The notes beneath the pieces were generated by a model. The model was not told the origin of the DNA, did not search any database, and saw only the letters and a list, made by a program, of their open reading frames with translations. Source: Yuukianura sp. NJ FZ-2021 (lineage: Eukaryota). From it: a stretch of 64,000 bases of DNA. Both the position numbers and the translations under genes were made by a program. Below, one piece after another: positions 1 to 64,000 of this stretch (position 1 is its first letter; each line of letters begins with the position of its first letter). The stretch spans positions 3,038,001 through 3,102,000 of the forward strand of contig CM102283.1 of assembly GCA_046563655.1 (NCBI GenBank). Direction: 5' to 3'.

Positions 1-3000
1 GTCTTCATTAGTTCAAATCAACGTCAAAAACAGAAAAAAATCATCCTGCCTTTTCAAATCCTACAATTCTGTTACTTATTTTATTATATTATTATTATAT
101 TTTATTATGTTTATTATCATATCTATTTGTTGACTGTTCTAAAAGACCTGCATGTTCAATCACTACTAATTCTGTCACTTTTAAATGAAAAGTGACACAG
201 TGAGGGATGATTCAAATTTGAATGTTCCCGCTTTGCCCAATCTCACTTTAGCCCAAATGAGTGTCGTTTCCCGCCTGTTTTAATTTGAATCGATCCATCA
301 ACCTCATTTTCTCTTTTACATGACCCATGGCATGTTTAGATTTGAATTTTGAATTTTCCCTCCAACCCGAATTTTGGTAAATGGCTCCCGGGTGGTCTGG
401 ATTTAAACTGGAAAAGGCGGGGGATTCAAATTTAAATGGGAATCGGACATGAATTTATATCAAAAAGTTGCTAGATGGACTGCATTGCCCTAGTGTACCC
501 TTAGACTGTACCCTTAACGAGAGACACAATTCTCAGGTGAACGGAGCATAATTTATGGCGCCTAAATTCAAATCTCGGAATCTGCCATCGTTAATATAAA
601 TTGTCTTTTGACTTTTAACTATTCACCACCTACTTTTAATTATCAAGGGCCCCCTACACCACTTGAGTACCGTAAGGGTACCGTAAAGTTGGAGGTACCC
701 TTACTCAAAATTCAAATCGAGTGATGATTAAGAGAGTGTCCTTATTTGGAAAATTACGGTAAAACTTTATTCATGAGAAGGGTTGAGGAGGGCCCTTAAC
801 AATTGTCATGTTTCAGAGGACACGAACATTTTTATGGACGAAGGTTGCATTTGAAGGGCCCTTGACTCTAATGCTGTCTTTTGTGGATTGCGGTATTTCT
901 AGTATTTTTGATTAAAATCTCAAGTACCCCCTCCCCCCTTCGTGAGCAGTTAAGGGGTACGGACCCTTCAAGCCGCAAGGGCTCCTGCTTTGAATGTTTC
1001 AATTCTCGTGTTCTCCATTCATCTTAAATCTTTCCTCGAAGCTCATCTTGGATTCTGATCTAATCTTAAGGGCTCCTCACGTTTTCTCATCATTAACAAC
1101 AATGCTCCTGGATTTGAAGAGGGGAGCCCTTAAAAACGGTGACATCTTAAGGGTACCCTTACATCAAGAATTCTCAAACGAAAAAAGTCCTTTAAAAAAT
1201 TCGAAGGTAAAATTCTTTTTCAGAAAACGTTTTCACGATCGCGTGTAATAAAAGCTGCGTGTTCAGTTTTTCCACAATTTTCTTTCGGATTGGAAATGTT
1301 GGAAAATTTTGAAAACTTTGAAATTTCAAAATTTTGAAATTTTGAAAAAGTAGAGCACGTATTATTTTGAAGATTTAACGTTAATTGGTCCTTGAGCGGC
1401 AAGAAGATGAAATGAACTTTCGAAGTTCGAGAAGTTCCCAGGATCCTTTAATTTCAGCATCTGGTTTTGTGGATCCCTTAAGGTTGACAACAAAGTGACA
1501 TGATTTAAGGGTCCTCCTGTGGCATTAAACCAACTCAATTGAAAAGAGAGCCCTTAAGGGACGTTCTTCTGAAGAAGCCAAAGCAACTGGTAGTTTTCAG
1601 TTTGCCAGGTGACTCTTCTGTGGACACAAGGACAAGGAAATAAAAGCGGCTCAAAAGATTCTCAAATTCTATTCATAAGTACCCCCACATCTTCCAGAAA
1701 TTTTGAATTGAAGGGTCCCCTAAAAGAAATTTTCAATTGAAGGGTCCCCTCATCCTGTGAGAAGAGGACACTTTTTGTGTGTATTATTTTGAGTCATGCT
1801 ATTATTGTCTGAAATGACTTAAAACCAGAGAAGAAGCACCTTGGAGAGATTGTGAACATGCACTTCAGGGGAGGACTTTGGGGGCCCTTAGAAAAAAAAA
1901 ATGGAAAAGTGACAAAGAAAAAACGAAGTTAAAAAAAGACTCGAAATTGGGCGCCCTGTAATTTCCATTCTTGTCAAAAAATTCTTTTATAAAGATTTTT
2001 TTTTTCAATTTTCTAAAAAACTGTTCTGGTTCAAGGGTATTCTGTTTAAAAAATTCTTTGCGCTTGCACGCCTTTTAAAAAAAAATTTGAAACCGCGTTA
2101 TGAAATTCGAGCTTTTCAAAATTTTTGAAACCGAAACCGCACAAAAGCATCTCAAGCTCAAATTTAAAAAAAAACGCAGCTCAAATTAGAAACTGACGCC
2201 TGCTGGAGATTCGGTCCTTCAAAAAATAAAATTTCGAACGCCCAGTTAGAATGGATTTCTCAGAAAAATTGAAATTTTGAAAACTTTTTTCTGAAAAGGG
2301 CCCTTGAAGGTGTACTATTGCAAATGAAGGGACCCTTAGGATAATGGTGCAAGTTAATTGTTGGTTTGATCGTTCTTCAAGTATACTTGCGATGCCCCTG
2401 CTGTTTTGTGTGTAATTTTCTGGAAATGGGATCCCTTGGAAGGGCCCTTAGCTTCCATAGTTCCGCTTTTCAAAAAAAAATTGAAAAAACCCGCCTTTCT
2501 ACCATCTCCAAAATTGAAGTCCAATTTCCAAAATTCAAGGAAAGCAGCTGCTTTGAAGCTCCCAGCAACAGTTAGCCCTTGGATTCCCTTCAGGGCCGGA
2601 CCTTAAGGGCTCCTTTTTTTTAAATTTATGAGCCAAGTCCCCCTTCGTAATGATCTGACAAGGTTCGTGAAGGTAACTGCCAAGTCGTCACAGTTTGCTG
2701 CTTTTCAATTCATTTCAGTAGGGTCATGGCGTCAAGGCGTTCTAAAAGTAAATTCGGGCGTCCAGGTAGTGCAGGGGCCCTTAGAAGTCCAGGAGGGGCC
2801 CTTGGAAGGGCAGTAAGGCACTTGATTGACCTGGGCAGGGGCCCTTCGACATGACAGACAAGCTTTTAACAAGTTATTACGAAAAGATTGTTATTTTTGG
2901 AACCTAAAATATATTATGCTATGTTATGTAAGTATTTTTAGGTTAGCCTAACATAGCCTAAGTTTCTTCTTACGTTAGGTTATCCTAAATTTTTCTAACC

Positions 3001-3553
3001 TAGTATCTTTTAGCAGTCGGTTGCTAAGTGAAAGATGCGTTTTGTATCTTTTTCTATTGTCTTATTTCTTCACTTGTAGCAACATGACACGGGGTCATGC
3101 TGAGAGATGATGAAAGATTGCTTTCGTTGTCTTCTTATGATCTTCCAGAACAAAGAACATAAAACACATTATCCTTTTTGTTCTAAATTTTTCAAAAAAA
3201 AAGTTGAAAAAGTTGTGACCTAAGTTGAGTTGAATTTGAAAAATCCCTGCTGAGTTCTCAAACCAAACAACAAAGAAACTACAGGTGATTCAACGGAAAG
3301 CAATAACACAATTTTTAGTATGACTTTTAATCAACGTCTAAACTAACCGTGAAATTTTTCGGCCGCAGCAACTGTTCCGTTGTCGATTTTCATAATAAAA
3401 CTCACTTTGTGAAATTTTGAAAATTGAAAAAATGTTACTATTGAAACAATCTCAATTGAATACCAATTCAGACAAAACCAAATCATAAACAAAGCTAAAC
3501 AAAAAAAAGTTCAAAAGGTTTGAATCAAAAAGTTTGAATTTTGTTGTAATAAA

Positions 3554-4277
3554 ATGGCTCGCTTCCATTCAGTTTTATTCTATTGGATGACCTTGACTTG
3601 TGTCACTGGCGGTAGGCTTGAAACTTTTTAAAACTTTTTTTTAATAAGCGTTGCGTTTTCTTTTTGACTTTTTTTTGGATTGTGTTCATTTTTTAGAAAG
3701 AAGATGTTACCAATGTAATTCTGCGACCGATACAAGATGTGAATCAACCGAAAAGGTTAGGAAAGCACAAGACTTGGTTCGACGCTGCGAAGTTTTTGAC
3801 GATTTTCATACTTTGATGCACGGACGCGAATCCCCGACGGACCATAACAACTCGAACGATTTTGCATTTAAACCAGTTTGGGCTGTGACGAATGGCACAG
3901 ACTACGCAGTCGTTTGCAAGAAAATTGTCATGAAATTGCATTCCAGGGATCCACCAGGAACGAAAAGTAGGAAATTAAACTATAATTGTGTATTCAATGT
4001 AATTTAAACTTGACCTTTGACCCTAGTTGACCCCAAACTGGCCATCACTGATACCAGAAACGCAATGCCGCTGAGATTCCTTCGGTATTGTGGAATTGAA
4101 AAGATCAACGATCGGCATCAAACTACATGCTCCTCAACAATCGCCTCGGGCAAAATGGAAGTCACTGTGTGTTGGTGTAAACAGGATCTGTGTAATACAG
4201 CGCCAAACTCAAAAACGATTTTTCAAACAGCCACCGCCGCGGGCATGGCAGTAATAGCTAGTTTCTTTTTAATTTAA
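3554..4277 (+). CDS. Ly6/uPAR three-finger, quiver/sleepless-like GPI-anchored protein (3 exons: 3554-3611, 3697-3966, 4027-4277)
   Basis: The spliced product has a signal peptide (MARFHSVLFYWMTLTCVTG), N-terminal CYQCNS, C-terminal VCWCKQDLCN and a hydrophobic GPI-signal tail. The GT-AG introns preserve frame. Confidence 0.85.
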
Positions 4278-4283
4278 TTTTTC

Positions 4284-4535
4284 AGACAAAAACTTAGAAC
4301 AATAGGGCTACGCTAGACAAAACTTAAAACAATAGAGTTAGACAAAAACTTAGAACAATAGTGGTCGTCAAGACAACAGGTTAGAACAATAGGAGTGGTA
4401 AAGATAAGATGTTGAGGACAATAGTAGTGGTGAAGACAAGATGTTTAGTACAACGGGGTTTCATGTCATGAACTTAGCGGCAATATGGCTAGTCGAGGAG
4501 GCAAGAAATGTAGAACAATAGTGTTAAAGCAATAG
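4284..4535. repeat. Degenerate minisatellite with core AGACAA..TTAGAACAATAG (about 8 copies, 26-35 bp period)
   Basis: Repeated AGAACAATAG cores lie between the convergent 3' ends of the Ly6 and SANBR genes. Confidence 0.75.
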
Positions 4536-4593
4536 TTCCAATATTTTAAAATGTTATTGAATTAAATATTTTCTCGAACCGCTTGTACGAATT

Positions 4594-6949
4594 TCAAAAT
4601 TTTGAAAATGGAGTCCTTTGGAGTAGATTATTAGCTAGTCGAAACATGTACTTTTCTTCCAAGTCCCGTTGCATGTCTTGGTTGTATCGAGTTGACAGGT
4701 CAGCATTCCATGTCCAGAGGTCACTGACAGCTGGACGAGGCGATTCTTTCAGTTCCCGCCCAAATCCATACTGGGCAGCTAGCGTCTGCGCTGGAGTGCT
4801 AACTTCGTCCAGCTCACGTTCAGGGCTGGACCATTCTCCATCTTGAGTGGAACTTCCTACACTTGGACTCCGTCTCATATACTCTTCTATAACGGCTCTC
4901 CTGATTGGTGCTTCCGTTTGTCTCAGTTTCCCCAAGTGCTTTAAAATGTCTGGCTCAATTTCTTGGACAATAAGATCCTCAAAGGATTCAAAAATTTCTA
5001 ACTTCGCTAAAGCGTTCTTCTGACTCAAGTCGGGAACATGACTCCTTGTACGACATCCCTAAAATTCAAAATTAAACAAAAAATAATTTTTTCAAAATTT
5101 CAAATAAAAAGTCTTGAAAGTTTAAAAATTGGTACAATTTTTACCTGTGGTAAAGTTAGCGGTGAAAATTTGTAGCAAGGAGTGTTACAACACAAATATT
5201 TTCGGCCATACAAAGCCGCTTCCTCTTCAGCGTCCAATTCAGCTTGGGCGGGAAATTCAAACGGTTTTTTCCCAAAATTTCTGTAATACTGGGCAGCCAC
5301 ACGTGACTCTCTTGACTCCTCCTCTTTTTGTGCATGTCTCTCCGTCGGATGGAATTTGCAACTATTTTTGAATCTTGCCGGGTAGTAACACTTACAGCTC
5401 AAGCAGAACAAGAAATTCACAATTCCCCACAACCTAAATCAAAATTTTCAAATTCAGAATTTTAAAACCCTGCCAAATTCAAATTCAAAATTTCGAAACC
5501 GCTTCAAATTTCAATTTTACCGCCAGTACACCCTTCGCCAATTTCTTAACTCCCGCTTCAAATCTTTGACGAACATCAAAAAATTCCAGTTGACGTCTTT
5601 GACATGAACGGAAAATTGGTAGCCGAAGGAATCAATCCTGACGTCTGCGCAAGGCACAGAAGCTGCAACGTGATTGGTCAGAAGTTGTTTGCAGCGGCGA
5701 CATTTGAACAGAGTTGACGTTGATGTCAAATGACCTCGATCTGCGCATGGCTCAGCCGAATTCATTAGTAGGATGAATTGGAGGTAGAGTCTGGACGTAA
5801 TTCGATCGGACTTGTCTCTAGGCGCCACACGTCGCTCAATGTCGCCATTTTGAAAGTAGCCGGCCAAGCGGGCCAAAAGTGTGTCACTCAAGCAGACCAA
5901 ATTTGGGGAGTCGGCTACTACCACTTCAATGTTCTCACAAATGTAACGGAGACAAATGGAAGTCAGAGTTGGCATTTGCAGAAACTCTGCTGATACGACG
6001 AGTCCGACGACGTTCACTGCGTCTAGTCAAATTCAAATCAAGATTTCAAAAAACGAAGTCATTCCCGCCAAAAAAGAAATATACGACATATATACGGTTC
6101 CCTCCAAACAGCAAAGAAAAAAATGAGAGAAAAAAACAAAGTTTTTTTTTCTAAAAAAAAAACAAAGAGAGTGAGAGGAAAAGTTTTTTTTCGCGAAACT
6201 TTTTCTCTCGTTTTTCCCGCTTTTTTTTAAATCTTACTGATTTGGCTGATCTTCTCTTTCTGATTGGTCGACGGCAGGATCCAATCGAGTAGCCACTGGA
6301 AAATGTCTATTTCGCAGTGTACCGAGATGTCCATGTCCAAAAGACTTTGACCTTTGACCGCTACGCGGGTAAAATAGCCCATTCCCGCCAAAAGAACATT
6401 TTGACGACAGGGAAAGTCTTGCCAAATCCCCTTCCCTTCTTCACAAACGTGAATTACGACCAGCGGATCTTCTTTTGGTAGACGCTTTTTCGGATTTGAG
6501 GAATTTAAAAATCTTCCTGGGATTTCAGTTTCATGATCCACTTCGGTAGTGTTGCTGGGCAGCAGTTCTGGATAAGTCGAGGTCACGGAGGTCAAAGGTC
6601 GCGGGGATTTCCGAATTTTCAAAGTGGATTTTAAGTATGGTAGAAGTGGGTCTAGCAGGCCTTGTTCCACGACAAATTTCATCGTGAGGTGCATCTTTGC
6701 GGTGGAATTTGAAACTCGCGAATTTTGAAACTCGTCGTCCCGAATCAACCACCGAAAATTGCCGAGGAAAGCGTCGTAGTCGAATGGCGGTGCAAACCGT
6801 TGTGCAGAAACGCATTCGGAGTTATTTTTGAGTAAACTTAGTTTAGCACGGTAAAAATTTAGAAAAAATGATAGAAACTGCTTCACACTTTCCTCGTCGA
6901 CTTCTCTCAACCAACCACCGTGTTTTTCTACTTCCAAGTTTGTTGTCAT
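4594..6949 (-). CDS. SANBR: SANBR/KIAA1841-like SANT-BTB (DUF3342) protein, 4 exons
   Basis: Motifs VVIHVCEE..QDFPC...LL.GMGYF, DISVHCEIDIFQWL, NWRRVYWRLWG and CCN..CY.FSPL match this family. ORFs 6227-6949, 5517-6017, 5100-5432 and 4594-5028 join in frame at GT-AG sites. Confidence 0.85.
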
Positions 6950-9900
6950 TTTAAGTTCAAAATTTTAGAAAATGTGTTGTAAAAATCAAATTTTCTTCAA
7001 ATATATTTTTCGTTCTGAAAATCTATGCAAAAGCAAACTCACTAAAAATACACCTCTACAGTTCACCAAGAACCAAAATTCATCGATCAAACATTGCAAC
7101 TCAAACTGAAGTGAGCAGCACCAATCACAACCCGCGAAATTTTGAACTTTTTTTTTTATAAAAGAAGCAAAAGCAAGAGTTCATTCTTAGAATTGGAATT
7201 GAGGCAGTAGCTGACCTGGAACGAAAAAAAGTGAAAGGAATAAATCAAGTCATTTACACAGTTGTAATTTCCTGTTCGGAGCAATCGAAAATCCGGAATT
7301 TCGTAAATCGGTTCTCAAGTTGGTTTAGAAATTTCAAAAAACGTGGATTTTGGAAGAGAATCGAAATTGTGGAAGTGAGTTTGCCTTCCTTTTCCGTTTT
7401 GACTGTTGGAATAAAAGATCTTGTGTCCCAGAGGAAGAGCAGGAAAAAGTGCTGCAACAAAAGCAAAAGGAAATGATGATGTCGAGTGGCTCAAATCCAC
7501 TGCACAAAAAAAAACCGAAAAAGAACAAAAAAAAAAACTGAAAAAAGAAGTAAAAGAAGAAAGTGATCTCTTTTGTTGTATTATTGAAGCATTGACTTTC
7601 ATCAGTCTCTGTTGACTTTCTTCTTCAACCTCAACGCCATCAAAGATACTTCAACTCTGATCTCTATCTTCAATTCGCCACCAACAAAAATCTACTGTTA
7701 AACAAAAAAAAAAGCCTGACTCAACGTAAATTATCAAAAAAATAGTTTCATTCAGGAAAAAAAAGTTAAATAACAACGATTTTTCAGAATTCTGAAAAAT
7801 TCTACTCACAAATTTATAATTTCAGTTTATATTTTGAATATCAAAAGTTTAGCTTAGGAAAGGAAAAGAAAATGAAATTATTAGTTTGATTGAAAGCGTT
7901 TTTTTCTTCTCCAACTGAAATCAAAGTTCAGCCAACTTTTTGAAAACTGTAATTTGCCAATTTTTGATTGGCCAATTTCCGCTGTTCTCTGATAATTGTA
8001 GGTTGTAACTGTGGGAACTGTTTTTTGGCAATAGAAAATTAATGACTACAAGAAGCACTGACGTTATAAAATTTCAAAAAAAATTGAAAGCATGCGATTT
8101 AATTTTTTGTCTAACTTTTTTTTTCAAACGTAAAGATTTTGCTTCCTAAAAATTTTGCTTTGAGCATTAAGCATGCTACCGAAGGAGCACCAAAAGTACA
8201 GCATGGAACAAAAGTACAATTTGAAAAGAGTCGGCGGAATTCCGTTGTACTTATCGTGCAAAAGTGCGTGTAATTTGCAATTATTTGAAAAAATAAGGAA
8301 GGAGTGTTTATGTTCCAGTGTACAGAGACATTAAGAAAAAAGCATTAAAATGTTTGAGAAGAAATAAATCAGTCTGGGTGAGAGACCTCCTCCAGCTTTT
8401 CTCTTTTCAAAATGAAATTATTATGATTCCACTTCCGAACTTAACAATAGGAGCAGTACATGGAAATTTAGTAGCTTCCAGGTGGAACTTGTGGATTAGG
8501 AAGTCACTTCACTATTTCAACTTTTTCAAAATAAAAGTAATGTAAAAACATAAAATATTATGACATGTAATAAATGCAACTCTTCTTACCTGAATGTGCG
8601 TCTACTAGAATTTAAAACCAAAAAAAAAAAACGACAATGCGAAAAAACGATCTTACAAAAACTAAAAAATGCAATGTAAAAATCAAAGTTATTGTTTTAA
8701 AACTAATAATTTCTGCGGTTTCTTAATTCAAACAGAAACATATTTTAGGTTTTGGTCGTTTTTGAAAAAAAAGAAGCGATTTTCTGCACTTTTCCACAAA
8801 GTTTTAGTTTTTGCGGTGCAAAAAGAGCGAAAAACAAAGTAAACGATTTGGATTGTTTATGTTCCTTTTGTTGCAATCTTGACTGAAAATCAATCTCGTT
8901 GCAATCTTAAACTTGACCATGAGAAAATTCCAACTTTTTTTTTCAGTTTTTGAAAACATTTGAACACGTAAGACACCACAAGTTAAATGACCTTTTGAAC
9001 TTCTCCCGCCGCTTTGTGCTCAAGCATGCATGAAACAGCAAGAAATCATTCGTATGGAACCAACTACGTTTGTTTTGGCATTCCTTTGCCCATTCATTCA
9101 TCATTTGGCTGAAGGTGGATTTATTTAAATTGTTGTTTATAGTTTGGACAGTGCTAAAAAGGGCGCGGTGGAATTTGAAAATGATGATGTTGCAATATTT
9201 GGGCAAATACAAATACAATTAAGGGAATTAAGTTCACTTCGGTCTGTTTGTGTGACTTTAAAAGGAAACCAAAAGGAACTAAATCAACTTGAACTTGGAT
9301 CGGCTTAAATCAACTCTCTATTTAGATTTTAGATTTCCAAATTAGCCAATCATTAAAAAAAGTCTATTGTCGATTTTCGAAATTTGACTTTTGAACTTGA
9401 ACTTTTGAAAATTTGTGCCACACGCAGCGCTGTCTATAAGCACAACGTACATAATGCACAACTTAAAAAAACAGCAAAAATGAAAAGGTCTGCAACTTTT
9501 AAATTTTTTTTTAAATTTTAATGAATTTTAAAAAATTGAAGCATTCAAATGGTACATAAAAGTCTAGAGTAGAATTTTTTTTTAGAAAAAGTTATAAAAT
9601 CTTTTGTGAAAGTTGTTAGTTTTTGAAAGTAGAGTGATGATGACCTCAACTTCTCAAGTTCAAAATTTTGAACTTTAGTGTACGTGAACACGCAATTTGT
9701 GCATTGACCTTCAAATTTTTGAATGTTAAGAAGCATTTCGGCATGACATCACCTCACTACTGAACATTTGGAGTTTCAATTTCGAAAACTGAATTGGTTC
9801 CAACTGAAAAACGTCAAGGTTCGTAGGTTTTATTTTCAAAAAATGTAACGCTAATTAGCGGTTGTGTCTTGTTTTCTCAATTTTTTTTCAAATTCAAAAA

Positions 9901-12074
9901 AGTTATGGACCTTGTTACCCCAAAGTCAATAAAATTTCAATTGTTCCATTTTTTTTGTTTTGTGAAACTTCCCATTTGAATTAAACCGAGCACCGAGCGG
10001 TGTCAATTTCAAACAATAAAATATAAAAAAAAATGATCAAATTCAGAGCACGTTTTTACCTCAGCCGTTTCCTGATCAGCGGCTTACCACTTTTTGATCA
10101 TCCACTTCAAAAAGTTCCGCCAAAATTTTGAACAGGAAGCATTTCCTGGTTTTTGAAATTCCAAATTCAAAAAAAGAAGATTTTTTTTTGAATTTCAGAA
10201 TTCCTTAAAAGCTTTGATTGTAGTCAAGAAAAAACTTTTCCCAGGAATTTTGAAATTTTGGAATTTCTACTTTAAAACATGCAATGCCTTCCACGGATAG
10301 TTACTCAAATTGGTTATGTTATTAAGGTTAATTTGGGCACTTTAAGAACATAACCTATGTTTTAACATAACTTTTTTTTACAATGTAATTTATAACGTAG
10401 CTTTTCAAGTGCACTTTTTAACATACGTTTTAACCCTACTTTTTAAAATTTTGATTCCGACAAATGTGTAATTGGGTATCTATTAGATTGATGATGAAGG
10501 GGGTTATTTTCGAGTACTAAAGAACAGCTCACTTTACTTTCAAAATTTTTTGTTTAAATTTTTTTTTGAAATTTTTTTTTGGTTTAAGATTAAATTGATG
10601 GAGAGGGATCCAGTTTGACAGAAAGAAACGGTTGGACTGCTGCTGGAAGTAAAGAAACACAAGAATCCAACAATTTTCTGAAGCATGAAGCACAGAAAAG
10701 AACACAAAAAATGGAAACTGCTCAAACCACACGGAAGAAACGGTAGAAATTGGTGGGAAGAAGCAAACGCTCAAACGTATAACTTTGAAAAAAAAAGAAG
10801 TTTTTTGGACTTGGAAGAAAGGGGGAGAAAAAGACTTTGTTTGAACTGAAACTGAACTCATTTCGACTTCATCTCTCGTCCAAGGAGAATGTACAGTGTG
10901 TTCCTCAAGTAATTACATCTTGAAAGTGGAACAATAGCATCTTTAACTGTTGGACAGTAAGTTCAAAAATTTAACGAATTTGGAAATTCGAGCAGTTTTG
11001 TAAGTTTTACTTTCAAAAACGAAACTAATTTCGTCATATTCCTGCATAGTCTCTTCTTTTTTTTAACTACAAACATATTCGTTCACAATTTTTGTGTTAA
11101 AGTAAAAATTTCAATGCGGCGTCTTTGCTGAACTAAAACTGTCCAGGTAAATATTAAAATTTCATTTCACAATTTTTGGTACAATCAAAACTTCTTGTCA
11201 TAAAATTTTCCTTATACACCAAAATTTGTTCAAAAATTTTTTTCACAGTCAAAACTTCTCTTACCACAAAGTTTGAGCGTTTTGTTTGCACAAAAGCTGT
11301 TTTTGGTTTTTGTTAAATTTTCACTTACTTCATACCTCTAAATTCTAAATTTTCTTACTTCTGGTGCCGGTAATTTTCAAATTGGCCTTGGAGAAATTGG
11401 TGCCCTGAAGCATTTTTTAGCATAAGTTAAGCTACCTAAAGCAAGAAAAAGTCAAATAGTTTTGGTAATTGTTAAGTTTGTGCTCTGAAGTTAAATGAAT
11501 TGCTTAACTTTGACTAACTTTAACTAACCTTGGTTTAAACCAACATTAACTTTAAGATTAGTCGAAAGTCGTTAAAATTAAATCATGTGATGTTAACATT
11601 TTGAAGTTTGTTGTGAAGATGAATAATCGAAGACATGGAAAAGGTTATCAAAAGTGTCAAGATTCAACATTATTCTATTTGTTTAGTCTGCGTTCCTCAA
11701 GGAGCCAAAACTTATAAACTTACATCACAACTTCCAAAAAAGATATAAAACAAAAGTCCAAAAAAAGTTTAAAAAATTGTTCAAAATATTTCCACTTCAA
11801 AATCCGTTACGCCGCACGCACACCGCCTAATTTTCACGTTTTGTGTAACACTCCCCACAGTCGGTTAATAATTACAAGTCTCACGTTTATTTACAGGTTT
11901 GCATTTGGGCACGAAGTCCGGAAAACTTTTTCAAAAAACGAAACTTCAACTACCAACTACTGTGAAATTTTGAATTTTTGAGTTTTCAAAACAAGTTTTC
12001 AAAAACTTTGTGTTCAAAAAGTGATCACGAATGAGAAGCAAGTAACGTTTGGAATCATCAACTTTTGTAAAACA

Positions 12075-15000
12075 ATGGAATCGTCAACTTTAATTTACAT
12101 CGTCAGGCGTTGGAGAAATACCGTGAAACCGGTTTTTTGGATCCTGCTGTTCCTATTGGTTGAAATTCACACTTCGCGTGCCGTTTGTCCCAGTGGTTGT
12201 GTTTGTGACGACGAAAATTTGCATGTCAACTGCGTCGACGCCAACTTAGATTTTGTCCCAATCACGCTCAATCCTTTAGTCCAGAAACTCTTGCTCCGAA
12301 ATAACCGAATTCGGAGTGTCGAAACCGGATTCGGTTTTTACCATGAACTGACCTTTGTTGACCTTTCGCACAACCATTTACTCAAAATCTCTCCCGGAAG
12401 TTTCTCCAGTCAGGCGAAACTGACCGAACTCCATTTGAACAACAACAAAATTACGGCCCTGAATAACTACACTTTCGCCTCATTTTATGGTGGGGCCGGT
12501 GGGGCAAGTGGTGGGGCCCGTGGTGGCTTGGGATCTCTGATCCACCTTAATCTCAGAGTGAACTTACTAGAGGTCATTGACCCCGGAATTTTTCTTCACA
12601 CGAGGTCACTCCAGGAGCTTGACCTTGGTCAAAACAGTCTGCGCCAGTTGGACCAAAATGTGTTTCAAGGTCTCGAGTATCTACGCATCCTCCGTTTAGA
12701 CCACAACGAACTTTCTTCAGTGCCGGGAGCCTTTGGAATGGTGATTGACATTCATCATGGACATTTGACCTCTGGTGACCTCAGAGGTCAACGACCCCTT
12801 CGACATGTCAGTGACCCCGTGACCCCTGACGATGGCCAACCACCTCTCCGCCATCTAGTGGAGCTCTTCTTAGGCATGAATCCGATTGACACAATTGACG
12901 CCGGCGCGTTCGAGGCGTTACCGAGCCTTCAAATTTTGGATCTCAAAGGATGTCAACTCGGGGTCATTGACCCCGAAGCTTTCCGTGGCCTAGGTCAACT
13001 TAAAAAGTTGATCTTAATAGATAATAACTTAAAAACGGTGCCGTCACAATCATTTCAGCATGTTACACACTTGGAAGTGCTCAGGATTGGTCGAAATCCG
13101 ATTGTTAAGATCCACCAATCGGATTTTAGAGCCTTAACGGTACTCAAAGTTCTGGAAATCGCTGGAGTACCGGAACTGAGTTCGGTCGAACCGAACTCGT
13201 TTGCCTTCAACCTCGATCTGGAAGTGGTCGAAATCTCAAGTGCCAAATTACTTTCAAATTTGCCGCCAAAATTGTTCAATGGAATCAGCAGTCTGCGCAG
13301 TCTCATTCTTAAGGTAAAACTTTTAAGAACTTTAAGTTGAATTTGTTTTCGTACGATTATGATTTTTTCGTTTTTTGCTTTTGAAAAGTTGAAAATGAAT
13401 ATTTTGACCCCTGTCCATCATATTCTTAAACATGACTCAAGTCTCATGAATAATTTCACAACTTTTTTTGGTTTGCTGAAATTTTTGACCATACAATGAC
13501 TCAGAGTTGGTCTGTAATTAGATTGTACAATGTTGCTCACGATTTCGCTGGAAAAACTTGTACTTGCAAATTGCAATTAGCAAAATAACCTGCTCTGAGC
13601 AAAAACCGCATACGAATGACCCTGAACCGTGGTCTCTTTACTGTTGAAAAAAATTCACACTTTGGCGTCACTTTCGTCACTCACTTGCAACATTTTTGCT
13701 TTAAAAATATTTTTTTTTCGAAACAAACGTTACACAAATATTGTTTAAAAAGCATTTCACAGGACGATGCAAATATTTATTTTTTCTGTCTTATTTGAAA
13801 ATTTGACATTGATTGTTTTTGACCTAGCCAGGTTAAAGTAAACGTTAAAAACTTTAGGCTAGCAGTGTATAACTAAACATTTACCACAAACTTTTAACCT
13901 TCAACAAGATTTAACCAAGCTTGATTTTTAACCTAGTTTTAACTTTTAACATGCCTTGTGTCCAGTTCAGACTTAAGAAATTTGAAGTTTTAACCGCCTT
14001 TTAACCACCGCTAAATTTTTAGCGAGACAATAAAGAATTCTTTAGATCCGTGCCAGGGCTTCGCCCATACCCAGTCAATCGTTCTAATCAGAGTTTTAAC
14101 CGTTAAAAGTTAAAAGAGTTAAAGTTAAATTAAATAAATTAGGTTTTAACCGAGCTTAAGTTTTAACTTAGTTTAAATTTTAGCCAACATTTAACTTTAA
14201 CTAACTTTTTTTTTTGTGTTTCTTAGGAAAATGCCTTCAAGTCCCTCCCAGAAGACCTCGCAAGTTGGCAGAGTCTGCGCAACCTTCAACTTCAGGGGAA
14301 CCCCTTCACTTGCTCATGTGACCTTGCGTGGCTCCGTGACCTCCTAGGGGTGGCCCCTTTCCAGAATTCATCATTCCTCGTTCTATGTGACGGCCCTGCA
14401 GAAGTCTCCGGTCGAAGGGTGGGGGCCCTTAGTGACAAGGACTTAAACTGCAGCGTGGCCTCTCCTTGGCAACAGACACTCCTCGGAGTGACCTTGGCCT
14501 TCGTCATGATCCTTCTCGTCATACTGTTTGTCCTCCTGTACCGATTTCATGACAAAATCAAAAGTTCCTGGAAGAGAAACTGCTTAAGGCGCAATCGCAG
14601 TGCTGGACGGCCCTGCACAACTTCTGCCAGTGTCAAAGCATCTGAGATGGACACTGCCACGAAATCGTCTTTTCTAAGTCACCCGTACAGTGACGAAGAA
14701 TTTGCACTGCGCACGAGTCTAATGACGTCACCCCAATTTCAAAATCCAGCTCAAGGTTACTATACACATGCGCTCAACCCAACCACTCTCCAACGTCAGT
14801 TTAGTAACCATGGTTACCCGGTTCCATTCCAGCATCAGCCGGTTTCTACTGCGCATGAGCAGTACGGTCACCCCAATGGGACGTTCTGTAATAACTACGA
14901 AGCGGAGTATGAAACGCCGCTGAGTCTGGGACTAACGATGTTTCCTGGAGGAAACTCAAATTCAAAAACGTTTTTCGCGCCAAACCCAAATTCGAAAATA

Positions 15001-15120
15001 TTTTCAGCGTCAAATTCAAATTCGCCGCATCACTACGCCACGTCAGGACAGACAATGGACCAGCACCACCATTATGGCCTACAACCACCGTCGAGGCCCA
15101 TTCCCATAACAGAACTGTAG
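12075..15120 (+). CDS. Tartan/capricious-family LRR type I transmembrane protein (exons 12075-13313, 14227-15120)
   Basis: Signal peptide, LRRNT CPSGCVCDDENLHVNC..LDFVPITLNP, tandem LRRs, LRRCT GNPFTCSCDLAWL, TM helix LLGVTLAFVMILLVILFVLLY and C-terminal PITEL. Confidence 0.88.
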
Positions 15121-15775
15121 CAATATTCAACACTAATTTCAATTAAAGTTCAATGACCTGCATAGAAGGTCATTGACTTTGAAGGTCATTGACCTCGTAC
15201 CTTCTGAGATTCTAGATTCCAGAAAATTGTTGTTAATCTTAATATTTTTAACTATTCAACAATATGTGAGCGGTTTCACTTAATTTTTCGTTCCTAGTTA
15301 ATTAAAATTAAAGTTAAAAGTTAAAATTACTGGTTAAAAATTTTTCCAAGACTGTTTGTGTTTTGTAAATGTCTTAAATCGAGATTGAGTCATAGTTAAT
15401 ACTAGCAGTTTAACAAACTTGTGTTATGCTAAGGTATATTTTCGATAGAGCTGAGATAGTTTTTCAACATAAAATTTTATTATTCATAAAATTTGCACAA
15501 TTTCAAGAGAGCAATACAGAAAAACCTGTTTTGATCCAAAATGTGGTTTAAAACTTTCAAATTTTCAAATTAGTGTGTACTAACTAAAAAATGTAGCACT
15601 CTAGTCAACTTTTAATTGAAATCTCTCACAATCTGCTTACTAAAATGTTAATATTCAAAAATTCAAACGGAAATTAAAATTTCGAAAAATCGAAAATCTG
15701 AAAACCGGTAGAGTTTGTCAAAACCAAAATTTGTAACTAGGGTAGTTGTTGAAATTTTGCATGTTCATAACGCCG

Positions 15776-17414
15776 TTAATATCTTCTGTGAGTTCCACGA
15801 TGTCGTCCATTGTTACTTTGTTCAAAGTACATAAAATCCTAAACACAATTAATCCCAATTAGTTTCAACAAGTTAACTAAATCAAACCTTTGAAAACTTT
15901 TTTTAATGCAGCTTACAATCAAAAAACAAGCCCCAAGGAAAACTGCTTTCATTGAAATAGCCAGGTCTACCGGAAACGAAATCCCAAAAGTGTCTGCATC
16001 TATAATCCGCATAAAAATTATTCAAAAAAATCTTTTTAGATAAACTTTTAGTAGTTTTAGTTTAATTTTTGTTTGAGTTGTTCATAGACCTTACTTGTGT
16101 ACATTTCTTGCATCATTCCAGACCAAGTTTTCGAAATTTTCCCAATTTCAGCGTTAGTTGCAATCGAAAAAACTTGAAAATCCACATCAGCACCACAACT
16201 GCAGGCGCCTGCGCAAGACGGACCTTCAATTTGAAAAACCGCTTCTCCTTCGGCATTCAAAATATTAAACTTCGGTGTCCAAAGTGACTCTTGCTCAACT
16301 GTTCCAGCCAAAACTCCCGGGGGTGAAAAAACGCTCATTTTCTGAAACCAGAACACAAAACAAAAACAAAATACAAGAATTTTCAAATTTTCTCAACTTT
16401 TTTTCAAAATTTCGAAATATGAACTTACATTGAATGCACAGCAGCATCCAGCATACGGACGGTCAACAGACATGAGCGGCTGACCTGCAAGGTCGTTGAT
16501 ATTTATATTAAAAGTTCTTGATGCTCCGAGGCACGCTCGATCGCATGCGTCGGATTCTTCAATTGCATTGAAAAGCACCAACCCCTGGGGGGTCATGACC
16601 TTGAATTTTATAAATAATTTTTATTATTTATATTATTCTTATTATTATTTTAATTATTATCATTATTAACATTTAATGTCTATCCCAACGTTGGTAAACA
16701 AAAAATAACTTTTTCTAAAGCAGGTTGTCCAATAATTCGGAGTTTTAACATTTGTTTCAAAGTAGCAAATCTGATTTTACATGGCAATTTTTTGTGCATC
16801 TAATCTGAACGGCATTGGTGCTAAATTGGTGTTAAAAAATTGTTTGAAGCAAGATTTTTGAAAAGCCTGAGTTGAGTTATGGGACAACCTGTTGTACAAA
16901 ATACAATCCGGTTGTCAAAGAACCTTGGTCTAACCTTATAACGATTGTTAGTATCAAATCCAGTGACGACTTCCAGGAGGTCAATTTCTTGCTTGATGAT
17001 GATATGATCCATGGTTGCCAAATAGCTCAATCCTGGTGGGGTCATGGTCATCATCATTGGTTGTTGTGGTGGGACCATTCCAAATTGGGTGGTCCCACCA
17101 GGTGGGGCCGTGGGATACTGAGTCAAGGGCATACCGAATTGATTCACCATGGGAGGAGCCATTCCGAATTGACTCATCGATACGCTCTGTTGCTGCTGCT
17201 GCATTTGCATCAGCAGGGCACTTTGTTCTGGCGTCATGGGCTGAATTCTGTCTGAAAAACGAAAAAAAAAAGTTCAAAATTTTGGAAATTTTCATTTTTC
17301 AAAAAAAAAACTTAAACATTGTTACGTACTGCCTGCTACTCCAAGGCCCGTTGGTTGCTGCACAACGGGATCAGTCGTTTTGACATCCACTCCGTTTTGT
17401 CCAAATCCGTTCAT
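15776..17414 (-). CDS. Phospholipid scramblase (PLSCR family), 6 exons
   Basis: Pro/Gln/Met-rich N-terminus, PPGLSYL...IIIKQEIDLLEVVTGFDTNNRYK, IGKISKTWSG and ADTFGISFPVDL..MKAVFLGACFLIDFMYFE. ATG at 17414, TAA ends at 15776. Confidence 0.92.
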
Positions 17415-18929
17415 TTTCTAAACAGTTTTTAAAGCACAAGAAATTTTCTAAAAAACAAAAAAAAAATATTGAAAACTTTTCGAAAAGTCTTTATAAACTT
17501 CTTTTTTGCTTGCTGATGGAATTGCTCAACATTGAAATTGATTTTCAAACTGAATTCCTTACAATCTTCTACCTGTTGTACAGCTTACTTTTTTGAAGCA
17601 CAACTTTTTTAAAAGACTTTTTCAAAAAGTTGTCGCGTGCAACACGACATGAAAAAATCGAACAACTACATTTTTACTTTACTCAACTTTCTTGAAATTG
17701 CTCACATTACTGATTGATACCACACGAGTTTGAAATTTCAAATGCACTTAAAAACCAAGGTTTCAAAATTTCGAAACCTTCACCTTACATTTCGTGAAAG
17801 TTCAACTCCAAGGGGAAAGCATTCAACAAGCAGCGTAAATGAATGAGCAAATCGATGGTCGCTTTTAAAATTCATACAAAGTAAATGCACTTGAACAGTC
17901 AACGAAAAAATGTTTTTGTTCAACATTTTTTAACTTTAAAAAATACAAAGAACCGAAGTTTGATTGCTAGAATCAAAAGTTTCCTTTATTACTTGAGAAA
18001 CAAGTGATACATGTTACTTTCTGTGCTCATAAAATTTACAACACTCGAGTCAGTAGTTTGAGCGATTAAAGTCTATCAAAAAATAAAATAAAAAGTAATG
18101 AGACCAGCTTCATTTTCTAACAAAATGAATCCGAAAACTTAAAACAAAAAAGTTTAAGTCCAAATTCTTAGGCCCTACGTTTACTCAAGTTTAAAATTAC
18201 CTAAAGCGTCCCCGTTTCTTAAAATTTTGAAAAGTTTCATCCCCTTTTAGTCAAATTTTTTGACTTTCAGTCAAAACCCGAAACTTAACAAAAAAAAAAT
18301 GCAGTTTTAGTCAAATATTTTAACTTTGAGTCAAAGAGCCTAAACTTACAAAAAATGTGTTTCATTCGCTGTCATTTCAATTTTTCACCGTTTTCAGCTA
18401 AAAACATCATTGTTGTACCCGTTTTTCTTAAGCCTGTGTGCAATACACCAAACAGGAACAAAGACAAAAACTAATTAAGTTAATTGAATAATTACAATCT
18501 CTAATTATTGTTAAAAATTTAAAGTTAAGTTATGATTAAAATGTAATGTCATTTCGATGTCCTCTTCTTTTTACACTAATCGTTCTGCCCAGATCTCGTC
18601 AATTCGTAAATTTCCTCTCGATTTCTATTCCTATTAGACTTTTTGTTCCCTAAAATCTATAACTTTCAAAATGTATTTCACACCGTGCTAAATTCAAAAA
18701 AAAAGTCCAAAAAACGAACTTTTTTGAAACATAATGAAGCAATTCTTACCAAAACTAAGCACGATATAACTTCAAAATGACAAAGAGACAAACTAATTAG
18801 CTAAAATCAGGAAAAATGAGAACAAGAAAAATGGAACGTTAACTGTTTCAAATCTGGAAGTCACAAATTTTGTTTCATTTAAAAAGCGGAGAATTCTGAG
18901 CCTGTTTTGAAAATTCAAAATTTTGACAA

Positions 18930-24376
<5,447 letters not shown>

Positions 24377-25209
24377 TTTGAATTGATTGACAGGTCCAGT
24401 TAAGATTGATTCTGTGATTACACGAAGACGACCAACAACGTGTAAATGGAAATCTGCTTGGCCAATTTGTCCACGGATTGTTCTGATGCCAATGTCAATG
24501 AACGTCTTATGTCTGTCTCTGTCACCTCAGCAGTAAATCAGCAACGTAGTAGATAGAAGACTGTCAGCGCGTGGCCCACCATGGATTAAGACGTTGCTCA
24601 ACCAAGAGTTCCTCTTCAATTGACCCAACACGGAAAATTGATGGTTTTTAGCTCAGCTGAGAATGGCAATTCTTGATATCCAAGGTTCAACCACCCACGG
24701 AACTAAAAATAAATCAAAACTCCACTTTACAAACATTGCAATAACGATTCTTTTAGTTACAAAAGTTACACTAAAAAATTCAAACCTTAAACTACTAATT
24801 GGTGATTACTAATCGCTGGCTCTTACGCTTAAGTTTAGTGACTGACGTGAATGAGACTGTGACTGACCTCTTGACATAGCAGCATGCAGTAAACCCCCTC
24901 ATTCTACAACACTTTTTCCGAAAAACCGTAAGTCGTAGGATTTTTGTTCGAAAAAATTCCTAAATCTTTGTTTCACGATAAAAGTTTACCGTAAAATTCT
25001 AAGATTGAGCAATTTTGCTGTAAAGAAACCCAGACATCCAAAAATTGAATCGATCATTCACGTTTTTGGCTCACATTTAGTTACGTTACGGTAAAGAACA
25101 GAAGAGTTATCCAAGTTTCGCAATAAGTTTTACTGTACTGAAAATTGACATACCTTGACCTCTTCCTGGATGGAACACTGGATCTGACAGGAACGTCCGA
25201 TTTTCGTCG

Positions 25210-25223
25210 GTTGCTATGGTAAC
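25210..25223. promoter_or_regulatory. RFX X-box-like palindrome GTTGCTATGGTAAC
   Basis: Matches the GTTGCYATGGYAAC X-box consensus. It lies just upstream of a candidate non-coding retm exon whose minus-strand donor AAG|GTATGT is at about 25152. Confidence 0.55.
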
Positions 25224-26005
25224 GGTAGAGTATTTGACAGCTAGAGCGAAGCAGCTGGTTTTAAGAGGATTCTGTCCTGTCCACCTACACCACTACTGAC
25301 ATGAGACAGACACTTTTTAGTGTGCAAATATTTATTGATCCTCAATTTCATTCAAAAGGAACAAACACTCTCTCCCGAGGTGTGCAAAATACTCAACTGA
25401 AACACTTTGCCAAAAATTGCACAGAAGGGAGCCCACTTCCATTGAATTATGGAGGCACCCAAATCCTGACGAAGTGGGCCGCTACTTGCCACATTTTTTA
25501 ACATGCGGACATGCCTGTTCCACATGTAACAAATGTGGTATGTAGTACTTCCTTAAATCCCACTTTGCACCAAAGCTTTACTTACACTTTTGACAGTTTA
25601 GTCATGAAAACTTCATTAGAGCAGAAATCAATTAAACAATTAAGTTACTTGATAATGATGTAAATACTGCCTAATTGTGGTAAGACAATTAATTAATGCC
25701 TGTAGTTCGTACAGGTGAGAGTGCTTCTTTTTTTTCACTGCTCTGCGATGTAAAGTACAACGCGAACAGCCGACCGGTCGTGAAGCAAAAACGCTTGTCG
25801 CTTACTGTTGAAAATGTTAAAAATTCAATCGATTTTCGGAACACGGGTTGTTTGAATGTAAAAAATGTTCGTTTTTATTCCGGACTTTCAATTTGGAGCT
25901 AAATTGCGACACCAGAGAGCAGCCAATTTTTTTTTTTTGAAAACTGGGCACAAGTTGAAAACAAGTCGTAGTTTTAGTTTCAATTGGATTTTGATAGACG
26001 ATGAT

Positions 26006-26463
26006 TCACTTCATGAGCTCCAGTTCCTCGGCTACACTCTGCTCAATTATGACCTAATAAAAAGTAATTAGTTTAGGTTAATTGAGAGTTCACTAAAGAA
26101 CTAAATTGTTAATCTTGATTTCCAAGGGATTCACCTTGTATAAAGCCTTGACATAATCCGAAGTTAAGCCGACCTTTGACCCTGCTGAACACAAAATGGC
26201 GATCAAGGACACCTCTCGTTGTAAATCCCTCACTGGCATTCCATTGGCTCTTTTGACCTCTCCAACTTCCAGGACCAACTCACGTCTTCTTCCCAGTAAC
26301 TTTATGATCTCTTGGTCCGTAGCTGTGATCTCCTTCCGAAGTCCATCCAGAAGATAACCTTTACCTTCAAGTTAATAATTAGTTAATTAGCACTTGACTT
26401 TCTTAATTAACTTCTTAATTGTCAATTACTTGCGTCCACAGTACTTCCAGTTCCAGCTTCCAT
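26006..26463 (-). CDS. Chorismate mutase, AroQ/type II (CM_2), PheA-like; probable horizontally acquired gene; 103 aa; coding exons 26463-26430, 26364-26135, 26053-26006
   Basis: Spliced product: MEAGTGSTVDASKGYLLDGLRKEITATDQEIIKLLGRRRELVLEVGEVKRANGMPVRDLQREVSLIAILCSAGSKVGLTSDYVKALYKVIIEQSVAEELELMK*. It aligns without gaps to the E. coli PheA CM domain as I recall it, with R11, R28, K39, D48, R51, E52 and S84 conserved. Introns are 65 and 81 nt, plus a 5'UTR intron at 26610-26528. Confidence 0.9.
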
Positions 26464-27107
26464 TGTGATTGTGAATCACTCCCCTTGCTCTTGATCTGAT
26501 CTCCTTCCAACGACTGTTTCTCTTCTCCTGCAACATTCAAATCTGTTAACATCTGCTACTGCATTAATCCGCGACTTAATTAATTTAACTGACATAAAGT
26601 TATTACTTACCTTTGTGCTTCACTTAAGTTTTACTCTTAACTTTCACTTTTAACTTAAGTTAATCCTCAAACTTAAGCCTATTTTTGACAAATTTTTATT
26701 AACCTTGTATCCTAAAATTAAGGTTACTCAGTTATGCTAATTAATGTCTAACATGAGACTTGAAATTATGCTTAGGAGAAAACAAGGTTTCCTTTGAAGG
26801 GTATATACACTTAAATTACAAAAAAGTCACGGGAATGTTAACTTTAACCTTAACACTAACTGCAATTACTTTTATAATACACTTTAGTCTATGTTTGCAT
26901 CCAAATCCACTAAAACTCAACCTTCCTCCAACCATATTAACCTAATTTTAATTCAAAAACTTTTGTAAGTTTTTGAAAATTTAAATTATTCCAGGACCGC
27001 TCTACGAGCAACTTAACAAAGATCGACAAAGTCAAAAAATCAAAATCCAAAAAATTCAACTTTCAAAAAAAAAGTTGTGTTTGGTAAGCTAATCTCACCG
27101 TTTGTCC

Positions 27108-29876
27108 TTAAGCCTCATCATCATCATCTTCCAGCAGTTTAGCATAAATATCCCTCGGATTAGCTCCTCCCTTTTTCTCTTCTTCCAGTCCTCCTTCCTT
27201 AATCGCTGAATCAGCGTCTGTCGCTGCTGCTTGCTCCGCCTGTTCGTCAAGTACCCCCTTCCAGTCCGCCTTCTCTGTCTCCAAGTCCCCACACAACTGA
27301 GCACACTTGGAGTCCTTGTGACTCATAAAAGTGAACTCGTACATCACTTGGACGAACTTCTGGAGAGCCACAGCGCATGTATTGCAGAGACGACGATCCT
27401 CCTCTCCAGGTTCTCCGATTGGCTCCAGCTTTGATAAGGGGTAGGCCCCTTTGTAGTGAGTATAGAAAGTGTTAAGGGCCTCGTAAATGTTCAAGGGAGC
27501 GTCACCACTCATGATCTGCATGTCCAAAGTCCACTTCTTCATTCTGGAGCTATCAAAAGTCTTAGCACAGTGGAGACATTCACAAGAATAAGACTGTTTG
27601 CTGCCCTTTGGTCTTCCTCTGGCTGGTGCAACATGTTCGCTGCTCTTCGTCGTCGTGGTGACGCTGTCGTCGTGGTCGGAGTCAGGAACGACGACATTTT
27701 TCTTGATTTTGTCAAATTCAGTGTCCGAGTCATGCGCAACAGGAGCGGAATCTGCAGCATCCTCACCACCAGACTAAAATGCATACAAAAAAGTATCAAG
27801 ATCAGTTAATCCACAGCTAAAATGATAATTAACTAATTGATTTTAGATTTTGAGTAATTAACTTTCTTACAGATTCATCCAATTTTTCACTTTTCTTGGC
27901 CACTGCTGGACCAGGACTGTCGTCGTTATTCAGTAGCTTCATCTTCGATGCCGGTCCAGCACGCGGCCTGCCTGGCGGACGCCCGCGTTTGCCTTTCTCA
28001 TCTTTGTAATTAACATGAAACATTAATTGAGATTAATAATAATGTTAATTACTTCCCAATTTTAACTTGAAGATTAACTTACCTTTAGCTTTGACCTCTG
28101 CTTCCTGTTTTGCTTTGTGCTTAGTCTCAAATTCTTCAATCAGTTCAGTACAGTTAAGATTTTCTTTCGGCTCCCAAGTGTTGTGCTCACTACAAAACAA
28201 AAAAAAAACAGTTAAAAATGTGTTCAAAATTGAAAAAGTTCAGAAGTTTTTGGACTTTTTGTTAAGTTTTTTCTTTTGCTGAGAACATCAACATGCAAAG
28301 TATAAAACTTACGGTCCAAATCCCTTCCAAGAGAGGTAGTACATGACTTTTTCTTTCCGAGTGCGCCCTCTACCCACAAAAGTACTTTTCTTATCCAGTA
28401 CTTCTTCAACTGAAAATTCACCTTCATCGTCCTCTTCATGCTCACTCACATCAGACTCCTTTTTCTTGTCTTTCAGCTTGCTCAACGGCACGTCATCATC
28501 AGAGTCGTCCAGGATATTAGACCAACTTGACTTTTTCTCAGTACCGGTTTGGTCATTCTTCTTAGGTGTTTCTTCCGTATCGGAACTCGGTTTCGGTTTG
28601 GCAGAACTGTTTCCGTTCCCTGTCACCAGTGGAGATGCTGCTAACCCCACGCGAGTCTTGGATGCTGGTCCTGGTCTTGGCCTGGGAGGCGTAGAAACGC
28701 CAACGGCAGGAGAACTTTTCACTTTACAAGGCAAAAGACGAGGTAAGACATTGAATAGTTTGGAAAAATGAGTTGAAACTGGTTAAAACGAGTTGAAATA
28801 CAAGAGTTTCAACAATTACCAGGAGCAGGGACGGGTTTGCTATCTGCTACGTCCTCGTCATCTGAAGATCCATAACTACGCTTGGCAGCGCTTGATTTGA
28901 CAACAGTCGCTCTATGCGGTCGGATGACGCCACCCTTGCCTGTAAAAATCAGAAGAAAATTACTTAACTTACTAAAACAAGAAAGTTATGATCCACTTCC
29001 GTCGAACTACACAGTGTTCACAAAGTGGCTGAAAATATCTCACCTTTCGATGACTTGTAATTGTCGGAATCATCTTCGTCCGAAGACGGTTTCTTAATTC
29101 TGGACGTTCCCACTGTTTGTTCAAAATGTTGAGAGAAAGTTAGACACATTTGTACAGTTTTAGTAAAAATTGAATGAAAACAAGCAGTTTTCATTTTATT
29201 TGTAAGTAGTTACGTCGTTTTGGGTTTGACTTTGCTTTTCGCTGGTCGTCACTTCCTGAGTCGTCTTCGGAAGAGGCTTTAGCCGCCTTGAATTTTTTGG
29301 ACGCAGCATTCCTTGTTGGGCGTCCTGCCCGGCCCGGTTTCCTATTACTGCTTCGTTTATAGGCTGTAAATAAGAAACTGTGTTAGCAATAGTTAATTCA
29401 TGTTAAGCACAAAACTTACCCGATGCCGATTCGTCTGATTCTTCATCTGATGATTTACTTCTTCCTACTTTCTTTCCATGAGCTCCCTTTCCTTTGGCTG
29501 TAATACAATTTAACATAAGTTTTAAGCTTGTTTCAACATGATATAAAAGTAGGACATTGTGAACGTACGTCAATTTGAAAAAAATGTCAAAAAACTTACA
29601 CTTGTCAGGAAGGAAGTCGTCGTCTTCAGAATCCGTTACATGCCCGCGCTTTTTCGATTTAAAGCTAATCTTTTCTGTGGAAATTGAAACAAAAGATGGA
29701 TTAGTCGAGTTTAATTAAAGTTTAAATTAAGTTTAACGCAACATACTCCCTCGTCCTCCATCATCGCTGTCGTCACTGTCAGACACATGAGCTAGAGACT
29801 TGTACTTTTTAGCGACGTTGACCTTGACCGGGGTGTCGTCATCCATGTCAATATCGGGAAGATCTTCGTCACTCAT
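27108..29876 (-). CDS. Chromodomain protein with AT-hooks, acidic/basic low-complexity N-terminus and C-terminal ZAD-like C4 zinc domain (about 10 exons)
   Basis: ATG at 29876 (MSDEDLPDID...). Chromodomain EFSVEEVLDKK...VMYYLSWKGFGP|EHNTWEPKENLNC.ELIEEFE, AT-hooks KRGRPPGRPR and ARGRPKGS, and last exon CLHC...LCNTCAVALQKF. The exons join in frame. Confidence 0.82.
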
Positions 29877-30224
29877 TATATGTTCTCAAAATTAATCGTA
29901 CTGCGTTGATCAATTAACTCCTGTCGTGTTTATCCCTAAACAATCTTCCTTCCGCTTCCGTAGCCTGTGAAGTGAAATTGAGCAAAAAATACGTTTACTA
30001 ATCGACCGTCACTCCAAATACTGCATGTAATAACATAAACCTTGTGTTGTCAGTGTCGCCCTGTCGCCTTACCTCAAAAGTAATTAGTGAGATTCCGAAT
30101 TAATTACAATTAAATCCAACTTGATTAACCGTCCGTCAATCTTCCTTCTTCCAAAATCACCGCAAGGTTTGCAAACAAAAGAATTTTTGTGTCAACTGCA
30201 CCGACAGTCTGGTACCTTCGCATT

Positions 30225-31980
30225 CTGGAGCGACCAAATCGCATCTGGGAGCGACCCTGGGTCGCTCGACGCTGCGACTAAAACGCTTCCAGGAGCGACC
30301 GCTTGCGAGAGCCATCTGTTGAATTTGTTACCAAAGCACGGAAAGTCGCTACTGGAAGCGACCAGTCGCAAATTTCTTTCAAGAGCGCTGTTGCCTATAT
30401 TTACTGTGCAGTTTTACATTCAAACCCCATTTTATACATTTTATACTGATTAAAATCACTTTTTTCATTTTAGGTAAACACAATTTTTAAATTTTTTGCG
30501 GATTTTTATCTTAGGTAAAATTTTTGGTAGGGTAACATTGTACTTTCATCGGGTAACTCGGATTTTTTTAAAGCTATTCTTCTGAAATAACTTTGGGACC
30601 CCTGACCATGAAAATATGTCGTTGACCCGTTCTCAAAAATTTCGAATTTTTAGTAAATTTGAAAATTGCAATTTCCACATAATGTCATATGCTAAGTTTT
30701 TCTCAAAATAGTTTTTTTCTTATATTTTATTGACGTTGACGAATTGAAATGAAATGACGAATGTGTTATTATTGACGAATATCAATTAGTAACACAGATT
30801 ATATTAGCGATAATAATAAGATGAATAATTAGGAATACTAAATTTACTATAGCGTAATAAGATTATAATATTCAAAATTCATAATATTCAAAAAAAAAAA
30901 CTCATACGGTCTACGTAATTAGTTTAACATACCAAGGTTGGTAAGCGTAACATATGGTGAGGGTGATGAAGTGGCTCATCTAAGGATTAATATTTAGTTG
31001 ATCTAAGAATAAATTCCAGTTAAAATTACACTAATCTGGTTTAGGAATTTGTTTCGTGCGAATTATTTCATTTATTTGAACACTGGATAACATTGGATTA
31101 TTTTTTTTTAGAATTCAAATTTATTTATTTTCAATAATAATGTTTGCTTTCTTGTACAGTATTCTAAATGCCCCCACACATGTGGCTTTACGCAATTTAG
31201 AATCTAAATTTGTTGGTTGTTGATGATTTTGTTTTTTTTTTATTTTATACCTAGGTACCTAATAATATACTAACTAATTTGAAATACACTAACTAATTTG
31301 AAATACACTAACTAATTTGAAATACACTAACTAATTTGAAATACATTAACTAATTTGAAATACATTAACTAATTTGAAATACTTGGATTAATTCAGGTTA
31401 TAATGAGAGATTAATGCATTGCAACGTTGCCGATTTGTTCCCTGGTTTTAATTCCCGGGTCGCACCAGGCTGCGGCCCGGCCTACCCTAGCTGCGACCTG
31501 CTCGACTTCCCTTCACTTTTTTGAGAATATCTCGGAAACTGCTTAAGCAACCAAAATCTAAATTACTGATTAAAAAACTAGACAAAATTTCCTAAATCGT
31601 GGTACCCTGCTTATGCAAAATAAACGCCTCAAACAGCGAAAATTCGGGGTTTGAAAACGGTTTTTCGAATAACTTTGTAACCGGTCCGAAGGGCAAGAAA
31701 CCCCACGGTGAAAATTTAAAAAAAGTAATTTTCTTTCGATTAAACTAAAGAACTCAAACTTTCACCGGTGGGAAATACGTCCTTAACCCGAAAAACTACA
31801 AAGTCGCTTCCACTTGCGACTTTTCCTAACCTGGCTGCGACCAGGTCGCTGTCAGCTGCGACTAGTCGCTCAGGGAAGCGACTTTTCGATTTGCGACTCG
31901 GTCGCGCCAGGCTGCGAAGGTGCCACAGTGACCGAACGAGACACAAGTCTCATTTTGCCCCCACCATAGCTGGAATTTTC
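30225..31980. mobile_element. Probable non-autonomous DNA-transposon remnant with GCGAC/GTCGC-rich blocks at both ends and an AT-rich core
   Basis: Dense GCGAC/GTCGC motifs at 30228-30370 and 31800-31920 surround an AT-rich interior containing a 19-bp tandem array. No transposase ORF; exact termini unresolved. Confidence 0.45.
31269..31382. repeat. Tandem repeat, 6 x 19 bp (ACTAACTAATTTGAAATAC)
   Basis: Four perfect copies followed by two copies sharing a C>T change (ATTAAC...). Confidence 0.95.
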
Positions 31981-32694
31981 TAGCGACAGACAAGAATGTA
32001 AGTTAATTTGCTTACTTGCGTAAAATATTAACCTAAAATATATATCATACATTTTCTGAAGTTAACTAAAGTTAATGCTGAATTAATATTTTAAATTGAT
32101 TCATTTTGTTAACGTGTTGTCAAATTAAGTCATTCCTTCAGAGTGGTGAAAAGTACATACAAAAGTAACCCTTTGTTGAACGGTACAGAAAGCGGGAGTG
32201 TGAAAATAGGAGGCAAGTTTTAGATTTGAATTTTGCGCCACGCAGGCCACTTGTTTCAGCGTGCCCCTATTGAGCAGTGAATTTCTTAGTACAATAGTGC
32301 TTGTAAACTTAATTATAAATTGTATGTAAATTGTAACAGAAATATTTTGGATTATCTTTTCCTGAAAGCGGATTTTTGAAATTTTGAAAGTTCGTTAGTT
32401 GTAATTAATTTAACATTTAATTAAACGTATACAATTAAAAAGAAGTAGATGAAACAGGATTTGACCTTTATTTTTGTCCTGAATCAATGTGAAGTGGGAC
32501 TTCCAAAGTTCCCAAAATCCAAAAATATTACTGTACGGGACTTTGATCCAATTTCAAAAATTTTGGTCCATGTTTTCAAAAATCCTTCGGACCTTACACA
32601 CGCTTGGATTCAAACTTTTGATGTTCAGTTTCTTTGTGGACTTAAGGGTGTAAGGAAAGTCAAAAATTTCTAATCGCTTCCGAATTCCAAAAAA

Positions 32695-33731
32695 ATGAGG
32701 TAAAAACAATCAAGAGATTTAAGCAATTTTTCTTGCTTGTGTGTAACTTTTACTTTTCATTTTTTAAAAAAAAACTGAAACTTAAAAATTTCAGGATACT
32801 TGTACTTTTGTTGTGCTTGGCTTGTCCAGCACTTGGAGTTGGTCAAGGTTGGGCAATTGACCAACCCCATCGCTACATCATTCTAAACGGAGAGTACATT
32901 GAACTTCCCGTGGAAGAGCGGGAAACTGACAGCCAATCACTGCTCAGCAGTCTCAATCCTATGAACTTATTTCAAAAATTCTGGGATTCGCTGCCATCTC
33001 TTTCGTTTTTGAACCGTCCAGAAGAGCCCAATGCTTCAGAAAACGCTGTGGACACTTCATCTTCTGGAATTGGATTTGAGCATGCGCAAGAATCAGCTCC
33101 AGTGCCCAGCTCCGTGCCATTTTCAAATTACTTTTCAAATCCTGCCGCCTCTCTCCCAATGGCGGGAATCGGAGACTTTTTTGGCTTCGGGGGACTTGGT
33201 GGATTCATGAAGAAAAATTCACATTCCGTGAAGCGCAGAAGCGTCGTGCCTAGAAACATTCCTTCACTTGCTCAGAAGCGACAGACAGAACATACTGCAT
33301 CTACCGGGTCAAAATATTACTACAAGAGCTTGGGTCAAGGCAGTTTCATGCGGTATGAAGTACCCATGGCACATCAACCGAGTCAAGGTCAAAGGGTCAT
33401 GGGACAACCCATGGGTCAAGGTCAAGGGTCAATGAGAGGAGCTATCCCCCCTGGGTCGTACAACCCATATGGGTCAAAGTACAATCCAAAGCTGATACCA
33501 CAGTACACAAAACCATATTTTGTGTCAGGGTCAAAGGTCACGACGACCACTCCCACAACTACGACAGCTTCTGACTTGGAGGATCCCTTCCCTTGTCCAA
33601 AAGTGGGACTTTGGACATATGAAAATGGAATGTGCAGGGCAGTTCAGGCCATGCCACCCTGGGGATGCAAACCCATTGACCTTGCACAGTCAGGGAAACT
33701 GGTCATGTGCAGAGACAAAGTGTTTTATTAA
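32695..33731 (+). CDS. Orphan secreted protein/prepropeptide with a C-terminal 4-Cys module (exons 32695-32699, 32795-33731)
   Basis: ATGAG|gt...tttcag|G gives the signal peptide MRILVLLLCLACPALG. A long open frame follows, with KRR and KR sites, a Thr-rich linker and C-terminal CPKVG..MC..WGC..MC. Confidence 0.7.
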
Positions 33732-34068
33732 AATATTTTATACAATTATATTATGCAACCTTATTTATATTACATAATTAATTTTAACCTAACTTAACCT
33801 TTGAAAATGTAACATTTCTAATTTTTCGTGGCGATAAGAATAAAGTCTCAGCGTGCCCCCATTTCAGAAACTGATTTGAATTAGAGCGGGAAAATTTTCC
33901 AAATAAACTTTTTTCTGCAAATTCAAAAACGACAACAAAATTGCATGTGCTTTTCCTTTTGGTTCCGGTTTTTTGTTGAATTGGCCATTGGTCTTAAAAA
34001 GTTGTTAATTAATCATATTTTAATTAATTGAAGCTGTTAATTAGTTGTTCCGTCGACCAAAGCGTTGA

Positions 34069-34436
<368 letters not shown>

Positions 34437-35018
34437 CATGGAGTATCCAGACACTTTCGGTCAATGTCATACTCTCATCTTGTTCTACTCAACATATTTA
34501 GGACTATTCAGTAGTTTTGGTACTGGATACTTTGTATTTTGATTTACCTTCTACCCGATTTGTGGATTTTCTGGGAAGCCAATTGGATTTTGTAAATAAT
34601 TTATAAACTTTAAACTTATTCTGAGTAGGTCTCTCATCATTGCGTTTCGAAGAGTCTTAAATTAAATCCAATTCCAATTACAATGTTGAGTGTTCGGTTC
34701 TCCGCATTCAAAATGTTTTCCATTCACAAAAAAAATGTACCCGGCAGTATAAAAGCATAACTTTGTTAGGGTAATCGTATGGTTAGAGACCGATGGACTT
34801 CCTTTCCTTTGAGTAAAAATACTTTGCAGCGAAGGAATCACAAACAATGGGACATTTTTAGCCCTTGTATATTTTTAGAGGTTTGGAAAATTTTTTGAAG
34901 AAACGAGCAGATTTTTACCATAGAGCTTCAGACCGACCTAAAAAGTTGGAAGCAATTATCTTGTGACTTTCGAAGTTTTTGAGGTTATTTCATTTTTAGT
35001 GGAGATCCGTTACTGGCC

Positions 35019-35838
35019 ATGACATCCCGTTTTGAAGTAAGTCTTTGACAAATACTTCGATATCAACTTTTAACGTGTGACTTTCTTTTTAATTCAGAAG
35101 ACTGCTACTGCCTTAGTGGTTTGCTATGCAGTTATACCCGTCATCGTCATCTTAGTATCCATACAAATTCGGCCAACTTCGGTTATTTGGTGGATTTTGC
35201 CTTGGAAGGAATTTTGCATCATGCATATGGCTGGCGTAATATTTCTTACCTGTCATGCCATACGCCTCATTCGAAAATCGCGTCGCTTTCATGCTGAAAT
35301 CCGACGCCTCATCCAACTTAGAAATGTAAGTTGCCGGTTCCGTGTTAATACCAAGATTTCTATAGCAACGGAATAGTTGTTGCTTCATAAGGTTAAGCAA
35401 TGCCTCGGTTTTTATATTTTTCCTTCCAAAATTGCAAAAATGAAAAGACATCACGGCAAGACATTCACTCTGATTCACTCTGGGTGAAACGTGGGTGAAA
35501 AAAAATTTTGGAGCGAGATTTTTGGAAAACAAGACTTATTGGTTAACCTTATGAAGCAACCGTTGCTATAGAAAACTTGGTTAATACGGTCAAAATCAAT
35601 TTGGTCAAAAAGTGAGAAGATCGAACATAAAACCTAAGCCTAACCAGAACCTTTGACTTACTAACTAAAAAAAGTATTGGGTGTTTTTTTTTAGTATTTG
35701 TAACGCTTGACCTTTTTACTGTTTGACCATTTTGTCTCCTACGAAGTTTTGCCAACTTTAGTTAAGTGCTTTAGCTTCAATTGCACTAATTTAGATTAAT
35801 TCATTTTCCAGAGATACCGCTGCAGGAAGCGCGGGTGA
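35019..35838 (+). CDS. Small two-TM orphan protein, paralog A (exons 35019-35036, 35098-35325, 35812-35838; 90 aa)
   Basis: Phase-0 GT-AG introns, two hydrophobic segments, an LPW motif and a basic tail RYRCRKRG*. Architecture shared with paralogs B and C. Confidence 0.6.
35340..35589. mobile_element. Palindromic MITE-like element, copy 1 (intron 2 of paralog A)
   Basis: The left arm ccaagatttctatagcaacgg...gcttcataaggttaa is the reverse complement of the right arm ttaaccttatgaagcaac..ccgttgctatagaaaacttgg. Internal ccaaaattg..aaatgaaa.gacatcacggca is shared with copy 2. Confidence 0.7.
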
Positions 35839-36358
35839 CGACGGACCCTGGAGAGGAACAGTTTTCATTTCTTTTGGCACAAAAGTTTTTAGATATTTAA
35901 AGTGGAATTTGACCCGAATGACCCCGACAATGGACTCATCAGGGATGTTATTACTCCTACACCAAAATATTTTATGTAATTTTAAAGATCGACGTTTTGA
36001 TTAAATTTTGAAGTTTGGAAATTCTGAAAGAAGATATTTTTGAAGTTTTCTGTTTACACTTAATTAATAATAATTCAAGTGTTTGTCATGATTCATTCAG
36101 GGCTGCGTTGAAAATTCCAGTGTCATGTGAGATATACTTGATTTCAAGTAATTCACTTTTTAATTATGCTGTCAATTAATCTGAGTTAGATTAATTGATC
36201 AATTAAGTTTAACGTGAGGAAAAAACTTAAGCATTCGATTGAGATTATTAGTGAACCAGCGATAGAGCAGCAAATACCTTTTCATTTTTGCATTTTTTAA
36301 AAAATTTTTTGAAATTTTTAGACATATTCCAAATTTTGAAAAATTTTGAGAAATTGCA

Positions 36359-38893
36359 ATGATTTCCTGGGTGTTGGTAACCGTCGTTACGCTTGTTCTC
36401 GGTTACGTCATTTTTACATCACGAAAAAAATCGGGAAAGGAACCCCCTGGTACGCACTCTATATTTTAATTAAACTAATATAATTAATTAATTTAATTGT
36501 ATATAAATTAACTATTGTATTTTTACTCTAGGGCCTAGAGGACTACCGCTCGCTGGAAACTTGTTTCAGGTGAGCAAAATGCAGCATGTTTCATACACCC
36601 AGTGGGCACAACAGTATGGACCAATCTACAAACTCAACATGGCCAATCAGAAGTAAATTACCAATTTATATTTTAATTATAATTATATATTAATTATAAT
36701 TATATATTAATATATTACATTTTTATTCTTTTGTGGGTGTAGTACAATTATTGTGTCTGACTACAAGATGGTAAAGGAAATATTTTCACAGTCCGTCTTC
36801 AGTGGGAGAATGGAATTTCCACTGTTCGACGTCGCCATGGATGGAAAACTGCATGGTAAGTCATAAATTATATCAAATTTAAATAATTATATCAATATAT
36901 TATAATCATGGTTGTCAAAAATATGTGCCAAAAACCCCCGAAATATTGACTAAAATGTTTGTTTTTTAAATCGTTCAAAGATTTACTTATTTGTCTTCAT
37001 GGAAAAAATATTTCCTTAAAACAGGTGTAATATTTAAATATTAAATATTTTTAATCAAAAACCTTAAAATATTTACATAATTAACATTAAGGCATGGGAA
37101 AATCAATAAACATTTAGTAATAAAATATTTTTTAGTGGCATTACGGGCTTAGTAACTAAATATGTTTGACATGCCTGATTATAATAATTGTTATGTATTT
37201 CAGGAGTCGTCAACACATCGGGACCACACTGGGAGGAACTTCGTCACTTCACTTTGCGTCAACTGCGTGACTTTGGATTCGGCAAAAGTTCGATGGAGGA
37301 GCTGATTATGGTTGAAGTGAACGACTTGATCGAATCGCTGATTGGGCTGGAAGCAGCGCCAGTTTCAAATGCTCGTGATCGACTGCTTGTGGCTGTAGTC
37401 AACTCTCTCTGGTTCATCGTTACTGGACATCGCTACAAACAAACTGACCAGAACATCATCCGCATCACAAGCGAACCCCAGAAGTAATAAAAACTAGCCT
37501 CAAAGTCAAAATTTTGAAAAATTTTACGTTTTTTTAGGTTATTTGACGAAATGTTGGAAAAGGGTGGTGCAATTGCGCTGTTCGTTCCGTGGGCTATCGA
37601 GTGGTTTCCAATGTTATCTGGATACACCAAAATCAAGGATCTTCTGATAAGAATAGTTGACATGTTTAGACAACCAGTCAACGATCATATCAAAACATAC
37701 TCCAAGGATTTCCAAAGGTCAGTTTTTCAAAATTTTCAAAAAATTTCACAATCTGGCAATGGCAATTTCAAAATTTTAATGGTTCCGACCAAAATCTTGG
37801 GAAAAAAACGTTCCTCTTTTATAGAGATTTTGCAGACGCTTACTTGAAAGAAGCTTATGCAACGACCAATCCAAAATCAGCGTTTTATGGAGACCTTGGA
37901 AGTGAGATCTCTGCGTTTTCAAAATGTTCAAAATTTCACGAAAATATTTTCATTTTTTGTTTTGAATTTCGGAAATAGTTGTTAACTTGATAGCTGTTAT
38001 GTTCGACTTGTATTTTGCTGGAAGCGGAACTACTTCGACTACACTTGCTTGGATGTTGGTGTACTTATCCAGAACTACTGAAGTTCAAGAAAAACTTCAA
38101 GCCGAGATTGAGTCGATCACGGGCAACACCCGACCATGCTCAGTTGCTGATCGACCAAAGTAAAACTTCAAAATCTAAAGCCAAACCCCAAGGTTCCTTG
38201 ACAACCAATTTGTATTTTCTACAACAGGTTGTCCAGTAACTCTGGATTTCCCAAAAATCTTGGTCAACAATTTTTGGCATACAAAAATTACCATAGGGAG
38301 TTTTGCTATTTTTTAAACAAACTTTAAAATTTCGCGTTATTGGACAACCTGGTATAGAAAAACATTTTTCTTGTTTACGAACCTTGCCAAAACCTGCATT
38401 TGTAAAAGATAATTTCGTAATTTCCAAATTTTTTTAAACCAGGATGCCTTATACTGAGGCTGTGATTGCCGAAACTCTGCGCATGTCGACTATAACTCCA
38501 CAGGGAGTTCCACATAAGAGTCTCGGTGACACAACTTACTCTGGATATGACATTCCCAAGGACACTGTCATCATTCCCAACGTCTACTACATTCACAACG
38601 ACCCCAAAATATGGGGTGACCCTGAAAACTTCCGTCCAGAACGATTTCTGAGTCCGGATGGAAAAATTTTCAAAAAACATGAAGCTCTGATTCCGTTTTC
38701 AATTGGACGACGACAGTGCCTCGGAGAGTCCCTAGCCAGAGACAGTCTTTTTCTCTTTGGCACAAACATTTTCCAAAGATTTCAAGTCCAATTTGACCCC
38801 AATGGCCCCGACAATGGATTTGAATCCGAAGTTGGCTTCACTCGGAATCCAAAACCATTCAATGTCATTTTCCAAGATAGACACTTGAATTAA
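36359..38893 (+). CDS. Cytochrome P450, CYP2 clan (8 exons)
   Basis: N-terminal anchor, PPGPRGLPLAGN, WEELRHF, ETLR, PERF and heme motif FSIGRRQCLGE. All exon junctions keep frame. Confidence 0.95.
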
Positions 38894-39231
38894 ATTTTGA
38901 AATTTCATTCTCAAACTTCTGAAATTCTGAATTCCCATTTTCTGAAAAATCCCGGCTACGCTTTTCTATTGTTAAAATTTTGAAAAACAAGACAAAAAAG
39001 GTGCTTTAGAGACTGACGGTGGACGTTTTTTTTTTGAAAGAAGTTGAAAACCAAGGGATGAACAACAAAGGGATCCTTTTATATTTTTAGAGTTTCAAAA
39101 TTTTTCAAACAATTTTTTATGAAAGAGCTGCAGACCGATTTGAAAACTTGGAGGATTTGGAGCTGTTGACAAATTTGTGTGACTTTGTGATTCCTTGAGT
39201 AGTTTGTATTTTTTCGGAACTGTCAGTTGCA

Positions 39232-39850
39232 ATGGCCAGGACCAGGTTAATTCTAGTGGTAAGTTCTAAACATTCTTACTAAAAATTCTAAACAACTTGT
39301 GCGAATCAAAAAGTTCCGAAAGTTGCTCAACTCCGGTTCCCGTCTTTATCTTCACTGTTGTCTTTTAAGTTAGTTCCAAATTTTTATGAATTACAAAAAT
39401 TTTGAATATTTTTTTCAGGTTGCTCTGTGTGTATTCGTCATTGTCCAGATCGAGATGAGTACTAAATTCCAACACAACAAGAACTTTTGGCGTGGTTATT
39501 ACTACACACTAATTCTGAGTGGACTAATTTTCGTCGTTGTTCATAAATTCACACTCGGAATTGACGTGCGGATCAGACTACAGCGGGAGATTGAAGATTT
39601 GGATCAACAAATTCAAGCTCTAGACCTTGATGTACGTCAAGCAATGATTCAATTCAGACGCGTAAGTTCCAAAAATTGAAATCCACTTCGTGTTTATTGA
39701 ATTAATGTATTGTAATGTAATGTATAATATATTTCTACATTCTTTTATTTCTTATTATAATTAGTGGTATAAATTAACTTTCGTTCTTGATTCGTAATAA
39801 TTTGTTGTTTGGCTTTTCAGAGGCGCTACAACTGGCGGAAACGGGGATGA
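39232..39850 (+). CDS. Small two-TM orphan protein, paralog B (exons 39232-39258, 39419-39661, 39821-39850; 99 aa)
   Basis: Phase-0 introns, two hydrophobic segments, coiled-coil RLQREIEDLDQQIQAL and tail RRYNWRKRG*. Confidence 0.62.
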
Positions 39851-40192
39851 AAAGAGTGGAAATTTGTATAATGTTTAATTTAAATAAGTTTAGTTGAAGT
39901 ATGAATTATTTTTATTATAATTCTAATAAATTGAAGCGAAGATACACATTAATGTGGCCTATGGAGCAGAGGCCAAGGCTTTTTCAGCCTCCACATACCC
40001 TTAATCATAGGAAAGTGACGTCGACCAGTGCAGAGGGGAAGTTTTGTTCAAAAACATGTTCAAATAGGCCCTTGTTCTGTTTGAACAAAGTTGAGTTTTA
40101 CATTCACTCCAAACTTTGCTGCAGAACCTCTACATTTCTTCATTCTGAACAATCCTTTTCAAGGTCAACTCCAATTTGAACTTTTGAATACC

Positions 40193-40862
40193 ATGCATAG
40201 CTACGCTCAGGTAACAAAGTTATGCAACTTATGTAAGTTCTTTGGTTTGGTGAGTTGTATTTGTTGCTTATGTAACTGAACTCATATCGCAGTGACCAAG
40301 GTTCGTAAATAAGAAAATAGTTTCTTCTTCAACAGGTTAGGCAATAAGTCAGCTTTTTTTTTAATTGTTTTTCCTCCAAAATTGAAAAAAAATGAAACGA
40401 CATCACGGCAGCTCTCGTTTCCTTGGCGATTTTAGCTCCGATTTATTTTTATTCGTGTAGTTGGATGCAAATTTTTAACTCAAATAAAGTGATCAACAAG
40501 TTCAGAGTAAAATCAGAGTTAAAAAAAAATGTTTGCAGCGACATCTTTGGAAAATGGGACTTTTTGCCTAACCTGTTAAATATAACTATTTCGTTGCTAT
40601 AAGAACCTTGGCAGTTACATTTGACCTTGACCTTTGTTGACCTCAGGTTGCATTGGCAGTGATGTTGATTGGTGCAGTGCCGTTCATTCTCTGGAACATT
40701 CCAATGCCGACGCTTAGTGGACACTGGGCAAATCTCCCCTGGATGAAATTTTCTGTCATTTCGGTTTGGTTCTCCGTGTTGTTGCTATTCGGCAATCTCT
40801 TCCTCTTGAATCACGTCCAAAACCTCACTCATCAAATTCACCAGCTTCGTCGACAACGATAA
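40193..40862 (+). CDS. Small two-TM orphan protein, paralog C (exons 40193-40210, 40647-40862; 77 aa)
   Basis: MHSYAQ|VALAVMLIGAVPFILW...LPWMKFSVI...LLLFGNLFLL...QIHQLRRQR*. The LPW motif is shared with paralog A. Confidence 0.55.
40270..40620. mobile_element. Palindromic MITE-like element, copy 2 (intron 1 of paralog C)
   Basis: Nested inverted repeats atgtaactg/cagttacat, ccaaggttc/gaaccttgg and aacaggttaggcaa (40331-40344)/ttgcctaacctgtt (40564-40577). Confidence 0.7.
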
Positions 40863-41400
40863 AAATCATTACAAGTTTCAAAATTTTGAAAATTTTTCAA
40901 GAAAACTTCCAGACTTGTCATTTTTTAGTGATTTTGTTCCTTGAGACCCAAAAAAAACCTCAACCTCCTGAATTCCCATTTTCTGAAAATTCCCTCCTTC
41001 ATTTTTGTATTGTTAACATTTTTCAAAAAAAAGTTTTGGGGTCCCTTCAAGGCCCTTTTTCTTAGGACCCCTTAAGTGCCTTGTCCAAATTCTTGTCTCA
41101 AATAAAAGTATAAGGATTTGTCCTCAATTTTTGAAATTTTTTGAAATCTAAGAATTTGATGTTCAAGTTTGCTCTTGGAAAATTTCCTTGAACCTTACCC
41201 TCACAAGAGTCAAGTTTTGAATGTTTCGCACATGGCTGGTGGATCTTGCAGCAGAGATAATCAGTTTTATCCGACTTTTAGTGTGACCTTTGACCTTTCA
41301 CTTTTTACGTCAAGTTGTGTGCCTTAGAGCTTAGCTTTTCCACATCCTGGTGCACATTTGACTTTTGAGCGCGTGTTAGTTGTGGTTGAGAGGCTGCGGA

Positions 41401-43934
41401 ATGCAGTTGAGTGCGTTCAATGGAACTCGCTTGGGCAGCGTCATTCAGACGATTTTGTACATCGCTGGAGTGCCTGGATTGTTCAATAGCCAAAGTCAGG
41501 ATGGCCAAGTGACGAAGACGGAAGCGGGACGTCATGGACTCGAAATCGAAGCGATTCTGGAAGGTTGGCCCATAAAAATTTGTAAAATTATAAATTTTGG
41601 ACTAATTTTTTGAAATTTTGAAATTTGGAACTTACTGTTTCGTTTTTGTCAGATCCTACGAATATTCGGTGTTACGGAATCCTGGGTTGTGTGAGGGCCA
41701 AGTATCCAGAACAGCGTGGGTTTCACTTGTTTCCGGAACCGCTGAAACTAATTAAACCCAATATTTGTCTGCATACTTACAAAAACCGAACGTGTCAACC
41801 GGTCGAACCGGAAACGGTGCCGACATTAAGTGTTTCTACTGGAGACAAGTCGTATTGGATCACTCATGGGTACATTGACACGGGTCACAAGCCATGGACA
41901 CAAGTACAAAGAGGCATTTTTTGCATTTTCAAAATTTTGAGTTTTTTATAAATATTTTTTAGAATTGTTTTTTTCTTGAAATTTTGATAGAAAATGGCTG
42001 ATGAGTTGCTGGAGAACGACCACAGTTGCAATGTTTACATCATAGACTGGGGGAGAGGGGCGGAGCCTCCGTACTCCCAAGCAGCCGTCAATGTCGAAAT
42101 ACTTGGAGCATATGTTGGGCATATCATGATCCTAATCCAAGTAAAGCATAACATATTAAAATATCATAAAAATATATTAATATATAATATAATTTGAACC
42201 TACGATAGGGTAGTCATGGCCGACCAATCAGAGAAACGCATTTCATTGGTCACAGCCTTGGGGCCCACTTCGGCGGATTCGTCGGGAGTTGGCTAACCGA
42301 ACGCGGGTTTCGACTTGGCCGGATTTCCGGTAAGCATTTCAAAAATTCCGTTTTTCAAAATTCTGAACAAAAGGAAAGTTTCAAAAACTCTTTCTAAAAC
42401 TTTTGTATTTGAAAATTTTAATTTAAAAACTTACAGGACTTGATCCAGCACAACCCTATTTTCAAGAATTCAACGCTGACGTTAAACTGGATCCCACTGA
42501 CGCTATCTTCGTCGACGTAATTCACACTGACGCTAAACCTCTGTTAGCTGGCGGTTGGTTTTCGTTATTTCAAAAAAAGTTCAAAAATTCAAAACATTTT
42601 TCTAAAAAAAATTCATGACCTTTGACCTCCAGGAAGTTTGAGCGGATTGGGCACGCAGGAAGCTTCAGGCCATGTTGATTTTTATCCAAACAGCGGAAAG
42701 GAGCAACCGGGCTGCAAAGATGGCGTCTACCAAGCCATTTTGCAGGAGAAAGGATCTCTGCTCTACGGTAACCTTAAATTAAACTCAATTAAATTAAGTT
42801 TAAATTCAATTAGTTTAATTGAAATTCAATTAAATTAACGCTTCATGAGTTCCTTTCCATACAGGACTCCGTCGCTTCATTAGCTGCGACCACATTCGTT
42901 CCTACGAAATTTTCACAGAGTCGATTCGTAGTCCCTGCCGCTTCCAGAGCTTCGCATGTGTCAACTGGGAAGCTTTTGTGACCGGGTCTTGTACGCCTCA
43001 CTGCCAAAACGACTCCACATACGAACAGTAAGCTAAGAAAAAAGTTAGGTTAACATTAATTTTTGAAAAAACGTTAGGCTAACCCTAATTTTTGAAAAAA
43101 AAAGTTAGGCTAACCTTAATTTTTTCGAAATTTCAGTTGTAACCGAATGGGATTTCATGCTCGAAAGCCCGCCAGCACCTTGAACGGAGTAATTGAAGCG
43201 GGAGATGAAAAAAATGTGACGCTTTCTTCTCCGTCTCCTTCCAGACTCTACTTTTCCATTACTGGAAGTCGCTTTCCATACTGTCGTGCGTGAAAAAAAT
43301 GAAAAGTTGATTGAAATGTTTCGGATTATAAATTTTTTGAAAAAAAAAAATTTTTTTTTAAACTTACTGAATTTTATGGTTCACTGGATTTTGTATTGTG
43401 CAGGAGAGCATTACCGTGTCACGCTTGACTTGGGATCAACGAAATCCGGTTTCAGAACAAATTCAGACTTGAATTTGCTTCTTCTAGGACAAGACGGAGT
43501 TCTGGACAAGTTCAGACTTGAAGCAAGGTATGAAGTTAATAAATCTGAAAATGTTTCAAAAAAAATCAAAATTTTTTACAAAAATTTACTTTTTTGAATG
43601 TAGAGACTTACGTGACTCGGTTTCGTTTCAATACGTTGTTCCTGGTCATGGGTTTGGTGGGACCGTGGACAAGATGATTCTGAAACCCACGGTGAGCAAC
43701 GCTTTGTGGTGGCTTGTAAACAAAGTAGTGCGGAATCCAGAAATCCAAGTTACTTCAATTTCATTGCGTAACTTAGAAAGTAATCGGCAGTTTTTGTTGT
43801 GTCCCGCCGGTCCGCCGTTTCTGCGCATGTCAGAAGAAAACAACAATGTGTTTCTGACGACCTCTGCATGTTCTGGTTCCTTGTCCAAGTCCAATGCAGG
43901 CCCAGTTTTCACAACAATCACTCCACAACATTAG
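41401..43934 (+). CDS. Pancreatic lipase-related protein (lipase domain + PLAT-like C-terminus), multi-exon
   Basis: ITHGY, NVYIIDW, HFIGHSLGAH (Ser), GLDPAQP (Asp), VDVIHTD, GHVDFYPN..QPGC and CDHIRSY (His). The start codon is tentative. Confidence 0.9.
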
Positions 43935-44158
43935 TTAGAAACCAGAATTAGTTTTTAACTGAAGTGTGTCTCCAATTCCACTTTAACTTTTAAGTTAAAG
44001 TGAAATTGGAGTAACGGGACACTGGCATGGTCCATCTCACATGAGTTAAACTGTTAAAATGCTTATTTATTCTGAGAGTTAAAATGTTGAAACTCATTTT
44101 TCATAATTTAAATTAAATGACAATTAAAAGACTGGCTCTTTTTATAACTAATTACTGA

Positions 44159-45747
44159 TTACCCAAATCGACTAGAAGAAGTAAAGGATTTTCCAAACGA
44201 ATGAAAAATTGTAGCACTTTTGGTGTATTTTCCCCAGCTGCCTAAAGGAACCACTGTCAAAAAAACAATTAATTGATTTGATTAATCGCTAATTGATTAA
44301 TTTGTATTTCTTGAATTAATTGGTCTCTTACCTATTGCTGTACTGTTATCTTCTGATGAGTATTGCAGTGCCTGTTTAACAAAAAAGTAGAAGAAACGTT
44401 AGTCTTTTTGATTACTGAAATGATCATTTTAATTCAACGCTATATCGTTGATTACCGTATCGGTGAGAAGGTGAGCAGACTCCGTAGGATCCTCAGCTTG
44501 TTTCACGGCGTCTACGATTTCTTGATCAGTCTGTCAGTAGTATTAGAGTAAATTTCAAATTCAATGTTTTCAGTTTTGCAAAAGCGTTTCCAAAACGTTT
44601 CGTTTCCCAAAATTCAAAAGCTACGTATGAATTGCTTACCATTACAGAGTTGATTCCGTCAGTTGTGAGCACCAGAAAAGCATCTCTCGAGTGGCTGATT
44701 CGAGTAGTTCGAACTTCCGGATGGGCAGTAACTCCGTATTTTTTAAATTCTAAGTCTCCTATACTACGGGTCATGGCTAATCGTCCATTTACACGATGAT
44801 TAATTATCTTCCCACCAGATTGTTCTATTCTTATCTGAAACCAAAGTAAAGTTAAACGTTGTACTGCTAATCATAATTGATTTCAATTAACTTTACCTTT
44901 TCAGTCAAGAGGTCTGGAATATGATCAGTAGTGAGTTTCCTGGCATCACCACCCCTACAAAGAATAGCTCGACTGTCACCTACATGCGCAATTAAAAGCT
45001 GCATGCTATTATGTATAAGACACACCGTGGCTGTCGTTCCGGGACTCACCAAGTCCAGTTCATTACCTAACAAAATGCAACAAATTCGTATACGTTTTCA
45101 TTTCCATCAAACGTCTACATTAATTAACTGATTTGATATCAACTAACTTACCCCGACCCTCGCATGTAAACCAACGGGAGTAGGCATTATTGAGCTCCAG
45201 AATAGATTTGTGAAGGATCGCCAGTAAATCGGGTTTGCCTTCAGGGTGGTACGACTCCAGCCAGTACGAGAGGTGATGGTGCAGGTTTTCTGAAATACAC
45301 AAATGATCAACATCGTTAGTAATTGCTTGCAAGTTGGACATTCTTACTAATTACTTGGTATGATTACTGCAAGTCACCTGAGCAAAACTTGGAGCAAGCG
45401 TCACCACCATGTCCGTCGAACAGGCCGATGTAAAGTAATCCGGGCAAAAGTTCCTTGACTTTGGTGAAGTCCTCTTGGTATTGTCTCTTGCCCTTGACAC
45501 TGCTCACTCCGATACTTCCAGGAACTATTTTGGGTATAGGTTTTCCATGAGTAATTGAGGCATCCACTAGTAAAGGCATATCTGTAGTGGAATCCCATGC
45601 TCCAAAGCCATCAATATCTTTAGACGATGATTCTCTTGCAGGAGAGTAGAAAGGAAAGTTACTTGAATACAAAAGGCGAGTGAGAATGTGTCTTACGCGA
45701 TGATTGTTAATTGATGTAGAACGTGTCAAGGCAAACAGTTTGTTCAT
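44159..45747 (-). CDS. PPM1K: Mitochondrial PP2C phosphatase PPM1K-like
   Basis: Transit-like N-terminus, FGAWDSTTDMPLL..SITHGKPIPKI, FDGHGG, GTTATV, AHVGDSRAIL, MTRSIGD, LTTDG, and end VPLGSWGKY...SSRFG*. Confidence 0.9.
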
Positions 45748-46476
45748 TGCTGTCTTATGAACACTTTACGGAGCTTATCTAATAGTTACCGGTATGACCT
45801 GGGTCAACCTAGCGAATGTCGTTAGTGATTGTCCAGTTACATCTCTGTTGAAAGTCTCTCCTTCTTCTGATGTTGACGTATGTATCAAGAACTGGGCAAT
45901 TCTGGATTAAGGTTAGTTGAGTACTACTTGAATTCACCTGAAAAATACAGAAAAGAATACAGACGACAGACGAAGAGATCATACGATCAGATGTTGACAT
46001 TTGGCAGATTTCCTTACAAATTAAATCCCAATTCAATTGGGCCAATTGCGTAATAATAACAAAAAGTAAACCGCCGTAGAAAAGTATCGAGTGCAGGCAC
46101 ATAAAATAACCACAATACAATTACTTTGCCAATTTTAGAGTTTACCGTTATGCTGTATAGTTAATCTCATGTCGCATTCAATTAAAAAAAATTGAATGAC
46201 CTTGGTGACATATGTCACCTGATTATTTTTCGGATATTCGTATGACAGACGTACAGACGGACGCCCCGTTTCTATTAACTTGCCTTAGGTAGCAAATTGT
46301 CCTAAAAGACACACACGTTCACTATACATCACCCTGTAGTTCTGATATGGGCAACTCGCATTTCATAAAAAAAATTCAATAAACACTGCTTCTCATTTTG
46401 ATTCAATGAAATTATTAAAAAAAATTAGTTTAGAAAATTGTAATTAGTAAAATAAAGAATTAATCATATAATAACG

Positions 46477-46492
46477 GTTGCTATGTAGTAAC
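46477..46492. promoter_or_regulatory. X-box-like element GTTGCT-ATGT-AGTAAC upstream of calaxin
   Basis: RFX half-sites about 150 bp upstream of the ATG of a ciliary gene. The spacer is longer than consensus. Confidence 0.4.
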
Positions 46493-46638
46493 TAAGAGAG
46501 CGAGATACAAACATGTACACAAAATCTATCGAAATGCATATTTACCTTATATAAGTTTTAGAATAATTTTTTTTGTAGATTTGTCCAAGTATTTCAAAAT
46601 TTCGATTATTATTTTTTCAAAATTTAATTTGTTCAAAA

Positions 46639-47820
46639 ATGACATCAGCTAGACTACGTCAAATGAGCTTGGATGCAGGCGCAATGTCGAAGAACAGCCA
46701 TCTCGTGTCGGTAGCCGACCAATACAGCTCCAAAACGCATTTCACTACGGAAGAAGCAAGTACCAAATTTTGTAAAGTTCAATATAAAAATTGAAATTTT
46801 TCGACTTTTTTGAAATTTTGAAATTTTTAAAAAAATTTCAGTGTCGTTCTCTGTTGGTGATGTTTGGCAACATGGCTCCCAGCGGAAAAATGGATCGAGT
46901 GGCCCTTCGAGAGTTCATGACCGGATCATTCGACATTACTGACGACATCATGCTCGATTTTATATATCGCGCCTTTGACAAGAACGGCAAAGGCGGAGTA
47001 AGATAACATTATCTGAGGTAATACGAGGTCAATGACCTCGTTGACCTTTGACCTTTTAGGTAGACGAGAACGAGTTTATGCTTGGGCTGTCTGAAATCCT
47101 TCGCGGAAGTATCGACGAACAGATCCATTTTTGTTACAACTGTTTTGATGTCAATGGAGATGGTTCTCTTGTTCGTGAAGAACTACATCATTGTCTTCGT
47201 GGGTGCGTAGGCAAGCGATAAAAGTATCTCCAAGATATCTCGATAATAGTATCTTAGAAAATATCTTGATGAGATCGAAATAATGGTTGATTGAAAATTT
47301 TTAGTCCAATATGGTCGGTTCGTAATACTTTTGGGCCAAAGTAGCGCCAAGATATCTCGATAAAAGTATCTTAGAAAATATCTTGAAATTGAGATAACCA
47401 TGGTCGCTTTAAGTTTATTTTTAGTACAGATATCTTCCCTTTGTGATACTTTACGCCGAGATATATTCTGTGAAGATATTTTATCGAGGATAATGACTTT
47501 TACATTGCAGATGTATCGTGCCGGGATATGGAGTTGACCTGGAGGATATCGAGGACGCTGAAAAAGAGATAGTTCACATGCTGATGAGGAAGTTGGATGT
47601 CAATGGTGACGGCGTCGTGACGAAAGACGACTTCGAATTGGCCGTCCAATCAGACGCTCTGCTTCTGCAAGGCATCGGTCCTTGTCTGCCCGATTCCAAT
47701 GCAATGGCCGCCTTTCTCTCAATGTTTACCGAAAACTACCGAAGTTATGCTCCGGTCTGGAACTTCCCGACTTTGGCCAAAAACCGATCCAAGACACTCG
47801 GGTTCAACCAATCCCGCTAA
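46639..47820 (+). CDS. EFCAB1: Calaxin / EFCAB1-like EF-hand protein (exons 46639-46755, 46842-46998, 47059-47202, 47511-47820)
   Basis: HFTTEECRSL, FDITDDIMLDFIYRAFDKNG, GLSEILRGSIDEQIHFCYNCFDVNGDG, LDVNGDGVVTKDDF and LLLQGIGPCLPD match calaxin-type motifs. Confidence 0.85.
47215..47490. repeat. GATATC-rich duplicated unit (caagatatctcgataa.agtatcttagaaaatatcttga x2) in calaxin intron 3
   Basis: Near-identical units at about 47231 and about 47347; related sequence near 51120. Confidence 0.65.
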
Positions 47821-47965
47821 AACCGCCAAATTCAAACATTCTTAAACCAAAGTTCAGCCAAAACTTCAAAAGATAAACCCAAAATTTCCCAAATTCAAAA
47901 AATAAAATCAAGATTCCGCCAAATTCAAAAAATAAAACAAAAATTCTGCGAAATTCAAAAACCAC
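47821..47965. repeat. Degenerate tandem repeat of about 30 bp (..CCAAATTCAAAAAATAAAA..) after the calaxin stop
   Basis: Four to five degenerate copies are visible. Confidence 0.6.
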
Positions 47966-48985
47966 AAACTTGTATCAACTGATAAAATGATTGATTAGCA
48001 CTCAGCCCTTCCTTAAGGCTTATTGCAATTTTGAATTAATTGTATAAAATTAATTAAATTAGTTAACTTTTAATTAACTTTGGTCGAATCACAACCTTGT
48101 TTAGGGTTACATGCTACCGCTAAAGAATCAAATTTCAAACCGTGTCCCACTTTCCCACAAAATTACTTTTACTTTTCTGACGACGACGGTGGAAGTCCAG
48201 GCGTGTCGGTGTCACTTTTAAGTTGAAAATTCAATTTAAACTGAGATTTCGGTCGTTTCCTTGATGGATTTTCTAAATTAACAATAGAATTCAATTACTC
48301 TGATTAACTAACGTTAAGGGCACCTAGAGTATACTTTTCATTTACAACTTACGACCTCTAGGAAAGCGACAAGTGGATTACAAATAGAACTGCCCTTAGC
48401 ACTTCCCTTTTTTAATTGAATTGGACAATTTTCAACAAGTTTTTATCTTCTTCAAAAAAAAAAAGCTGAAAACATTTTTTTCTAAACTGCCTCTGTTTCC
48501 TAACGTCTCAATTTTTTCAATCATTTCATCTTCCGTTCACTTCAAACCTAAAACGCCAGCTTTCGAAAAAAAAGGATTTAAAAAGAAAACTTTTGGCCCC
48601 ATTTTTTTTTTGAAAACCTTGAACGTTGTTGAAAAACTTTCTTTTTTTTAACTTAATAAGGTACGTGGAGAGGAAGATTTTGATTTGTCTGTTGAGAAAG
48701 TGGAGAATTGGACTTTCTCTAGGCAATGGGGCTGGTTGGGGAGTTGGAATGTTCAAACGTATTTGAACAAAAGTTCATGAGTCCAAATTCCACCGGTTTC
48801 AGTTCAGTTGAGCCAAATCTGTTCTAAAAAGTTGGTCTAAAAACGTGTGTTTGAACAACATTCCAGCCTCAGAAACTTGGTCAACTGAAGCTCAAAATAG
48901 CCGTGAGCGGAGATTGACTTACGGAACGTTTTTGGCCAATTTTTGAAAAACGGAATCCATGCTGTCTAATATGTTCGTCCATGAA

Positions 48986-49075
48986 ACCTGTCCATCAGTT
49001 TCCGTCCTTGAGCATACCTGTCCATCAGTTTCCGTCCTTGAGCCTACCCGTCCATAAGTTTCCGTCCATGACTGT
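48986..49075. repeat. Tandem repeat, 3 x 30 bp (ACCTGTCCATCAGTTTCCGTCCTTGAGCAT)
   Basis: Three adjacent near-identical units. Confidence 0.9.
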
Positions 49076-49638
49076 CCTGGAATTGTCCAATTTAAGTCAA
49101 AATGTTGTCCAGGAATGGATCCCATCGGAACAGCTTTACTTTTTCTGTTTCGGGATTTTTATGTAAGCTCCCTTCATCCCTCGTACGTCATTGGTTTGCG
49201 ACCAAATAACTTCTAGGGCGAGCGCCAAAATTTGAAACCAAAAAACGAAAGTTTTTGATGAGGACACCATTCATCCCTGCGGATCAACCAATTTGACCTC
49301 TGACCTCCACCTTATGAAAGTCATAATTCACTCACACCCACGGAGGGGCGGACCATGTATTGGTTTTGAATTTTTGAATTATGGCGCGTCAACTCCACCC
49401 CCTCACAATTTCGTGCATCAGATACAAATTTTGGTCCTAATTTTCAGATTTTCGAAAAGTTGCGCCAATCCCTCCGGATTTGAAATTTCATCGCTTCTCA
49501 GAAGTCTAAAAAGTTTTACCTTTGACCTCAAATTATACTTCAAAGCAAAGTCATTCACTTTCAAACAAGTTAGAAAGCAAACATATACAGGCTGAAGATG
49601 TCTAAAAGTTAAAATAGCCTTGATTATATAAGTATAAA

Positions 49639-49730
49639 GGCGAAGTTTCAAATTTCAACGCCTCAATGGCGCGTAGTTTCAAATTTCACAGATTTCAATG
49701 GCGCGAAGTTTCAAATTTCAGGATTTCAAT
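49639..49730. repeat. Tandem repeat, about 3 x 30-32 bp (GGCGCGAAGTTTCAAATTTCA...)
   Basis: Three adjacent degenerate units. Confidence 0.75.
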
Positions 49731-50794
49731 TAATATACTGTCCTACTCTGTTCAAATAAACTGCTTCAAGATCTGCAGTCAAAATTTGTTGATTTTTGGT
49801 TTCTTTTTTTACAGAAAAGGAAAAAGTGGAGGTAAAATTCAAATTGTAAGGAAAGGTTAACACGAAACTGAAAGTGTTCCACTTTTTTGCAACTTTTGTG
49901 TAAAATGTCAAATAACGTTAGGAACTTTTATTTACAGTATGTAATGCGGGTCGTGCCATAGTCGTTTATAGTCGTGATATTAAAGAGAAACGACACCACT
50001 GCGGTGGCAAAAGTAGTTGACATAGATTGACAATGTCAACAACTCTGTTCTGCTCCATTTTCACGCTTCTTGTAAACAGATTACGTTTTTTTCACTTTTT
50101 GGTAGAATCTGCGCATGTGCTTGTTTACATGACAGTTGATAACGTAACCAGTCTGACCTTAAAGCCTACCGAACCCTACACAAAACTATGATCGAAGTCA
50201 ACCATTTCAAAAAAAAATTCAAAAAATTTTGTGCGGGAAAGTGCAGCATAATTTGAAACACCCGGTATAAAACTACGGAGAAAAAAAAACTTTCCTGTTT
50301 TAGTTTTCACTTTAGTTCACATTTTTAAACCTTTCTTAATTTTATTCTTCCACTAATTTATGAATTATACTGAACAGGGTGAGAATTGACCAAATTAAAA
50401 AAAATCAACTCCGATTTAAAAAAAAATTTTAGAACATTTTTTGAAAGATTTTGTTTTCTTTTTTTGAAATTTCCGGGCAGCTTTCTCCTTTCCTCTGGCC
50501 CAATTTGAAAGCCTTTTCTATTTTGAGAGCTTTGCGTCAACAACTCCTAATTATTCTGTTTCGTTTTCTGGTGTTCTGAAGCACTTCTATAGTAGGCCCC
50601 TTTACATAACTTGTTGAGTGAAGAATGAATTAGTAAGGACCCCTTTGGCCAAAGGGCCCTCACCATTTTCAACACTAAACGCCTTCAAAACTGACTAGAA
50701 TTTTAAAAAAGACGGTAAATTCAAATAAGGGCTTTAGAACCTTCACTTCTATTCAAATCAACAAGTTCCTGGACAAAATCCCACCAAGGGCTCA

Positions 50795-50857
50795 TGGTCC
50801 CTGTAGGCTTTGAACCCAAGGACTCTCTTCGCATGCTAAGTTTTTACGCCACTCGCC
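50795..50857 (-). other. tRNA-derived fragment (SINE head or tRNA pseudogene)
   Basis: The minus strand reads GGCGAGTGGCGTAA...GGGTTCAAAGCCTACAGGGACCA, with A-box- and B-box-like motifs and a terminal CCA. No complete cloverleaf. Confidence 0.4.
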
Positions 50858-53800
50858 TGATGCTGTGAGGACTTTGCAGGTCAGAAGGGAGAGGGAAAGT
50901 TTAATTGAAACAAATTCAATCGATTCTTTTAATTAAATCAGGAGGAAAGTCTAAAAAAAGTTTTGTTCAAAAAATAATAGGATTAGGAAAAAAGCCTCCA
51001 AAAAAGTTGGAGAAAATTAAAGATTCAGGACAGGTCAAAAAAAAGGTCGCTCAGGAGGAGGCGGTGCACGACTCTAACAGGTTAGTAAACCTGAATCTAA
51101 TTTAAAATAGGTCTGAAATTATCTTGAGATATTTTTATCGAGATATAGCGCGATACAACACCGACTTTAGAGATAATCGCAAACAGATAAACGGACGGAC
51201 AGACAGACAGAATAATCTTACAAAGTATTTTATTATGTAAGTTTTTTTTAAATTTGCTTTTTTTTAGAAATTTTTCTTCTACTCTGGAATGTGAATGGCC
51301 TTTAATCTAATCTGTTCTCCATGGAAGTAGGAAAATTTTCAAAATTTTCGACACTTTTGGTCGAACTTGGATTTTGGCGGGGGTTGTAGTGTTAAATTAA
51401 GTTTGAATGATGATAAATAGTAAGAAATGTTAGGTTTAGGAGTGTTAGTAGGTGGGTGTATGTCAGAGGGAAGGATTTCATTGGAATCTAATTCACTTTC
51501 ACCATCTCCTTTCATCTTCTCATCCAATTCCCGCCTGCGACACAACCGAACAAAATTGGAAAAAGAATTTAATCCCGCTTCTCCCTATTTTTACGCATCA
51601 TTTCAACAAGAAAAAAAATTTCCAAAGTTTTTCCAATCCTCCCTCCCACGACTAATTACAAGTCAATTACTTGTGGATGAACAAACATGTTCCAAAGGCT
51701 TAGTAAACAACGTCAAACAAGGATCAGCTTCTAAAAAAGTGAACAAAACTTTTTAAATTTAGTGATCGAAAAAGAAAATTTTGAATTTCCCGCTGGCGAA
51801 TGTCGAATTTTGAATTTCCCGGGCGGAATTGCGGAAATTTGATTTTTAGAGTTTTGTGCATCGCTACTTTCGATGGAAATTTTTATAAGATTTTTTCTGC
51901 TCTTGATTCCTAACTGACGTTTTACCGGTTGCTCAATTGCAACCGTTTTTTCTTTGAAAAACACGCGCCAAACTCTTTTTTTTTGAAAAAACCGCACCAA
52001 AAGTCTCAAATGTCCAATTTTAGATGATAAAGTTGTGTCTAGCTGTCGGAGTTTCTGATCCTCCATAAGCCTCTTTCTCCTCATGTTCTCGGCTCCAAAA
52101 AGAAAAGTCTTTTTATTGTCGCGCTCGAATTCAAAGCTTCCACGACTTTCCGGTTGTTTGACCTTTGACCCTTTCCAAATTTAAAAAAAAATCACCATCA
52201 AAAACGGGAAAATAGAAAGAAATTAACACTGGAATATCTCAAAATTGTCCCTTTCCGATTAAACTGTTTCCTTTTGTAAAATTCAGATACAAAAATTTTT
52301 TTCTACCAATTTTTTTTTCGAAGTTGCTATAAATTGTAAAATTATGAAAATTTGACGTCTTTGACGCTTTCGACGTCTGCTCTGAGTGACGGTAACTCTA
52401 ATCCAATCTGACGGCGTTGGCGTCTGACGCTTGACGACTTTTGCCAACTTTTATCTTTCCAGTCGATTGCCAAAAAAGTAAAAAAAAATCGTGCTTCTGT
52501 TTGTCTTTCTTTAGTTTTGGATTTTATCTTATCCGTGTCTCGGAAGTGAGAAAACTGGTTGAAATTCAAAAAAAAAGTCGATGACGATCGACGATGATGT
52601 CGCAGTAGAAAAAAAGACAAATGTTTAACAAGAAATACGACAAAAATAAAACTGAGAGTGTTTCTGAAAATGCGAGCTGAATTCAAAGTAGATGATTTTA
52701 GTAATGATGTCGTAGGAAAGAGAAAGTTAGATTTTACTATTTACATTTTTATTTCTTTTTGAAAAGTGCAGTTTTTAACTCAACCGGAACTTTTACTTCA
52801 CGTCACTCCGAAATTCCATTTCATCGTTCTCAGCCTTGTTCAAAATTTGTTTTCAAATAATCGATTCCACTCAACACTTTTTCAGTCATTTTTATCAAAA
52901 TTTGTATAATTCATTCAAAAAGTGTTCAATGATTCTTCAGAAGTTTAAAAAAAAGTCAGCTAAATTTTTTTTGAATCAATTAAATGGAATACTTGACTTT
53001 CCACTTGAACTACTCAAACACTTGAAAGTGAAATTCGAAATTTTGAAAAAAAAAAATGAAAATCCCATTTGAGGCTTAAAATTTGGCTCAAATGTTTTTC
53101 CAAAATTTAAAAATGAAACCAAATCGACTTAACTTTGCTTTCTTTCATATTTTTTTTTAAAATGGACAATAATCGTGTTAATTGTAAAAACTAAGACTTA
53201 AAATTAAGCTTTATGTTTTTATTAGTGCTTACTGTAGTAGTCAAATAGGCCAACCTGAATTAAGTGGTTCATTACCATTCTAAAAATAAAATCCAATTCT
53301 AAAATGTTCTCTCTCACTCAAAAGCATTAAAGTTCTCACTGTATTAGCTTCTACAGAGCGGTTTTTAGACACCTTTAAGCCAAAAGTGCATGTAACAAAA
53401 AAAATGTTACATACAAACAAGTTAAAAAATGTTGGAAAAAGGAACACTTGTGATTAGTTTTGAATTATGGAATTATTATGGGTTGTTCACTGGATGGAAT
53501 TTCCCAAAGTAAGTGGAATTTTGGCGCTAAAATTTTTGAAAAAGTGGTCTGTATTTGAGGCTTTGGTCGTGGCATGGGAGTGAAAATCCGTTGGCTTGAT
53601 CCCTACTTTGAAAGTTTTATGAGCCGTTCCTGTTGCGCTTTTCTTGTGTGGGTTTGGGGCAGTTTGAGAGAAAGTGGTTTGGTGAAAGTGGCTCGCTTGA
53701 TCCTGGTCCTCGTGGCTAGAAAGTGGAGAAGTAAATCAATTGAACAGCACAAACACTAAACCTAACCACAAAAAATGAAAGTCCACTTGGTGGGGCAGTG

Positions 53801-56800
53801 ATGGTGGGGCAGGAGAAAGAAGTTAAATGGAAACCTCAACGAGGGGACACTTTCACTGCCCCTGGACCTTCCATTCCTAAAGAATCATCAGATCAAGAAC
53901 CATACAACTCAAGAGCTCCAATAACACTGCACACTCACACTATTACTAGCATTAGACACCACAGCACAACAAAAAGTCAACACCAAATAGCTCAACATGT
54001 ACAATTTAACTGCAAAGATTACTCAATTATTGTTCAGCAGACTCTACAAAAATCTCAACAGTGAAATAGGTCAACAACAACTTTTGAGCAAATTCTCGGA
54101 AAAAGGAACAAAAAACTTACAGAAACCGTGACAAAAATGTCGACAGCAACTTGTTCAACTAAAATAAACAAAATAAACATGGCCCAGATCGTTCATAAAA
54201 TTTGAGCAAAATGTCATCAGTTGTTGAAACAGGAAAATTTTCTGAACATATTTCTTGTTTTGACTTTTTTAACTTTGCTTTTTTTTAAATAATTATTTTT
54301 GTTGACTCGAAATCTGTTGACTATTTTGTGGCAATTTGGCACACTTGGCTTTCGCTGAAGTTCTATAACTAGACACTACATTTTTGGGTTGATTTAAATT
54401 GTGTGGGCCAGATTGTCGTTGATCAAATGTACTGTAATGTTTGCTAACCTTGTTCTGATTCCTGGAAAGTGTATAAAGTATGTGGGTTGTTGAGAAGACA
54501 GTGGAGGAAGTAACTAGAGAAATTGAGATGGAAGAGAGATGTGCCGTGGAAGTCGGCTTGAAATGACATCCAAACATTCCCGCCTTTTTTATTTCCTCCC
54601 CAATCTCCCGCCATTCTTTTTTTATGTGACAACATCAAATGCTCCAAGACGGACGATGTCCTTGTGAAGCAAAGTAGCTCAAATGGAATAAGTAAAGAAT
54701 TACTTAGTCCACGCCTCCCAAAACTCAAAACACTTCCATCAAAATTCCCGCTCTTTTAATTTCAAAAAAATGCAATGTAGCAACAAGTTTTTACGACAAA
54801 GTACGAAAAAACTTAATCTCGGGCATAGGGCTGAAGTTTCGTTGATTTACATTAGGATCCGTTAGATTTTTTGTTTCATTAGGTTGTACTAGATTAGGTT
54901 TGAAAAAGTTATGTTATGTTATTTCAAAAGTTAGGTTCATGCTAGGTTTTATGAGTTAGAAACACAGATTCTGGAAGAAGTCCAAAAGAAAATGGAGTAA
55001 CCACTTGTTGCATTCTATACAAAGAGAAAGCGTGGAATGCTTTCTCCGAATCCACAACTAATTCACAATCCACATTTCAGGATATTGCATGCCTCTGACC
55101 TTTGACACGAAACAAGGAACAAAGACAATCCACAACACAAAACAACGCGGGAACGAAAGGGATTGTTCAAATTTTTAAATTTTAGCACTCAAAAACACGC
55201 ACAGGAATAAAAATTCATGAAATTCATGGAATATTTCAATTTATCCACCTCAAAATACCATTTAGCTCAAATATTTCAAGTAAAAATTTACAAAATTTTG
55301 AATTTGGAGTGCTATTTTATATTAGTTTTTGATTCTTAGCGGGTTTACGCAGGAAGAAAATCGTTGAACAGCAGATGAACTCTGTTCCCTCGAGGTCGTG
55401 TTGCTAATGACCTTTGTCGTTAGCTTTTGCTCAATTTAGTTACTCCCGCCACCAGAATTTTTTTTGTTGGTTGAAGTGAACCAGAACACCAATTATTTGT
55501 ACTCGTGGGACAGCAAATGGAGTAGAATCTGGACAGAGACTGAGCGGATACAACTGGTTGGAGTCTGGTTTACTTCAACCTAGCTTTTTTCTTTGGTTTG
55601 AACAAATTGGTTGGGATTGGAGCAGTTAATGAATCTTTTCTGTTTCACTCAGGTATTTCAACGGCACTCCGACACATTACAAAAAGTGTGTCACACTAAA
55701 GCTTCAATTAGGCACGACGGCAGCGGTGTGATTTTGGCCAAAGTAAAATTCAGTGAGAAAAAAACGAGAAAAATGCAGTGGTGAAAGCCTTTCTGGCGGC
55801 GGTGGGAGAAAGTTTCAATTTTTTAAAAGTTGGCCACCGAGCAAATTTTTTTTTTTGGCAAAAGTCCAATTTTTTAATTTAAAAATTCATTCTTTCAGTT
55901 CCGCCCACTCGCAAGAGACGGCAAAGGCGGGACATTTTTAGAAAAAAAAAATTTTATTAATTTTTTCGTTTTTTTTGGACATAAATTTTTTGTGTAAAGC
56001 CAAATTCAAAACAAAAATTGATTCCAAATTTATCCGCCCACTCTTTCTTTTGTATAAGATGAAGGAGAAAGTTTCAATTTACATCAAAATTAATCTCGGA
56101 GCTTTATTTTAGAAAATCAATTTTCAAAATTAAAATGAAATTCATCAAAACCAGGAAAACGACAGAAGAACTTCTTCTTTTTTTGTGGAGTTTGTTCAAA
56201 ATTTAAATTGCATTTTTTTTTGAAAAACAAGACCTACCGCTGGGAACAATGAGGACTGATTTTGATGTTATTTCAATCAGAATTTCATTCTGAAATTTCT
56301 CTCTACTCACTCACCTGTCCGCCGCGTTTTTTTGATTGATGAATTTTCAAAATTCGGGGAACAAAAAAATCAGCATTGTTTTTTTCATTTTCCCAAAATC
56401 AAAAATGCAATTACTTTTCTTCTTAAGAATTTCATTTACTTTTCCTCTGCATTTTGGAGTCTTCATAAAACTAAATAAAATGTGTGTTTTCTCCGTGGGA
56501 TTCTCATTCTTTTGCCAAAAAATTTTGAAGTTCAAAAATTTATTAAAATTTTTCGAACCAAATTTCAAAATCTCAACACGGTTTTGTTTAAACCTGTCAA
56601 AAGTGAAAAGCTCGGCAGATATTATACTACATGATCTCGATGGTGTCAAAAACACAATAAAGATTTCAGTTTTTTACTTTTCTTAAACAACCAGAAGTCT
56701 TCGTCTTAGACTTTCCAGAAGATAAAAATAGACTAAAATTTTTAAAAACATCAAAGCGCGAAAGGGATTTCAGTAGCCATATTTTTTCAAAACTTCAAAC

Positions 56801-59074
56801 TAACTCCCGCCTTTTCCGCCCAACTTTCTCTTTCTACTTTTCCTTTCAACAGAGAGTCTTCTGTCTTTAACTGTGTGGTTGTTCTTAGGTTAGGTTCATA
56901 AAAACTATGCTACTCTTCATCTTCCAGGAACTTTCCAAGTTCCATTATCCTCCGTTTTCATTTCCCAGGATTTTCTACTCTCATTCATTCCATAACACCC
57001 AAAAATTCACGGCGCGAAACGACGCGACGTGAAAAACTGTTTCAAAACCATAACCGCTACAACCAACTTTTCTTCTGGCTGAAGCAAGTTCATACCGAAA
57101 AGTGTCTTTAGCCCAAAGAGAAAGCAGGCTTTCTCCACGTTTCAAAATAATTCAAAAAAGCTCGAGTTTTGTGCTGCTCATGCACGAAAAACCCAAAGTC
57201 GACTCCGACTTTCTCTTCAGCACACTCAGTTCACCAAGAGACTTTCACTGAGCCGGAAGTGAAAGCACGAGTTTTTCAAAATTTTGAAAATACAAAGTTC
57301 CAAAAAACTTCAAAAAAAGAGTGAGAATACAACAATTTCAAAAGTGACAAAATTCAAACGTTGTTGACTTAAACTTGTTTGAGTTTGAACAAACTTTGAA
57401 AAAAAAAAGTTGCAAAAGCACCTTAGTGACTTTTTACGTCAAAACTTTCACTTTTGAAAAAAAAGAAGCTTCAAATGAGCTTTTCTCTTTTCCTGAAGCC
57501 GCTACTGTTATAGCTCTTGAACTGAAGAGTTGCTAAATTGCCTTTGTTAATTCCACAAAGGAAGAAAAAAGCGGGAGAAACATTTCTCTTTTTTCAAATT
57601 CAAAGTTTTCCCGCGAGACGAGGATCTTGTGAAACCGGCTAAATCGTGTTTGTTGTGAGTTTAAATTGGAGGTAAGAAAAACGAAAACGTTTTATTTTTT
57701 CTCAAAATCTTTTTTTGAAAATGGTTTCTTGTTACAGTAATTTGATATGGCGGCGTTTTTTGAAAATGAAACGACCTTCGCGGTTTATTTTGTAACCGGT
57801 TATGATGAAACTAACAAACAAAAAATGGAGAAGTAAAGCGATACTCGTTAAAGTGTTGTTCAGTTTTTCATGAAACGAAAGAAAGATTTGTTTTATTTAC
57901 ATAATTTGAGGAATGGATTTAAATTTTCTCTGCTGATTTTAAATTGGAAATTTTACCGCGCACACCGTTTCTGCTTTTCGGCAAAAGAAGAAAAGTTTTG
58001 AATTTAATTTACAAGAAATTAGGAACGGCGGGAGTAACTATTTTTTGAAAAAGAAACTTGTTGCTTTTCATGAATTTTCTAATTTAAAAACTGTTTGCTT
58101 TAGAAGATAGAACTTCCCGCGTTGATTTGAAAGTGTCAAAGCCCACGTTTTCTTTCCAGTTCCAGTGTTTCGAATTTGAAAAAGCGTGCGTTGTATAGAA
58201 AATGGGTGATTTTGGTTTTCAAAATGTTGGAATTGTAAACTGACTGTTTGAACATGATGAAAACCGCAGTAAAGTCGACTTCGGTTTGGTACATATTACT
58301 TTCCAAAGTTTAAATTAGTTTTATAATCTTGTCCTGGGTAGTAGTTACACACAACTTTTACAAAAAAAAGAGAGCGCCAAACCTTCATTTTCGTTTTTCC
58401 TTTTTTCTTCGACTTCTTTTTCATTGCTTTCCTAAGAAAGTCGAACAGAAAAGCAAAAAACGAAAAACTAGCAAATTACTTGCTGTTTTTTTTTGAACCA
58501 CAAAAGTTTACTTTTTCAAGAGCAGTCAAAAGAACATTTTTAAGAACTTCTCGTGTTTGAACACTTTTGAATTTCCATTTGCTTGACTTTGAACAAATTT
58601 ATTCTAAATTTTGAATTGAAAATGTCATAATTTCAGTTTATTCCGATTTTACAAATTAGGATATACAACAATTACCATCGTTAGAAAACTAAATGACAAA
58701 TTGGAATGTTGGGCCTTTGATTTTTCAAACTTTGAATTTTTTGAAATGCTTACCATGTTTAGAAAATTTTGTGGCTATTATTCAAGTATTTCAAGTTATC
58801 AACAAAGAAAATCAACCAAGTTTAAAATTTTATGAGTTTCTTTTGACGTAAAAGTTTATGAATTCATCATTTGTGTTGAGTTTCAAAACTTTGAATTGTG
58901 TACTTTTTCCATTTTCAGACTAAAAAAACTTAAGAAGAAGCAACAAAAAAAGAATTATTGGAGGCTCTGGGAATCGAACCCACGGCCGTGCTCAGTGCTC
59001 AAAACCATTTTTGGCGCTGCACCAGCCTGAAAGCCGGAACCACGAGGGTTAAAATTTCCAAAGCCCGTCCACAG

Positions 59075-59653
59075 ATGGTGTTGGAGGACACCATGCTGGA
59101 GGACATCATGAGCGACTTCTACTTCTCAGACTCCTCCTCCACAGCATCCTCCGTTATCAACGGAGGAACCAGCAGTGCTCTCAGCATCAGCAGTACTGGC
59201 AGCCACCTCGAAGGGGACTACTTAAGTACCCTCAGCAGTCCCCCCACCTCCTCGCCCCTCCCCTCCTCCTCCTCCTCCCCTCTTCCCTCCACCACCCTCC
59301 AAGTTATTTCAAGTTGCCACAAGGTCACAGACAAGTCCTCCAAGGGAGTAAGCCCTTCGTCCAACTCCAAAAGAAGCCGAACTTCAAGGGCCCCCAAGAA
59401 GAAAGAGGGGGTGAAGGGCCCCCCAGCCGACCCCTCGGGAGGAGGGGAGGAGCAAGTGAGCACTATTGACTCCAGTGCCCTGGGGCTATCTGAGACGGGG
59501 GACCCTGACGGTGGGGGTGGGGAGGAGGTGAAGCGGAAGAATCCAGTGGGGAGAAGAAAGTTGATTCTAAGTGCCCGCGAGAAGACAGTCAGAAGACTTG
59601 AAAGTAACGAGAGAGAACGCCTTCGCATGCATTCCCTTAATCAGGCCTTTCAG
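59075..59653 (+). CDS. dimm: dimmed/Mist1-type bHLH transcription factor, first coding exon (gene continues past a long intron)
   Basis: Ser/Pro-rich N-terminus then RRKLILSAREKTVRRLESNERERLRMHSLNQAFQ|gt, the RRLESNERER.RMHSLN signature of dimm/Mist1. I did not find the remaining helix-loop-helix exon in the window. Confidence 0.85.
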
Positions 59654-59881
59654 GTAAACACTTTTAATATAACCTAACCTAACTTTCTTCAGAACTCTAA
59701 CTTTAAAGGACACCTAGAGTAATTAAGAACAAACCACATTACTTTACTTAACAAATTACTTTCACCATCCCAATGCACACAAAACTTTTACGCAACCAGT
59801 CTAAAACCGAACCTTAGTTAACTTAACTCTCCGCTTTGCCACGATTTTAATTGCTTTAGCATCTAAACAAAGAGGTTGCTG

Positions 59882-60090
59882 CAAAAACGTTTTCAAAATG
59901 ACTCGCGAGTCGCGGCAAAGAAAAAACGTTTCCTAAACGGCTCGCGACAACGAAAAAAACGTTTTGGAAACGACTCGCACAAAAAAAAACGTTTTCGAAA
60001 CGGGTTGTGACACAAAAAAAAAAACGTTTTCTCATCCACTCGCGCCAAGCAAAGTTTTCTAAAAAATAAATATTCAAAACGACTCGTCAC
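59882..60090. repeat. Degenerate tandem repeat of about 31 bp (AAAAAACGTTTT..AAACGACTCGCG)
   Basis: About 6 degenerate copies in the dimm intron. Confidence 0.7.
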
Positions 60091-63073
60091 GATTGCTGAA
60101 CGATTCTTGCCAAAAAAATTATAATAAGCTGCTCGTGTCAAAAAAAAAAACGCTTCGCGCCAAAAGAGCGAAGCAGATTTCAAGTTAAATAGAGATCGAT
60201 TAAATGAGAATGATCAAAAGCGGATTAATTGTGCCACAAAGTTGAAAAATTTGAGCTAGAGCTAACAGGAATAACGCTTGTTCTAAACACGAATTGACAG
60301 TGAGGCTGCTTTTCAAAACGCTTTTTAGTTGCTGTATAACTAAATTTTAGTAAATTTGAAGAGACGTTGGGTGGAAGACAAAGTTAAAATCAAAGCTTCT
60401 TTGGCCATTTCCATTCCCTTTGAAATCATGCCTCATTTTCCTTTCCTCGCCTCGAGACACTTTCAAAATGAGCAAGGTCAAAAATATGGTCGGAGAGAAA
60501 GAAAGTCCACGAGTTCTAAAGTTTTCCAAAATTTGAAAGAAAAGTTAAAAATTTGACCTTTTGAACTCAAAAGAAGAAAGTGTTACAATCACAGTCCAAA
60601 TTTGGAAATGAAGAGACTTTTTAGTTTTATTATTTTCAACTTTTACTTTTCTAATCCTGTGTCTTTCATAGGAAAATTATCCACATTTGAAACTTTACTT
60701 TGACAGAAGTGTTCAAAGAAAAAACCTTTTCATTTCAAAAACTTGGAAAAATTTGGATTTTTTTTTCTCAAAAATACTTCGGATTCAATTTTCTACAAAG
60801 AAAAAAGAAAAACGGTTAGAGTGAAATTGATTGACTTTCAAGAATTCTCAAACAAAAAATTTCGCTACTAATCCGGAAACTCGTGCACGCGTTTTCCAAA
60901 TTTGAAAAAAAACAAACGAAATTTCCGAGAAATAATGAAAAATCATTGAAAAAAATTACTTTCCTTAAAACCTCTCCTTTTTCTTTAGCCTCCTAATTGT
61001 TGTACTGAAATTTCCGAATTTTGATGGAAGTAACTATATGCAGAAATTGCTAAAAGTTTTAGAAAAAATCAAAGATAGACACAATTGGAGAAACTTTTTG
61101 CATGAAAACCTTCACTTTATGTCAGTTTTTTGCATAGTTCATTTTAGGAGAGTGTGAAAGTGAAGCCCATAAGACGTGGGTGAGTGTGGGTGTTGATTGA
61201 TTTTAATTAGACTAAAAGTTACTCAAGTTCTTTACTTAAGATTAGTTTTGTTAGGGTGATTAGAGATTGAGTTGCGTTAGGGTTCTCTAGGGTCATGTCA
61301 CAGTTTGAGTATTTGAGTAGTAGGTACTTTGGGGAATGATTGAAACATGTTTATGACCCACCCAATCACTCATCCTCTCTCCCTTTAATTTAGGCCATAG
61401 TTACTCCCGCCATTTCAAACACTATTCCCAACATTCAAGCAAATGCTCAAGGTAAAGCACACAAAATGGATATGGTTCCACGGAGACTCCAATACCTAGC
61501 CTAACAGATACAAAAAGAACAGAGTCCCTCAATCTCATTTGAGGATTTCCTCAGCCTTCACTTCTCGTCATCACTCTTCAAGAAAATGAAAGTAAAAGCT
61601 AAGATCTATCCAAAAACAAAAAAGAACTTGTTAAAAAGCGAATCCACATTTTGACAATTTTTTTAAAAACATTCCTAACATGATTCATTACTTAATTTTT
61701 TTTTTGTCTAATTTTAGTTTTTATACAAAATAAAAGTTTCTATTTTTTTTTGAGAATTGCGGTATGCCTTTCCTTTAAAAAAAAAAGTGAGTGCTTCAAA
61801 GTGCGATAAAAATTATGAGAATTTTGTTCCGTTGTAAATCGAACTCTGAAGATTGAAAATTGTTGAAAATGGATCAATTTCGACATTTTGTGCCCAGGAG
61901 GCCATGAGTCGTTGGAAATTTGAAATTTTGGCGGTAGAGGACTTGAGGATTGGCTGGTTCAGGTTGCTCCTCATCATGGTCGACTGAACAAAACTGGTGG
62001 ATTTGAAATCTAATTCCTATTCCTCCTCCTCCGCTAGTCCGCTCAGCTACAAAGTTGGATTCGGAAATACTTTTAGGACACAAAAGAAACTCATAAATAC
62101 TTTACTCTCCTCCATCTGAAATCCAATGCAGTTGGAGAAAGCATAAAAAGAGAAAGCACCAAGGAAACATACACACAGTCCTCATAAAACCAAACCTCCA
62201 TGATTGACACTAACATAGTATCCTCGTACCTAAACCTTAACCTATTCCTTAGCCTAACAAACCTAATTCTAACGATAGCCTAACATACTTGTTATAACTT
62301 CCAATACTTGCTATACTTGCAAGCATTTGGCTCGTTAGTCGATCGGTTGTGTTGCAGAACCTGCAATTTTCACAGATTCGCCGAAAAGGTGGATAATTCC
62401 CTCTAATTTTCTCTTGGATTAAAACGGAACGTGATTTCTTTTGTTTAAATTTTCGAAACTAATGCTAACTCTTTCAAAAAAAACATTTTTTTTCCAATTT
62501 GTTTCTTTCAAGTTGAAATTGATTCTCAGAAAAGTTGGGGTTAGGCAAAGGTAAGCCCCATCACAAGTTAAATCTAAAATTTTACAAAAAGCTGTACAAT
62601 TTTGACATTTTCCTTCGTAATTTTATTAGATAAGTTCAGGATTTCTTACAATAAGAGAGTTAGATTGATTTTCTCAGAATTTTTTTGAGTTTTTTGAAAT
62701 TTTAGTGGAAATTGTACTTAGAACTAAAACTGAAAGAGAAAGTAAATCCCTATCCTCTTTTTTTCAAATGTTTCCGCTCTTTCCATTGTGTTTTATTCCA
62801 GCAAAAATTTCCTGAGTGCAGCTTCCACAAGTAGCGGATCGAAAAGAAGTTTTTCTTTTGTAAAGAGAACCTCTTGCTGTGCTTTTTATGAAAAGAACTC
62901 CACACACAAAATTTGAAAAAAGAAAGCGGAAAAAAAAGAAAGTTTAAATAACGAGCGATCAGAACAAATAGAAAATGAATTTGGCATAACACCAAAATCA
63001 TATTACAAAAAGACAGAATTTTGGGTAATTAATGCAGTTCAATAGTTCTATTCAAAGCTCATACAAAGGAAAT

Positions 63074-63122
63074 GTTAGGTTATGGTTAGGTTAATTAGGT
63101 TAACGTTAGGTTATGGTTAATT
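63074..63122. repeat. Degenerate interstitial (TTAGG)n-like tract
   Basis: gttaggttatggttaggttaattaggttaacgttaggttatggttaa. Similar short tracts occur near 54890, 59670 and 62230. Confidence 0.5.
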
Positions 63123-64000
63123 ATACATTACGTATGCAGTCTACACATAGTTGAAATGTCGTACTCAACACGAAACATTTTGTTAGACTTCTTTTTTGTT
63201 GAGATTGAAATTCCAATTAGGTTAGTTAGGCTAGTTAGTTTGGTTTTGTTTGAGTTTGGTTAAAATTGTGTCAAAAAGTTCCGTTTTCTATTAATTTAGT
63301 ACGAGGTTTGGTTCCCTTGAAACGGAAACTGTGAAAACAAAAGTGAAAGTTGACATGTAAGGAGAGACAAAAGAGAAAGTTTTCTGGCGTTAATTAAAAC
63401 CTAATAATAAACTGTTCTTTTAGTTGCCTTGGTTCACTTCAGTAAAAAAAACACTTTTCAAAATTTCAATTGACAAGAAAAAAAAAACACAACTTGTTGC
63501 TCATGCTGGGCAGCATGTGTTGAGAGGAAATTCAAAATTAATGAAGAAAAAAAAGTTGTTTTTGACTTCAGTTTTTCGGCAAACACGGAACAACTTTTTC
63601 GATATAAAAATGATAATTATGCACGCGCATAAGAATTTTTGGAAGTGTTTTTCGAAATTGCTGAGCTTCAAGGTCAAGTTGCTTGAGTTTGTCAATGTTT
63701 TGTAAATTATGGTGACGTCAAGGCTAGGTTACCATAGGAGATATGAAAGCCTATGTTGAGTAGCGTGACAGTGAAGGTCAAAGGTGACATGCGTCATAGG
63801 CCAATGATAGTTTGTCACTTCGTCTTTCAAAATCGTGTGTCATTTTGGCGCCTTTCGAGGTCGATTTGAAGTGAAAGTTGGTCAAGAGTGTCAAATGTTG
63901 ACAGCTCCTGCTCCAGCACAAAGTTTATTCAATTCATCATAAAAGTTTCGGTTTCATAACACAAGTTACACACACCGTTTTGGAAACATTGTTTTAAAAA

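What the first reader, a model, noticed from the sequence alone, without database searches (positions are those of the whole stretch)
26006..26640. Intron-containing bacterial-type chorismate mutase (AroQ/PheA-like) embedded in an animal genome
Seen: three GT-AG-joined coding exons give a clean 103-aa ORF with an in-frame upstream stop, plus a 5'UTR intron (26610-26528). The ORF track shows only a 61-aa fragment. The gene sits between ordinary animal genes (retm and a chromodomain gene), and its introns resemble those of its neighbour. By hand alignment to the E. coli PheA CM domain from memory, about 33 of 82 positions are identical with no gaps, including R11, R28, K39, PVRD48, R51, E52 and S84. 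Established: animals lack the shikimate pathway; horizontally acquired chorismate mutases are known in plant-parasitic nematodes (secreted effectors) and some sap-feeding hemipterans (symbiont complementation). Inference: this is a domesticated bacterial gene. It has no signal peptide, so it is probably cytosolic. It may act on dietary, fungal or symbiont chorismate, or belong to a wider acquired aromatic pathway elsewhere in the genome.
Basis: partly seen in the sequence, partly recalled or inferred. Interest (0 to 1): 0.95.

Follow-up and report, generated by a model that had tools for sequence, protein, structure and literature searches.

The report
Bacterial chorismate mutase gene in springtail
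A small enzyme gene of bacterial type (chorismate mutase, a step towards phenylalanine and tyrosine that animals normally lack) sits, with introns, between ordinary animal genes in what looks like a springtail genome, and has been kept intact there for a long time.

Summary
On the minus strand, three GT-AG-joined exons (26463-26430, 26364-26135, 26053-26006) give a 103-aa ORF. Exon 2 alone hits Pfam CM_2 at E 5e-17, and adding exon 3 raises a bacterial-only profile score from 93.2 to 107.0 bits.

The neighbours are animal genes. The retm/SEC14L1 neighbour is closest to Collembola among named proteins.

A 3372-bp metagenome contig (L001) carries a 65%-identical copy behind the same chromodomain-type neighbour. 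It has intron 1 at the same position but lacks intron 2. Synonymous sites are saturated while pN is 0.25. Seven catalytic residues of E. coli chorismate mutase are kept; Gln88 is Glu, as in 28 of 129 prokaryotic relatives. The model matches PDB 1ECM at TM 0.91.

My reading is an old, domesticated horizontal acquisition of an AroQ-alpha chorismate mutase. Such transfers are known in plant-parasitic nematodes, whiteflies and psyllids. My searches found none reported for springtails.

Expression, the chorismate source and the donor remain open. No RNA run was listed and no whole genome is held.

The parts
26430..26463 (-). Coding exon 1: ATG at 26463-26461, 34 nt, ends in phase 1.
   Evidence: An in-frame TGA lies at 26478-26476. 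The start Met-Glu-Ala is shared with the L001 copy.
26365..26429 (-). Intron 1: 65 nt, GT..AG, GC 23%.
   Evidence: It holds stops and is not a multiple of 3, so it must be removed. Its acceptor lies at the same position and phase as in L001. An alternative in-frame acceptor lies 6 nt downstream (read).
26135..26364 (-). Coding exon 2: 230 nt, covering helices 1-2 and the start of helix 3 of the AroQ domain.
   Evidence: Pfam CM_2 E 5.1e-17; 1ecm_A E 7e-10. It carries the equivalents of R11, R28, K39, D48, R51 and E52.
26054..26134 (-). Intron 2: 81 nt, GT..AG, phase 0, GC 27%. It is absent from the L001 copy.
   Evidence: Removing it adds 13.8 bits of profile score.
26006..26053 (-). Coding exon 3: the end of helix 3, with the Ser84 equivalent and Glu at the Gln88 position. 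Stop TGA at 26008-26006.
   Evidence: The last 9 residues are identical to those of the L001 protein.
26528..26610 (-). Possible 5'UTR intron (83 nt, GTAAGT..TTGCAG). Unverified.
   Evidence: Consensus ends only. No RNA data.
25874..25879 (-). AATAAA, a possible polyadenylation signal about 130 nt after the stop.
   Evidence: Read. Inference only.
27108..27773 (-). Last large exon of the upstream neighbour, on the same strand. It has no Pfam family.
   Evidence: It is 45% identical (E 5e-43) to L001 824-1408, which lies upstream of the L001 chorismate mutase gene in the same orientation.
28309..28782 (-). Exon of the upstream neighbour that holds the first half of a chromodomain-like motif.
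   Evidence: It is 39% identical (E 8e-10) to L001 96-326. That stretch and the next L001 exon match the two halves of Pfam Chromo, each below threshold. The window exon itself gave no Pfam hit.
19352..24376 (-). Downstream neighbour: a retm/SEC14L1-like gene (PRELI, CRAL_TRIO_N, CRAL_TRIO) with short AT-rich introns.
   Evidence: Pfam. tblastn exon map with the Orchesella dallaii protein. Best full-gene matches are Collembola.

Best explanation
This is a nuclear, intron-bearing gene for a small (103-aa) AroQ-alpha (E. coli P-protein-type) chorismate mutase. An ancestor of a springtail-like hexapod acquired it from a bacterium, and it has since been kept under purifying selection at a fixed chromosomal place, just downstream of a chromodomain-type gene.

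**Shown**
- The family, the fold and the kept catalytic residues.
- Host-like introns and base composition.
- Conserved synteny with a 65%-identical copy in a second eukaryotic contig.
- One shared intron and one lineage-specific intron.
- No remnant of a fused bacterial partner domain.

**Inferred**
- The protein has no signal peptide. It forms the intertwined AroQ homodimer in the cytosol, with each active site built from both chains, and converts chorismate to prephenate.
- The animal has no known shikimate pathway, so chorismate would come from gut or intracellular microbes, or from lysed fungal or bacterial food.
- Prephenate would then go to phenylpyruvate and, through host aminotransferases, to phenylalanine and tyrosine for protein and cuticle. 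This is the logic proposed for the whitefly and psyllid genes.
- Glu in place of Gln88 may shift the pH optimum downward (recalled from work on the E. coli Q88E variant and on yeast and mycobacterial enzymes; no call supports this).

I put about 0.85 on the identity and origin of the gene, and about 0.35 on this particular physiological role.
For: **Family**
- Pfam CM_2 at 62.3 bits against a cut-off of 27.
- The best solved relative is 1ecm_A, at E 7e-10 for exon 2 and 2.8e-10 for the L001 copy, aligned without gaps over 83 columns.
- The AlphaFold model of the L001 copy has pLDDT 97.3 and three helices, and matches 1ECM at TM 0.91 and rmsd 0.9.
- The equivalents of R11, R28, K39, D48, R51, E52 and S84 are kept in both animal copies. 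Q88 is E in both, as in 28 of 129 prokaryotic homologues.
- Dimer model: score 0.90 against a best control of 0.00. The mark was reached by 20 of 30 proteins solved as pairs of one chain and by 1 of 23 solved as single chains. The runs agree in at least 98% of contacts and the partner's pLDDT is at least 92. The pass may come from memory of the solved 1ECM dimer.

**Host gene**
- The introns are 65 and 81 nt at 23-27% GC, against exons at 46-50% GC. The neighbour's short AT-rich introns look alike.
- CDS GC is 46.8% and GC3 48%, against neighbour exons at GC 45-50% and GC3 42-52%.
- Splicing restores helix 3, adding 13.8 bits.

**Linkage**
- L001 has a chromodomain gene, then a homologue of the window's upstream exon, then the chorismate mutase gene, in the same order and strand.
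- A 1503-bp contig from a run labelled as a different organism, in a different study, spans 26095-27562 with 55 other letters and 28 gaps.

**Selection**
- 59 of 91 residues are identical. pN is 0.249 and pS 0.841 (saturated). Differences by codon position are 33/18/56.

**Origin**
- Of 838 HMMER hits at E<=1e-3 among 1.84 billion representatives, only L001's protein is below 1e-10. The next hits are 37-46% identical small chorismate mutases.
- Every hit that carries an organism name is bacterial: 1 of the 8 looked up, and 7 of the 120 listed.
- The two animal copies are sisters (SH-aLRT 96) inside this set.

**Host taxon**
- Over the whole retm gene, identity is 67.9% to Allacma fusca, 65.6% to Orchesella dallaii and 61.7% to Folsomia candida, and at most 59.7% in the other 19 named or unnamed arthropod and vertebrate rows among the 25 printed. 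An unnamed JGI protein reaches 69%.
Against: - **No expression evidence.** No listed sequencing run is on record as RNA, so the splice junctions, the start codon and the 5'UTR intron rest on sequence and homology alone.
- **No whole genome.** None is held, so I could not look for a chorismate source, a prephenate dehydratase or dehydrogenase, or any other acquired aromatic-pathway gene. Only one 64-kb window was seen, and only 30 of its larger stop-to-stop ORFs went to Pfam.
- **Donor unresolved.** The nearest rows (P0010, P0050, P0107; SH-aLRT 88) are unnamed metagenome proteins, and 77 of the tree's 128 inner branches are open.
- **Subfamily thresholds missed.** No NCBIfam equivalog threshold is reached. 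The best, TIGR01797, scores 60.5 against 73.7.
- **Host taxon thinly based.** 'Springtail' rests on one neighbour gene.
- **Fold and dimer are from the relative.** The window's own protein is split by introns, so the fold and the dimer model were made with the L001 copy.
- **Relatives may be missing.** The HMMER search found no annotated chorismate mutase from the sequenced springtails. Either the gene is missing from them, or short intron-split genes were not annotated.
Confidence: 0.7

Rival explanations
1. The fold is AroQ but the job is different. It could be an isochorismate-pyruvate lyase (PchB-like), or a mutase for a chorismate analogue in a horizontally acquired secondary-metabolite pathway. 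It could also be a supplier of prephenate as a co-substrate for a prephenate-dependent enzyme (U32-type hydroxylase or CmoA-type) rather than for amino-acid synthesis.
For: - PchB structures are good structural matches, at TM 0.83, and NF005475 isochorismate lyase gives E 1.5e-7.
- Small stand-alone AroQ genes next to U32 enzymes were noted in other genomes of this scan (unchecked leads).
- The animal has no obvious chorismate supply for bulk amino-acid synthesis (established knowledge: animals lack the shikimate pathway).
Against: - Chorismate mutase models score far higher than the lyase model: TIGR01797 at 60.5 bits against NF005475 at 31.5 bits for the L001 copy.
- The closest solved relative by sequence and by fold is E. 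coli chorismate mutase.
- No U32 or other bacterial-type gene was seen among the window ORFs sent to Pfam, nor in L001.
Confidence: 0.15
2. It is a decaying or silent relic of a transfer: a sequence that still looks like a gene but is not expressed or not functional.
For: No RNA evidence could be obtained. The gene is tiny and was not matched by any annotated springtail protein in the HMMER search.
Against: - The ORF is intact in two lineages whose synonymous sites are saturated. pN/pS is 0.30, and differences fall mostly at third positions.
- 7 of 8 catalytic positions are kept, and the eighth carries a natural variant.
- The splice sites are canonical.
- The gene is better conserved (65%) than its upstream neighbour (45%).
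Confidence: 0.05
3. It is bacterial contamination or an assembly chimera, not part of the animal genome.
For: The closest relatives with organism names are bacterial.
Against: - Two spliceosomal-type introns interrupt the reading frame.
- Base composition equals that of the neighbours.
- The same gene order appears in an independent metagenome contig.
- A contig of another run bridges the gene and its neighbour.
- No bacterial flanking genes or fused-domain remnants are present.
Confidence: 0.02
4. It is a vertically inherited eukaryotic gene that has been lost from most animals.
Against: - Only one relative above 50% identity exists among 1.84 billion representatives.
- The protein is the 90-100-aa three-helix bacterial AroQ-alpha form.
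- All organism-named relatives are bacterial.
- The Atlas look-alike clusters are prokaryotic CM_2.
Confidence: 0.03

Closest known systems
E. coli chorismate mutase domain of the P-protein (EcCM, PDB 1ECM; AroQ-alpha)
   Same: Same size, three-helix fold and gapless alignment. The equivalents of R11, R28, K39, D48, R51, E52 and S84 are kept. A homodimer is predicted.
   Different: It is a stand-alone gene without a prephenate dehydratase domain. Glu stands in place of Gln88. It is 40% identical over exon 2 (27 of 68 columns). It is encoded in an animal genome and carries introns.
Horizontally acquired chorismate mutase of whiteflies and psyllids (Bemisia tabaci CM, PMC4607527; Pachypsylla, cited in PMC4943190)
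   Same: It is a bacterial chorismate mutase gene resident in an arthropod nuclear genome. It is thought to complete phenylalanine synthesis from microbially made precursors (passages read).
   Different: Those hosts are sap feeders with bacteriocyte symbionts, and the whitefly gene is attributed to Enterobacteriales. Here the host looks like a springtail, no symbiont context is known, and the donor is unresolved. I could not fetch the hemipteran sequences, so I did not test whether the acquisitions are independent.
Secreted chorismate mutase effectors of plant-parasitic nematodes (Hoplolaimina; Noon and Baum 2016, PMC4828791)
   Same: They are bacterial chorismate mutases acquired by an animal, and they carry spliceosomal introns (passages read).
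   Different: The nematode genes are reported to encode secreted effectors and to cluster with Burkholderia chorismate mutases (abstract and passages). That they belong to the longer AroQ-gamma class is my recall. The window's protein has no signal peptide by eye. It scores only 25-29 bits on the gamma-subclass model TIGR01806 (cut-off 74.15), against 52-60 bits on the P-protein-type model.
PchB isochorismate-pyruvate lyase of Pseudomonas aeruginosa (PDB 2H9D, 3HGX)
   Same: Same AroQ fold and similar size, with TM 0.83-0.84.
   Different: Sequence identity is lower, at 21-23%. The family model scores 31.5 bits against a cut-off of 126.

Membership tests
AroQ / Pfam CM_2 chorismate mutase type II | The sequence matches the family profile above the curated threshold. 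| tested here: met
   Exon 2 alone scores 62.3 bits against a cut-off of 27, E 5.1e-17, over profile positions 1-68 of 80. The spliced product extends the match in a bacterial-only profile.
AroQ / Pfam CM_2 chorismate mutase type II | All-helical three-helix monomer, superposable on EcCM. | tested here: met
   Tested on the 65%-identical L001 copy, not on the window's split protein. pLDDT is 97.3 with helices at 2-40, 47-63 and 68-90. Against 1ecm, TM is 0.91-0.92 and rmsd 0.8-0.9.
AroQ / Pfam CM_2 chorismate mutase type II | Active-site residues of EcCM: Arg11', Arg28, Lys39, Asp48, Arg51, Glu52, Ser84, Gln88. This list is recalled from the EcCM literature. | tested here: met
   Seven of the eight are identical in the window and L001 proteins. 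The Gln88 position is Glu in both, as in 28 of 129 prokaryotic homologues.
AroQ / Pfam CM_2 chorismate mutase type II | Intertwined homodimer that builds the active sites. | tested here: met
   Model only, made with the L001 copy. The score is 0.90 against a best control of 0.00. The mark was reached by 20 of 30 proteins solved as pairs of one chain and by 1 of 23 solved as single chains. The runs agree in at least 98% of contacts and pLDDT is at least 92. The pass may come from memory of 1ECM.
AroQ / Pfam CM_2 chorismate mutase type II | Catalyses chorismate to prephenate. | not testable with these tools
   This needs an enzyme assay or complementation.
NCBIfam TIGR01797 CM_P_1 (P-protein chorismate mutase domain, equivalog) | Score above the equivalog cut-off. 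| tested here: not met
   It scores 60.5 bits (L001 copy) and 51.9 bits (window exon 2) against a cut-off of 73.7. It is the best of 18-20 models but lies below threshold. I therefore file the gene only under the general AroQ family.
AroQ-gamma secreted chorismate mutases (nematode effector type) | Signal peptide and a match to the gamma-subclass model. | tested here: not met
   TIGR01806 scores 28.6 and 25.4 bits against a cut-off of 74.15. The N-terminus is hydrophilic, judged by reading with no predictor.
PchB-type isochorismate-pyruvate lyase | Match to the lyase equivalog model. | tested here: not met
   NF005475 scores 31.5 and 23.2 bits against a cut-off of 126.
Horizontally acquired bacterial gene domesticated in an animal genome | Physical linkage to bona fide animal genes, reproduced in independent data. 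| tested here: met
   The window neighbours have animal-type domains. L001 shows the same synteny. A contig of a run from another study spans 26095-27562.
Horizontally acquired bacterial gene domesticated in an animal genome | Host-type spliceosomal introns and ameliorated composition. | tested here: met
   Sequence evidence only. The introns are GT-AG, 65 and 81 nt, at 23-27% GC. Exon GC and GC3 equal those of the neighbours. The junctions were not confirmed by RNA.
Horizontally acquired bacterial gene domesticated in an animal genome | Phylogenetic nesting within a prokaryotic donor clade. | tested here: inconclusive
   The two animal copies are sisters (SH-aLRT 96) and group with three unnamed metagenome proteins (SH-aLRT 88). 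77 of 128 inner branches are open. The named relatives are bacterial. One scan of prokaryote genomes found only a 40%-identical Polyangiaceae MAG gene.
Horizontally acquired bacterial gene domesticated in an animal genome | Transcription and correct splicing in the host. | not testable with these tools
   No run on record as RNA was listed.
Horizontally acquired bacterial gene domesticated in an animal genome | Purifying selection after transfer. | tested here: met
   pN is 0.249 against pS 0.841 over 91 codons between the window and L001.

The most novel reading that the evidence does not exclude
Springtails are early-branching hexapods that feed on detritus and fungi and have no bacteriome. 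In this reading they anciently captured a bacterial chorismate mutase as one piece of a host-encoded aromatic pathway. Other acquired shikimate-branch or prephenate-using genes would lie elsewhere in the genome. The animal could then make phenylalanine, tyrosine or its aromatic defence chemicals from microbial intermediates. That would be a free-living animal with part of the shikimate network in its own nucleus.
Probability: 0.1. Interest if true: 0.85.

Novelty: new member of a known kind. Interest (0 to 1): 0.55.

Why it matters
Animals are textbook auxotrophs for aromatic amino acids. The few known animal chorismate mutases serve either plant parasitism (nematode effectors) or an obligate bacteriocyte symbiosis (whiteflies, psyllids).

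A long-kept, apparently cytosolic chorismate mutase in a soil hexapod with neither lifestyle raises two questions: where its chorismate comes from, and what prephenate is used for. The answers could be gut microbes, food fungi or other acquired genes.

The locus also gives a dated example of intron gain in a transferred gene. One intron is shared by two deeply diverged lineages, and one is specific to this lineage, inserted at an AAG|GT proto-splice site.

If the gene turns out to be widespread in Collembola, it adds a metabolic item to their already large set of foreign genes. It would also be a possible route by which shikimate-pathway inhibitors reach soil fauna through their microbes.

Tried and rejected
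- **Whole-genome search.** I tried to look for other aromatic-pathway genes, but no genome is held for this window.
- **Word-index search.** The search with exon 2 found nothing: 2 candidates, none significant. The full HMMER scan was needed.
- **RNA evidence.** No RNA holder was listed. Laying four runs gave DNA-type contigs only, with no joint at either chorismate mutase intron, so expression is untested.
- **Donor search.**
  - Two alignments were too diverse for the pattern scan.
  - A three-row alignment found one Polyangiaceae MAG gene at 40% identity.
  - Cluster look-ups of 18 near hits gave one organism name, an Aeromonas sp. MAG.
  - The profile search named 7 of 120 hits, all bacterial.
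  - The donor stays unresolved.
- **Spurious hit.** P0005, a 3993-aa repeat protein, stands in the HMMER list with no matched stretch. I set it aside as spurious.
- **Rows left out.** Hits longer than 200 aa (20 of 149) were left out of the tree and of the residue counts.
- **Fused-domain remnants.** A tblastn of 19 longer fused chorismate mutase proteins against the window and L001 hit only the chorismate mutase domain. There were also two chance-level hits at E 0.3 and 0.6.
- **Atlas look-alikes.** These were only prokaryotic CM_2 clusters.
- **Earlier findings of this scan.** None for this genome or sequence.
- **Literature.** Three searches combined 'chorismate mutase' or 'chorismate' with Collembola, springtail or Folsomia candida. 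They returned two papers, and neither listing points to a springtail chorismate mutase. For PMC8601627 I read the passages, where the two terms are unrelated. PMC8537960, on tryptophanase, I saw only as a search listing with the start of its abstract.
- **Chromodomain label.** The window exon itself gave no Pfam hit. Only the L001 homologue shows the two half-domain matches, each below threshold.
Full report
**What is there**

On the minus strand of the window I read and spliced by script three exons: 26463-26430, 26364-26135 and 26053-26006. They are joined by GT..AG introns of 65 and 81 nt. The product is a 312-nt, 103-codon reading frame ending in TGA (26008-26006).

An in-frame TGA lies five codons before the ATG. 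The stop-to-stop frame over exon 2 is 92 aa and has no usable start codon. Exon 2 therefore cannot be translated without exon 1.

I also note a second in-frame acceptor 6 nt downstream of the intron-1 acceptor (read). It would remove two residues.

**It is a chorismate mutase**

- Exon 2 alone (P0001, 75 aa) matches Pfam CM_2 at E 5.1e-17, 62.3 bits against a gathering score of 27.
- I built a profile from 20 bacterial homologues that had been picked on exon 2 only. Against it, the spliced protein scores 107.0 bits, exon 2 alone 93.2, and a read-through of intron 2 93.8. The second splice therefore restores the missing end of helix 3.
- The best solved relative is the E. coli P-protein mutase domain 1ecm_A, aligned without gaps. 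It gives E 7e-10 with 27 of 68 columns identical by my count.
- The uninterrupted copy in L001 aligns over 83 columns at E 2.8e-10.
- Mapping onto the EcCM numbering (residue list recalled from the EcCM literature), R11, R28, K39, D48, R51, E52 and S84 are kept in both animal proteins. Q88 is Glu in both, a state also found in 28 of 129 prokaryotic homologues.
- An AlphaFold model of the L001 copy has pLDDT 97.3 and three helices. It superposes on 1ECM at TM 0.91 and rmsd 0.9.
- A two-copy model passes the dimer test: score 0.90 against a best control of 0.00. The mark was reached by 20 of 30 proteins solved as pairs of one chain and by 1 of 23 solved as single chains. The runs agree in at least 98% of contacts and pLDDT is at least 92. 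The 1ECM dimer is solved, so this pass may reflect likeness only.
- Among NCBIfam models the P-protein-type domain TIGR01797 is best, at 60.5 bits, but it lies below its cut-off of 73.7. The secreted gamma subclass scores 28.6 of 74.15, and the isochorismate lyase model 31.5 of 126.

I therefore file the protein under AroQ in general, closest to the alpha (EcCM-like) form, and not under any equivalog.

**It belongs to the animal genome**

The window is uniformly 31-42% GC and carries ordinary animal genes:
- an LRR protein, a BTB_SANBR protein, a scramblase and a cytochrome P450;
- directly downstream of the mutase, a retm/SEC14L1-like gene (PRELI, CRAL_TRIO_N, CRAL_TRIO) running from 24376 to 19352 on the same strand.

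Over that whole gene, the best organism-named matches are three springtails: Allacma fusca 67.9%, Orchesella dallaii 65.6% and Folsomia candida 61.7%. An unnamed JGI protein reaches 69.0%. The other 19 arthropod and vertebrate rows of the 25 printed reach at most 59.7%. So the host is most likely a collembolan, on the strength of one gene.

The mutase's introns are 23-27% GC and its exons 46-50% GC. They resemble the short AT-rich introns of retm. Its GC and GC3 (46.8%, 48%) lie within the range of the neighbours' exons.

A 1503-bp contig from a run labelled as a different organism, in a different study, covers 26095-27562 with 55 differing letters and 28 gaps. It runs from mutase exon 2 into the last exon of the upstream neighbour. 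A contig of the main sample covers 25344-26204.

**A second, diverged copy at the same place**

The exhaustive HMMER scan of 1.84 billion representatives gave 838 hits at E<=1e-3, but only one below 1e-10. That hit is P0002, at 61% identity. It is encoded on the 3372-bp metagenome contig L001.

L001 carries, in the same order and orientation as the window:
- a chromodomain gene, whose two exons match the two halves of Pfam Chromo, each below threshold, and are 39% identical to the window exon 28312-28782 (E 8e-10);
- a homologue of the window's 27111-27773 exon, 45% identical (E 5e-43);
- then the mutase.

The database protein reads through a 99-nt GT..AG segment. Removing that segment leaves a phase-1 junction at exactly the position of the window's intron-1 acceptor. 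The window's intron 2 is absent from L001, where the codons run on. In the window, intron 2 sits at an AAG|GT site.

Over 91 aligned codons, 59 residues are identical. pN is 0.249 and pS 0.841, which is saturated. Differences fall 33/18/56 on codon positions 1/2/3. The mutase is thus better conserved than its neighbour.

My inference is that the gene was already in place, with intron 1, before these two lineages split long ago, and that it has been under purifying selection since.

**Where it came from**

After P0002, the nearest hits are small prokaryote-type chorismate mutases at 37-46% identity.
- Of 18 hits looked up, one carries an organism name, an Aeromonas sp. MAG.
- Of 120 hits listed by a profile search, 7 carry organism names, all bacterial.

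In a quick maximum-likelihood tree of 131 rows and 96 columns, the two animal proteins are sisters (SH-aLRT 96). They join three unnamed metagenome proteins (SH-aLRT 88), but 77 of 128 inner branches are unresolved. Hits over 200 aa were left out.

A pattern scan of one genome per prokaryotic species found only a Polyangiaceae MAG gene at 40% identity. A tblastn with 19 fused chorismate mutase proteins hit nothing but the mutase domain in the window and L001. No trace of a dehydratase, dehydrogenase or DAHP-synthase partner was carried along or survives.

The origin is bacterial-type. The donor is unknown.

**How it most likely works**

What is shown is an intact, conserved AroQ active site in a 103-aa protein with a hydrophilic N-terminus. 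The rest is inferred:
- The protein is a cytosolic homodimer that turns chorismate into prephenate.
- Animals lack the shikimate pathway (established knowledge), so chorismate must come from gut or intracellular microbes or from digested fungi and bacteria.
- Prephenate can pass to phenylpyruvate and, by host transaminases, to phenylalanine. This is the scheme proposed for the whitefly gene (PMC4607527, passages read).

I give this role about 0.35. I give about 0.15 to another use of the same chemistry: a lyase, a secondary-metabolite mutase, or prephenate supply for a prephenate-dependent enzyme. The last idea was prompted by unchecked notes of this scan on phage and archaeal mutase-U32 pairs. 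The remainder is spread over 'function not yet guessable', relic, artefact and vertical descent.

**Comparison and novelty**

Horizontally acquired chorismate mutases in animals are established in three groups:
- Plant-parasitic nematodes, as secreted effectors clustering with Burkholderia and carrying introns (Noon and Baum 2016, PMC4828791; abstract and passages).
- Bemisia tabaci, attributed to Enterobacteriales and assigned to phenylalanine synthesis (PMC4607527; passages).
- Psyllids, as cited in PMC4943190 (passages).

The present gene is of the short alpha form with no signal peptide, in a soil hexapod that has no known bacteriome. Three searches combining 'chorismate mutase' or 'chorismate' with Collembola, springtail or Folsomia candida found no report of such a gene. 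A wider search on arthropods listed only hemipteran, nematode and unrelated papers (search listing only).

My verdict is a new member of a known kind. It is real and well supported as a domesticated transfer. It is interesting mainly for the unanswered question of substrate supply and for its clean record of stepwise intron gain.

**Limits**

- No RNA data and no whole genome were available.
- The host taxon rests on one gene.
- The fold and dimer were modelled on the L001 copy, because the window's protein is split by introns.
- The donor is unresolved.
- The hemipteran and nematode sequences were not compared directly.

Noticed in passing
window 26358-26366 (minus strand): There are tandem in-frame acceptors at intron 1 (..AAG|GTAAAG|GT..), 6 nt apart. 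Either keeps the frame, and the products differ by two residues (Lys-Gly). The upstream acceptor matches the junction position in L001.
   Followed up: partly
L001 2804-3371 (minus strand): A second chromodomain-type gene lies downstream of the L001 chorismate mutase gene on the opposite strand. Its two exons match the two halves of Pfam Chromo (E 0.0035 and 0.0027). So L001 has chromodomain genes on both sides of the mutase.
   Followed up: partly
window 19000-30000, runs X1-X3: Contigs from the main sample fall into likeness classes of 99+/95-99/90-95/under 90%, with counts such as 104/61/40/27. This suggests divergent haplotypes, paralogous copies or mixed individuals in that sample.
   Followed up: no
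window 20508-20568: An acidic Asp/Glu run lies inside the retm-like gene. It is encoded by a simple repeat that read laying flagged as a place where reads seem cut.
   Followed up: no
window 32646-33731 (+): The longest uninterrupted frame near the gene is 361 aa, rich in Gly, Gln, Pro and Thr, and may have a signal-like N-terminal stretch. It has no Pfam family at E<=0.01.
   Followed up: no
window 27108-27773 (-) and L001 824-1411 (+): A Cys-containing region is conserved between the two loci at 45% identity and has no Pfam family. It appears to be the C-terminal part of the chromodomain-type neighbour and may be an undescribed domain.
   Followed up: partly
HMMER hit list, P0005: A 3993-aa highly repetitive bacterial surface-type protein appears fourth in the hit list (E 3.3e-09) with no matched stretch. 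I take it to be a composition or repeat artefact.
   Followed up: partly
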